From a virus (Duplodnaviria; Caudoviricetes): a DNA stretch of 49,958 nt. Numbering within the stretch: position 1 is the stretch's first letter; every line of letters starts with the position of its first letter. Below the pieces are notes generated by a model that was given only the letters and a program-made list of their open reading frames with translations, was not told the origin of the DNA and did no database searches. The position numbers and the translations under genes are program-made. Positions 1-49,958 of this stretch are shown here, piece after piece. The DNA lies in IMG/VR virus record IMGVR_UViG_3300025296_000021, positions 1 through 49,958 of that record; one strand, written 5' to 3'.

Positions 1-96
1 AGAGTCTATTCTGTTACCTTCTCTACAGGAACCCATTTTTCCCCAGACCACTTTTTACCATGTCTGGTTATACCCAAGTCCCAAGTCCCGTCATCC
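1..96. repeat. Terminal direct repeat, left copy (circular overlap)
   Basis: 1-96 matches 49863-49958 at 94/96 positions (differences at 75 C/T and 87 C/A). Confidence 0.95.
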
Positions 97-467
97 ATCT
101 CCCAGATTCCCGTCTGGAGAGCACCTGATGCAGATTTGACCTGTTTGACCCCATCAGACTTGAGAGAGTCAATAAACGCCTGTCTGGCGTTAGTTAGGGC
201 AACATCAACAGGTTTCGTTGTTCTGGTACCTTTGGTTTTGTACTGAGTATCAATTGACTCAGATACCTTAGCTCTGAAACTGTCAACAGCTTCGAAGTCA
301 TTCGGGTCAAGTAGACCAGAGTCGATAGCGACTCCGACCTGAAGGTCGACTGTTGTCATTTTGTCGTCGACCGACAATGCCGTTGCCTTAACAGCTCCGA
401 CCACTAAGGCAGAACAGGTTAACAGTAACTGCAGAGAATTGTTCTCTGTTAGGAATTCAATAATCAT
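6..467 (-). CDS. Hypothetical early protein (~153 aa)
   Basis: ORF 6..533. Likely start is ATG at 467, preceded by GAGG. Both variants in the duplicated end copy fall at synonymous third positions of this frame. Confidence 0.7.
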   Translation of the reverse strand: MIIEFLTENNSLQLLLTCSALVVGAVKATALSVDDKMTTVDLQVGVAIDSGLLDPNDFEAVDSFRAKVSESIDTQYKTKGTRTTKPVDVALTNARQAFIDSLKSDGVKQVKSASGALQTGIWEMDDGTWDLGITRHGKKWSGEKWVPVEKVTE

Positions 468-703
468 TGTAATTACCTCACTGATTATTTTCAATTTCTC
501 ACGGTTAGGTGAGATTGACAGACCAACTGTCAATTCTGGTTACCTCTGCCAAACTGTCAAAAAGCGTCTGCCCCATACGAGAGGGGTGATACTTAAATAT
601 AGCACCCTTGGGAGGATTAGACAAGGCTGTATCTCTCTATATTAGTGGACTTAGAGAGATATTCAATTAGAGCCCTCTCTCGGGAGCCTATCCAAGGCTC
701 GGA

Positions 704-736
704 TGGCTACCGCTTGGCTACCATTTGGCTACCATT
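704..736. repeat. Three TGGCTACC direct repeats at 11-bp period (iteron-like)
   Basis: TGGCTACC at 704, 715 and 726. Confidence 0.75.
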
Positions 737-789
737 CCTGCCAATTTGTCATAAATTTGGGCTTAATGCTTTCCAACGTAAATGGCGAC

Positions 790-896
790 GGGAGCGAAAA
801 CCCGAGCGGGGGGGTCGACGGGGGGAAGAGAGACACACACATAGTGACCCTATTTTTTTGATTTCAAGTGTACTTTTCGGTTTTTCAACCTTTTTT
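790..896. other. G-run/T-tract element, candidate genome terminus or packaging signal
   Basis: G7-TCGAC-G6 at 808-825 followed by several T-tracts, in the non-coding gap between the divergent arms. Function is inferred. Confidence 0.35.
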
Positions 897-945
897 GCTT
901 ACAAGGCCTAAATTTGCACAGAAAATCGCTTTTTTGCAAGGCCCC

Positions 946-1065
946 TATATAGTATATATATATATATAGTATATGTAGTAGATAATAGATGTTAATAGAT
1001 AATAGATAATAGTAGATAATAAATAAATAATAATAATAGATAAGTATAGATAGTAGATATAGGAA
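946..1065. repeat. C-free AT-rich low-complexity tract 1 ((TA)n, TAGAT/AATA units)
   Basis: 120 nt with no C on the + strand. A related tract lies at 41966-42028. Confidence 0.85.
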
Positions 1066-1095
1066 CGGAGCTTTTTTCCTTGTCTAGCTCTTGCC

Positions 1096-1124
1096 TTGTT
1101 TCCTATTCCACGCTTTCGTATATT
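1096..1124 (+). promoter_or_regulatory. sigma70-like promoter, probably leaderless, for the MTase gene
   Basis: TTGTTT-N17-TATATT with ATG 5 nt downstream. TATATTAGGG is shared with the promoter at 1773-1801. Confidence 0.5.
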
Positions 1125-1129
1125 AGGGC

Positions 1130-1771
1130 ATGGTAATACACGGCGATTGCTTGGAAGAGCTTGCAAGGATGGAAGAGGATTCGGTTGACTTGGTGGTCAC
1201 TGACCCTCCCTACAACATCGGTAAGGACTACGGAAACGACTCAGACCGCCAAGGTGAGGAAGAATACGTAGAGTGGCTTACCAAGGTAGGAACAGAGGTG
1301 ATGAGGGTAGCAAAGCCTACGGCTTGGGTATTGGTGTTTAACGGGGTAGATAGGATAAAAACTACGATTGAGGCGTTTGGTGAGGAAAACCACGTCTGGG
1401 TATCGTGCTGGTATGCCCCTAATAAGCGTTCTAAGAGCCTCTACGGCTACAATCTGTGGCAACCCCTTATCATGTTTCGAGGTGAGGGTAGAAAGTGGCT
1501 TAAATTGCGAGATTTCTATTCCTTCACTACCGGGCAAGAGAAGTATGGGCACCCTACTCCTAAACCTCAAAAGCTAATTGAAAAGCTAATAGTGGACTTT
1601 TCGGAAGAAGGAGACCTCGTGCTAGACCCTTTCCTAGGCTCGGGTACTACTTCGGCTGCATCTGAGTTACTTGATAGGAGACATGTGGGTATTGAGTGTA
1701 ATCAGGAATATGTAGAGATAGCTCGCTCTAGGCTTGAAATGGTCAAATCTCAAATAAAATTACCATTTTGA
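1130..1771 (+). CDS. DNA N6-adenine/N4-cytosine methyltransferase (beta class)
   Basis: GDC start, DPPY catalytic motif, HPTPKP, and VLDPFLGSGTT SAM-binding motif after the catalytic motif. Confidence 0.95.
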   Translation: MVIHGDCLEELARMEEDSVDLVVTDPPYNIGKDYGNDSDRQGEEEYVEWLTKVGTEVMRVAKPTAWVLVFNGVDRIKTTIEAFGEENHVWVSCWYAPNKRSKSLYGYNLWQPLIMFRGEGRKWLKLRDFYSFTTGQEKYGHPTPKPQKLIEKLIVDFSEEGDLVLDPFLGSGTTSAASELLDRRHVGIECNQEYVEIARSRLEMVKSQIKLPF

Positions 1772-1772
1772 C

Positions 1773-1801
1773 TTGACATAAGCGGTTTTTATGCTTATAT
1801 T
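1773..1801 (+). promoter_or_regulatory. sigma70-like promoter
   Basis: TTGACA-N17-TATATT, 11 nt before ATG 1813. Confidence 0.75.
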
Positions 1802-1812
1802 AGGGAAGTGCT

Positions 1813-2028
1813 ATGGCAAAAGAAACGATTTTAGCTAAACAACATTGTGCAAACTTTGGTAAAGGAAAGGATTCTGGGGTGTGTTCGGGCGTTATGATAG
1901 CTAGGAATGGGCAATTGTGGGTACATAAGGACTACCAAGGCAAAAAATGCTTTGTGGAGCAGGGATGCGATTATTTTAAGACAATAGTTATGCCGGGAAT
2001 ATCAAATGACAAGACGAAAAGGCGGTAG
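1813..2028 (+). CDS. Small Cys-containing hypothetical protein
   Basis: ORF directly behind the promoter, with four spaced Cys (HCANF, GVCSG, KKCF, GCDYF). Confidence 0.65.
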   Translation: MAKETILAKQHCANFGKGKDSGVCSGVMIARNGQLWVHKDYQGKKCFVEQGCDYFKTIVMPGISNDKTKRR

Positions 2029-2039
2029 ATTCATTAATA

Positions 2040-2402
2040 TTGCAGGGAGATGGTATACATATGGACAATACAAGCGACTGGAAAAGAAATCAATCGAAAT
2101 CGTCCACGAAATGCAGGGACAAAGTGCCAACAGTGGCAGTAGGGGACGCTCCGTTCGTCCGGGCTTCGACGGAGGAATCCCACACCGCGAGTAAAAGTAA
2201 CAATGCAGTAGTCATGGCTCTTATTAGACAGCGGTTAAATGAGGGGAATCGTAAGTTTGGTCGAGAAATGCCGCTTGATGGCACATATCGCCTACAGGAT
2301 GCCCTTGAAGAGGCGTTAGACCTCTCAATTTATCTGTCAGCTAAAATAATAGAGCTAAAGACCGAGGAGATGAAGTATGTCAATAGAAATCGAAAATCTT
2401 GA
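2040..2402 (+). CDS. Hypothetical protein, possibly MazG/all-alpha NTP-pyrophosphatase-like
   Basis: C-terminal GxxKFG...EEALDLSIYL pattern. Start uncertain. Confidence 0.5.
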   Translation: MQGDGIHMDNTSDWKRNQSKSSTKCRDKVPTVAVGDAPFVRASTEESHTASKSNNAVVMALIRQRLNEGNRKFGREMPLDGTYRLQDALEEALDLSIYLSAKIIELKTEEMKYVNRNRKS

Positions 2403-2634
2403 TAAGGAACCAGTAGTTGTCAAGGCGGGTAGCTTTTTCCATCTGTGGTGTTGTGATTGCAGATTAAGACACATTGTGTTCGTTGACAAGGTAGGAAGTG
2501 ACAATATTAAGCTTGGTCTTGTCCGTGACGATATAGCAACAAAGAATGCTCGAAAGCTTAATAACGTGGTAGTATATGAGAAAACAGGCAAAAAGAGGGT
2601 GAATGCGCCAAAAAAGAGCCGTAGTAGTTCCTGA
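2377..2634 (+). CDS. Small putative Zn-binding protein
   Basis: WCCDCRLRH motif; GAGGAG upstream. Confidence 0.6.
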   Translation: MSIEIENLDKEPVVVKAGSFFHLWCCDCRLRHIVFVDKVGSDNIKLGLVRDDIATKNARKLNNVVVYEKTGKKRVNAPKKSRSSS

Positions 2635-3373
2635 CCTGCATTTTCCTCTACATGACCAACCTGCGGTCAATTGTGCACTAAAGGCGATTCGTCTTGTAAA
2701 GCCGGACGTGTTTATTTGCCTTGGGGACATAGGAGAGTGGGAAACAGTCTCTTCGTGGAAATACAAACGAAGAAAGCGTCCACCCTTGGAGTATATGCTT
2801 CCTGAAGTGGATGAAGAGATAAAATCGGTTAACAAAGGGCTTGACCAGTTTGATAAGGTATTGGATGCGATAAAGTGCGAAGAACGACATATGATAGAGG
2901 GAAACCACGACGACTGGTTAAATCAGTTCGTTTTGGAGCATCCCTACCTCAAAGACAGGTATTCCTTTCAAAATGCGGTGCAATTGAAGGAAAGGGGGTA
3001 TAAGTACCATCCTTATGGAAAATACCTTCGCATTGGGAAATTGTACTTTTATCACGGTGGGCACTATTCTACTGGGTACCATACTAAGCAACACGCTCTT
3101 AATCTTGGCAAGAACGTAGTATATGCCCATATGCACGATGTTCAGCGTCATAGTGTTACTCACGTTGATGGAACACATGCAGCCTTTAGCCTTGGTTGCC
3201 TGAAAGAGATGTCGAGCGAGTCAAACTTGTGGATGAAGGGAAGGCGTAATAATTGGAGTCATGCCATTGGAGTCGTTGATTGGAACACCAGTGGAGACTT
3301 TAGGCTTGATGTGGTGGACATTACAAAGGGAAAAACTTTTTTGTGGGGGAAGGAACTAGATGGAAGAACTTAA
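2603..3373 (+). CDS. Calcineurin-like metallophosphoesterase
   Basis: DLH, GD, GNHD, HG and HMH motifs in canonical order. Confidence 0.9.
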   Translation: MRQKRAVVVPDLHFPLHDQPAVNCALKAIRLVKPDVFICLGDIGEWETVSSWKYKRRKRPPLEYMLPEVDEEIKSVNKGLDQFDKVLDAIKCEERHMIEGNHDDWLNQFVLEHPYLKDRYSFQNAVQLKERGYKYHPYGKYLRIGKLYFYHGGHYSTGYHTKQHALNLGKNVVYAHMHDVQRHSVTHVDGTHAAFSLGCLKEMSSESNLWMKGRRNNWSHAIGVVDWNTSGDFRLDVVDITKGKTFLWGKELDGRT

Positions 3374-3545
3374 TCTTGGCGATACAATAGCACTATTAAA
3401 GGTATTCAAGTGGCAGCATGATGCAACCAAGGAGCTTGAGGCTGAAGCTGCCAAGGAAGTGCGGTCAGAATTGATGAAGAGCATTCTAGAAACCATTGAT
3501 TTGCTAGAGGTTCCACAATTAGTACCAGATTTACATGAGCATTAA
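3360..3545 (+). CDS. Hypothetical protein
   Basis: ORF with an AGGA SD, in operon context. Confidence 0.55.
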   Translation: MEELNLGDTIALLKVFKWQHDATKELEAEAAKEVRSELMKSILETIDLLEVPQLVPDLHEH

Positions 3546-3616
3546 AACAAGCATATGTCTTAGGAAGGGATGGAGAAAGGTGATAAAGTAATGAATGGTC
3601 GGGATAGGGGCTTTGC

Positions 3617-4381
3617 TTGTACTCTCGCAAGATAAAGAATAAACAACATTTCGTATATGATGACGAAAAAGAGTTTAGACTGCAATCAAGTGAGAGTTTA
3701 ATTGACGACTGGCGAAATGCCAACACGAAGGAATGGACGAAGAGTGACGATGGAAAGGTTCTACAGGTGCTTAAGAGGGGTGTATTTACTAATCATTCAG
3801 GCCAGAAGGTCGAATATGTAAGAACGCTTCTCGGAACGTACACAGTCCGAAAGAAGGATAGGATGGCGGGAGACCCGCCTAAGAACATTTATTCCTTCTC
3901 TCGTGATAAGACTTCTTACGATATACAGACCTCAAAGCGGAAAGCGACCTCTGGGGAGGTTCTTTTTGCACAATATGTCGTAAGGGGGGTTGAACCGACG
4001 GAAGCCTATATTAAGGCTTTTCCAACAAACAAGAGGAGATGGGCGCAATCAGCGTCCCAGTCCTTGTTAAGGCAGGAGAGGATAGTAAATTTGATTTCAA
4101 AAGAAGTAAAGAATGCACTGGAGGAGGTAGGGATTCACCATGAGGATATACTTGCAAAGGTATGGAGCATTGCTAACGATGATGACCAGACTTCCAGTTC
4201 AAGAGTTAGGTGTCTTGAGTTGCTTGCTAAGATTTCTGATATGATGCCCAACTCGGAAAAGCGGTCAGAATCTTTGACTGTCTTTCAGGGCTTCACCCCT
4301 GAGCAGCTCGCTTCTCTGTCTTCTGGAGATACGCAAATGATAGGACAAATGGAGGAACCCATTGAAGAGGGTGGAGACTGA
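3617..4381 (+). CDS. terS: Putative terminase small subunit
   Basis: HTH-like segment (FAQYVVRG...EAYIKAFP), helical oligomerisation-like region, position upstream of TerL. Confidence 0.55.
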   Translation: MYSRKIKNKQHFVYDDEKEFRLQSSESLIDDWRNANTKEWTKSDDGKVLQVLKRGVFTNHSGQKVEYVRTLLGTYTVRKKDRMAGDPPKNIYSFSRDKTSYDIQTSKRKATSGEVLFAQYVVRGVEPTEAYIKAFPTNKRRWAQSASQSLLRQERIVNLISKEVKNALEEVGIHHEDILAKVWSIANDDDQTSSSRVRCLELLAKISDMMPNSEKRSESLTVFQGFTPEQLASLSSGDTQMIGQMEEPIEEGGD

Positions 4382-4598
4382 ATATATCATTAAGGAACTT
4401 AGCTTTTCTGCGCCTGACTATGATACTGTTTGTCATGCATGCGATTGCTCGGTAAATGTTAATTTTGATATTGCAGTTGATGATTCCTTTGGGGAGTTCT
4501 ATGGATGGAATTGTCCCTTTTGTAATACTCTTTATAACTGGAGAAACGAAATAGTAGAGCTTGGAGATTTTGGAGAGGTTGAACGAGGAGAAGCATAA
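4362..4598 (+). CDS. Zn-ribbon hypothetical protein
   Basis: CHAC...CPFC. True start may be GTG at ~4371. Confidence 0.5.
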   Translation: MKRVETEYIIKELSFSAPDYDTVCHACDCSVNVNFDIAVDDSFGEFYGWNCPFCNTLYNWRNEIVELGDFGEVERGEA

Positions 4599-6198
4599 AG
4601 AGACGCCAATAGAAGATTTTGAGAGTATCACCTTGTCGCAAAAGGGTGATATACTCCAGAAGGCTTATGATGACCTTCTTTTCTTTGGTAGGGCATTTCT
4701 TCCGGGGGATTTCCTTAGAAAGAGTGAGTCTCCCACTTTTCACTATGATATAGGGCAAAAGCTTACTACTACTAAGCCCGGTGCTAGAATTTGTAATATA
4801 TTGCCACGCGGATTTGGCAAGTCGGTTTTAGCAAAAGCTGCCATCCTTCATAAGATTTGCTTTGCCCCCAAGGGAGAGCGTCAATTCATTGCTTGGGTAG
4901 CTGAAGAGCAGGGTCAAGCCATTGACCATCTTAAGTACGTTAAGACACATCTTGAGGCGAATAAGTATATTCATTACTATTTTGGTAATCTTGCCGGAGA
5001 TTCAGTTGGTAATCGATGGACTGAGAAAGATATTGTTACGGCAAAGGGTGACAGGTTAATAGCAAAGGGGACTACACAGCGTCTTCGTGGTCGTGCAGAG
5101 ATTGATAGGCGTTATACTGGAGTGGTGCTTGACGACTTTGAGTCCGAGTTAAATACTAAGACCCCGGAAAGACGTTCCGAAATTAAGAAGTGGATTGTAT
5201 CTACAGTCTATCCAGCTCTGGAAGAGACACCCGGCAATGAGGGATGGATATGGTTACTGGGGACAATAGTTCATTACGACTCATTTCTTCAGAATGTGCT
5301 TGATGGCTTTAACGAGGCGAAGGAGGCAGGAAGGTTACATTCTTGGGATGTTACGTTCTATCGTGCTATACAGGACGGAAAGTCCATATGGAACACTCAA
5401 TTCTCCATTGAAAAGCTTGAAGCGAAGCGAAAGGAGTTTACTGAGGCTGGCCTTGTTAATAAGTTTTCTCAGGAGTATCTTAACGATGCTAGAGATATAA
5501 CTAATGCTGCATTTAAGATTGACAGGGTACAGTACTATACAGGACATTTTGAGAGTAAGGATGGATTTGCCTATCTTGTCACAAGGGATGACGCTATTCC
5601 AATCAATGTCTATGTTGGAGTGGACGTTGCCCATACTGCAACTTCTTCCTCTGACTATCAAGTAATACTTGTTCTTGGGATTGATGCGGATAAGAACAGA
5701 TATGTGATTGAGTATTTTCGTGAGAGGATTCCCACTTTTGATATTCCTGAAAAGATTATAGACATTGCGAAGAAGTATCAGCCGCTTCGCAGGGTCACCA
5801 TTGAGACTGTTGCAGCTCAGGAGATGGTGAGAGACATGGCTGACAGGCTTTCGGTTAAGGAGAGACGCCTTGCGCCCGGACTGTTTAAGGGCATTAAGCC
5901 ACCTAGGGGAATTAAGAAAGAAGATAGGCTTGAGACAGCATTGGGGCCGATAGTTAACAGTAAGAAATTATTTATTCAGCGTGAGATGACAGAGATTGTT
6001 GATGAGCTTTTTGAGCATCCAAAATCTAAGAATGACGATATTCTAGATGCTATGTACTATGCGAATTACTTCGCTTGGCAGAGGCCTCCCAAGAGTGGAC
6101 GGCTTACATTGGATGCTTTTCATAACGTCAATAATACACAAAAGAGCAGAAACTCTGCAAAAAAGGCATATAATTGGATTACCGGCTCAAGAATTTGA
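4561..6198 (+). CDS. terL: Terminase large subunit
   Basis: Walker A PRGFGKS, Walker B VVLDDFE, GT coupling motif, RNase H-like GVDVA and NDDILDA. Confidence 0.95.
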   Translation: MEILERLNEEKHKETPIEDFESITLSQKGDILQKAYDDLLFFGRAFLPGDFLRKSESPTFHYDIGQKLTTTKPGARICNILPRGFGKSVLAKAAILHKICFAPKGERQFIAWVAEEQGQAIDHLKYVKTHLEANKYIHYYFGNLAGDSVGNRWTEKDIVTAKGDRLIAKGTTQRLRGRAEIDRRYTGVVLDDFESELNTKTPERRSEIKKWIVSTVYPALEETPGNEGWIWLLGTIVHYDSFLQNVLDGFNEAKEAGRLHSWDVTFYRAIQDGKSIWNTQFSIEKLEAKRKEFTEAGLVNKFSQEYLNDARDITNAAFKIDRVQYYTGHFESKDGFAYLVTRDDAIPINVYVGVDVAHTATSSSDYQVILVLGIDADKNRYVIEYFRERIPTFDIPEKIIDIAKKYQPLRRVTIETVAAQEMVRDMADRLSVKERRLAPGLFKGIKPPRGIKKEDRLETALGPIVNSKKLFIQREMTEIVDELFEHPKSKNDDILDAMYYANYFAWQRPPKSGRLTLDAFHNVNNTQKSRNSAKKAYNWITGSRI

Positions 6199-6207
6199 GC
6201 AAAAGAC

Positions 6208-6236
6208 TTGACAAAATGGCATTTTTGACTTATATT
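6208..6236 (+). promoter_or_regulatory. sigma70-like promoter of the head operon (near-leaderless)
   Basis: TTGACA-N17-TATATT, then 8 nt to the portal ATG with no SD. Confidence 0.75.
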
Positions 6237-6244
6237 ATATATAC

Positions 6245-8254
6245 ATGGCATTAGAAACCGATTCCAAAGCTGAAATGAATCAACACATGTTTCGCCGCTG
6301 GCGAGATGCGCGTGCTGATTGGGATGTGCAAGCCCGTGAGGATTTGGACTTTTTTCTTGGTAATCACTTTACAAAGGAAGAGTCAGATGAGTTGTCTTCT
6401 CGCAATCAGGCAGATGTTCCGATGGATAGGATTTCTCCTGCGATAGATAAACTTAAAAGCGTACTCACAGCCAAGCCTCCTGTCTTCACAGTACTTCCTA
6501 GAGAAGATTCTGATGCCAAGGTCTCTTCCGTATGGCGAACCATCCTTGGTTATGTCTGGGATATTTCCGATGGAGATACTCAGATGAAACAAGCCATCAC
6601 GGACTATGCTGTTACAGGACTTGGCTACTTGTACGCCTATATTGACCAAGAATCAGATTTTGGTAGAGGTGACGTCAAGTTTACTTATGTCAACCCGTTT
6701 CGTGTTTACGTTCCACCTGACTGCAGGGATAGGTGGTTTACTGATGCCGAGGGCATCATTCTTTCTACTATACTGACAGGTGAGCAGGTCGTTAACCTCT
6801 ACCCGCAATTGGGAGACCAGATAGATGCTGAGACCGGAGAGGTAATTCCGGGAATGATTAATGATATTGAATCTTATATAGAAGAGGATTTTCCTGCAGC
6901 TCAGAATGCTAATTCGATGCGTGTGTTTACACCATATGAGGCAAAAGATAAGGATTTTGGCGTTCAGAAGTATCAGATTCTTGAAAGGTTCTATCCGACA
7001 AAGATTCCGTTCTTTCGCGTGGTGGATTCCAAGACAGCACAGGAGACAGTTTTGGATGAAGAAGCATTTACGACTCTTATTGAGGACAATCCCGGTGCTA
7101 TTGAGCGGGGATTATTGGAGTTTGAGGAGATTCTTCAGACTCGTATAGCGGTGAGTGCTTGTATTGGCGGTACGATGCTTTACGAGGCCGTTCTTAATAC
7201 AGACGCTTATCCAATTATTCCTCTTCCCAATATTTATACTGGCACTCCTTATCCAAAGTCAGATATTTCTCGTTCTAAGCCGATGCAAAAATTACTTAAT
7301 AGGCTCTGGTCACTTGCTTTGAGCCATGCTCAGGCTTCTGCAGGATTAAAGTTGATTGTCCCTATTGGCTCTGTTGATAATATGGAAGACCTTGAAAGGG
7401 ATTGGGCAAATCCCAATGCTGTTATTGAGGTCGATACGAGTCAGGGTGAGCCTCATTATCCTGCTCCACAGCCGTTGGCTTCTGAGTTTTATAGGCTTAT
7501 ACAGCAGGCTGAGTTTTATATAGATTTTATTTTTGGCGTTCCTGAGATGATGCATGGATTTCCGGGGAAATCACCAGAGACCGCTAAGGGTACGGAGCGT
7601 ATGGTTGCGCTAGGAAGCGATAGGCCGAAGTCCAAACTCAGGGATATTGAGTTTAGCATCAATCGCCTTGGAAGAGTACTGTATTGCTTTGCTAAGGGAC
7701 ATTATACATTTCCGAAAATGTTTACCCTTTCTCAGGCTAATAATGACCTTACTGATGTTATGGTCAATATGTATGATGATGTTAGTGGAGCTGTAAATGA
7801 TATTCAAAGGGATAGACTAAATATAGGACAGCATGACATAAGAATACAGCCCGGTTCGACTTTGCCTGAGAGCAAATGGGCTATCTATGGGGTTTACCTT
7901 GAAGCATTTCAGCTTGGTTTAGTTGACAGAAGAGAGGTGCTTAAGAAAAATCCTGAGATATTCGACAAGGAAGGGGTATTACAAAGAATGGACGAAGTAG
8001 CACAGTTAAAACAATATGTTGGCCAATTAGAAGAAAAAATTAAGAATCTTTCTGGAGACCTGCAGACAGCAACTCGTGAGTCGATTTCAAGTCGTAAGCA
8101 GACTGCTGTTGAAAAGACAAAACGCAATCTCGCTGAGATTGAGGCTATGATGCAGGCGGACAGGAAAGTTAAGGCAGCCAAGCTTGACGCTGCCGTAAAG
8201 ATTGGGGAGCGTGAATTAAAAAACATTGTCTCCTCAGAAAAAGGTCAGGCGTGA
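6245..8254 (+). CDS. Portal protein (P22-like, with C-terminal coiled-coil barrel)
   Basis: 669 aa directly after TerL. N-terminal W...AREDLDFFLGNHF and GLGY motifs; long C-terminal helix. Confidence 0.85.
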   Translation: MALETDSKAEMNQHMFRRWRDARADWDVQAREDLDFFLGNHFTKEESDELSSRNQADVPMDRISPAIDKLKSVLTAKPPVFTVLPREDSDAKVSSVWRTILGYVWDISDGDTQMKQAITDYAVTGLGYLYAYIDQESDFGRGDVKFTYVNPFRVYVPPDCRDRWFTDAEGIILSTILTGEQVVNLYPQLGDQIDAETGEVIPGMINDIESYIEEDFPAAQNANSMRVFTPYEAKDKDFGVQKYQILERFYPTKIPFFRVVDSKTAQETVLDEEAFTTLIEDNPGAIERGLLEFEEILQTRIAVSACIGGTMLYEAVLNTDAYPIIPLPNIYTGTPYPKSDISRSKPMQKLLNRLWSLALSHAQASAGLKLIVPIGSVDNMEDLERDWANPNAVIEVDTSQGEPHYPAPQPLASEFYRLIQQAEFYIDFIFGVPEMMHGFPGKSPETAKGTERMVALGSDRPKSKLRDIEFSINRLGRVLYCFAKGHYTFPKMFTLSQANNDLTDVMVNMYDDVSGAVNDIQRDRLNIGQHDIRIQPGSTLPESKWAIYGVYLEAFQLGLVDRREVLKKNPEIFDKEGVLQRMDEVAQLKQYVGQLEEKIKNLSGDLQTATRESISSRKQTAVEKTKRNLAEIEAMMQADRKVKAAKLDAAVKIGERELKNIVSSEKGQA

Positions 8255-8259
8255 ACATA

Positions 8260-8316
8260 GGTGAAGTTCCGACTTGGAGATTTGATAAAAGTCTAGCCAT
8301 AAAGTTCGGAAACATC
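8260..8316 (+). promoter_or_regulatory. Stem-loop in the scaffold gene leader
   Basis: TTCCGACTT/AAGTTCGGAA and inner AGATTT/AAGTCT helices, ending just before SD AAGGAG (8318). Confidence 0.5.
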
Positions 8317-8330
8317 GAAGGAGATACGAC

Positions 8331-9122
8331 ATGACAGCAAGCACAGAAGATAGAGTGGTTGAAGAATCATCCGACCCGTTTGTGGACGCCGTTGATAGCA
8401 TGGGGGAGGACTCTGACATTGTTGAAGATATGGCAGGGGCCTATGCAGAGGATGCGGTTGGGGACGAGCCTTTAGGAGAGGACTGGGAAACAGAAGCAAA
8501 GAAGTTTCAATCAATGAAGGACAAGGCAGAGGCCAAGCTTCAGGATTGGGAACGATATGCTCCCTTAGTCAGCCTACTAGAGAGCCGTCCAGATTTAGTT
8601 GGTTTAATCCAGAATAATCTTAATCCAGAAATGGCTCCTGCGAATGGTGCTCAAGCGAGTAACCCGCAGGAAGAGTTCAGTGAAGAAGAGTTCAACCCTT
8701 GGGACGCTTTTTTTCGTCCAGACTCCGAGTCCTATCGCCATCGCGAGGCAATAGAACAGAATAGAGTAGATGAAACAATGCAGCGTCATTTTGGTGCATT
8801 ACAAGAGCAAGTATTTATGAATAACTTGGTAGGTGAACTTAAAGGCACTTACAATATGTCTGAGGAAGAAGCTACGAAATTTATTGATTTCTATGCCCAA
8901 CCCAAAGACCAGTTGTCTGTAGATACTTTAGTTGATGTGTTTCAGCGAAACAATAAGAAGGAAGGGTCGAAGCCTTCTTCTTCGTTGGACGCAGTGAGAG
9001 CGTCCAAGTCAGCCCCTAGGACAGCAGGTGCAGTCAGCAGCTCAGGTTCCATTCCACGGAACGAGACTGACAAGGTATTTGATAATATCGTAGCGGCAGA
9101 CAATAAAGGACGTGTTTTTTAA
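8331..9122 (+). CDS. Putative scaffolding protein
   Basis: Acidic disordered N-terminus, KKFQSMKDK coiled coil, position between portal and capsid. Confidence 0.7.
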   Translation: MTASTEDRVVEESSDPFVDAVDSMGEDSDIVEDMAGAYAEDAVGDEPLGEDWETEAKKFQSMKDKAEAKLQDWERYAPLVSLLESRPDLVGLIQNNLNPEMAPANGAQASNPQEEFSEEEFNPWDAFFRPDSESYRHREAIEQNRVDETMQRHFGALQEQVFMNNLVGELKGTYNMSEEEATKFIDFYAQPKDQLSVDTLVDVFQRNNKKEGSKPSSSLDAVRASKSAPRTAGAVSSSGSIPRNETDKVFDNIVAADNKGRVF

Positions 9123-9134
9123 GGGGAATATAAA

Positions 9135-10496
9135 ATGGCTATTACAACTGGTGTAAAAAAATCAAGTGACATAACTGCTGCTACAAAAGATGCTAGCGTA
9201 GGACAACGCCCCGACCTTCGTCGACTATTTAGTTTCGGCGATAGAGTCGCAGAGCTTGCCCCGGAGGAATCTCCGTTTTTTGTCTACTTGAGCAAAGTTG
9301 CAAAAGTCCCTACTGATGACCCTGTTTTCCGATTCCTTGAGAATCGGTCTAAAATCGACTGGACAAGCAGAGAGTTCTTCGTTGACGGTGTCGTTGGTAC
9401 TGTTGCCGCTGGCTCTGACTATTCCTTTACGGTAGAAAGTGCTACTGGTAGCTCAGATTCTGCCGGACGGGTTGGTTGGCTTGTTAAAGGTATGGTATTT
9501 AGTGTAAATACTGTAGACGATAGTTCTGATGGTTGGGCATTGTCCCAATTTCGTGTAATTTCGTCTCCTGTTGCAAATACTGCTGACACTTCGTTCAGCG
9601 CTACGTGCATTAGCACTTCAAACCAATCTGGTTCTACAACAGTCTCAGATGAAGACCGCTGTCAAGTAATTGGTACATCTTTCGCAGAAGGCACAGGTGC
9701 TCCTGATGCTTGGTCTAGCGAGATTGAAGATGACTTTGGCTATACTCAGATTTTTAAGACAGCCGCTGAGATGTCGAATACCGCTGTTGCTACCCGCTAT
9801 CGTGGGTATGCTGACGAGTGGTCTCGTATCTGGGCTCTTAAACTTCGTGAGCATAAGGTAGATATTGAAAGAGCGATGCTGTTCGGTCAACGGGCACGTC
9901 AGAACTCTATTCAGTACACTGAAGGCCTAGTCGGAAATATCATTAAGAATGGTACAGCTCAAATGACGGATGCTACGGCGTTAAGTTACTCTTCTGGAGT
10001 TCCTTATTATCGCTCAGTGGCAAATATGTCATATGACGTCATTCTTGGGGATATGGAAGTCTTGTTTGACCCTGCCCGTGGTGGCAGTGCTGATAAGCTC
10101 GTGCTTGCTTCATTACCTGCAATTACAATCTTTAACAAGCTTGGTAGTGCCGGGTTTGTTGATACGTCAATTGGTAATGAACACAGGTACAACTTCTCAT
10201 CTAGCAAAGGCGCATTCGGTCACAACATTATGAAGATTGAAACCGTTCACGGTAGTCTTCATATGGTGAAAGAGCCTCTGTTTAGAGGTGTTGCTTCAGG
10301 GTGTTTGCTGATTGCCGATATGGGCAAATTAGCTTACAGACCTCTTGTTGGTAATGGTGTTAATCGTGATACGGCTGTTGAGACTAACGTGCAGGCTCCG
10401 GATGAAGACTTGCGTAAGGATATGATTCTTACGGAAGCTGGTCTGGAAATTACACTGCCAGAAGCTCATATGTTGTATAACATGGAGGACGCATAA
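9135..10496 (+). CDS. Major capsid protein (HK97 fold, SU10/DUF5309-like)
   Basis: TQIFKTAAEMS...KLREHKVDIERAMLFG and TEAGLEI motifs; synteny. Confidence 0.85.
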   Translation: MAITTGVKKSSDITAATKDASVGQRPDLRRLFSFGDRVAELAPEESPFFVYLSKVAKVPTDDPVFRFLENRSKIDWTSREFFVDGVVGTVAAGSDYSFTVESATGSSDSAGRVGWLVKGMVFSVNTVDDSSDGWALSQFRVISSPVANTADTSFSATCISTSNQSGSTTVSDEDRCQVIGTSFAEGTGAPDAWSSEIEDDFGYTQIFKTAAEMSNTAVATRYRGYADEWSRIWALKLREHKVDIERAMLFGQRARQNSIQYTEGLVGNIIKNGTAQMTDATALSYSSGVPYYRSVANMSYDVILGDMEVLFDPARGGSADKLVLASLPAITIFNKLGSAGFVDTSIGNEHRYNFSSSKGAFGHNIMKIETVHGSLHMVKEPLFRGVASGCLLIADMGKLAYRPLVGNGVNRDTAVETNVQAPDEDLRKDMILTEAGLEITLPEAHMLYNMEDA

Positions 10497-10497
10497 C

Positions 10498-10992
10498 ATG
10501 AGTTATTTATCACAGATAAATGACAGTTCTGGTTCTCTTGGCGATTTTAGCGCGATTAGAAGGCCAGTAGAGGCTGTTACTAATGCGTCAGCAGTGACTC
10601 GTACGTTGCATGAGGAAGAATCGGGTACGCTTTTTTATCTGGACTTATCAGCAGTTGATAACGATATTGCATTTACTTTACCAGAAGTATCAAATGCTAA
10701 GGGTGTTTTCTATGATTTTACTTATATAGTAAACTCAGATGACGATGCTGACTTTTCGTTAACTACTGGGGATAACAGTGTAGATATATATGGGTACATG
10801 GTTGCTGGTGCTGCTAACAGTACGGTTGACGATGTTGATGGTCTATCTAAGATAACCATAGATGGTTCAGTCTCTCAGGCTACTAAAGGCTTGAGAATGT
10901 CTGTTGTGTCTGATGGAACAAGCTGGCATTTAAGCGGTTACGTTCCAGTAGCAATTGGTACGGTTGTCGTGGTAGAGTCTGCTTCAGCGTAG
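10498..10992 (+). CDS. Putative capsid decoration protein
   Basis: Directly after the MCP. SGTLF...LP...G.FYDF beta-rich pattern. Confidence 0.55.
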   Translation: MSYLSQINDSSGSLGDFSAIRRPVEAVTNASAVTRTLHEEESGTLFYLDLSAVDNDIAFTLPEVSNAKGVFYDFTYIVNSDDDADFSLTTGDNSVDIYGYMVAGAANSTVDDVDGLSKITIDGSVSQATKGLRMSVVSDGTSWHLSGYVPVAIGTVVVVESASA

Positions 10993-11096
10993 TCCTAATG
11001 AATAGGGATTAACAGTTTTGTTCACTGTGGGGCAGGTCGTATAAAGGGCTTGCCCCTAAAGAACAAGGTGGCTAGAGGGTCATACTTCTTTCCACC
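10991..11096 (+). ncRNA. Three-hairpin structured RNA candidate after the capsid genes
   Basis: Hairpins at 10991-11010, 11018-11066 (GGGGCAGGTC/GGCTTGCCCC plus TTGTTC/GAACAA) and 11067-11096 (GGTGG/CCACC). No U-tract. Confidence 0.45.
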
Positions 11097-11193
11097 ACTA
11101 GGTGATAAGTTTATTAGGGATAATATTGGTAATTTTGTTCATGTTATACCATTTGGGAAGTCGTCCTAAGTGGTACGAGACTAGAGGTAAAGA

Positions 11194-11388
11194 ATGAAAA
11201 TTGCAGGCATATGTAGGTCTCACGGTTATTATAAGGGACGGGATTGTCCCAAGTGTAAGGCTGTGCCAAAGAAAGAATCTCCATATTTCTTCATGCGGAG
11301 CGAGATTGGGAATAGAACAGACATTGAGTCAACACCAATAACGCTCGATGAGAGTGTTGATATTATGAGAGGTCAACAATATGTTTAA
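11194..11388 (+). CDS. Small Zn-binding hypothetical protein
   Basis: CRSH...CPKC; GAGG SD. Confidence 0.6.
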   Translation: MKIAGICRSHGYYKGRDCPKCKAVPKKESPYFFMRSEIGNRTDIESTPITLDESVDIMRGQQYV

Positions 11389-11418
11389 AGTTAATCAGTT
11401 AAGCAAGAGGAGGTAGTT

Positions 11419-11538
11419 ATGCCATACGGCCCCGGAACTTACGGTAAGCAGGTTGGAAGGCCTAAAAAGAAGGTAAAGGCACTCAAGAAGAGGAAGCTCA
11501 AGCCAGCGAAAGGCAAGCGCATGCAGAGGAAGAAATAA
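11419..11538 (+). CDS. 39-aa highly basic peptide (MPYGPGTYGKQVGRPKKK...)
   Basis: Strong GAGGAGG SD; TAATG coupling to the next gene. Below the ORF-track cutoff. Confidence 0.75.
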   Translation: MPYGPGTYGKQVGRPKKKVKALKKRKLKPAKGKRMQRKK

Positions 11539-11900
11539 TGGCTAACGAATTAAGAATTGAAGCTCAACTGGAATACAGTAAGAGTGGAGTTAAGGAGAGT
11601 ATGCATACCTCTGCTTTTGTGGATGTGTCAGGAGATTCGTTTAGCAAGGTAATACAAGAAATACCCACAAGCGGTAGGGAACAGATTTCTGTACTAGCGG
11701 ATTTAAGTACTTATGGGTATGTGTTTATAAAAAATATTGACCCAACTAATTATGTTCAAATTGCAGATGAAGATGATACTAACTACTTTTGCAAGTTGAA
11801 AGCTGGTGAGTTTGCTTTGTTTCGTGCCGCTGATAGTGATTATTTTGCAATAGCAGATACAGATGCTGTTGATTTAGAAATTATGGTGATTGAAGATTAA
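11538..11900 (+). CDS. Putative virion structural protein
   Basis: Beta-rich, translationally coupled within the structural operon. Confidence 0.65.
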   Translation: MANELRIEAQLEYSKSGVKESMHTSAFVDVSGDSFSKVIQEIPTSGREQISVLADLSTYGYVFIKNIDPTNYVQIADEDDTNYFCKLKAGEFALFRAADSDYFAIADTDAVDLEIMVIED

Positions 11901-12538
11901 TGGCATCGTTTCAAGTTCAGATTGAAGACATGGTTGGGATTGTAGGAAGTTCGGCAGATACTACAAGTGATACCACTGCTATAACTTCTTGGCTTACAGA
12001 TGGAGCTAAGGAAATTATTAATGCAATGTCACCAAATTTACTTGCATTGTGCGCGACGGAACAAACACTTACGCCAAGGGCAGTAGGAAGCGAAAGTTCT
12101 GCGGCGACTCTTAAGACAGGAAGAGTTTTTAATGTAAGGCGTAACGATGGTACGATTGACCAGCCTTGTAGGCTTGTCTCTTCAAGAGTTAAGGGACGAG
12201 TATCTGACCCGGATGAGATGGATTATGCTACAGCAACAGACCCGGTATACTATATTGAGAGCAATTATCTCAATATTCTTCCATCTTCTTCTAGCGCAGT
12301 AGGAAAATATTCAGAGGTTCAGTACCCTTCGGTAACTTACGATATTGATGCAATATCTACTTTTCCTGACGAAGCTGAATATTTGGTAGTATTATATGCT
12401 GCTATGAAAGCATCAGAAAGAATTGTTAGTGATAATATACGTGTTGATGAGGATATTGAGCTTGCAAACGCAAGGAAAGACCAGTATACTTGGCTTCAGA
12501 ATCAGTACGCAACAGGATTAAAGGCAATATCGGTATGA
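11900..12538 (+). CDS. Putative head-tail adaptor/ring protein
   Basis: WLTDGAKEII N-helix and FPDEAEYLVVLYAA C-helix pattern of connector proteins; synteny. Confidence 0.6.
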   Translation: MASFQVQIEDMVGIVGSSADTTSDTTAITSWLTDGAKEIINAMSPNLLALCATEQTLTPRAVGSESSAATLKTGRVFNVRRNDGTIDQPCRLVSSRVKGRVSDPDEMDYATATDPVYYIESNYLNILPSSSSAVGKYSEVQYPSVTYDIDAISTFPDEAEYLVVLYAAMKASERIVSDNIRVDEDIELANARKDQYTWLQNQYATGLKAISV

Positions 12539-12831
12539 CATTTAAAGAAATTTTATCGCGTGTAAGGCAGGTTCACGGAGAAGCAGGAGAAACCTATTGC
12601 AAGGCTCTTGCTAACGATGCGCTTATGGAGCTTAGAAAGTATAAGGTCTCTCGTAAGCGTTCAAAGATTAGTACAGTTGCAGACCAGCGTTGGTATAATA
12701 TTGGAGATAAGAACTCAGATTTAAAGATTGATAAAATTTATTCGGTATATTACAAGGATGGAGATGGGGATTATCGTAAAATTCCTCGCCTTGTAGATGC
12801 AGCATATTTAGTTAACATGGACGAAAAATAA
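12535..12831 (+). CDS. Adaptor-like protein, N-terminal half
   Basis: ATGA overlap; MTFKEILSRV...NDAL...DQRWY pattern. Confidence 0.55.
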   Translation: MTFKEILSRVRQVHGEAGETYCKALANDALMELRKYKVSRKRSKISTVADQRWYNIGDKNSDLKIDKIYSVYYKDGDGDYRKIPRLVDAAYLVNMDEK

Positions 12832-13208
12832 TGGCTTATACTTATCCAGAAGATTATTTGGCTTGGTACATATCGGGAGATAAGATTGCCCTCGTAACAA
12901 GAAAGAATACTTCTAGTAAGAATGTATATGAATCTATTGATGAGTCTCAGGGTGATGGATTGCTTATAGAATATAGCGCGGAGCCTCGCAAGATTGAGAA
13001 TATTTCAGATGTGCCAGATTGTGACAATACGTTACATACAGCAATTGTTAACTATTTAAAATGGAAATTATTTGAGGACGGAAACGATGAGGGTTCTATT
13101 ATGGGGGCAAGGCGATATGGCGGTCTTTGGAATAGGGCAGTTAAGGAGCATGCCACCAGAGACAAGGTGGGCGGCTCCAGACAGGTCATTCCGTTTTCGT
13201 TCAGGTAA
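12831..13208 (+). CDS. Adaptor-like protein, C-terminal half
   Basis: LLIEY..P...P....HTAIVNY pattern; TAATG coupling. Confidence 0.55.
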   Translation: MAYTYPEDYLAWYISGDKIALVTRKNTSSKNVYESIDESQGDGLLIEYSAEPRKIENISDVPDCDNTLHTAIVNYLKWKLFEDGNDEGSIMGARRYGGLWNRAVKEHATRDKVGGSRQVIPFSFR

Positions 13209-13211
13209 AGA

Positions 13212-13272
13212 TATGCCCATGTCAGTATTCTCGGGCGGAAAGGCATACAACTTAAAAGGAGATTAAATTATG
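13212..13272 (+). promoter_or_regulatory. Conserved leader RNA motif, copy 1
   Basis: Stem TATGC/GCATA enclosing CCATGTCA-N7-CGGGCGGAAAG, then AAGGAGATTAAATTATGG. Confidence 0.7.
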
Positions 13273-13605
13273 GCGTATCCAGAATATTCGGTAGTAGATT
13301 CTCAGAATATAACACTAGGTCAGAAGGGTGCAATTTTTGTAACAGGTACAACGGCAGTCACAAGCTCTAGTGGGATTTTTTGTGCGATTCAATTCATAGA
13401 AGATACAGTTTTTGATTCTGGCACTGCTGGCCTCATAGCGGAGAGTACTCAAAAATGGCCAGACTCTACGGGAACGGGCACTGCGATTGATTCTGATGGT
13501 GGTGCTGCAATAGATGGTGAAACCTTTCCTCAGGGGATGACTATATTTGGCAGATGGACAGGCTTTACACTTGCGTCTGGCGCATGTGTAGCCTATGTTG
13601 GATAA
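13270..13605 (+). CDS. Putative tail/virion structural protein
   Basis: Strong SD; beta-rich GQKGAIF...AIQFIEDTVF...FPQGMTIFGRWT. Confidence 0.7.
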   Translation: MAYPEYSVVDSQNITLGQKGAIFVTGTTAVTSSSGIFCAIQFIEDTVFDSGTAGLIAESTQKWPDSTGTGTAIDSDGGAAIDGETFPQGMTIFGRWTGFTLASGACVAYVG

Positions 13606-13730
13606 TGTTAAAATTAGGATTAAGCTTAGGGACGATGGTTACCCAAACTGCACGTCTTGCGCGTAACTTATGGGCAAGGATTAGTGATGTATGGGAATTA
13701 GAAGAACGTAGCTGGGAAAAGATTGTTTAA
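13605..13730 (+). CDS. 41-aa protein with a W-x6-W-x6-W motif
   Basis: MLKLGLSLGTMVTQTARLARNLWARISDVWELEERSWEKIV; TAATG-coupled. Confidence 0.65.
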   Translation: MLKLGLSLGTMVTQTARLARNLWARISDVWELEERSWEKIV

Positions 13731-13733
13731 ATA

Positions 13734-13806
13734 TCGCAACCATGTCAAAAGTTTCGGGCGGAAAGTTGCGAATCATACAAGGAAACTACAAGGAGATTAA
13801 ATTATG
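13734..13806 (+). promoter_or_regulatory. Conserved leader RNA motif, copy 2
   Basis: Stem TCGCAA/TTGCGA enclosing CCATGTCA-N7-CGGGCGGAAAG, then AAGGAGATTAAATTATGG. Confidence 0.7.
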
Positions 13807-14472
13807 GGTTTAACAGCACCAAGCAGTACATTAACTGGACAGGCTGTTGCAGACAGTTATGACCAGTTACTGTTTCTTGACGCAGCTGCAGGCGTTACAG
13901 AGGCGACGTTAAAGGTTGTTTCGGGAACTGCAGGAAAGACGGCTCTTCAAGTATCCGATGAGCATGTATTAATTAAGGGGGTTGATACTAGTAATGCGGC
14001 AGCATTTGCTGTTCAGCAAACAGGTGGTACTGTTGTATTTTCAGTTAATGCTTCAACTCCGGGCGTTACCATTGGTGCCGATGCTGATGGCACCGATAGA
14101 AGTATTACTTGGGGGCATTCTACCCTTAAGACAATTATGGGCATTGACGATAGTGCTGATGTATTTGCAATTAATACTGATGATGCTTTTGAGTCAGGAA
14201 ATGATTTGGAGATTGATGCAAGTGGAAATGTCATTATTGGTAATGGTACTTTAAAGCCTGCTGGAGATGGCACTCAAGACTTAGGTGCTTCGGGTGCTCA
14301 GTGGCAAAATGTATATACCTCTGATTTGAATTTAAACAATACAAGTAGGGATGGTAATGAGGTTGATGGAACTACTGGTCATTGGGTCATTCAAGAGGGT
14401 GACGAAAACCTGTTTTTACTTAATCGTCAAAATGGGAAACAATACAAATTTAATTTAGAGGAGATAGGATAA
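13804..14472 (+). CDS. Tail fibre protein
   Basis: C-terminal DLGASGAQWQNVYTSDLNL...GHWVIQEGDENLFLLNRQNGKQYKF, a fibre-tip pattern I recall from marine phages. Confidence 0.75.
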   Translation: MGLTAPSSTLTGQAVADSYDQLLFLDAAAGVTEATLKVVSGTAGKTALQVSDEHVLIKGVDTSNAAAFAVQQTGGTVVFSVNASTPGVTIGADADGTDRSITWGHSTLKTIMGIDDSADVFAINTDDAFESGNDLEIDASGNVIIGNGTLKPAGDGTQDLGASGAQWQNVYTSDLNLNNTSRDGNEVDGTTGHWVIQEGDENLFLLNRQNGKQYKFNLEEIG

Positions 14473-15830
14473 TGGCTTTTATACAAAGCGCAAGCACCTT
14501 TGATGATTTATGGGGAACTGGTGTGGTTGGCACTTCAGACGATGTTGACTATGGTAGTGATTCGATAGTATCAGGTAATTTTGGAAATTGGGGAGCAAGT
14601 GCAACTCAGACTCCTACTTCCGGTGTGATTGTTCGAGCTACAGGAACTTTTGAGAATACAGGAGCTATATTGAATGTTGGACTACAAACCGCTAAGGACA
14701 GAAATTCTGCTTTAACTGATACGGTTGGCGCACCCGGTGTTCCCATTGGTGCTATTGTGTCGGCAATTGGTGGTATTTTACCAGTCCCTTGGAATGAAGG
14801 TGGTGATGAAGCAAGTAAATGTGGCGGTACGCTTCAAATTCTTGCAAAGGGTAATGTAACTATCGGTGCGGCAATAAACGCTAATGCATCGGCGGCCGGT
14901 TCCGGCAAGGGTGGCCAGAGTGGTGGTCTCGTAGTTGTTGTTTCTGGTGGAACAATATCAGGAAGTTCCGCAATTAGTGTTGCGGGCGTTGCAGGTCATG
15001 CTACAGCAGGTGCTAAGGGTGGTGGCGGTGGCTATTCGGGCGAACCCGGAGGCCATGCTGGTTTAGGTGGCTCTGGTGGTGGTGCATGCAAGGGTGCCGC
15101 CGTAGGCGCGGCAGGTGCAGGCTATATAGCAGGACAGGCTGGTGGAGAAGCCGACACAGACCAAGGTGGTGGCGGTGGTGGTGCTTTGGGAGCCGCAGGG
15201 TCTAATTCTGGCGGTGTTAATGGCGGAGCTGGTGGCGACAATGATGCTATAAGAATATCCAATCTTCCCCCATCAGCCGATGGGGCAGACGGAGCGGCTG
15301 GCAACCAAGCCGGAGGCGCAGGTGGGACGTATGGAGGCGGCGGCGGTGGTGGCGGTCATCATGACGGTGGCGGTTCTACTGGCGGAGCTGGAGCCGCTGG
15401 TGGCGGTGCAGGCTCAGGTGGTGGCGGAGGCGGAGAAGGTGGCTCTGGAGGTTCTAGAGGAGTCGGAGGTGCTGGCGGAGTTGGAAGTCTTTATGTATTA
15501 TCTTCTTCTTCTCCATATGCTGGCAAATCTGGCGGTCAAGGTGGCGGTGGAGGCGGTGGGTCTACTGCTGGCGGTGGAGGCGCAGGAAACGCAGGTGCCG
15601 GTGTTGCAAGTTCTGGTTTCGGAGATGGAGCAGGAGGAGCCGGAGCGGCAGGTAGTGCACGCAGTGGTGATGCTGGTGGTGCTGGCGGTCAAGGTGGCAA
15701 TGGTGGCGGAGCGGCAGGTCTTGTTTTGCTGATTGGGGATGTTGTGAGCTTCACTGGTCCAGTGACTGGAAATCTTGTTATTATGGAAGGTGCAGATGCA
15801 CATGAATTTATTAGGGGATATTGGACTTAA
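14472..15830 (+). CDS. Glycine-rich putative receptor-binding adhesin
   Basis: Extended GGxGG tracts flanked by GG.LQI.A.G.VTI / GGAAGLVLLIG strands; coupled to the fibre gene. Confidence 0.7.
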   Translation: MAFIQSASTFDDLWGTGVVGTSDDVDYGSDSIVSGNFGNWGASATQTPTSGVIVRATGTFENTGAILNVGLQTAKDRNSALTDTVGAPGVPIGAIVSAIGGILPVPWNEGGDEASKCGGTLQILAKGNVTIGAAINANASAAGSGKGGQSGGLVVVVSGGTISGSSAISVAGVAGHATAGAKGGGGGYSGEPGGHAGLGGSGGGACKGAAVGAAGAGYIAGQAGGEADTDQGGGGGGALGAAGSNSGGVNGGAGGDNDAIRISNLPPSADGADGAAGNQAGGAGGTYGGGGGGGGHHDGGGSTGGAGAAGGGAGSGGGGGGEGGSGGSRGVGGAGGVGSLYVLSSSSPYAGKSGGQGGGGGGGSTAGGGGAGNAGAGVASSGFGDGAGGAGAAGSARSGDAGGAGGQGGNGGGAAGLVLLIGDVVSFTGPVTGNLVIMEGADAHEFIRGYWT

Positions 15831-15831
15831 T

Positions 15832-15890
15832 TAGGGGCTTGGTTTTTAGGCTTACGTTCCACCACCACGCTTGAAGGCCAAGACTCCCTA
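15832..15890 (+). promoter_or_regulatory. ~20-bp G-U-rich hairpin with 17-nt loop
   Basis: TAGGGG-CTTGGTTTTTAGGC pairs with GCTTGAAGGCCAAG-AC-TCCCTA. Confidence 0.6.
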
Positions 15891-15914
15891 CAATTGTGAG
15901 GACTAAGAGTTAAG

Positions 15915-16115
15915 ATGGTATTAACACTTGGCGAGATAGATAAGCGACTTGCAGAGATTCCTAAACAGATAGCAGACATCACTGCTGAACAACATCAGTT
16001 GATGGGATATAAAAAGGCATTGCAAGATGTAGAGGCTGAGGCCACACCTAAGAACGGTGAGGTAATGCCTTCTCCAGATAAGGAGCGAAAAGCCAAAGTT
16101 GCTAAAGGCGTTTAA
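15915..16115 (+). CDS. Small coiled-coil protein (possible fibre chaperone)
   Basis: Heptad pattern; GAGG SD; follows the fibre genes. Confidence 0.55.
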   Translation: MVLTLGEIDKRLAEIPKQIADITAEQHQLMGYKKALQDVEAEATPKNGEVMPSPDKERKAKVAKGV

Positions 16116-16572
16116 ATGGTTGCTTCCGCTTATACTGTTCGGATGTCAATTAGACCCAGAGATAGTATATGTTCCTGAGATATTTGAAATCACAGATACT
16201 CTCTATGTCCAGATACATGACACTTCCTACGTGGAGAATGAAGCGTCCTTCGGATTATCAACCAATGCTACAATATACTTGGTTGGAATTGACTCTCTGG
16301 AAATCGCTTACTGGTACGCTCTCACGAAACTGGATTCGGCTGTGGTTGATTCTGTTTTTCTTACTGGCTACCTCATTGAGTGGAACGATTCAAAGACTTA
16401 CGGAACTCTCATGAATAAGACTCTTCATGTTCCTTGGCCTAACAATGCAAGAGATTGGACTTATCCATGGAGTTATGGACATGGAGAATTTTATGCGGAT
16501 ACGCTGTTGGCTATAAGTGATTGGCCCGAAGACCAGCAAGTATCATATTCAATACAATTAGAGTACAAATGA
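16099..16572 (+). CDS. Putative lipoprotein
   Basis: MLKAFKWLLPLILFG-C lipobox-type signal. Confidence 0.6.
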   Translation: MLKAFKWLLPLILFGCQLDPEIVYVPEIFEITDTLYVQIHDTSYVENEASFGLSTNATIYLVGIDSLEIAYWYALTKLDSAVVDSVFLTGYLIEWNDSKTYGTLMNKTLHVPWPNNARDWTYPWSYGHGEFYADTLLAISDWPEDQQVSYSIQLEYK

Positions 16573-16588
16573 AATTAGGACATGAGTA

Positions 16589-16843
16589 GTGATAGATGTT
16601 TTTGCTGAATATGGAGCCATAGGTGTTATTATTGCACTCTTTGTAGGGCAATTAGTATGGATGCAAAAGACTTTGACAAAAAAAGTAGATGACGTGATGA
16701 ATATATGCGTTAAGCTGATAGATAGATGGAATAGGTCAGATGAGATTACAGCACGACATAGAGAAGATATTGTCAAAGAAATGAATGACGTGTCAGATGG
16801 GATTTCGTTTTTAAAAGGAAGGATTAATGGTAGTGCAAGATGA
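16589..16843 (+). CDS. Holin-like protein (N-terminal TM + coiled coil)
   Basis: EYGAIGVIIALFVGQLVW hydrophobic helix, in the lysis region. Confidence 0.6.
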   Translation: MIDVFAEYGAIGVIIALFVGQLVWMQKTLTKKVDDVMNICVKLIDRWNRSDEITARHREDIVKEMNDVSDGISFLKGRINGSAR

Positions 16844-17013
16844 CAAAAGACCCTGTACTTGCGGGTGCGATTGCAGTTGCGGGTGCGATGATAATGTCAG
16901 CGATAAGACCAGTGTATCCACACATATTTTGGGGAGTGCTCATAACTCTATTAATTTATGGGTGTCAACTCCTACTAAAACAAAGTGGCTTTTCGTGGAA
17001 GAAGAAGAAGTAA
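16840..17013 (+). CDS. 57-aa two-TM holin-like protein with KKKK tail
   Basis: MTKDPVLAGAIAVAGAMIMSAIRPVYPHIFWGVLITLLIYGCQLLLKQSGFSWKKKK; ATGA overlap with the upstream stop. Not in the ORF track. Confidence 0.65.
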   Translation: MTKDPVLAGAIAVAGAMIMSAIRPVYPHIFWGVLITLLIYGCQLLLKQSGFSWKKKK

Positions 17014-17016
17014 AAG

Positions 17017-17244
17017 ATGAACGGACAAGAGCTGACTGATTGGAGAGAAAGCTTAAAAACTGACTTGGCAGAGGTCAAAACTGATGTCAAATGGATTAAG
17101 GGCTATATTAGAGGATTGGATGAGCGTCAATCTGAACTTACGAAGCAGGTATCGTGGCTTAAAGGGATGGGTTCGTTTGTTGGTGTTATTCTTGGGAGCA
17201 TTCTTGCTCTGGTTAGCAGCGTAGTATTTGGAGTAGAGAAATAA
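17017..17244 (+). CDS. Coiled-coil + C-terminal TM protein (XhlA-like holin architecture)
   Basis: Heptads followed by GMGSFVGVILGSILALVSSVVFG. Confidence 0.6.
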   Translation: MNGQELTDWRESLKTDLAEVKTDVKWIKGYIRGLDERQSELTKQVSWLKGMGSFVGVILGSILALVSSVVFGVEK

Positions 17245-17477
17245 TGGATGCTGAATCTGTATTAGGATTAATGGAGCAATATGGTCTCCCCGTTATTCTT
17301 TTGGGGGCGGCAATATATGCACTGTATCGGTTCATAGTATTCAGCCTTTATGAGGTAAAGAATGAATTTGGCAGGAGACACGAAGATAACGCAAAGGCTA
17401 TGTCAGAAGTAAAGGTTGCTTTGGGTGAGATTAAATCCGACCTCAGACTGTTGGTTGGGATAATGACGAAGTCATAA
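17244..17477 (+). CDS. Holin-like protein, apparent paralog of 16589..16843
   Basis: QYGLPVILLGAAIYALY TM and RRHEDNAKAMSEV, resembling RHREDIVKEMNDV. Confidence 0.6.
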   Translation: MDAESVLGLMEQYGLPVILLGAAIYALYRFIVFSLYEVKNEFGRRHEDNAKAMSEVKVALGEIKSDLRLLVGIMTKS

Positions 17478-17713
17478 TGAAGCTACCGCAAGCAAAATGG
17501 GAGAAGGAACTGGCAGATTGGAATCAGAATTTAGGTAATATGTTTGGTGGATTTTTGGGCATGTTCTTGGTGTTTGCTATTTGCATGTTTTTTTATGAAG
17601 GCTGTAGTTGGAGAAGTGTAAATGGGCCAGATAATATTGTTACCCCAGAAGAAGAAGAAACGGCTCCAGACCCAAGTTTTAACGCCTCAGATTGGATACT
17701 ATTTAGGGAGTAG
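17477..17713 (+). CDS. Membrane protein
   Basis: Central TM (MFGGFLGMFLVFAICMFF) followed by GC; coupled. Confidence 0.55.
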   Translation: MKLPQAKWEKELADWNQNLGNMFGGFLGMFLVFAICMFFYEGCSWRSVNGPDNIVTPEEEETAPDPSFNASDWILFRE

Positions 17714-17718
17714 AAGGT

Positions 17719-18147
17719 ATGTGGGAATCGGTCTTTATAGCAAGCATGTGGGCGTATTGGTTAAGCGAAGGATGCACGGAGGGGTACACGTTTGCAAATC
17801 CAGACAGGAGAAAAGAAAATAAACTTATTTGTGAACATAAAGGCAAGGGCGAGGGGGTACTAGATTATCATGCTTGGCGACTTGGAGAGAATATTGGCAC
17901 AGTGGGTGCTGTTGCCAGTGCATATATGGCCTCATCGGAGCCACTAAATTTTGCCATGATATTAACGGGGTCGTGGCTTACTGGAACGTGGATATATGAA
18001 AGAGCATTGAACTATGTTTTTTCTAACGAACTATTTCCACAAAAAGGCCCGTATCATTTAATGGGGATTGCAATTCCCCGAAACCAGCTTGTTGAAGGTG
18101 TGCTTACAGCTGGAGTTGGAACAGTATTAATTATGGGAGGTCTATAA
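17719..18147 (+). CDS. Membrane protein
   Basis: Several hydrophobic segments; coupled to the next gene. Confidence 0.6.
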   Translation: MWESVFIASMWAYWLSEGCTEGYTFANPDRRKENKLICEHKGKGEGVLDYHAWRLGENIGTVGAVASAYMASSEPLNFAMILTGSWLTGTWIYERALNYVFSNELFPQKGPYHLMGIAIPRNQLVEGVLTAGVGTVLIMGGL

Positions 18148-18299
18148 TGGACTGGGCAATGCAAAATTGGGAATACGTGATGCTTGGTGTCATGGTCGTT
18201 GACAAGGTAGTTGCTATGTCGCCAAGTAAGATGGATGATTTAATCTGGGTATCTATGAAGAAAGTTTTGATGGGCATGAGAGTACTGAAGAAAAAATAA
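18147..18299 (+). CDS. 50-aa holin-like peptide
   Basis: MDWAMQNWEYVMLGVMVVDKVVAMSPSKMDDLIW...KKK; TAATG-coupled on both sides, immediately before the endolysin. Confidence 0.65.
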   Translation: MDWAMQNWEYVMLGVMVVDKVVAMSPSKMDDLIWVSMKKVLMGMRVLKKK

Positions 18300-18772
18300 T
18301 GCCGTTCTATAGGGAAATAAAGAAAGTTGTTGAGAGGGAGGGTGGCTATGTAAATGACCCTGATGACCCCGGCGGTGAGACTAAGTACGGTATCTCTAAA
18401 AAGGCATATCCGAAAGTTGATATAAAACATCTTACATTGGATGATGCTGTAGAGATATATAAAAATGACTATTGGTTGCCTGCAAAGGTTGAACAACTTC
18501 CTGAAGGCTTGCAAGGTCAGTATTTTGATATGGTAGTCAATCAGGGAAAGGTCAAATCTGCCAGAATCTTACAACGTGCCTGCAATGGAAAAAATAAGAA
18601 TAAAATTGCAGTAGACGGTCAAGTTGGGCCAAAAACAATTAAAGCAACTGCGAAGTTAGAGCCTGAGAGGCTAATGGCTTATAGGCTTATGGAATATGCT
18701 AGGTTGGCACTCACTCGACCAGAGTTAGAAAAGTATTATTATGGCTGGGTAAAGCGAGCAATGCATGCCTAA
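18299..18772 (+). CDS. Endolysin, glycoside hydrolase family 108
   Basis: EGGYVNDPDDPGGETKYGIS, FDMVVNQG, VDGQVGPKT, GWVKR. Confidence 0.92.
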   Translation: MPFYREIKKVVEREGGYVNDPDDPGGETKYGISKKAYPKVDIKHLTLDDAVEIYKNDYWLPAKVEQLPEGLQGQYFDMVVNQGKVKSARILQRACNGKNKNKIAVDGQVGPKTIKATAKLEPERLMAYRLMEYARLALTRPELEKYYYGWVKRAMHA

Positions 18773-21209
18773 AACTTTTTACTATTTAAAAAACTTTGAA
18801 GGGGGTCTGGTTGATGCTTTCAATCCAAGGGATTTAAACAATAATGAACTTAGTGCGGCTCAAAATGTCATACTTGATGAGCGTAAGACTATTAGGACTC
18901 TTGGTGGGGATGCGACCCATGATGATATTAATGCAAGTCATGCTGCCAAAATTACTGGCGGGGCTGGGGTATTTGTATTTGGCTCTGACCATTTAAAGGG
19001 TGCCGCTGCTAATGATTATGGAGAAAACTGGCTTGCAATATGTGATGCCCCAAATTCTGCAATAGATTTATTTGATTTAAGTAGTGGTGCCTTTACTGTT
19101 GATGCGATTGATTTAGGTACTCCACAGAATGTGACCGTTAATAGTAGTTCTAATAATGTTACTATTGCAAATTCTACTAATACATCTACAGCTACCGCAG
19201 CTAGTAGTGCAAGTTTTGATGACACCATTAAGCCGGGAGATATAGTCCATATAGCTGGATTTTCTGGTGGTCTCGTGACAAGCAATTTAAATGGTGCATT
19301 TGTAAATTCTGTTAGCGATACGGTTATAACATTTAATAAAACATTTCCCGCTGTGGGTACTCAATCATCAGGAAATGTAATTTTTACTGTCCTGACTAAG
19401 GCTATATATTATTTTGTTGACGAGGCCTTAAGGGTGTCGGATGCATCTTTCTCTACCGGAACTAAGAATAAGTGGTATGGCTATATTAAAAGAAAGCATT
19501 TTCAGGATTTAACTCCCGGTGGCAGTGCAGATTCTTATGATAACTGGTTTTCTAATGATAATGACCTTGCTGCCCCAACCGAGGGTGCCTCCTCTGCTAC
19601 TTCCAATCTTGTGGGCACTGGGTATCCCGAAGCGGGATATGGATATAATATAAATGTTTCTTCAGCGGATACGGGAACATGGGATGGTTCAGAGTATCAA
19701 ATAGGTGTTTCCCATATCTATGATGGGAATCAAGAGTCGCTTCTTTATGTTCCGACTGCGAATAATACTATTACGCCGACTGCCAATCAGAATCTTACAA
19801 TTAATCTATTGGCAACTTCTCCTTTTGATGAGAGAAAAACTGGCGGAAGGATTTATATCAAAAAAACAGGTACAGACTATCCTTGGTCTCTTCTTGTGGA
19901 TATTGATTTAACACGTGGCGCACGTACCAAGATGGATTCAGATTATAAGGCTTGGGTTATAAATTCTGGAGCACAGGTAAAGGTCTTAGCTCTTGAGCTT
20001 GACGGTGAAAACGTGGAGACCTACGAGATTCTTAACGGATACACTCCCGACGAGTTTGCAAATAGTATTGGTGGTTCCGGAGAGGGCTATAAAACCGCAG
20101 TAATAGCCAATAGGCGGTGCTTTGTAGCAAACGTGAAGTTGACTAACGCCGAAGACAAGGGAACGACTACAATCCAAATGCGTGATAGAATTATGTATAC
20201 GCCAGTCGGCAGATTTGATACGTTTCCACGAAGTTTCTTTATTGATGTTGTGCAGGGCGACCCTGAAGAATGGATTCATCTTGAAGGGTTTGGTGATAGG
20301 TTGTTAGGTTTCAAGCAAAGAAAGCTTTACATATTAAATGTATCTTCTCCAACGTCCGGGGGATGGTTCCTAGAGGATGTGAAAGACTTTGCTGGTGTGC
20401 AACATTCGGCAGCCGTTGTGAAGACAGAGTTTGGTGTGATGTGGGCAAATGCGAATGGATGCTATCTATATGATGGTCGTGGGGTTCGCAATTTAATTCT
20501 GAATAAGATTAAAGAAACCAGCTGGGAAAATTTTATTAAGCCGACCAGTATTATGGGATATGTTCCCAAGCAATATTATGCTTATGTTTTAAAAGATTGC
20601 TTTGCCGACGATGGTGATGCTTATGTATATGATTTTCGCACAGGTGCTTGGGTTAGTGGCCAGTCTGTGTTTGCTGATGATTATAACAGGTCAAATAATG
20701 TAGTTGATTGGAATAATAACATGGTAAGTGTTTACCAATCTAAGAATGATGCTGCCGAGTATTGGGAAAATATTGGTGATAAATTCAATAGCATGACAGA
20801 CGACTGGGAACAGCTTGATTCAAGTACGCCGCCTGTTAATGTGAAGCAATGGGGTGATGATGCTGTTGGAAAAAATGTTAATACGATTGATATTAAAACT
20901 AAGGATATTGACTTTGAGGAGCCTGCATATACCAAAAGACTGTACTCGGTTCTGTGTACATATAAGAGCAGTTCTCCCCAGACCAATCCTATTCTGTATG
21001 CCACAGATGGTGGGACTACGTTCACTGCACTTACGGGAGACTTTTCCAGAACGTCAGACTGGAAGACTTTAAGGGCGACTCTTGCAAGGCCTGTGAATTG
21101 CCAGAGTGTAAGATTGCAGGTTACAAATTCTACAAATGTTGGAACGCTTGAGGTTAATGATATTAGTCTTGAGTTTAGACCAGTAAAGAAAAGGATTGCT
21201 ACTTCGTAA
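18765..21209 (+). CDS. Tail nozzle / tubular protein-like (beta-propeller)
   Basis: 814 aa. N-terminal NFEGGL...PRDL...AQNV, beta-rich body, C-terminal KTKDIDF..P...KRLY; synteny before ejection proteins. Confidence 0.65.
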   Translation: MPKTFYYLKNFEGGLVDAFNPRDLNNNELSAAQNVILDERKTIRTLGGDATHDDINASHAAKITGGAGVFVFGSDHLKGAAANDYGENWLAICDAPNSAIDLFDLSSGAFTVDAIDLGTPQNVTVNSSSNNVTIANSTNTSTATAASSASFDDTIKPGDIVHIAGFSGGLVTSNLNGAFVNSVSDTVITFNKTFPAVGTQSSGNVIFTVLTKAIYYFVDEALRVSDASFSTGTKNKWYGYIKRKHFQDLTPGGSADSYDNWFSNDNDLAAPTEGASSATSNLVGTGYPEAGYGYNINVSSADTGTWDGSEYQIGVSHIYDGNQESLLYVPTANNTITPTANQNLTINLLATSPFDERKTGGRIYIKKTGTDYPWSLLVDIDLTRGARTKMDSDYKAWVINSGAQVKVLALELDGENVETYEILNGYTPDEFANSIGGSGEGYKTAVIANRRCFVANVKLTNAEDKGTTTIQMRDRIMYTPVGRFDTFPRSFFIDVVQGDPEEWIHLEGFGDRLLGFKQRKLYILNVSSPTSGGWFLEDVKDFAGVQHSAAVVKTEFGVMWANANGCYLYDGRGVRNLILNKIKETSWENFIKPTSIMGYVPKQYYAYVLKDCFADDGDAYVYDFRTGAWVSGQSVFADDYNRSNNVVDWNNNMVSVYQSKNDAAEYWENIGDKFNSMTDDWEQLDSSTPPVNVKQWGDDAVGKNVNTIDIKTKDIDFEEPAYTKRLYSVLCTYKSSSPQTNPILYATDGGTTFTALTGDFSRTSDWKTLRATLARPVNCQSVRLQVTNSTNVGTLEVNDISLEFRPVKKRIATS

Positions 21210-21433
21210 TGTCGATGACCAGAGAAGAAAGGCGTATGCGACATCTAAAGCAGGACGCTGTACGCTTTACAGATAAGGCACCGTCTATGGGTGAAATGAC
21301 TGAGGGCGAGATAAGATTTTCTCTCTCGATGGGGAATAATTTAACAATGTATGTCAGAAAGGGAAATAAATTATGGTTCTCAGAGCTGACGCAAGTATCT
21401 GAGGGAACTGATTTAAGATGGGGGAGTTTTTGA
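21209..21433 (+). CDS. Small tail-associated protein
   Basis: TAATG-coupled to the nozzle gene. Confidence 0.6.
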   Translation: MSMTREERRMRHLKQDAVRFTDKAPSMGEMTEGEIRFSLSMGNNLTMYVRKGNKLWFSELTQVSEGTDLRWGSF

Positions 21434-21434
21434 G

Positions 21435-22139
21435 ATGGCGAATTATAATATACAGGCCTTGCTAAGAGACCTAGGACAGCAGCAGTCCTCTTTGTTTGAA
21501 ATGGCAGGTGCTTCTGCTGGCATGCACGGAATAAGAGATGAGAGTGCACTGCAGAAATGGAGGCGAAGCATCGGCGAGCAACAACTTTCCGAAGCTGATA
21601 GGCGACAGGGTAGGGTAGCCAAGCAACAAAAAAGCGGGCTTAGAGGTGCCGCAGCGGGGTATGGTCTAGGTGAAGTGATTAAGTTTGGTGTAAAAAAGTT
21701 GTTTCCACAGTTAGAGGTTGCTGATGTGCTTTGGAAAGCCTTTAAGGCTTATACGACCTATAAGGGCTACCAACGAGGTGCTAAAGATGTTCCCTATAAT
21801 TATAGAGGCATCTCTAAAGAGGGGCCACGAACTACATTTGGCAAGCCAGCATTTAAAGATATTGCAAGCGACATTGAAAGAATTAATATTCAAGGCGGTA
21901 CAATGGAGGCTTTACATTCGGCCGCCGGAGAAGAGATGGCACAAAAACTTGGAATGATGTTAATGCCTTGGGGTGATATTGGGGAAGTGGCTACATCCGT
22001 GCTGCCCGGAGGTCAGACATTTACCAATGTTTATGACATGCTACAAGAAGGAAGGCAGGTTTATAATCCGTACGACCCGAATGCAGCATCGGGATGGGAT
22101 AAATATTTTGATACATTTATTAGACAAAGGCCCGGATAA
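21435..22139 (+). CDS. Putative internal virion/ejection protein
   Basis: Ala/Gly/Gln-rich helical protein following the tail genes. Confidence 0.55.
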   Translation: MANYNIQALLRDLGQQQSSLFEMAGASAGMHGIRDESALQKWRRSIGEQQLSEADRRQGRVAKQQKSGLRGAAAGYGLGEVIKFGVKKLFPQLEVADVLWKAFKAYTTYKGYQRGAKDVPYNYRGISKEGPRTTFGKPAFKDIASDIERINIQGGTMEALHSAAGEEMAQKLGMMLMPWGDIGEVATSVLPGGQTFTNVYDMLQEGRQVYNPYDPNAASGWDKYFDTFIRQRPG

Positions 22140-23345
22140 ATGGCAACTTATACACAAGAACAAATAGACGCAGCAGACTTAGCAGGCATTGACCTTACCA
22201 ACCTAGGCATTGGTGGGTATGAAGGTATGGACTATACCGGGATACCTGAAGATGTTAGTGGTCTTGTTTCAGGTACGGGCCTTGAAAAGTATGAAGATAT
22301 ATTTGCTCCTGACTTGTCTACGCCCGCAGGTATTGAGGCATATAAGCTTCAGCTTGGGACAATGTTTCCAGACCTTGCAGACTCAGAAGGCAGAGTTAGA
22401 GAGGATTTACTTCCGTATTTACCTGAATTTCCCGGAGAGCAGTATTCATCTATTCTTGATGCCCTAAGGGCTAAGAGAGAAAGAGAGTCGGGCTTGATTG
22501 GTGAGGAATATGGGTTGGGAGTGGGTGAGTTACGAAGGGGGCTTGGGACTGCAACTTCAGCATTTGGGTCTACTACTAGAGATATACAGCGAAGAGCAGA
22601 TTTAGCACAAGAGGGCTACTTGGAAGGGGCAAAAGGAGTTGAGAGGCAGTATGGTATAGCTGGTGCTGGCATTGAGCTTGGAAGGTCACGTGATGTTGCC
22701 TCATCTAGAAGAAAATTTGCAGAGGGCAGAACACAACTTCGCGGTTCGTTGCTGGGACAAGCTGGGGGACTCAGACAGTTCGGTGCACAAACAGGATTTA
22801 AAGGAACGGGTGTTCAGGAAGGTGGCAAGACTGCTCTTTTTCGTAGGAGCGCAGAGGAATTGGCTGGCCTTTCTGGTGGATACGCAGACCAGCAGAGACG
22901 TATCGCAGAAGATGCTGCGCTTGCCACTCGAGGCATTACAGAAGAGCGTCGTGGTGGATTGCGAAGATTGCAGTTAGGAAGAAAGGAGTCTTTGGGTTCT
23001 CTTGCAAGGGAAGGTACTCAGGCTACGCAACGGTATCGTGATTTGGTTGGACAGACAAGAACAAAATCTTCTATACTAGGACTTGAACGGGGTAGAAAAG
23101 AAAGTCTATTACAGGAAGCTATTGAATCTGGTATACTGGGAGCAAGAGGGCAGGCGCGTTCATTTGTTTCAGGGCTTTCAGGAACGGCTCTTAATCTTGC
23201 AAGGCTTGGGGCCGAGAAAGGTCAAGGATGGAAACAGCATCCAACCGACTCTGAGAGGTATTTTAATCCTATTACTGGAGAAGAAGGATATTGGGATACC
23301 GAAACTGGAGAATGGGTTTTGACGGGGAAGAAAGGCCCTGTTTAG
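22140..23345 (+). CDS. Putative internal virion/ejection protein
   Basis: Long Gly/Ala/Arg-rich helical repeats. Confidence 0.55.
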   Translation: MATYTQEQIDAADLAGIDLTNLGIGGYEGMDYTGIPEDVSGLVSGTGLEKYEDIFAPDLSTPAGIEAYKLQLGTMFPDLADSEGRVREDLLPYLPEFPGEQYSSILDALRAKRERESGLIGEEYGLGVGELRRGLGTATSAFGSTTRDIQRRADLAQEGYLEGAKGVERQYGIAGAGIELGRSRDVASSRRKFAEGRTQLRGSLLGQAGGLRQFGAQTGFKGTGVQEGGKTALFRRSAEELAGLSGGYADQQRRIAEDAALATRGITEERRGGLRRLQLGRKESLGSLAREGTQATQRYRDLVGQTRTKSSILGLERGRKESLLQEAIESGILGARGQARSFVSGLSGTALNLARLGAEKGQGWKQHPTDSERYFNPITGEEGYWDTETGEWVLTGKKGPV

Positions 23346-23361
23346 AAAATTGGAGACATAA

Positions 23362-25131
23362 ATGGCAACACCATATAGCGTACCATCTATAAACGATATT
23401 ATTTACTCTCGGAGTAGGGTGCCGAGCATGGAGCAGATTACTTTTAATAATCTTCTGACTGCTATTCAAAAGGTGCAGGATGCTGGAGAGACAAAGAAAG
23501 AGAGAGAGTTTGTCCTTGAGAGAGACAGGCTTGCAAACGAAGCTGCAGCTGATAGAGACCGTCGCCAGACGGAAGTGCAGAAAGCACGGGACTTGGCTAG
23601 TGATAAATGGAGGAGAGGACAAGCAAAAGAATCTTCTCGTAGGAGAACTGAAGACTTACATCGTGCGGATATGAATGAATCTTTTAATGTGCTAGAGAGT
23701 CTTTTAGATGATGGAAACCTTCCGGCATCTAAATCGGCCATAAATAAGATTCGGTCGAAACCCGGATATAATGAGGAGAGTTGGGGAGACAGACTTACTT
23801 TATATGAAGAAGATTTAGCATATAAACAGGTAGAACAAGCCAAGGTCGATGGGGCTAGGAAAACCCTGAGAGACTTTTTTAATAACCAGCTTCCTTGGGA
23901 GGATGTATTAACGTCAGATTTTATGCTGAATGCCACAGAGGCCCAATTCGAGAGGCTTTTAAGCAAGCGCAATTTAAATGAAAAAGAGAGAACTGGTATT
24001 CAAGATGCGGTATTCGATTCCGACCTTAAGCTGTTGGATGGTGAGATTATGTATTGGGCTAAAGAACGTCAAGAACAGTGGGCACTCGCGGACGAGGAAG
24101 GAAAGCAAGAATTGGATGCTAATCTTGAAGAAGCTTTGCTAGCCAAAACAGCGCGTGAGGAGGAGGAGTATCTTAAACGTGGTCTTATGAAACCCAAGGA
24201 GAAGGATGACAAAAGAACTCCCGAAGAAGTCATGGCTGGCCTCAAGACCTTTGACCTTAGAACTGCGCTGACTACTTTCTGGTCAGTTGTAAAGCCCGGT
24301 GGGCAGCAGTTTCTAGACCCAGCAGCGTTAGATGCTGTTGAATCAGATGTCTTCTCAGGTTTATTTATTCCTATAGTTTCCCCAGAAGGCCATTACGTAT
24401 GGTTTAAGTCGCGTGAGCAGGCTCTTAAGGATGGTGATATTACTGAAGATTATAGATACGATATCAATGATGGAAGTACTGATTGGCAGCCTACTGGCAT
24501 AATAGACTCGAAGAAAGATAAGCTTCTGCAAGATACTAAGCATCTGTCTGGCATGGGTGAATTATTGGAGAGCCTTGAGCAGGAAATGGTAAGTGAGGAC
24601 ATGGTGGCCGATAGGGCTAGGGGCTATGGTGCCAATCAAAGGATGTCTAATGCGGAAGATGAAAACCCTGCTAGTCCTATTTGGGCGGCCAAGCCCGGTC
24701 ATGTTCCTCCTGACAGTCCCGACTATGTTCCAAAAAGTATGCGTGAGCTTTTCGGTTATGTACGACAGGTAGATGCGCAGCTTAATAAATATAGAAAAAT
24801 GGCAATAAGAAACAAAAAAGATAAAAAGGTCGTAGCCGCTGCAGAAGGTGTCAAGCAATGGGCAATCACGCAGTTAACTCACCTAAGAGAGTCTACTTCG
24901 CAGCCCGGCATATATGATAAACAAACTGGTAATTTAATAATTAAACTTGTCAATACAATAGACTCAACACTTGAACAGCTTCAAGGCAACTCTTGGATGT
25001 ATAAGAGTTACAGATTTAGGCCTAGGGGGCGTGCAAGTCAAGAAATTTTTGGGAAAGAAAGGAAGGGAGGATTTACGCGGCAGGTGAAACCAATGGGCAT
25101 TCCCCCGCAAAAGCCTCGGATGCTGAGATAA
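23362..25131 (+). CDS. Putative internal virion/ejection protein (coiled coil)
   Basis: Charged coiled-coil N-terminal half; GGAG SD. Confidence 0.55.
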   Translation: MATPYSVPSINDIIYSRSRVPSMEQITFNNLLTAIQKVQDAGETKKEREFVLERDRLANEAAADRDRRQTEVQKARDLASDKWRRGQAKESSRRRTEDLHRADMNESFNVLESLLDDGNLPASKSAINKIRSKPGYNEESWGDRLTLYEEDLAYKQVEQAKVDGARKTLRDFFNNQLPWEDVLTSDFMLNATEAQFERLLSKRNLNEKERTGIQDAVFDSDLKLLDGEIMYWAKERQEQWALADEEGKQELDANLEEALLAKTAREEEEYLKRGLMKPKEKDDKRTPEEVMAGLKTFDLRTALTTFWSVVKPGGQQFLDPAALDAVESDVFSGLFIPIVSPEGHYVWFKSREQALKDGDITEDYRYDINDGSTDWQPTGIIDSKKDKLLQDTKHLSGMGELLESLEQEMVSEDMVADRARGYGANQRMSNAEDENPASPIWAAKPGHVPPDSPDYVPKSMRELFGYVRQVDAQLNKYRKMAIRNKKDKKVVAAAEGVKQWAITQLTHLRESTSQPGIYDKQTGNLIIKLVNTIDSTLEQLQGNSWMYKSYRFRPRGRASQEIFGKERKGGFTRQVKPMGIPPQKPRMLR

Positions 25132-25134
25132 GAT

Positions 25135-28100
25135 ATGCCAGCTGAACGTATAAGATATGTAGAAGACCCTCGCTTTCCCGGTATGCGGATACCAGTGTCG
25201 GCAACAACCGAAAAGGAGACTGATAGGCTATCGAGCCATGATGTCTTTTTTGCTACACCCTATACACCCGAGCCAGAGAAGGAAGATTGGGCTGATAGCC
25301 TACCTTATTTCATTAAAAGGGGATATAATGAATCCATTCAAGGTGCCGTACATCAGATTGCAAAGGGTAAGAAAAAATTTGATTTAAGTGGGTATGAACC
25401 GGGGGCAGTAGAAGACTTGGCTGCTGGTTTTATATCCTTTTTTATGCCTGAAGATTTAATCGCTTTAGGTGCTGGTGCTCTTATGGGTGGTGGTGTGGCG
25501 AGTATTGGAACTTCCTTTGCCGCAAGGCAAGCGGTTAAGAAGCTGGTTCTTAATGGCGTTAAGAAGGAAGTAGCTGAGAGGGCAGTGAAAATGGCCTCGG
25601 TAAAGACAACAGCTCGCGTGATGGCTGGTGCTACCTCTTCTGGTATCCAACTAGGAAGTTATGAAGGTCTTAAGTCTGGGCTTCAGCAGAAGGCCGAGCG
25701 TGGCGATATAGATTTAACTGAAGTATCCAAGGCTATGGCTTCTGGTGCAATCGTGGGTGCCTCCATGGGGGGCGTAGGAGCAGCTTTAAAGGCTAAGGGT
25801 GTGCCATTGCCTCTTGCCGTTCCTGCTGAGGTTGGTACGCTTGGTACGGTAGGCCCTTTAACTGTGGGAGAGCTTCCGACGCCAAAAGATTATGTTGACG
25901 CAGCAGGCATGGTTCTAGGTATTAAAACAGTTGGTGGCGTCACCAAGAGAACAGCCAAGGCAATTAATTATATTGCTGGTAAGTATAAGACAGAGAAAAA
26001 GCTTAGTCCCGAAGAAGCTACTATTGAAGCCCGTAAGCGGGCCAAAGAACAGGAAACGGTTCGCAAAAAGAAAGAGGTTTGGTACTCACGCTTCGGAGAG
26101 AAGCGACAGGTAAAGGTTGGTTCTTCCTATGAGTCGAAAAGAGGGGTTGTTAAAATTCCTCTTTATGACGCTGTTACTGGTGTAGCTATCCCAGCCGTAA
26201 CAGAGGCTAACTTCTATAAGCTCTACACCCGTAGAAAGGGACAGATAAAAGAGACATCTGGTCTTATTAAGACCGTTAACTTCGAGAAGAAGAGTGAAGG
26301 ACACAAGAGATTGTCTCAGAATCTTGACTCTATGATTGAGACAGAAGCATTGTTGCCTGCACATAAACAGGTTTTAATGGAGGTTTTAAGGTATACAGAC
26401 TCCAAGTCGATGGATAAGCTGGTCTCAGAGAGTTCTGGTCGCTTGAAGAAAGTCCCCGGTAGGTATGTTTCCGTCTGGAAAAAAGTTGGAGACAGCAGAG
26501 AGTATCAGCCAACAATTCGTATGAAAAAAGGGCATGGTACTGAGGTTAAAACTCGCATACAAGAGAATCCTACAAGTCTACATGGGTTTGTAGACGCAGG
26601 AAGGACATTTTTACACGAGTTTGGTCATTATGCTTATTATACTTTACTTAATCCGAAGCAGAGACAGGCCATGGACAAGCTCTATAATTCTATGAATCGT
26701 CAACAACGCAGGGATTATTTTAAAGCTGCTGGCCTTCCAGAGCATGCATATAAATATTACGCTAAAAATAAAGCTGAGTTCTTTGCTCAGGCATTTGCAG
26801 AGTATACTATTGCCGAGAGGGTTCCTGCCGCTGCTTATGCTCCCCTTTACAAGCAGACACTTTCAAAACTCTCTGAGTATGTAAGGGGAGTCCATGAACG
26901 TAAGGGTCTTTACGAGCGTGGTAAGGGCGAGAAGTACGACCCGATTACTGGTTTAATGTCAGGCGTATTTGATAAGGTTCTTGGAAAGGAGAAGCCCACA
27001 GGTCAAAGGGCAAAGACCAATCTCAGGGAGTCACGGATTAAGTATGTTCAGAGCACAGCTCTTGGCGATAAGGGATTAAAAATGAGTCGTGAGAGTTACG
27101 AGAGCTTGAAACGTACTGTGACTGAGTCAAAGGAATCTATCAAATTAAAAGACATGACTGACGGTCAGCTTGTTAAGATGGTAGACCGTGTTCGGCTTGA
27201 GCGTGACGTGATAAAGATTACTAAAGATTTACTTCATAGTGGTGCCAATATCCCAGAGGTTGCGAAGAACGCAAGTTCTCATGAGAGTGTGCTTGCTCCT
27301 CTTCGTCCAGCCGGGAAAAGACTTGAGAGAGTACCAGAGGGAAGAGAGTTTTCTAAGCTCATAGAAGATGCAGAGCTAACCAAAAAGCGTGCAGAGGGCG
27401 AGTTCTATGACATGCTTAAATCAGCTGGACTGTTCCGCTTGTTTGAAGGTAAGAAAAAGGGCCGTAAGCGTGGAGAGCAAATCTCCGCTGATATTGAGAA
27501 CCCAAAGGTGAAAACAGTATTTAATAAAGTTCTTGACAAGATGTATTACGAGTGGGCCTTGGATATGAAAAAGATGGGAGCGGATGTTCAGCCCTACAGA
27601 ACGGACTATCTGCCTCGCGTTTGGAAAGAAAAGATTTCTCAGATTGTATTTGATGATATGTATACAGCTACACAAAAAATAAAAGCTTTGAACTCTGCTG
27701 TTGCTGGTGACTTAAAACTTACCAAAGCAGAGAGGGGAATGTTGAATAATCAAATAAAAAAATATTCTGAAAAATACTTTTCTGATGATACCAAGGGAAT
27801 GCTAGAGCTTCTCAGGAGGGGAAGGCCAAGCGTTACCGGGGGTCGTATGGATTACTTTGAAGCATTTGAATTGTTAAAGCAAAATGCTTACAGGGAAAAG
27901 TATTCTACCTTTGGTAATCTTGAGAAGCCACGAAAATCATTGAAGGCTCCTGAACATTTCTACGAGAGGGATGCACGTATTATTCTTGCACGATATAGTA
28001 CAAAACTAGCCAGTAGGTATGCTTATGTCAAGCACTTCGGGCCAAAGGGCGAGAAGGGTAATGCTCTTATTAGGAATATTGAAGCAAAAGATGCTAAACT

Positions 28101-29505
28101 TGGTTCCCTTGCTGGCAATGTATTTAATCAATACACTGGCTTAATAGAGCTTGACCCTGCTTTTAATTATGGGTCTACGGCAAGAAATTTTTGGTCTAAT
28201 GCTATGAGCTTTCAGGTTGCTACAAAGATTGGCTTTGGCTTTGCAACCATACCTAACATAACTCAGACTTTAATATCTACTGCTCAGGAGGCTGGGTACT
28301 GGCGTACTCTCAAGAGTGCGGTTGCGGTTTCTATGCCTACCAAGGCTGGACAGGCTAGAAGAGACATGATAAGACGTTCTGGTTCTACTGTGTATAGTGT
28401 CTTGCAGCAGTTATTTGGTTACGAGCATCCTACCTTGATGGGTAAGGTCGCAGATAAGATGACATTTATATCCGGGTTTAAAGGAATTAACAAGGTTAAT
28501 AATATGGTTGCAGCTTCCGTTGCGATGGACTTGGTTCCTCAGTTGCACAAGATAGCAAATCAGGCAAAGCCCGGTGTGAAAATAAAGATTTTAGGAAAAG
28601 AATTTTCACGTCGTGACTGGGCTAGGAAAAAATTGAAGGATTTTGGAGTTGACTGGAAGGTGGAAAAGGTTTCAGAGGATATGTTGCTGAGGTCAATGGT
28701 AAAGTTTTCAAAGAATACTCAGCTTCAGAAGAATGTCCTTAAAGACCCTGAAATGTTTAATATGCCTAGGGCAAGACCTTTATTCACATTTAAAAGATTT
28801 GCATATCGTCAGTTTGTTTATCAGAAGGATGTGATGAAGAGGGAGATGGAGCGTGGCAATCTTATGATGCCGCTACGTTTGGCTGCCGCAGGTTTAGCTG
28901 GTGGTGAGTTTGTTCATTGGTCTAGGAATATGATAAAAGAGCTGTGGAGCGGTGAACCAGTATACCGAGAGAATGAGACAATGTTTAAAAGGATGAGGGA
29001 TAACTTAGCTGCTGTAGGTTCCTTTGGTGTGGTAACAGATATTGCCGCTGCAGAGTCACTCGCTTCCACAATGGGCTTTACGCTTACACCTGTTATTATA
29101 TCGGATGCATACAGAGTACTTGATATATTGATTGACCTTGAAAGAGACCTTGGAAATGATTATGGAATTAGCAACTCCCTACATAGGAGCGTGATAAGGG
29201 TAGCTCCGTTATTTGGTGGACAGGCAAGAGAGCTTGCCAAGCAGATTCAGCCGGGTAGCCAGAAAGAGAATAGAATTAAGAACATGCGTGGAAGAGTGCG
29301 GACAAAGGCATTGGATTTCATTATTGATGCTCTTCGACCGGGTATATCTGAAAAAGAAAAAAGACAAAAGATTGATTTTGCAAAGTCTCGTATTAAACAG
29401 TGGAATGCAGAATGGGCCTCTAGGGGTTATGAATTATCACCAATGGATATTGGAATGACTGAAGTGCATAAAAGAATGAAACTTAAGAGAGAGAGGGAAA
29501 AATAA
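25135..29505 (+). CDS. Large ejection/polyvalent-type protein with zincin metallopeptidase domain
   Basis: 1456 aa. Gly/Ala-rich hydrophobic N-region, FLHEFGHY...AEFFAQAF zincin motif, helical C-terminus. Confidence 0.75.
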   Translation: MPAERIRYVEDPRFPGMRIPVSATTEKETDRLSSHDVFFATPYTPEPEKEDWADSLPYFIKRGYNESIQGAVHQIAKGKKKFDLSGYEPGAVEDLAAGFISFFMPEDLIALGAGALMGGGVASIGTSFAARQAVKKLVLNGVKKEVAERAVKMASVKTTARVMAGATSSGIQLGSYEGLKSGLQQKAERGDIDLTEVSKAMASGAIVGASMGGVGAALKAKGVPLPLAVPAEVGTLGTVGPLTVGELPTPKDYVDAAGMVLGIKTVGGVTKRTAKAINYIAGKYKTEKKLSPEEATIEARKRAKEQETVRKKKEVWYSRFGEKRQVKVGSSYESKRGVVKIPLYDAVTGVAIPAVTEANFYKLYTRRKGQIKETSGLIKTVNFEKKSEGHKRLSQNLDSMIETEALLPAHKQVLMEVLRYTDSKSMDKLVSESSGRLKKVPGRYVSVWKKVGDSREYQPTIRMKKGHGTEVKTRIQENPTSLHGFVDAGRTFLHEFGHYAYYTLLNPKQRQAMDKLYNSMNRQQRRDYFKAAGLPEHAYKYYAKNKAEFFAQAFAEYTIAERVPAAAYAPLYKQTLSKLSEYVRGVHERKGLYERGKGEKYDPITGLMSGVFDKVLGKEKPTGQRAKTNLRESRIKYVQSTALGDKGLKMSRESYESLKRTVTESKESIKLKDMTDGQLVKMVDRVRLERDVIKITKDLLHSGANIPEVAKNASSHESVLAPLRPAGKRLERVPEGREFSKLIEDAELTKKRAEGEFYDMLKSAGLFRLFEGKKKGRKRGEQISADIENPKVKTVFNKVLDKMYYEWALDMKKMGADVQPYRTDYLPRVWKEKISQIVFDDMYTATQKIKALNSAVAGDLKLTKAERGMLNNQIKKYSEKYFSDDTKGMLELLRRGRPSVTGGRMDYFEAFELLKQNAYREKYSTFGNLEKPRKSLKAPEHFYERDARIILARYSTKLASRYAYVKHFGPKGEKGNALIRNIEAKDAKLGSLAGNVFNQYTGLIELDPAFNYGSTARNFWSNAMSFQVATKIGFGFATIPNITQTLISTAQEAGYWRTLKSAVAVSMPTKAGQARRDMIRRSGSTVYSVLQQLFGYEHPTLMGKVADKMTFISGFKGINKVNNMVAASVAMDLVPQLHKIANQAKPGVKIKILGKEFSRRDWARKKLKDFGVDWKVEKVSEDMLLRSMVKFSKNTQLQKNVLKDPEMFNMPRARPLFTFKRFAYRQFVYQKDVMKREMERGNLMMPLRLAAAGLAGGEFVHWSRNMIKELWSGEPVYRENETMFKRMRDNLAAVGSFGVVTDIAAAESLASTMGFTLTPVIISDAYRVLDILIDLERDLGNDYGISNSLHRSVIRVAPLFGGQARELAKQIQPGSQKENRIKNMRGRVRTKALDFIIDALRPGISEKEKRQKIDFAKSRIKQWNAEWASRGYELSPMDIGMTEVHKRMKLKREREK

Positions 29506-30884
29506 TGCCCATAGGATATGGCAATGAAGGCGGATTTGTTTATGGCCTAGGCGGTAATGGCGGAGGCAGTACAGGATATACTCCACCCGGAGATAGAGCA
29601 AGCATTGGTGGGGGCGACGATTCGGATGATTATTACAGTGGAGACAGGGGATTGGGTGGTGGATATGTTCCAGACAATGGTGGGGGATATACTCCACCCG
29701 GAGATGGGACTTCGCTACTGGATTGGGTAAAACATAAAAGAGATATTGATTACGGATATAATCCTAATGATGATACCACCGGACAGAGCTTTTTAGACCA
29801 AGTGGTCAAGAACGGCTTTTCAGGTGGCAGTAAGAGAGATTATGATGTATATAAAGAAGGTCAGAATACAGGTGGTAATGGTGGCGATGATGATGCTGGG
29901 AATGGTAGCGATGATGACGACTTTAGAACTCTCCCAGTGGTAGGCAATGGTGGTGGAAGCGGCGCTGAAGAGCTTGCTGAATGGTTTCTTCAGCAACAAA
30001 CCAATGGGAATGGGAATGGCGCAGGCGGAGGTACGGGCAATCGCCTAACTGACGAGACGAGCGATGATGATGACAAGACTACACATGATGATAAGAGCGA
30101 CGCTGGTAATTGGTGGGACATCTACGGTGCTGATTCGGATTTCATGTCATGGCTAACATACAATAAGGGAATGCAGTTTGGTGCAGGGTTTTCATTTGAG
30201 AATGAAAGCCAAGCGGATTGGGATTCCTATTATGCAGAATATAAGGCTTCCCTAGGGGGTGAATCCGATGGTGACACCGGAGGGGGAGGCGATGGAGAAG
30301 GAGATACCGGAGAAGGAGATACCGGGGATGATAATTGGTGGAATATATATGCTACTGACAACGATTTTCATACATGGCTAAAGCAGAATAAAGGGATGCA
30401 GTTCGGTGCAGGATTTAATTTTGCTAACGAAAACAAGGATGTGTGGGATACCTATTGGAGCGAATATCAGCAGTTTCTCGATGAGGGCCCACCTATAGAT
30501 GATACCGTGGATGCGGATGATGATGATGATTATGTAGACACATGGAAGAAAGGGGGTACCAAACGCGCTCCTTTGGATTTATCTGGTTATTTAGAATGGA
30601 TGAGTCAGCAGCCGGGCTATAATCCACTTGGCGGTGGAGTGTTGAAGAGCCTAGGTCAAAGCGTTGGGGATATTCACCGTGATGTAGACATGCCTTGGAC
30701 TCGTCCTACGGCTGGTATTACTACGTCAGATGTTTCAGACCCGGCAGAGATTAACCTTGAAGGCTTATTGTCTGGTTGGGAAGGTTATTCACCAAGAAGA
30801 AGACGCGGTGGTGTCATGCCTTTCTATTCTCAAGGCTCTATGCAAGATTTACTCAGGCAATTGTCTGCTGGGCGTCGTCGTTAA
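29505..30884 (+). CDS. Gly/Asp-rich acidic protein with a duplicated 49-aa aromatic domain
   Basis: Two NWWxIY...NKGMQFGAGF...EY repeats; poly-Asp linkers. Confidence 0.8.
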   Translation: MPIGYGNEGGFVYGLGGNGGGSTGYTPPGDRASIGGGDDSDDYYSGDRGLGGGYVPDNGGGYTPPGDGTSLLDWVKHKRDIDYGYNPNDDTTGQSFLDQVVKNGFSGGSKRDYDVYKEGQNTGGNGGDDDAGNGSDDDDFRTLPVVGNGGGSGAEELAEWFLQQQTNGNGNGAGGGTGNRLTDETSDDDDKTTHDDKSDAGNWWDIYGADSDFMSWLTYNKGMQFGAGFSFENESQADWDSYYAEYKASLGGESDGDTGGGGDGEGDTGEGDTGDDNWWNIYATDNDFHTWLKQNKGMQFGAGFNFANENKDVWDTYWSEYQQFLDEGPPIDDTVDADDDDDYVDTWKKGGTKRAPLDLSGYLEWMSQQPGYNPLGGGVLKSLGQSVGDIHRDVDMPWTRPTAGITTSDVSDPAEINLEGLLSGWEGYSPRRRRGGVMPFYSQGSMQDLLRQLSAGRRR

Positions 30885-31345
30885 TGCCTACCGACAAGAA
30901 GGGTAACATCTCTCCTGTTGAGCTTCTCAACTTGGGAATTCAACTCAAAGACCTATTTGGGAAGAAACAAGCATACGATTATGCTGTACCTGAGGGTACT
31001 AGTGTTGATTATAATATTATGAAACCCTTGGCAAAGCATCTACAAGACATAAAAAAGCTTGACCAAATAAGACCTGTGTGGCGTGAAACTCCGGGGCAGG
31101 AAGTTCCTGAGTCTGTATTGTTACAGAGCATTGAAGTAGATGGTCGATACTATGCTACTCCCACTATATTTCCCAAAGACCCAAGCAAGCCATCTTCTGA
31201 TTATAAGAACTGGGATACAAAGATAGGGATGTATGGATTTGAAGAAGCAAAAAGCAGAGACGAGTTATTTGAATTTGATACATCAGAGGAGGCTGAAAGG
31301 TTTGCACTTGAAGCATCAACATTGTTGCCACGTAAGCCAAAGTAG
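30884..31345 (+). CDS. Array protein with shared N-terminal leader (MPTDKK...)
   Basis: True start at the TAATG overlap (30884). First 37 aa are 24/37 identical to 31348. Confidence 0.8.
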   Translation: MPTDKKGNISPVELLNLGIQLKDLFGKKQAYDYAVPEGTSVDYNIMKPLAKHLQDIKKLDQIRPVWRETPGQEVPESVLLQSIEVDGRYYATPTIFPKDPSKPSSDYKNWDTKIGMYGFEEAKSRDELFEFDTSEEAERFALEASTLLPRKPK

Positions 31346-31347
31346 TA

Positions 31348-32655
31348 ATGCCACAAGATAAACAGGATATGCTTTCTCCTGTGGAGTTTCTTAATATCGG
31401 AATGCAGCTCCAAGATTTGTTTGGTCAAAAACAAGCATACAGCTATGCCCAACCAGATGTATCTGGTGTTGCACTAGGCGATATGGAGCAACCATCTGAG
31501 CCGGGAATATATCCCACACCTAAAAAATCTATCGGTAGTCGTGCTCTTGACTTAGCTGAATTTATTACAGCTCCGGTTACTACTGAAGGATACAATCCAA
31601 TACGTAGCATGCGGGAGTCTGAGACTGCCCTACAGGGACTTGGGCATTTACCGGGAGCTTTAATCAGTTTAGGAGCGTCTGGATTTGGTGCGAAGAAACT
31701 TGCTGGTGCCACTGGAAGAAAGGCATTAGGTGAGTTGGCAACGAGGGCAATAAGACCTTATCGTTTTTCAACCAAATCAAAAGAAGTGATTAAAGCTATT
31801 CGCAATCCATCTTCTCTTAAAACCTTATCCACAAGAAGAGACCAATGGAGCAAATATCCTCATCATGTAGACGTCAATACCCATCTTGGAAGAATGTTTG
31901 CCTATCGCAAAGCTTTTAATCTGAAGCCACCGAAAGAGTCTCTAGACATGTTTACGAGAGAAGGTAAAAAACAATATTCTCTTAACCTGAGAAATGACAA
32001 ATCGCGCCAGTTGGGACTGGATATACTGTCAAGAGAGGGTGTGCAGGGAACACATCCAGTATTTGGACACTATACTAGAAGCTTTAAGCCTACAATAGTA
32101 AAGGGAAAGCCTACTTTTGAGACTAGCTATAAAGATGTATGGGATTGGGCTTTTAATAAGGGAGAAATTGCCTCAACCTTCAAAGATATGATGCGTGCTC
32201 CAAATCTGTATAAAGACATGGGTAATCCTCTTTCTTTATTTCTTCAAAGAGGTGTGGCAAGTTCTCTCTCAAAGCCAATTACATTTAAGGGGACTATTTC
32301 TGGTAAAGATTATATGAATTTACTAGGACTTCCGAAGTCATTGTCTTCTACGGGAACAACTCAGGCAAGTCTTGCTTTGGAGCGTTATTTAGAACACATA
32401 AAACATACATTATTAGATGGTACTGGCATGGTAAAAAAACCATCTAAGGCGTGGTGGAAATCACATGATAATATGATTGAACGTCTTTTAAAGAATAAAC
32501 GCTTTCAAATGGAGGCGGAGAGTCAGATTGGTGCGAGGGCAACCACTCGCGCAGGCCTCGAAATTGATATGAATCCATTCTTCAGGTATTATGTAAACGC
32601 ACTTTATGGTCTGCCAAAAGGTACTAAAAATGCAGCAGGACAGGTTATTAGATAA
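31348..32655 (+). CDS. Array protein with shared N-terminal leader (MPQDKQ...)
   Basis: Leader paralogous to 30884; unrelated basic C-terminal domain. Confidence 0.8.
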   Translation: MPQDKQDMLSPVEFLNIGMQLQDLFGQKQAYSYAQPDVSGVALGDMEQPSEPGIYPTPKKSIGSRALDLAEFITAPVTTEGYNPIRSMRESETALQGLGHLPGALISLGASGFGAKKLAGATGRKALGELATRAIRPYRFSTKSKEVIKAIRNPSSLKTLSTRRDQWSKYPHHVDVNTHLGRMFAYRKAFNLKPPKESLDMFTREGKKQYSLNLRNDKSRQLGLDILSREGVQGTHPVFGHYTRSFKPTIVKGKPTFETSYKDVWDWAFNKGEIASTFKDMMRAPNLYKDMGNPLSLFLQRGVASSLSKPITFKGTISGKDYMNLLGLPKSLSSTGTTQASLALERYLEHIKHTLLDGTGMVKKPSKAWWKSHDNMIERLLKNKRFQMEAESQIGARATTRAGLEIDMNPFFRYYVNALYGLPKGTKNAAGQVIR

Positions 32656-33698
32656 TGCCACAGGGTACCCAACAACAACCTATTGAACTGCCTGCTGTTA
32701 CAGCTTATGGTGAACAGCCGGAGCGTTCTCTCTTACAGCAACTTGTAGCCCAATTCATACAGAGGGCGAATGAACCTAAAGACCCTTTTGCAATTCAGCC
32801 GTATAATGTAATTGCACGAAATGACCCCGCACTGCTAGAAAGTCTAAGAGGGTTAGTTCGGTTGCCCGGAGAGGTTAAAAGGCGCATGGGAAAAAGTGTA
32901 TTTCATTTACCTCATCATCAAGAAGTAATGCAACAAAAACAAAGAGAAGCAGAGAATGTTTCCAATTGGATGAAGACTTGGTTTCGGAGTCCCATTACAA
33001 GAGAGCGTTTAGCAGAAGGTGGTAGGTCGCCACAAGACGTAGAAGCTCTAGCATCAAAAGCTGAGAATTTGCAATTTGAGATTGGCATGCCTGATATACC
33101 TGAAGGCTTACGAAGACTAGGTAGAATACCTAAAGAGCATCTGACTCTTGGTGTATATGATGTAGAAGAGGATAAGTCGTATATTAAACCATATACTACA
33201 ATTGGAGATTTTGGTGGCGAGTATGCTGGCATTCCTTACTTCAGGTCTAAACCATTTTTTGAGCAAACAGCGGCCCATGAATTAATGCATCAAATGACGA
33301 TAGATAAAATGACCGATAAGGAAGCGAAGTTGATAAGCGAGGGTGTTTATGATTACAAAAAAGTGATGGATATGGCGTCCAAGCAAAAGGGTGCGTGGAG
33401 GGCTTTTGGGTATAAACATGAACCATACATGAAGGGTGGTCGTGGGGGTGACCCCGCTACTCTGAAGAATTATTTTTATTATGCTAAACCAGAAGAAATA
33501 TACGCAAGAATTATGAGTGTTAGAAGGTCGCTTGGTTTGTTGCCGGGACAGTCGGTTGCTAAAAAAATGCTAGAAACCATTAAGAACTCCCCGGCTATGA
33601 ATGACCTTCTTAGGTATATGCCAATGAAGCATGTTCAAAAACTTATGAATACACTGGCAGTTAAAGAAGAAGATACTCCCACTGAGGTTTTTGTATAA
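32655..33698 (+). CDS. Array protein, zincin-like metallopeptidase
   Basis: AAHELMH with downstream PEEIYAR third-ligand motif. Confidence 0.75.
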   Translation: MPQGTQQQPIELPAVTAYGEQPERSLLQQLVAQFIQRANEPKDPFAIQPYNVIARNDPALLESLRGLVRLPGEVKRRMGKSVFHLPHHQEVMQQKQREAENVSNWMKTWFRSPITRERLAEGGRSPQDVEALASKAENLQFEIGMPDIPEGLRRLGRIPKEHLTLGVYDVEEDKSYIKPYTTIGDFGGEYAGIPYFRSKPFFEQTAAHELMHQMTIDKMTDKEAKLISEGVYDYKKVMDMASKQKGAWRAFGYKHEPYMKGGRGGDPATLKNYFYYAKPEEIYARIMSVRRSLGLLPGQSVAKKMLETIKNSPAMNDLLRYMPMKHVQKLMNTLAVKEEDTPTEVFV

Positions 33699-35107
33699 TG
33701 CCACACGGTTTTCCACATACACAGACTGCTGAAGCTGACCAGACTGTTGTCAGGCTCGGAGATTTAATGCTTGACATGCCGGAGGATACCACTCCGCAGG
33801 AAAAATCTGCATTGTCTTCTTTTCTTATGTCTATGCTGGAGCCTGCTCCCGGCTTTAATCCCATTCAAGACATTATACAGTCTCCCACACCTGTTAGGGA
33901 GGCAATTCGTCAGGCTCCTTTCCTGCCTATGGCTGCCGCTATGGCAGTAGGTGGCGGTAGTGGTAAGAAGAAGGTTGTTCAGGCTGGTGCTAGGCGTATA
34001 CAATCTAAGAAAACAGTGGATAAGTTAGTAGAAACGCTAAAAAGAAATGAAGAAGGGCTTTGGGATGAGTTTAAGATGTCCGGTAGCACCGAGGGCACAC
34101 TCCATGGCACGGGAATTGTTGGGAAAGGTGATATTAAAAAAACCAATTATTCGATACGGTCTGATAGGGCGATGGATGAAATGCGACACCATATTTCAGT
34201 TAATAAGCCTGAAGGCATGGCTTCTGTAGACTTTGCAAAGCAAGGTGATGAAATATTCATTGGCACGCTTGAGTCGTTTGGTACGAAGTTACCGGAGAAG
34301 ATAACGAAAAGTCAGCGCCATCAGTGGAAGCCCCTGCGTAAGCGTCATAGCATACAGAGGCAGTCTGCTCTACAGGAATTACTTGGAGCGGTTGCAGAGT
34401 ATGCCAATAAAGGAGATGTTATTCATCCGGGAAGCCTTACATCAGATTCGTTTACAATGATAACCAATGCTTTAAGGAATCCTAATTTAGGATTCATAAG
34501 GGGTGGGCTGAAAGAGAAATTTAAAATTGTAACCGCAGAAGACCTTAAGGCTATGGCTCAAAAGGGAAGCCGACCAGAGGGATGGACTGCGGAAAAAGCA
34601 CGTGAAATGCTTGAGTATTCAAAGCTTATTGGAACCAGAAGACTCTCCACGGGAGGTGACCTTGGATATGCCGATGCTTTTGGGGCGGTTGGTAGAAAAA
34701 AGAAAGAATTGGGGACTGCAATGATGAGGATATTTGCTCCAAATAAGGCTTCGTTGGGTGGGATGGAAAAGCTTCTTAAAGACATTCAAGGAGTGCAGAG
34801 GCAAGCCTACAAGGTTGCAAGGAGAGCACCAAGCAATATAGATGCAGATATTAGTGACGAGTTTCTAGCCCAATTAAATAAAAGTAAAAGTGCAATTAAA
34901 AAACTTCAGGATGCGTATTGGCATTCTGCCGAACGTGCACATGGCAAGAGGGGAGCAAGGAAACTAAATGAGGCCCAAAGCAATGATATATGGAATTTCC
35001 TAATGGAACACCGTGCGGTTTCAGAGCAGGCAGAGGATTCCATTCTTGACCTTCTCGATACCAAAAATGTGTTTACCTATAAACCATTCGCTATTATAAA
35101 AAAATAA
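33698..35107 (+). CDS. Array protein, unknown function (possible GNAT-like segment)
   Basis: 469-aa coupled ORF. Weak beta-beta-helix pattern (ASVDF...EIFIGTLES...LQELLGAVAEYA). Confidence 0.7.
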   Translation: MPHGFPHTQTAEADQTVVRLGDLMLDMPEDTTPQEKSALSSFLMSMLEPAPGFNPIQDIIQSPTPVREAIRQAPFLPMAAAMAVGGGSGKKKVVQAGARRIQSKKTVDKLVETLKRNEEGLWDEFKMSGSTEGTLHGTGIVGKGDIKKTNYSIRSDRAMDEMRHHISVNKPEGMASVDFAKQGDEIFIGTLESFGTKLPEKITKSQRHQWKPLRKRHSIQRQSALQELLGAVAEYANKGDVIHPGSLTSDSFTMITNALRNPNLGFIRGGLKEKFKIVTAEDLKAMAQKGSRPEGWTAEKAREMLEYSKLIGTRRLSTGGDLGYADAFGAVGRKKKELGTAMMRIFAPNKASLGGMEKLLKDIQGVQRQAYKVARRAPSNIDADISDEFLAQLNKSKSAIKKLQDAYWHSAERAHGKRGARKLNEAQSNDIWNFLMEHRAVSEQAEDSILDLLDTKNVFTYKPFAIIKK

Positions 35108-36105
35108 TGCCTAACACTATAGCATATAGAAAAAAAATAACGCCTAACACTAGCAAAGTACATTCAGCTCTAGATTATCTTATAAAACTCGCTGAAATGG
35201 CAACCGAACCACTCTTTGGTGAGCGGGCGCAGAGATATGGTTATGGGGCAAGGAAAGGTTTTGATGTTGCTGATATTATAGACGTACCATCGCGTGCCGT
35301 AAAAGGTGCTGTCGCTCCTATGTTGTCAGTGGCAAGGAAACCCCTTTCATCTATGGTGGATTTGGCTGACCTTTTACCACAATTAGCTGGAGACCCATAT
35401 ACCTCAGAAACTATTAGTCAGGCATTGGAAAAAGCAGGCGTGACGAAATCACCAAATATTGTATTTACAGAGGGTGGCTCCTCTCGCTATAGTCCTACTG
35501 GAAGCTGGATGTATCCGTTTGCGGATGTTTTAGAGCTGGGCATGGGGAGACATAGTAAATTAGGTAGAGAACTTCTTGGGAGAAAGAAAGGAGCGGAGCC
35601 AGTTACAGTTTTTGAAGAATTATCACACGCAAGGCCGGGCAAGTTCGGACACGATATTCAATCACTTATGGAAAAAGGTATAGAAAAAGGTGGTATACCG
35701 GAGCATCTGTCAAGGCTTTTAGAAGAAACGAGAGCAAAGGGTGTGTCTGCAAAAAATGTGTTTACGAAAGAGGGAATGGTAGAGGGTCTATTGTCTTTAC
35801 CAGCGCTCTTAACAACCCTTGCAAGTTATGCTATTCCCCGTCCAGAGCATCTTAAAGACCCTGCGTCAAGACGTAGTATGCGATGGTATCAAGATGCGAA
35901 GAATATGGTACTTAATTATAATGACCCTAGTGGTCAGTATGCTATAAACAGGGGTCAAGAAATGCTTGGTCAGACACGCGCACTACGCAAGGGATACTGG
36001 GAAAATCCTATAAGTCAGGGTTACATGAGAGCCGCAATGGCACAGAGTGCTAATCCATTAAACCAGTTAGCAGCATATTTTGGGATACAACCGTTAGGAA
36101 GATAA
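35107..36105 (+). CDS. Array protein with degenerate zincin motif
   Basis: VFEELSHA...LLEETRA (first His of HExxH replaced by Glu). Confidence 0.7.
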   Translation: MPNTIAYRKKITPNTSKVHSALDYLIKLAEMATEPLFGERAQRYGYGARKGFDVADIIDVPSRAVKGAVAPMLSVARKPLSSMVDLADLLPQLAGDPYTSETISQALEKAGVTKSPNIVFTEGGSSRYSPTGSWMYPFADVLELGMGRHSKLGRELLGRKKGAEPVTVFEELSHARPGKFGHDIQSLMEKGIEKGGIPEHLSRLLEETRAKGVSAKNVFTKEGMVEGLLSLPALLTTLASYAIPRPEHLKDPASRRSMRWYQDAKNMVLNYNDPSGQYAINRGQEMLGQTRALRKGYWENPISQGYMRAAMAQSANPLNQLAAYFGIQPLGR

Positions 36106-36110
36106 ATAAG

Positions 36111-36187
36111 AGCCGCCAGCACGACGCACAGGGAAAGGAGTTAAACCTGCATACTTCGACCTGTCGTGCCAGCGACCTTTAAAGGCT
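36111..36187. other. Structured element at the convergence of the two arms
   Basis: AGCC/GGCT, GCACGAC/GTCGTGC and CAGG/CCTG nested helices; loop GAAAGGAGTTAAA. Confidence 0.45.
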
Positions 36188-36264
36188 TACTTCCTCTCAA
36201 AGAAGTGAGAGTGTATGCCCCACGTTAACATTAGTATCACCAATCCAAAGTATAACCATTCCAT
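36187..36264 (-). CDS. 25-aa hydrophobic peptide
   Basis: MEWLYFGLVILMLTWGIHSHFFERK; AGGAG upstream. Confidence 0.5.
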   Translation of the reverse strand: MEWLYFGLVILMLTWGIHSHFFERK

Positions 36265-36266
36265 AT

Positions 36267-36602
36267 CTACATTCTCCTTACTGGTATTGTTTTCTTCATT
36301 TGAGCTTGCCATCTTCTTGTTTCCGCTTTATCCATTTTAAGTGGACATTTAGGAAGGCTTGATACTCTTAAGTCCCAAGCAGCTGGCGCAGCCCCACAAA
36401 AAAGTCTTTCTTTGCCATCGTGCTCTCCGGTCTTGGGATTGAACGTGGATGACCCGCACATCGCACAACCTTTATTGTTGTTTAAAGGGCACTCTAAGAA
36501 GATTTTTGTTGAGTCGGTACTTACCCTCACACTAGGGGTAAAAACTTCGTTAGAGCCTACGCTAGACCCCTTATTTGGTGCATTGTACCCCTTATCTGTC
36601 AT
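36267..36602 (-). CDS. Cys-rich hypothetical protein
   Basis: CPL..CAMCG..FCG..CP; ATGA-coupled. Confidence 0.65.
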   Translation of the reverse strand: MTDKGYNAPNKGSSVGSNEVFTPSVRVSTDSTKIFLECPLNNNKGCAMCGSSTFNPKTGEHDGKERLFCGAAPAAWDLRVSSLPKCPLKMDKAETRRWQAQMKKTIPVRRM

Positions 36603-37012
36603 AGAGTTAGCTTGATTACGGGGACTAAGACCATCTGGCTCTGATTATTGTCCCCACCAGACACGTCTCTGGAAGTTCCAAGGTACTGGCTTATGATGTC
36701 CCTAAGCTTGCAAGTCTGTATAAGAATACAGACTTCTTCGTTGATGAATAATGCCCACCACTTTGCTTTTGTGGAAGTTATTCCTGAAGGCTCACCACTG
36801 CAGGCGTACTCAATTGCTACATTTCCCGTGTCACCTGTCTTGAAGTCCCGCTTAACCTCAACCGTTGCAAGTATGGATGCCAACTTATTTTCGGATAACT
36901 TTCCCTCAGCCAAGTTAAGGTCAAACCGCTTATCTGCTTTACCGTTCTTTCTGGCTTGTAACAATAAACTGGTGAACTGTTCCTCTGTAATATCAATATT
37001 CATCTTCATCAT
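36599..37012 (-). CDS. PD-(D/E)XK nuclease-like protein
   Basis: FDLNLAEG...VEVKRD...TGNVAIEY...PSGITSTKAKWW. Confidence 0.65.
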   Translation of the reverse strand: MMKMNIDITEEQFTSLLLQARKNGKADKRFDLNLAEGKLSENKLASILATVEVKRDFKTGDTGNVAIEYACSGEPSGITSTKAKWWALFINEEVCILIQTCKLRDIISQYLGTSRDVSGGDNNQSQMVLVPVIKLTL

Positions 37013-37259
37013 GTATTACCTTTATTACTTTTTCTTGACATATCGGACACTCTTTCTTTTTAAGTCCTAGGCTGGGGAAATCACCATAGACGTGCATTTT
37101 TGATGTATCGTCAACTTCATACTGCCAAGCGTATTGGTGTTCTTTACACCATAAAGGCGTTGAAACCCTTGGCTTACTTCCCCTGCAGGGCCAGTAATTA
37201 TCATCCAGATAAGTCCTAACAGCCTCCCAAATGCTGTCTTGTGTTTTTATTTCATTCAT
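36993..37259 (-). CDS. Hypothetical Zn-binding protein
   Basis: WCKEH...CPIC; AGGAG SD. Confidence 0.6.
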   Translation of the reverse strand: MNEIKTQDSIWEAVRTYLDDNYWPCRGSKPRVSTPLWCKEHQYAWQYEVDDTSKMHVYGDFPSLGLKKKECPICQEKVIKVIHDEDEY

Positions 37260-37263
37260 TGGC

Positions 37264-37470
37264 TTACTCCTTTTCTAGTCTTGCTGTTGTAAATAATGCT
37301 GATGCACTCTCTGCGGCAAATAAAAGCTCCTGTATGACTTGTCTCTCGTCGCCATCGCTATCCTCGTTATTTTCGAGAGTGGTACGTCTCAGTAAATCCA
37401 ATGCTTTAATGAGAGTATCAATCTCTCTCTGGCTCTTGGGAACAATTACTGGTACTTTTGCTATTCTCAT
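37264..37470 (-). CDS. Hypothetical protein
   Basis: Likely start at MRIAK (37470) with AGGA upstream. Confidence 0.55.
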   Translation of the reverse strand: MRIAKVPVIVPKSQREIDTLIKALDLLRRTTLENNEDSDGDERQVIQELLFAAESASALFTTARLEKE

Positions 37471-37789
37471 CGGTACGTCCTTTGTATTTGATTTGCAGTA
37501 ACTCAAGAAAAACTTCAAGTGGTATGGCTATCTGCGGTTCTTGCCTGTCTTCACGAAAGATTACACCGTCTTCCTGCTTCTCTGGCTTGACCCAAACTGG
37601 CACAGCCTTACGACGTTTACATCCATAGAACCTACCCTCTATTTCAACGTCACCCATCTCGTGTTGGGCACCACCCCTGTCTCGATTGTGTGCATCAAGA
37701 AGGTGAGCTTTTGCCATTCGCACAGACTCACGCTGTAGTTCAGCCCCGCGCTGCCGGTTACGCCTACCCCTTGTTGAATGATTACTCAT
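37418..37789 (-). CDS. Holliday-junction-resolvase-like PD-(D/E)XK protein
   Basis: RQRGAELQRE...GDVEIEG...CKRRK...VIFREDR pattern. Confidence 0.55.
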   Translation of the reverse strand: MSNHSTRGRRNRQRGAELQRESVRMAKAHLLDAHNRDRGGAQHEMGDVEIEGRFYGCKRRKAVPVWVKPEKQEDGVIFREDRQEPQIAIPLEVFLELLQIKYKGRTDENSKSTSNCSQEPERD

Positions 37790-37863
37790 TTGATTTTCTC
37801 AACGTAATTGTCATTTGTATCTTCTCCGTTCACAGCTTCAAAATGCTAAAATCGTCAGAATTA

Positions 37864-37998
37864 TTAGAGCCACTTTTTTTGACTCTGTCTTTTGAGCTTC
37901 TTTCTTCTTATCTGAGCTGGAGTTCTGCCGTGCTTGGCAAGGTACTCATTTTTTTCTAGTCTTTCCTGCTTTCTGCGTTTGGCTTTTTTGTTTGGCAT
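37864..37998 (-). CDS. 44-aa basic peptide (MPNKKAKRRKQER...)
   Basis: GGGAG SD; K/R-rich. Below the track cutoff. Confidence 0.6.
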   Translation of the reverse strand: MPNKKAKRRKQERLEKNEYLAKHGRTPAQIRRKKLKRQSQKKWL

Positions 37999-38097
37999 TT
38001 TTTGCTCCCAGTTTGAGTGTTTCGTCTAAAATATTAAAGAGTTTCTTAACATCTCTCTCAAGTTTGTCTATGCGATGCTCGTGTTCGATTGCTCTTG

Positions 38098-38280
38098 TCA
38101 TTCTGATTCCTCTCTTATGATGTCTATGTTGTAATTGTCACGATAGTCGTTATCGTAATCATCAAGACTTGGTCTACGTACGGGTAAGATATAGGTTGAT
38201 TCATCGTCTTTGCAACAGATACAACCCCCTATCCTGCCGGGAATGGATATGTTGCGTCCACATACACTACATTCATTCAT
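38098..38280 (-). CDS. Small Cys-rich protein
   Basis: CSVC...CICC; overlaps the DnaB end. Confidence 0.5.
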   Translation of the reverse strand: MNECSVCGRNISIPGRIGGCICCKDDESTYILPVRRPSLDDYDNDYRDNYNIDIIREESE

Positions 38281-39619
38281 TAAGTTCACCTGCTTTTTTC
38301 GCTCTTTCAATGGCTATATCCTGTGTTTCGGTAAGAAGACATCCGTCTCCGTAAAATCCCATTTCTGCGTATCCAGCTTCGCCGTATCTGTTCTTGTCAA
38401 CAAGGAGACGAATATCATACTTTCCATATTCACCGTTGGGATGGTGGTCTCGATAGAGATATTTCCAAGGGTAGTAGACAAAGATTACGGACTCCGCATC
38501 AGTTTCAATTGAGCCTGATTCGCTAAGGTGCGACAGCCTTGGTCGCTTGTCACGTCCACGCTCAACTTCCCTGTTTAATTGTGATAAAAGTATGGCAGAG
38601 CAATTTAGAGACTTAGCCATCCATTTATAGTGTTGCATAATCTCCACCACTTGCAATCTCTTGTCCTCAATTCCGGGCACGTTTACCATTTGAATATAAT
38701 CGTCCACTACCACGTCAGGAGCAAACCTATTGACGTGCCTAACCCCAGACCTTAGGTCTTTAATATCATCGAACATAATAAGATTGCGATATTTGGATGA
38801 AATCTTTTCCTTAACAGCCTCTATTGACTGGTTATCGTGCTCAGTTAATTGCATCATTCTTAGCCTTCGATATGATATATCACCAGCCTCAAGAATAAAT
38901 ATCTTTTTCATCATCTCTACGTTGGTCATTTCTCTATTGAATACAATGACCTTCTTGCCGTGGTCTATTAGGTTCTTTACAATGTTTATCATTACAGTGC
39001 TCTTACCCATAGACGGTCGACCTGCAATAACTGTTATCTCCCCCCTTGTCATGCCCCCGGTTATCTTATCAATGACTCCATACCCTGTCTTGATTAGATT
39101 TTTTTCATCGTAAATTCTTTCTACTGTCCTATCGAGTAGCTCATCAAGATTGAACTTTTTTGTTGGTCGGAGATGAAGAGCCTTGGTAACGGTACTGTTA
39201 AGGTCTTCCAGCGCTTTGTGGGCATCTGCGTTACTTCCAAATGCTGCTCTTTGTATCTGGCTTGCCTCAGTCACCACTTTTCTTAATAGCCACTTCTCAT
39301 AAATAAGCTTTGCATAGCTTAAAGCATTAGCGGTACTGGCTATATTGTCAATGAGACCAGATACGAAATAGTTTGATATGTATTTCTTTTGAGTTTCTGG
39401 AATATTGTCAATGACAGTGGCGAGGTTTATATCGTTATCATTTGACCGCATCGATTGGAGCGTTTTCCAGATAGTTCTGTTATGGGTATTATAAAATACC
39501 TCAGGCTCTGGAATGAACTCTGTTACCTTGGAAATATTGTCAGGGTCAAGTATTAACTGCCCCAACAGGGTTTCTTCTGCCTCTTTATTGTGAGGCATTG
39601 TCTGGTCGTCTATAGACAT
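38273..39619 (-). CDS. dnaB: Replicative DNA helicase (DnaB family)
   Basis: PHNKEAEE.LLG N-terminus, AGRPSMGKS, VVDDYIQ, LSQLNR, LSESGSIETDA, KNRYG. Confidence 0.95.
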   Translation of the reverse strand: MSIDDQTMPHNKEAEETLLGQLILDPDNISKVTEFIPEPEVFYNTHNRTIWKTLQSMRSNDNDINLATVIDNIPETQKKYISNYFVSGLIDNIASTANALSYAKLIYEKWLLRKVVTEASQIQRAAFGSNADAHKALEDLNSTVTKALHLRPTKKFNLDELLDRTVERIYDEKNLIKTGYGVIDKITGGMTRGEITVIAGRPSMGKSTVMINIVKNLIDHGKKVIVFNREMTNVEMMKKIFILEAGDISYRRLRMMQLTEHDNQSIEAVKEKISSKYRNLIMFDDIKDLRSGVRHVNRFAPDVVVDDYIQMVNVPGIEDKRLQVVEIMQHYKWMAKSLNCSAILLSQLNREVERGRDKRPRLSHLSESGSIETDAESVIFVYYPWKYLYRDHHPNGEYGKYDIRLLVDKNRYGEAGYAEMGFYGDGCLLTETQDIAIERAKKAGELNE

Positions 39620-39633
39620 TATTGTCTCCTTTT

Positions 39634-39671
39634 AAATTTTTGTGGGGACTCAACGCGCATCAAGCCCCCAC
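39634..39671 (-). promoter_or_regulatory. G-U-rich hairpin followed by AAAAATTT in the dnaB leader
   Basis: Minus strand GTGGGG-GCTTGAT-GCGC-GTTGAGT-CCCCAC pairs fully only on this strand. Confidence 0.55.
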
Positions 39672-39708
39672 TGTCTAGACTATACGATTCTAAAGTAGAG
39701 TTACTGGC

Positions 39709-40263
39709 CTAGAACGGTATCTCTTCAGACGCCGACAGCTTGTTGCCGTCGCCCCAGCTGTACAGGAGACTTGCTTCAACCGACGTTCTTAGCTCTCCAT
39801 TTAGTTCGTACTGCTTATGTCGGACACGAATCATTACGGGGTATCCGTAAATGTCTTCTCTTGCTACGGCAGGAAGAGAGAAAGATGATTCTCCGCTGTT
39901 GGGGTCTTTATGCTCTTTAATGGGTACTTTGCACACGTCCAGAAATTGCTTATACGAGCGATTACCAACTGTGCTGTCCCTTTTATCGCCAGAGCCGGGA
40001 GGTGTACTTTTATGCCTAAAAATGCCACCGCTTTTGACAACTCTGCCGACGTGGTTTCCAGACTCTTCCGCAATCTTGTAAACAGGCTTATATATATCAG
40101 CCTTGTTCCCAGTCTTGCGAATCGTTATGTCGTTAACGATATTGAGGTCTGTTATGTGGGCAGGGTATGTACCTTCAGCGACTTGTTCGTAGTCATCATC
40201 GCTTGGAATGTAATAAGCCCCACCGTCTGATGATTGTGACAGTATGTCATCTATGTCTGCCAT
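39709..40263 (-). CDS. Putative single-stranded DNA-binding protein
   Basis: EGTYPAHI OB-like start, acidic EEIPF C-terminal tail, between the recombinase and the helicase. Confidence 0.65.
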   Translation of the reverse strand: MADIDDILSQSSDGGAYYIPSDDDYEQVAEGTYPAHITDLNIVNDITIRKTGNKADIYKPVYKIAEESGNHVGRVVKSGGIFRHKSTPPGSGDKRDSTVGNRSYKQFLDVCKVPIKEHKDPNSGESSFSLPAVAREDIYGYPVMIRVRHKQYELNGELRTSVEASLLYSWGDGNKLSASEEIPF

Positions 40264-40883
40264 TATGTCACCTCCTGTGCTTTGCTATGTTCAATCCACT
40301 TAAGCGTAGTACGGAAGTTCGTGGCGTTTATTTTGCCATCTTCCAACCCCTGCTCAACTGTCTTGAGTACTTCAGGGTCGTCAACTGTTGATGCACCGGA
40401 TAGCAATGCTGTCTTTTGCTCGTCGCTGACATTGTAGGACTTCCGATATACGTCGTCTGCTATGTTACATAGGCGGTTAACAGCAACTTTAAAAGCATCA
40501 GAGTTGGCAGCTTTAGTAGAGTTGCCAATGTCTGAATACTCATTCGAGTCACGTTTCTTATGTATCCTGTGTCCCGCTATGGAATCATAGCATCTTGGTA
40601 CGCTGTTGTCTACGACCTCAAGGCGACCATGTACTATAACATACTGGTCACCAACGAACTCGTATCTCTCGACCTTCCAAGACCATATCGGGTATCTTTC
40701 GTTAAGAAGATTACGCATATAACCTTCTTCAACATAATCAAACCCGTCTGGCCTTCGTTTAACGTGGTGCTGTGGAGTCTCTTCCGATGATACCTCCCTA
40801 TGCTTTGAACGAAGTTCGTCCTCAGCTTGGGTGAGGGTCTCATTGGGCGTATGAGTCGCCAGTACACCGTTTGGTTCTGTCAT
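40263..40883 (-). CDS. Rad52/Sak-family single-strand annealing protein
   Basis: VKRRPDGFDYVE...WSW...KAANSDAFKVA...IADDVY. Confidence 0.75.
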   Translation of the reverse strand: MTEPNGVLATHTPNETLTQAEDELRSKHREVSSEETPQHHVKRRPDGFDYVEEGYMRNLLNERYPIWSWKVERYEFVGDQYVIVHGRLEVVDNSVPRCYDSIAGHRIHKKRDSNEYSDIGNSTKAANSDAFKVAVNRLCNIADDVYRKSYNVSDEQKTALLSGASTVDDPEVLKTVEQGLEDGKINATNFRTTLKWIEHSKAQEVT

Positions 40884-40885
40884 GA

Positions 40886-41620
40886 TTAGTCTCCAAGGAG
40901 TTCGGGACGCATTCCGCCACCGCAGGCATTGAAATAACTGCAGTATTTCGGATTACATTCCCATCCCTGCATTGGGGCATTTCCCAATTCTACCTCTGGT
41001 ATGCCATCTTTGAACTGTGATTTGAGGTCGAGCCAGTATTGCTTGGCTTCATCAACAATAGTTCTCTTATACTCCACCTCGCGCATTTTGGAGGTGTCTT
41101 TGTTGTAATATACAAGAGACATACCATCGAGTGTTCCATACTCCTGCTCAACCCAAATCCCGTATGTTCCAAGTTGCAGGGAATAGTTAGAACCAGCGGT
41201 AGGGTCACTGTCACGTCCAAACAGCTTTCGCCATTTGAAACTGTTACATGTTTTGATGTCGTAAAGGTGAGAATGGTCTAAGAGAGAGAAATCAAAAAAG
41301 CCTCGAACATTAAGTTCCGGCAGTTGAATCTCCCTCTCTATGAGTATTCGAGCACCTGTTGAGTCTGCATATTTTCGGAGAGCATCCTGAATGTCACCAT
41401 GCACAACGTCTCCGAGCCTGAACAGGCGTAGCGTGTCAAAATCCTTTGGAGCAGGCTTTTCTTTTGCAATGCTCTCAAAGTATATCTTACGCTTACACAT
41501 TCCAGCGGCACTAGCATGGAACCAGTGTTCCTGACCAGAATAGCGGTTAAGCTGATTTGCCCTGTTAAGGTCGGCTATGTGTGAGTCATAAATCTCACTT
41601 ATGTTTGGTCGTTTCGCCAT
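40886..41620 (-). CDS. Cas4-like PD-(D/E)XK exonuclease
   Basis: AS..GMCKR, G.FD, DIKT, QLGTY, C-terminal WEC..YC.Y...C Fe-S-type cysteines. Confidence 0.8.
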   Translation of the reverse strand: MAKRPNISEIYDSHIADLNRANQLNRYSGQEHWFHASAAGMCKRKIYFESIAKEKPAPKDFDTLRLFRLGDVVHGDIQDALRKYADSTGARILIEREIQLPELNVRGFFDFSLLDHSHLYDIKTCNSFKWRKLFGRDSDPTAGSNYSLQLGTYGIWVEQEYGTLDGMSLVYYNKDTSKMREVEYKRTIVDEAKQYWLDLKSQFKDGIPEVELGNAPMQGWECNPKYCSYFNACGGGMRPELLGD

Positions 41621-41789
41621 ATCCCTTCTCTTTGAAAAAGCGTGGAAGTTCAGACTTTACATAGTCAGAGATGAGCTTTCCAGCCAACTCTTCCATTTTT
41701 TCGCTTTTAAGACTACATAGAGCCTTAAACTCAGAGAAGGTATCTTTATCAACTGATGCCCTCAACCGTTTTGTTTCTTGTTCAACCAT
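41595..41789 (-). CDS. Ribbon-helix-helix (ParG-like) regulator
   Basis: KRLRASV beta strand plus two helices (FKALC...LISDYV); first gene of the replication operon. Confidence 0.65.
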   Translation of the reverse strand: MVEQETKRLRASVDKDTFSEFKALCSLKSEKMEELAGKLISDYVKSELPRFFKEKGYGETTKHK

Positions 41790-41802
41790 TTTTCATTTTC
41801 CT

Positions 41803-41830
41803 ATATTAGATAATTACTTCCTAATGTCAA
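41803..41830 (-). promoter_or_regulatory. sigma70-like promoter of the replication/recombination operon
   Basis: TTGACA-N16-TAATAT. Inverted repeat TTTACTACCC/GGGTGGTAAA at 41837-41860 just upstream. Confidence 0.6.
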
Positions 41831-41965
41831 CTTGAATTTACTACCCTTAGGGGTGGTAAACAAGGCAATCCCAAAAGAAAAAAAGATTCTTTGCCCAAAA
41901 AGTAGAGTTGTACCAAAGATGAAAACCATCCATCAGGGGAATAATTTATTTATTACCATGACTAC

Positions 41966-42028
41966 TATATATATATATATGTATATAGTATAGATTAATA
42001 AATAAATAGATGGTGTAGATGATTATAT
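41966..42028. repeat. C-free AT-rich tract 2
   Basis: (TA)n-GTATA-TAGAT-AATAAATAAATAGA, same orientation as tract 1. Confidence 0.8.
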
Positions 42029-42050
42029 CTTGGTAGTTGGTACTATCAGT

Positions 42051-42221
42051 CTAATCCCCATCGATAAGCCCATGAATGACTTCTTCAAGCAGGAGATAGT
42101 CATGCTTAACAGGCTCAATCAATTTTTTAAGAATCTTATGGCACTCATCACACAATTGAGTGGCAGTCTCTCTGTGGTAATCGTCCATATCATACGGTTC
42201 TTCTAACCATGGTTCACTCAT
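42051..42221 (-). CDS. Hypothetical protein (MSEPWLEEPY...)
   Basis: GGAGG SD; ATGA-coupled. Confidence 0.55.
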   Translation of the reverse strand: MSEPWLEEPYDMDDYHRETATQLCDECHKILKKLIEPVKHDYLLLEEVIHGLIDGD

Positions 42222-42388
42222 TCTGATTCCTCCAGTATAGCACACAGGCATATTGATGTACAATCTTCTTCAATCAGCAAATGCTCATATTGACTAAGAG
42301 CATCAGCTATGTCGTGCAGACGGACATAACGATAACTTCTATGGTTATTTTCCTCGTCGTTATGTGTCCAACTCAGTAGGTATTTCAT
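42218..42388 (-). CDS. 56-aa hypothetical protein
   Basis: MKYLLSWTHND...; overlaps both neighbours by ATGA. Confidence 0.55.
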   Translation of the reverse strand: MKYLLSWTHNDEENNHRSYRYVRLHDIADALSQYEHLLIEEDCTSICLCAILEESE

Positions 42389-42543
42389 TTAGCCCCCCTA
42401 AATTGACGTTCTCCATTCTTATATCTCTCTTCTAAGATGCGTAGCCTTTTGACTGATGCACCATTTATGCTTATTCTACCTTTGTCTAATAGCATGCGAT
42501 AGAGTACCAAAGCACCCCATATTGATATAGTGGAATCATCCAT
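42385..42543 (-). CDS. 52-aa hypothetical protein
   Basis: MDDSTISIWG...; AGGAG SD. Confidence 0.55.
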   Translation of the reverse strand: MDDSTISIWGALVLYRMLLDKGRISINGASVKRLRILEERYKNGERQFRGAK

Positions 42544-42633
42544 TTTCTAGTCTCCTATGTACTATTATTTACTCTGACCAAAGTTAATTTTATATGCCTA
42601 AAATTGTTTAACCCATCTTAAATTTTGAATAGC

Positions 42634-42731
42634 TATACGAAAAGCGTATATTCGCATAGAAATAACGCCTATGTAGGGCGTATAGTAGTTAAGGGGGCTA
42701 TACATTGAGCGTACCGCAGCACATTTGCTGC
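42634..42731. repeat. Cluster of four short inverted repeats
   Basis: TATACG/CGTATA, ACGCC/GGCGT, GTATAG/CTATAC, GCAGCA/TGCTGC. Confidence 0.55.
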
Positions 42732-42743
42732 TGGATTACCCTG

Positions 42744-42932
42744 TCAATCGGAAGTATTGTCATTATACTCACGTTGGGCATGCGTTACGAGACTGTCGAA
42801 ATCCAAGTCAGTCATAGTTTTACCACCGTTGAACCACCTCATTATTCGATTCATAAGTAATCGACATTTGTAATCGTAATGTATGTCGCTATCTGATAAC
42901 TCCAGAGTACGACCTTCATGTGTTATAGTCAT
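42744..42932 (-). CDS. Hypothetical protein
   Basis: Coupled ORF in the early operon. Confidence 0.55.
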   Translation of the reverse strand: MTITHEGRTLELSDSDIHYDYKCRLLMNRIMRWFNGGKTMTDLDFDSLVTHAQREYNDNTSD

Positions 42933-43186
42933 TTATACTTCCTCGGTTTGGCCCATATGCCTTTATCCTGCACTTCCTGAGTTACATCCTCAACTTGTTT
43001 ATACATTGGGAACAACTCATCACGCAGGAGTGTCATATCTGCCACGTTACTGGGTTCTTGCTCTCGCATTGGACGAGACTCTATTTCTTTAATCGCTAGA
43101 CTGAGAGCCTGCCCTAGTATGTAGTGACCCCTTAAGGAATCTAATAACTGCATAGCACGTTCTCTTGGTGTATCTGGTTTTACCAT
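42929..43186 (-). CDS. Hypothetical protein
   Basis: AAGGAG SD. Confidence 0.65.
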   Translation of the reverse strand: MVKPDTPRERAMQLLDSLRGHYILGQALSLAIKEIESRPMREQEPSNVADMTLLRDELFPMYKQVEDVTQEVQDKGIWAKPRKYK

Positions 43187-43219
43187 CGCTACTCCTTTCT
43201 GTGTAAGTTCTGACAGTTG

Positions 43220-43426
43220 TTAAGTTACGGGAATGTTACAATCCATTACTTTATCTTGTTTTTCAACAAAATGTATGTCTGTAGAGTCGAAAAATATGTC
43301 CAATAACTGGTTAATTTTATCAACTTTATCATTCATATGAAACTCAACACAAAACATCTTTGTTGTCAATAAAGACTTTACAATAATGTCTTTTTCTTCC
43401 TGTGTAATTTCCTTTGCCATTACCAT
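43220..43426 (-). CDS. Hypothetical protein
   Basis: GGAGG SD. Confidence 0.55.
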   Translation of the reverse strand: MVMAKEITQEEKDIIVKSLLTTKMFCVEFHMNDKVDKINQLLDIFFDSTDIHFVEKQDKVMDCNIPVT

Positions 43427-43890
43427 ATATCAAATCCTCCGCTATTTACACAGAACTCTGCGAACTCAGCTACCTCTTCAACTGATGTGGAATAGTATGT
43501 ATCAAAGGGTCTGTTCTTTCCCCTTCCATCGCATACGTTACACTTACCCTGTACGAACTTATCATCTCTGGTGCCTGTTCCGTCACACCAAGTACAGATT
43601 TCATCAGCCATCTCTTCGAGTTGCTTTTGTTCTGCTTTGATTGTATTAGCAATTTCACCATTGTCAATGGCTTTCTGCAGGCATTTAGCCATACGTATTG
43701 CCTTTGACTTGGCGATTCTATGACCACGATTACCTCCGCCCGATATAGCATCTTTAACTGTCAAGATATGAGAACACGTCTCAACAGTCAGACCCCATAA
43801 CGGTCGCCAACCCCAGACATTCTGGCGAAAGTATGTTCCTACTTTCCCATCAACATCTACGGGGTCGACTCCATATAGGACGAATCCCAT
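43420..43890 (-). CDS. Hypothetical protein with DnaJ-type CxxCxGxG zinc motif
   Basis: CTWCDGTG and CNVCDGRG; FRQNVWGWRPLW. Confidence 0.7.
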   Translation of the reverse strand: MGFVLYGVDPVDVDGKVGTYFRQNVWGWRPLWGLTVETCSHILTVKDAISGGGNRGHRIAKSKAIRMAKCLQKAIDNGEIANTIKAEQKQLEEMADEICTWCDGTGTRDDKFVQGKCNVCDGRGKNRPFDTYYSTSVEEVAEFAEFCVNSGGFDIW

Positions 43891-43895
43891 TGTAT

Positions 43896-44093
43896 TTACT
43901 CCTTATTTTGTTCTTTCCACTCATAAGCTTTAAGCCTAAGAAACGGAACTTTACCATCATACTTATATGCCTTGAGAAAATGTTTCTTTCCATTGATGGT
44001 AATATTCCCACTGAAAGAGCCATCATAGCCCTTCTTCAGAAAGACTACACCGGTATTATCATACTCAGTATTATCCTTTTTTGACTGCTTCAA
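43896..44093 (-). CDS. Hypothetical protein
   Basis: Beta-rich small ORF in operon. Confidence 0.55.
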   Translation of the reverse strand: MKQSKKDNTEYDNTGVVFLKKGYDGSFSGNITINGKKHFLKAYKYDGKVPFLRLKAYEWKEQNKE

Positions 44094-44370
44094 GGCTAAT
44101 AATCTCCGTTATGAGTTCTTTCGTTCCATACACTCTTTCTCTGTAGTCAAGAACATTATCGTGGAACGATTTCTCAATATCCCATATCTCATCTATTTCA
44201 TCAGCATTGAGATGCTCTGGATTACGATAATCATGCGTTTCGCAACAATCTCCGCATATGGCATACGAACCAATCAGGACTCCGCCCATGGTATCTTCTC
44301 CCTCATTGCAGAAATCACAAATGACAACCAGACCATGATTAGTCTGACTGACATGAACTCCTAAGCTCAT
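44071..44370 (-). CDS. Zn-finger hypothetical protein
   Basis: CDFC...CGDC; AGGAG SD. Confidence 0.6.
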   Translation of the reverse strand: MSLGVHVSQTNHGLVVICDFCNEGEDTMGGVLIGSYAICGDCCETHDYRNPEHLNADEIDEIWDIEKSFHDNVLDYRERVYGTKELITEIISLEAVKKG

Positions 44371-44413
44371 TTTATTTTCTCCTTATCTTTGTCTTTGAAT
44401 CCCATTTCCCATT

Positions 44414-44602
44414 TTACTCCCCTGACGGGAAAATGTAAGGGTCGTCCTCATCGATGGAAAACTCTTTTTCCATGCAATCACCACAGTATAATGCAGCGTC
44501 GCCCATAAAAACCACTGGAAATCCTTCTGTGCCACATCCCCACTGGCACTGTCGATGTTCTGGTACTTTCTCAATCTCGCGTTTCTGTTCGTTCGCCGTC
44601 AT
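44414..44602 (-). CDS. Zn-finger hypothetical protein
   Basis: CQWGC...CGDC; GAGGAG SD. Confidence 0.6.
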   Translation of the reverse strand: MTANEQKREIEKVPEHRQCQWGCGTEGFPVVFMGDAALYCGDCMEKEFSIDEDDPYIFPSGE

Positions 44603-44793
44603 CTTACTACTCCTCTGTTAACCTTCTTCTTCCATGAAGAAATCTTCATAAAAATTTATTCGCATCAATTCCTCAACATCATCTTCCGATAGGAACTTAC
44701 AAAAGGCTAAAATGACATAGTCTTTGTCAAACCATCCTTCTTCAACTGCCTCAAGCAATTTGTTAGTAAATTCTCTTGCCATTACTACTCTCC

Positions 44794-45789
44794 TTATCTG
44801 ACAGCTTTTGCAGCATTAATAAAATCATACGAATTTCCACACTTAAATGCCTCACCTCGAAAACCATACCTTCGCCAGTGTGCCAGTACATCTGTCGACA
44901 AACGAGCGTAATCAGGCATATCTTCTTTAGCATCCCAATATTGTTTTTTATCAGGGTCAAAATGATGAGAGTTAGTCCCATAGTAACACGAGAGACCTTC
45001 ATCATGCATAAAAGCATATATCTTCATACGTTCAGAAGCCCGCTCTACAGCCAACTGCCCATCAAAATCACCAAAAAAGATGGCGGTTCGACCTTGCCAT
45101 CTTTCAGACCAACCATCATACGAAGGGTCTTTTTGAAGTCTATAATAATGTGCATCCTCCGTATCGTATGCCTCGTCGGCGGATGAGAAAAAACTCTGCC
45201 ATTTTCCTTCTCTCCTGTCGTAAAAAACTGTCGGAAACGCATTAGGTGCTTTAATCAGCTCCACATCACCCCTGTCAACAAGAGAAGACACCATTCTTGC
45301 ATAGAATCTTGCCATATAACTACAGGATGGACTAGTATCAATGATAAATAGTATACTCTCACGCTCTCTCTCCATCCTACAGGATTTTAATGGTACCTTA
45401 GAAAGTCTGCGATACATTAATCTATCCATATCCCATTCATCGTCCCCATCTTGGGGGTACCCTGTTAAATCTTCAGCCACTTTAGAAATGATTAAACTTG
45501 CTATAGATGCTATATGTCGTTCCCTGTCACCATCAAGGCTTACCACGCTTTCAGCTTTATTATGATTTAACCCTGAACCACCAGCTTGAATACGCATCCT
45601 ATTCTCATATGTAGCACACGCCTCATCCCATTGAGCCTGTGATGTCTTCTGTACCACGCACCTTGCTGGCACTTGCTTAAAAGATTTGGCTGGAGTGGGG
45701 ACAGCAGTAGGCTTCTTATGCGAAGTAGGAGGAGCATCACTACTATTACTGTCATCCCACGGTCTCCAGCCTTTAGATATAATCGGCAT
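44794..45789 (-). CDS. vWA-like (MIDAS) partner protein
   Basis: ILFIIDTSPS (DxSxS) and AIFFGDFDG; directly after the AAA+ gene. Confidence 0.65.
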   Translation of the reverse strand: MPIISKGWRPWDDSNSSDAPPTSHKKPTAVPTPAKSFKQVPARCVVQKTSQAQWDEACATYENRMRIQAGGSGLNHNKAESVVSLDGDRERHIASIASLIISKVAEDLTGYPQDGDDEWDMDRLMYRRLSKVPLKSCRMERERESILFIIDTSPSCSYMARFYARMVSSLVDRGDVELIKAPNAFPTVFYDRREGKWQSFFSSADEAYDTEDAHYYRLQKDPSYDGWSERWQGRTAIFFGDFDGQLAVERASERMKIYAFMHDEGLSCYYGTNSHHFDPDKKQYWDAKEDMPDYARLSTDVLAHWRRYGFRGEAFKCGNSYDFINAAKAVR

Positions 45790-45793
45790 CTAA

Positions 45794-47398
45794 CTAATTA
45801 TCACCGTTCTGGATGGTAATGTTACGAGGACGCCATCCCAAATGTATATGCTTTCTGTACACCCATCCATAACGTCTTTTATACTCAATCTCATCTGCTT
45901 TTTTCCAATGACATGCCTTGTCAATCTTACTCATACCTGCTAACATCCATCCATTGCTAGTCCCCTCCGCAGAAGAATACTTATCTGCTCCAACGAATGC
46001 GTAAAATGCACTCTGATGTTTCAAGTTGACAATGACTTCAAGCTTTCCCATTCCACCGCTTACACCTTTGGTTCGTGTCCATCTCATATGTAAGCGATTA
46101 CGGACTCTTCCGATGATTTCGGAACGTGAAAACTTAGTGATTTCCAGAGACATGGATTCCTGCAAAGCTTTAACTATCATCCAGTGCACGCCATCTTCTA
46201 CAAAACATATCTCACCATCATGTTGCCACAGGCGTTGCAATCTATATGCCTCACGAAGGGGAATGGGTTTACGAATAAGCAGGTACTTTTTACTGACGAG
46301 TGTAAACTTGTCAAGGGATGCTGCCCGAGACATTGGAACATCTGCAAGGTCGTGCACAAATGCGTCATACGACTTCTTGCTGTACTTTATGAGGCCAAAT
46401 ATTTTATTTCCCTGAGATTCAATGTTGTCAGGAGCTTGGTGCATAACAAATTGCTTTTGCATACCCCTTATCTTTGGTAATGCTGGCAACGCTACAGATG
46501 CCGTGTCAGACTCTGGGACAGACGCATCTTCTGACGAATACTTGTCTGCGCTCAAAGAAGATACACCACTTCCTCGCCAGACCTCAGGTAATCTGTCCTC
46601 TTCGTGTTCTTTCAGTATCTGATGATTCTCTGGCGTTTTCGTGATATACTCATATACCAGAGTATTCCAGTCCGCATCCTTACCGAGGACTTTGATGGCA
46701 TCAAGCAACTGCCTCATTTCCTGTATTGTTACTGGCTTTTTGATACCACTGACAACGCATCGCTTATACAGGGTAACAACCGCCTCAACCATAGCATTGT
46801 CTGGATGGGACATCTCTAATGCGTCCTTAACCAGCTCAGGATGGGGCATACTAAAGTTAATCATTGGTAATCGCCTGAGTAATGGCTCTGACAAATGCCT
46901 CTCGTCATTCATTGTTATGAACACGATTAAGTTGTCCAGATTAGCCCTGACCTCTACATTGGGAAAGGATATTCTCCCTGTTTGTAAGAAGTCAAGCAGA
47001 AAAGCGTCAGCACTATGCCGTGATTTGTCCCATTCGTCAAGGACAAGCATAGCCTTACGCCCCTCTGATGTTATCTTCGCAACTTCTACGAGTTTACCAT
47101 CATACAGTGATATACCACTAATGGTAGACTCATTCGGTAGCATCTTCTGAACAAGGTCATCTTCCCGTGTTCCCGGACATATCTGATAGAAGCAGTACTC
47201 CATATCAAGTATGTTATTAAGGACTTCGGGCAGATAGGTCTTGCCTGAACCTGCCGAGCCAAAAAGAAATGCACCACCGACAGGCTTCTGGTGCAACGCA
47301 GAATATATCTGGGCTGCCAGCTCCTCTCGGTGAATGTATCCTTCTCCCTTAAGGCGACTGCTCAATGATTTAAGCGATAAGTGATTATTCGCCATCAC
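45794..47398 (-). CDS. MoxR-like AAA+ ATPase
   Basis: GSAGSGKT, LVLDEWDK, LLDFLQ, TMN and LSEPLLRR. Confidence 0.85.
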   Translation of the reverse strand: MMANNHLSLKSLSSRLKGEGYIHREELAAQIYSALHQKPVGGAFLFGSAGSGKTYLPEVLNNILDMEYCFYQICPGTREDDLVQKMLPNESTISGISLYDGKLVEVAKITSEGRKAMLVLDEWDKSRHSADAFLLDFLQTGRISFPNVEVRANLDNLIVFITMNDERHLSEPLLRRLPMINFSMPHPELVKDALEMSHPDNAMVEAVVTLYKRCVVSGIKKPVTIQEMRQLLDAIKVLGKDADWNTLVYEYITKTPENHQILKEHEEDRLPEVWRGSGVSSLSADKYSSEDASVPESDTASVALPALPKIRGMQKQFVMHQAPDNIESQGNKIFGLIKYSKKSYDAFVHDLADVPMSRAASLDKFTLVSKKYLLIRKPIPLREAYRLQRLWQHDGEICFVEDGVHWMIVKALQESMSLEITKFSRSEIIGRVRNRLHMRWTRTKGVSGGMGKLEVIVNLKHQSAFYAFVGADKYSSAEGTSNGWMLAGMSKIDKACHWKKADEIEYKRRYGWVYRKHIHLGWRPRNITIQNGDN

Positions 47399-47420
47399 AG
47401 TCTCCTATCATGATAAATTG

Positions 47421-47613
47421 TTGGATGGTTAGCCCCTTACTCCGCAAACAGAGTATTAACCGTGTATGTTTATAGTCTAACACTTAATGGGACTCTAGAT
47501 TCATTACGGCAACAACCCATTAGAGGTGTCCAGCATTTTTACCAAATGATAAGAACTCACGACTCGCGTTCAAAACATAAGTCCTATCTTCTGGCTCATC
47601 GGTGACCATCCAA
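47421..47613. ncRNA. ~190-nt multibranched structured RNA candidate
   Basis: Closing helix TTGGATGGT/ACCATCCAA with nested AGCC/GGCT, TACTC/GAGTA, TATGTTT/AAACATA and TAATGGG/CCCATTA. Confidence 0.5.
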
Positions 47614-47632
47614 ATCTTTCTCATAAAATTTT

Positions 47633-47699
47633 TGGGGCTGACAACACATTACACTGTAATCGTGGGTAATCAGCGAGGTAGGGTGATACTGCCAGCCCC
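47633..47699 (-). promoter_or_regulatory. Stem-loop followed by AAAAATTTT
   Basis: Minus strand GGGGCTGGCA/TGTCAGCCCC. Confidence 0.5.
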
Positions 47700-47706
47700 T
47701 GTTCAT

Positions 47707-48225
47707 TCAATCATATTCCCTATCATCCGAGTCGTCATCCATTGAATCAAGTATCTGTTTCAGGACGTGCTTTGGCAGGCCGGAAAGTGCCATCTGAAGA
47801 ATTTCATCCTTCTCCAGATGTCCCTTGACCGGTTCAACACCTCTGGCAAGTTTCTCCACCTGCATAGTATTGTTCAGTTCAGAGGCATCCTTGCCTGTGC
47901 TTTTTTCTACATACGTCTGATAACGGACTTTGATATTGAAAGCAACAGCCAGAACCGCCATCAACCTATTGGCAAGCTGTGACACTTCTTCACATTCTTC
48001 CTCGGTGTCGGCATCATGCATCAACATTCCAAGTGCGTCTTCCATATTAATTTCCATAATACAGTCAGACAGCTCAAGAATGTAAGTAATGGCGTGCAGT
48101 GGTTCGTCATTGAACACATCACGCATCACTTCGCTTGCAGCATGGTGGCTTTGCTTCAGAATCTCACGCCCGCCCTCAGTGACGAGTCCGCCATCCGGAA
48201 CGTCAAGTGGGGGTTTCGATTTCAT
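47707..48225 (-). CDS. Acidic helical hypothetical protein
   Basis: GAGGAG SD; 172 aa. Confidence 0.7.
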   Translation of the reverse strand: MKSKPPLDVPDGGLVTEGGREILKQSHHAASEVMRDVFNDEPLHAITYILELSDCIMEINMEDALGMLMHDADTEEECEEVSQLANRLMAVLAVAFNIKVRYQTYVEKSTGKDASELNNTMQVEKLARGVEPVKGHLEKDEILQMALSGLPKHVLKQILDSMDDDSDDREYD

Positions 48226-48274
48226 TCTATACTCCTCTGTTGGTTATTATCATTAACTTCGCATACGAAATTTA

Positions 48275-48358
48275 TCATAAGAAAAGAAATAGCATAACAT
48301 AGCAAGATACCGCATATATTGCTAATGCTAACGCTAAAGTCCTGATGATTCTGTTCAT
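48275..48358 (-). CDS. 27-aa hydrophobic peptide
   Basis: MNRIIRTLALALAIYAVSCYVMLFLFL; GGAG SD. Confidence 0.5.
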   Translation of the reverse strand: MNRIIRTLALALAIYAVSCYVMLFLFL

Positions 48359-48478
48359 TATTACTCCAGTACTTACTGCTTGAGCCACCTGATTAGATTG
48401 TGAAATCTGGCAGACAGCGGTGGGCATACCCACACACCAAATGCTATGACTGCTATCACCTGAAAGAACTCGATAACA

Positions 48479-48676
48479 TTAGACCAGTTCATCGTACAAT
48501 TTTTCGGCTACATTTAGAAGTGCCAAAGACAGCCTCGATGCTTCTTCCAGTTGTTTCACACATTCTTCTTTCTTATCTGCCTCGATTGCTTTCAGAGCGT
48601 TCCTCGTTGCCAGAGCCAACGCCTTAGCATTACGCTTGGCCTGTTTGCCCGTAGCAATGATTTCATTTACTTCCAT
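48479..48676 (-). CDS. Helical hypothetical protein
   Basis: GGGAG SD. Confidence 0.6.
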   Translation of the reverse strand: MEVNEIIATGKQAKRNAKALALATRNALKAIEADKKEECVKQLEEASRLSLALLNVAEKLYDELV

Positions 48677-48681
48677 TGATA

Positions 48682-48912
48682 TTACTCCCTGTTTATTTTA
48701 ATGAGCTTCTGTCCTATGCCAAGCCCGACTCTACCATTCTGCATCATCCAGTGTCCCTTGCACATATATGCCCAAGAGCCACCAAATGAAGTACTGGCGT
48801 CATACTCAGCATCTTTGTCGCAGAATTGACACTTAGGTATGTTAAAAACCTCAGCTTCTGTGCCTGACGGCTTAGTACCATAAGATTTAGCCATTATCAT
48901 ATACTCTAACAA
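48682..48912 (-). CDS. Zn-binding hypothetical protein
   Basis: CQFC...WAYMCKGH...GLGIGQKL. Confidence 0.6.
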   Translation of the reverse strand: MLEYMIMAKSYGTKPSGTEAEVFNIPKCQFCDKDAEYDASTSFGGSWAYMCKGHWMMQNGRVGLGIGQKLIKINRE

Positions 48913-49072
48913 TGTTAGAAATGTCTACCTGCTCAACTTCTTTATACCATATTGCAAGCAACTGCAATTTAGTAAGTTTTTCGACTGAAGATTTAGACCA
49001 TTTTTTGTGCTTAACAGCCCAATCCACCAGTTCATATTTTCTCTTGTATGGACATTCGTTCACAGGACGCAT
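48887..49072 (-). CDS. Hypothetical protein
   Basis: AAGGAG SD. Confidence 0.6.
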   Translation of the reverse strand: MRPVNECPYKRKYELVDWAVKHKKWSKSSVEKLTKLQLLAIWYKEVEQVDISNIVRVYDNG

Positions 49073-49078
49073 TCTACA

Positions 49079-49261
49079 TTACTCCTTATCCCTGACGCTA
49101 TCACAATGTCTAAAATGTTCTGTTTCTTTTCTACAAGAACCGCATATGCCATACTTACTTTTAATCCAGACCATAGTCCCGTCTGGTAAGTCACTGTCAT
49201 ATTCATACAGGTCATCAGGAGTGGTCATATTATCACACTCCTCACATTTGACTTTACGCAT
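49079..49261 (-). CDS. Zn-finger hypothetical protein
   Basis: CEEC...CGSC; GAGG SD. Confidence 0.6.
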   Translation of the reverse strand: MRKVKCEECDNMTTPDDLYEYDSDLPDGTMVWIKSKYGICGSCRKETEHFRHCDSVRDKE

Positions 49262-49279
49262 TTAACTACCTCATGTTAA

Positions 49280-49801
49280 TCAAACGCACCATCTTTCTTT
49301 CTCTAATGATGCGAAGTGTTCTGCCAGACGTCGAGCATCTTCAGCTCTCTCTGGCTCGTTCCGTATGTCTACTCGCATACGATGTAGAAAGTCGTAGTAA
49401 TGATACTCTACCCTATCCAGATGTGGGTTGTCTATGACCTGCATCTCGTCTGGAGTATATCGTGGGTAGTCATTCTTCTTAGGTCGCCTGTCAATCACGG
49501 GGCAGACAGAACTGTCGGGCATAAACTCACGCTCGTATGTAGTTATCGAGTCCCTGATACGCCTGACCGACTGTACCCCTGCTATGAGGCATTTAATTGT
49601 GCCTGATATATTACGCTTACGCATATTACGTTCTATGCTCTTAAGTGTAGCATATAAAATCTTACGACTGGAGATAATAATCGGGTCAGCCATCTTGTTC
49701 GATGTTACAACAATTAGCACATATCCACGTTTAGATGGCATACGCTTGGCTACAATATGTTTGGTCATTCCGCTTATGTTATTATTAGTTGTCATTGTCA
49801 A
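49280..49801 (-). CDS. Hypothetical protein
   Basis: 173-aa ORF in the early arm; start uncertain. Confidence 0.6.
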   Translation of the reverse strand: MTMTTNNNISGMTKHIVAKRMPSKRGYVLIVVTSNKMADPIIISSRKILYATLKSIERNMRKRNISGTIKCLIAGVQSVRRIRDSITTYEREFMPDSSVCPVIDRRPKKNDYPRYTPDEMQVIDNPHLDRVEYHYYDFLHRMRVDIRNEPERAEDARRLAEHFASLEKERWCV

Positions 49802-49819
49802 GTTTCATCATTTAGGTCA

Positions 49820-49849
49820 AATTTAAGGCTGGGTTTGAAGTCCCCAGCC
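49820..49849 (-). promoter_or_regulatory. Hairpin followed by TTAAATTT
   Basis: GGCTGGG/CCCAGCC stem just downstream of the 6..467 gene stop (circular context). Confidence 0.5.
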
Positions 49850-49862
49850 GATTACGTCAGGC

Positions 49863-49958
49863 AGAGTCTATTCTGTTACCTTCTCTACAGGAACCCATTT
49901 TTCCCCAGACCACTTTTTACCATGTCTGGTTATACCTAAGTCCCAAGTACCGTCATCC
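49863..49958. repeat. Terminal direct repeat, right copy
   Basis: Matches 1-96 with two substitutions. Confidence 0.95.

Follow-up and report, generated by a model that had tools for sequence, protein, structure and literature searches.

Sequence comparison indicates that two intergenic elements in a marine-type phage genome are copies of a real, conserved and uncatalogued mRNA pseudoknot, located on the initiation regions of probable head-spike genes. Each element begins with a hairpin that encloses a fixed internal core. Covariation indicates that the loop of this hairpin pairs further downstream with the AUG and codon 2, with the Shine-Dalgarno sequence, or with the bases just 5' of it. 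A preliminary description of this DNA had noted a duplicated motif. That observation holds, and the element proves larger than the version first described, which missed the complementarity between the loop and the downstream initiation region that makes the structure an H-type pseudoknot. The pseudoknot is the main clue to how the element may work.

Genome setting

The window, that is, the whole stretch of DNA analysed, is an entire phage genome, 49,958 bases long, and has a terminal repeat of 96 nt. Ahead of the studied region the genes run in the order terminase, portal, SU10-type major capsid protein, and a split adaptor. The adaptor, also SU10-type, is seemingly divided between two ORFs (12490-13208) that each give one weak half-match to PF24175. 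A stop codon lies 3 nt 5' of the hairpin in both copies. The sigma-70-like promoter of the virion block (Table 1) is likely, from its match to the consensus, to be the start of a polycistronic virion transcript carrying both copies. A similar site at 1770-1802 stands before the packaging genes, as the one at 6205-6237 stands before the virion genes. One metatranscriptome contig covers 13628-13982, a kind of record that cannot show transcription or transcript ends.

Table 1. Coordinates of the RNA elements and associated features in the window
Feature	Position	Strand	Basis or detail
Sigma-70-like promoter, virion block	6208..6236 (6205-6237)	+	11/12 consensus matches
Upstream gene, C-terminal half of SU10-type adaptor	12831..13208	+	PF24175, E 3e-4, below curated cut-off
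Copy 1 hairpin	13212..13247	+	Covariance model, 50.4 bits (copy in training set)
Copy 1 pseudoknot helix	13229..13262	+	Loop 13229-13232 with 13259-13262, within Shine-Dalgarno 13256-13262
111-aa small beta-sandwich protein with conserved N-terminal arm, probable head-spike base	13270..13605	+	Predicted fold
41-aa peptide, probable spike base/fibre anchor	13605..13730	+	Alternating-leucine N-terminus, W-rich C-terminus
Copy 2 hairpin	13734..13771	+	Covariance model, 50.5 bits (copy in training set)
Copy 2 pseudoknot helix	13750..13787	+	Loop 13750-13755 with 13782-13787, 6 bp
222-aa 'MAxLTG' family fibre protein	13804..14472	+	phrog_892 tail fibre, E 7e-8
88-aa zinc-ribbon protein, candidate trans-acting factor	36993..37259	-	Co-occurrence with motif

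The capsid protein of this phage shares at most 27% identity with those of cultured phages, and no cultured relative was found. The 111-aa protein had no match among GenBank phages, where the RNA gave short chance matches only. A search for the host identified none.

Several other structured or repeated sequences were observed. A conserved double hairpin follows the capsid region (11006-11062), and in L246, L290, L294 and L333 the double hairpin lies about 80-90 nt 5' of the pseudoknot motif. AT-rich repeats that include a 17-nt tandem unit and TA runs occur in inverted relative orientation at 945-1059 and 41944-42007. Two long-range inverted repeats lie inside the virion genes, one of 29 nt and 90% identity (19883-19911 with 31817-31845) and one of 21 nt and 100% identity (31846-31866 with 34721-34741). 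A related phage contig contains a group I intron (L140:1327-1580; RF00028, 98.5 bits).

The two copies in the window

The core, CCATGTCA-N7-CGGGCGGAAAG, occurs at 13217-13242 and 13740-13765, so that the two intergenic copies with equal spacing reported in the preliminary description were borne out. No further core copy was present in the window even when 4 mismatches were allowed, and a covariance model found no third copy. A reduced core pattern occurred twice in the window against an expectation of 0.02, and none of 100 shuffled sequences reached two. The closing stems (13212-13216/13243-13247 in copy 1 and 13734-13739/13766-13771 in copy 2) are, as described, unlike in sequence while both pair. 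In copy 1, the outer helix P1 joins 13212-13217 with 13242-13247 and encloses a 3-nt bulge, a Y-G pair, a bulged A, a U-G pair, and a second helix, P2 (GUC/GGC), capped by a 10-nt loop whose first base is A and last base is G. In copy 2, P1 joins 13734-13740 with 13765-13771, and the internal core and P2 are as in copy 1.

Two details of the preliminary description stood in part. CATACAA occurs in both copies, but out of register: in copy 1 it shares bases with the stem, and in copy 2 it is set 3 nt beyond the stem. Homologues keep ACAAG or AAAAG immediately 5' of the pseudoknot strand, rather than CATACAA. Likewise, the identical 18-nt initiation region is present in the window (13256-13273 and 13790-13807), but its identity is peculiar to the window lineage. 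Together, the copies in this genome share 19 core and 18 initiation bases. The folding energies of the two copies are unremarkable (z -0.91 and -2.27), and the evidence for structure is therefore covariation, not stability. Without pseudoknots, the lowest-energy fold predicted for copy 1 is a competitor that pairs the 5' stem with the start region.

An RNA family defined by covariation

How widespread is the element? A scan of IMG/VR for the exact core gave 13 stretches. Searching by protein, with the 111-aa gene as query, yielded 80 loci, and the general form of the motif was read from their leaders. P1 ends in an invariant C-G pair, which is followed by Y-A-U opposite G-G-N-A-A, a 3-bp P2, and a loop of 8-12 nt with A first and G last. 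P2 is of the type GAG/CUC, GUC/GGC, or GGG/CCC. Two scans of IMG/VR with the motif only gave at least about 120 stretches each, and a scan for other P2 types gave 26 stretches with 2 real GGG/CCC copies. The family comprises at least 141 distinct variants among the matches listed, with 1-2 copies per genome; one of the 141, L352, is probably a chance match, and the invariance of the core in this set was largely imposed by the search patterns. In the 48 records searched, most of them picked for having the motif and some of them fragments, 46 contained it, 41 as a single copy and 5 as two. The unbiased protein scan found it in 27 of 38 distinct upstream regions and found it absent from 11. Carriers include marine phages that, judged by the sizes and order of their genes, are podovirus-like or siphovirus-like, and among them are phages with unrelated capsids.

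Evidence for the hairpin comes from the way its stems vary. In 50 distinct variants, 94.5% of the 600 hairpin cells were paired and 8 of the 12 pairs were double-changed. The covariation score of the closing-stem hairpin was reached by none of 500 shuffles, in a shuffle that ignores relatedness. The four inner P1 pairs were intact in all 126 sites that had been selected, with no filter on the stem, for the core plus initiation signals downstream of it. Of the 504 cells of these pairs, 493 were Watson-Crick, 11 were G-U, and none was A-C, which points to an RNA on the coding strand. On a protein tree (FastTree, 75 proteins, first 10 residues removed), the four P1 pairs switch 13, 9, 1, and 4 times, matched on both sides. 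In other words, the stem covariation first noticed between two copies extends to homologues beyond the window, and this pattern indicates that the hairpin with its fixed internal core forms.

Bacterial genomes were searched as a possible source of host copies. A protein search of GTDB gave no locus, and a narrow pattern scan gave 7 weak matches, the best at 21 bits against 37-61 bits for true copies; at least one of the seven falls inside a reverse-strand reading frame. Accordingly, no host copy was found. A metagenome scan with a loose pattern returned 119 loci, 117 of them with closing stems of at most 3 pairs; these are chance matches, and by eye none of the 119 lay in a spike-gene context.

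Pairing of the loop with the initiation region

The helix between the loop and the initiation region is fitted in three ways, and compensatory changes occur in each. In the GAG subtype, the partners of the loop are the U and G of AUG together with codon 2. The GUC subtype ahead of the small gene, to which copy 1 belongs, pairs its loop inside the Shine-Dalgarno sequence. In the subtype before the fibre gene, to which copy 2 belongs, the loop pairs just 5' of the Shine-Dalgarno sequence. The 3' strand of the knot usually has ACAAG or AAAAG directly 5' of it. The copy 1 knot is 4 bp, while most relatives of the same subtype have 5-7 bp. In copy 2, ACAAG (13777-13781) stands 5' of the knot strand, and the knot ends 2 nt short of the Shine-Dalgarno sequence (13790-13796).

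Several observations support this pairing. At least 4 bp form in 108 of 110 loop/target combinations, with a mean score of 12.2 against at most 7.8 for shuffled loops. GAG loops fit an Ala, Gly, Ser, or Thr codon 2, with pairing in 72 of 73 and in 68 of 73 (p 0.0005 by permutation), and on the tree of 75 proteins one loop/codon-2 pair shows 5 changes on each side. For the GUC knot helix (34 sequences), 89% of 200 cells were paired, 5 of 6 pairs were double-changed, and register 0 scored above all slides. The knot overlaps the Shine-Dalgarno sequence or the start codon in two subtypes (90 of the 110 combinations), nearly all in register. The remaining subtype, that of the fibre gene (20 of the 110, copy 2 included), has its knot mostly upstream of the Shine-Dalgarno sequence, and direct masking therefore does not apply to it. 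The covariation and the loop pairing support the earlier suggestion of a cis-acting structured RNA at translation initiation.

An unrelated motif occupies the same position in other phages. Three leaders that lack the element (L175:3942, L193:3930, and L200:3931) carry CTCATTCAC ... TTAGAG. In IMG/VR this second motif was found in 82 stretches (L516-L597), 50 of them distinct, mostly before arm-bearing genes like that of the spike base and in some cases before adaptor-like genes. Here too the loop pairs with the start codon, and a U of the loop is replaced by A where AUG becomes UUG. The loop/target score was 11.2 against at most 8.2 for shuffled loops, and four loci compared with Rfam gave no match. 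Two unrelated folds on one target argue for selection for control of initiation.

The downstream genes

The genes behind the two copies had been taken for tail genes. This assignment is probably incorrect. Both copies probably lead genes of a head spike, namely a base, a short anchor peptide, and a fibre, judging from a likeness to the gene transfer agent RcGTA, the linkage of the anchor peptide, and the position of the module next to the capsid gene. The spike base of RcGTA is described as a jelly-roll pentamer that grips the fibre via alternating leucines, and the base protein binds the capsid through its N-terminus (PMC7296036).

The predicted structure of the 111-aa protein (pLDDT 75) had its best fold match, out of 48,161 chains, in the GTA capsid chain E3 of 6tb9, which has 84 residues; the Z score of 5.5 is middling (rmsd 3.7, 79 aligned). 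Chain h of the Carin1 capsid (87 residues) gave a similarly middling Z of 5.1. Foldseek gave no match at E 0.001, and the 111-aa protein did not match the spike-base model NF048002 (RCAP_Rcc01079). Among five other motif-led proteins, two passed this model (66 and 58 bits against a cut-off of 28), both from one small-protein cluster. The profile match of the 111-aa protein to that cluster spans the 17-residue arm only. Arm-bearing proteins share this N-terminal arm even where their bodies differ.

Linkage to the next genes extends the comparison. The N-terminus of the 41-aa peptide resembles that of the RcGTA head-fibre anchor, as the latter is presented in PMC7296036, and the peptide would probably bind the spike base and the fibre as an anchor split from its fibre. 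A MAxLTG gene followed the 41-aa peptide in all 55 readable cases, and the peptide was upstream of 76 of 77 MAxLTG genes. By a crude pattern, the gene after the small gene starts with alternating leucines in 39 of 87 cases. By this linkage the 222-aa MAxLTG protein would more probably be a fibre of the head spike than of the tail. The module also adjoins the capsid gene, apart from the tail genes, in siphovirus-like genomes of 30-35 kb. The motif as a whole keeps to such genes: the 226 distinct downstream proteins among the matches listed comprise 158 small arm-bearing proteins, 66 MAxLTG proteins, and 2 that are cut off.

Possible mechanism and alternative explanations

How might the element act? 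In the model favoured here, each copy would act in cis as an mRNA pseudoknot of 50-60 nt and gate the initiation of translation at the following gene. When the knot is formed, the 30S subunit would be unable to initiate efficiently, and the output of head-spike base and fibre might thus be kept low relative to capsid on a long polycistronic mRNA. The element may also have a role in stoichiometry, which the preliminary description proposed for tail proteins. More tentatively, a protein that locks or opens the knot may recognize a surface made by the invariant bulges together with the A-rich linker, which ends in AAG. A role in translation initiation is likely when the protein-operated gate, a ligand-free brake, a riboswitch, and autogenous repression are taken jointly. 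The specific version, a translational gate opened or locked by a protein, is plausible on the sequence patterns although somewhat short of probable.

The best candidate seen for the recognizing protein is a small phage zinc-ribbon protein; a host protein could also fill the role. This family of 80-100 aa was present in 8 of 9 carrier genomes and, like the spike gene, is shared across both genome types. It was found in 19 of the 27 motif genomes with a completeness of 90% or more (12 of 20 when those of the training set are left out) and was not found in the other 8. None of 31 unrelated phage records contained it, a control set of mostly incomplete records that are not close relatives lacking the RNA. 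It was as common with the second motif (18 of 23 near-complete genomes; 37 of 50 for either leader) and therefore may mark only a lineage or a host. The zinc ribbons are mostly basic, but the window copy has diverged and is acidic (pI 5.3). Of 8 members, none reached the Pfam cut-off, and the family had no PDB sequence match. By analogy, the zinc-ribbon protein is a candidate for acting on the knot as Com of phage Mu acts on its mRNA.

The knot might also work without any ligand. It would then be a brake that fixes initiation at a low rate until ribosomes completing the upstream gene open it, with the invariant bases only building base triples. A-rich linkers docking on stems are ordinary pseudoknot anatomy, which favours such a brake. 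Coupling to the upstream gene is a real rival because the upstream stop codon lies at most 15 nt from P1 in 113 of the 121 cases with an upstream ORF. However, short gaps are normal in phage genomes, no upstream ORF ends within 45 nt in 23 of 144 cases, and in several cases the RNA comes after a G+C-rich hairpin instead of a gene end. A plain hairpin would also be enough for a brake, yet the core is fixed while both stems have been rewritten. On balance this explanation is rather unlikely. A riboswitch, in which a small molecule or ion at the stem junction stabilizes the knot and lowers head-spike synthesis according to host state, would suit the compact H-type pseudoknot over the initiation region, its invariant non-helical core, and the use of one RNA by phages with unrelated capsids. 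It is nevertheless distinctly unlikely: the downstream genes are all of virion type (224 of 226 in probable virion families, 2 cut off) with no metabolic link, GTDB yielded only the weak pattern matches, and riboswitches are described as rarely found in phages (PMC5473149). A broader proposal, itself unlikely, is that the element represents a new phage-borne class of switch, responding to a host metabolite or ion or to the zinc ribbon, that would let unrelated marine phages set the number of spikes per progeny head in each infection, and that the second pseudoknot does likewise in sister phages.

Repression by the product of the controlled gene has a precedent in gp32 of phage T4, which acts through a pseudoknot (PMC3014915), and the spike-base protein could be imagined in the same part, as in different genome types the RNA accompanies the spike gene, whose products have an N-terminal arm in common. 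But these proteins are acidic (median pI 4.18, 0 of 107 above 7) and are beta-sandwiches, not of a nucleic-acid-binding type. The same arm is also found behind the unrelated second motif, and in RcGTA the base is reported to bind the capsid through its N-terminus (PMC7296036). Autogenous repression is thus very improbable. Hardly better is the prospect that the element processes or stabilizes the downstream mRNA as a self-cleaving ribozyme, a nuclease site, or an exonuclease block; this is quite improbable. It is small, pseudoknotted, and intergenic, has invariant bulged bases, and need not cover the Shine-Dalgarno sequence with its knot, but no Rfam ribozyme model matches, and most knots use the start codon or Shine-Dalgarno sequence and constrain codon 2, which processing would not need. 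The preliminary description had offered recombination anchors in DNA, used to swap fibre modules, as an alternative. The copies flank a variable module and have the core and initiation bases in common, but the stems diverge with pairing kept, their four inner P1 pairs include coding-strand G-U but no A-C, the initiation region and the loop covary, and 41 of 46 motif records (some of them fragments) have a single copy. This alternative is not supported and can practically be dismissed. Two other candidates were rejected. Upstream and downstream frames vary (28, 52, and 41 of 121), which speaks against fusion by stop-codon readthrough or frameshifting, and a leader peptide from the AUG in the core would have a frame that shifts with loop length.

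Comparison with known systems

The preliminary description had not recognized the motif as a known riboswitch or ribozyme, and the Rfam check agrees. Rfam 15 gave no matches in the window, and within 13180-13850 no hit fell on the motif even with E as high as 10. Across 11 homologous loci, the only match on a copy was PsrR1 on the reverse strand (E 4.7, 23 bits against 42). No published description of the motif was found in the literature searched.

The preQ1, SAM-II/V, SAM-SAH, and guanidine-III riboswitches are translational riboswitches that form an H-type pseudoknot over the ribosome-binding site. The element shares with them a compact hairpin, a loop that pairs with the initiation region, an A-rich linker, and an invariant unpaired core. 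It differs from them in having no Rfam 15 match and in preceding virion genes, and one of its subtypes uses the start codon and codon 2.

In a related effort, Fremin, Bhatt and Kyrpides (2023) mined intergenic regions of IMG/VR and obtained 8,495 anonymous candidate RNAs (PMC10690425). These are like the motif in source collection, size range, and origin in marine tailed phages, and the hairpin may be among them without a function assigned. The portions of that article available here do not name such a motif, a pseudoknot, or a link to head spikes.

The operator of T4 gene 32 is likewise a phage mRNA pseudoknot tied to translational control of the downstream gene, as outlined in PMC3014915. 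According to the same source, the T4 knot is located 67 nt upstream, where it nucleates the binding of gp32 along a stretch without structure; in the present element, the initiation signals are drawn into the knot itself, and the encoded protein is acidic. In phage Mu, the 62-aa zinc finger Com is reported to activate the translation of an mRNA that has its start codon in a stem (PMC6483171). As in the Com/mom system, a structure hides the start codon and many carrier phages encode a small zinc protein with four cysteines. The Com motif CC(N)2-3GAG given in PMC6483171 matches the 5' core of the GAG subtype, a match that may be due to chance because the GAG is paired and the GUC subtype has no GAG. 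By the same account mom uses hairpins, whereas the element is a pseudoknot. The target mom is a DNA-modification gene, whereas the genes targeted here are probable head-spike genes. As for these genes, the RcGTA head spike (Rcc01079 base and Rcc01080 fibre; PMC7296036) likewise has a small jelly-roll base gene followed by an alternating-leucine gene. In comparison, the window fibre seems split into a 41-aa anchor and a separate fibre. The RNA is absent from two cultured phages with canonical spike-base genes.

Few cases of translation control by pseudoknots have been described in tailed phages, and a 2010 review considered T4 gene 32 to be perhaps the sole viral example of an autoregulatory pseudoknot (PMC3014915). 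Here one fold is kept across unrelated phage architectures and re-fitted to the initiation region in three registers; it constrains codon 2 in a virion gene, and an unrelated motif is its counterpart at the same position. As a 55-nt object, it is directly testable and bears on how phages set the amount of attachment spikes on the capsid. While belonging to none of the known systems tested, the element resembles pseudoknot riboswitches and protein operators in its apparent way of working.
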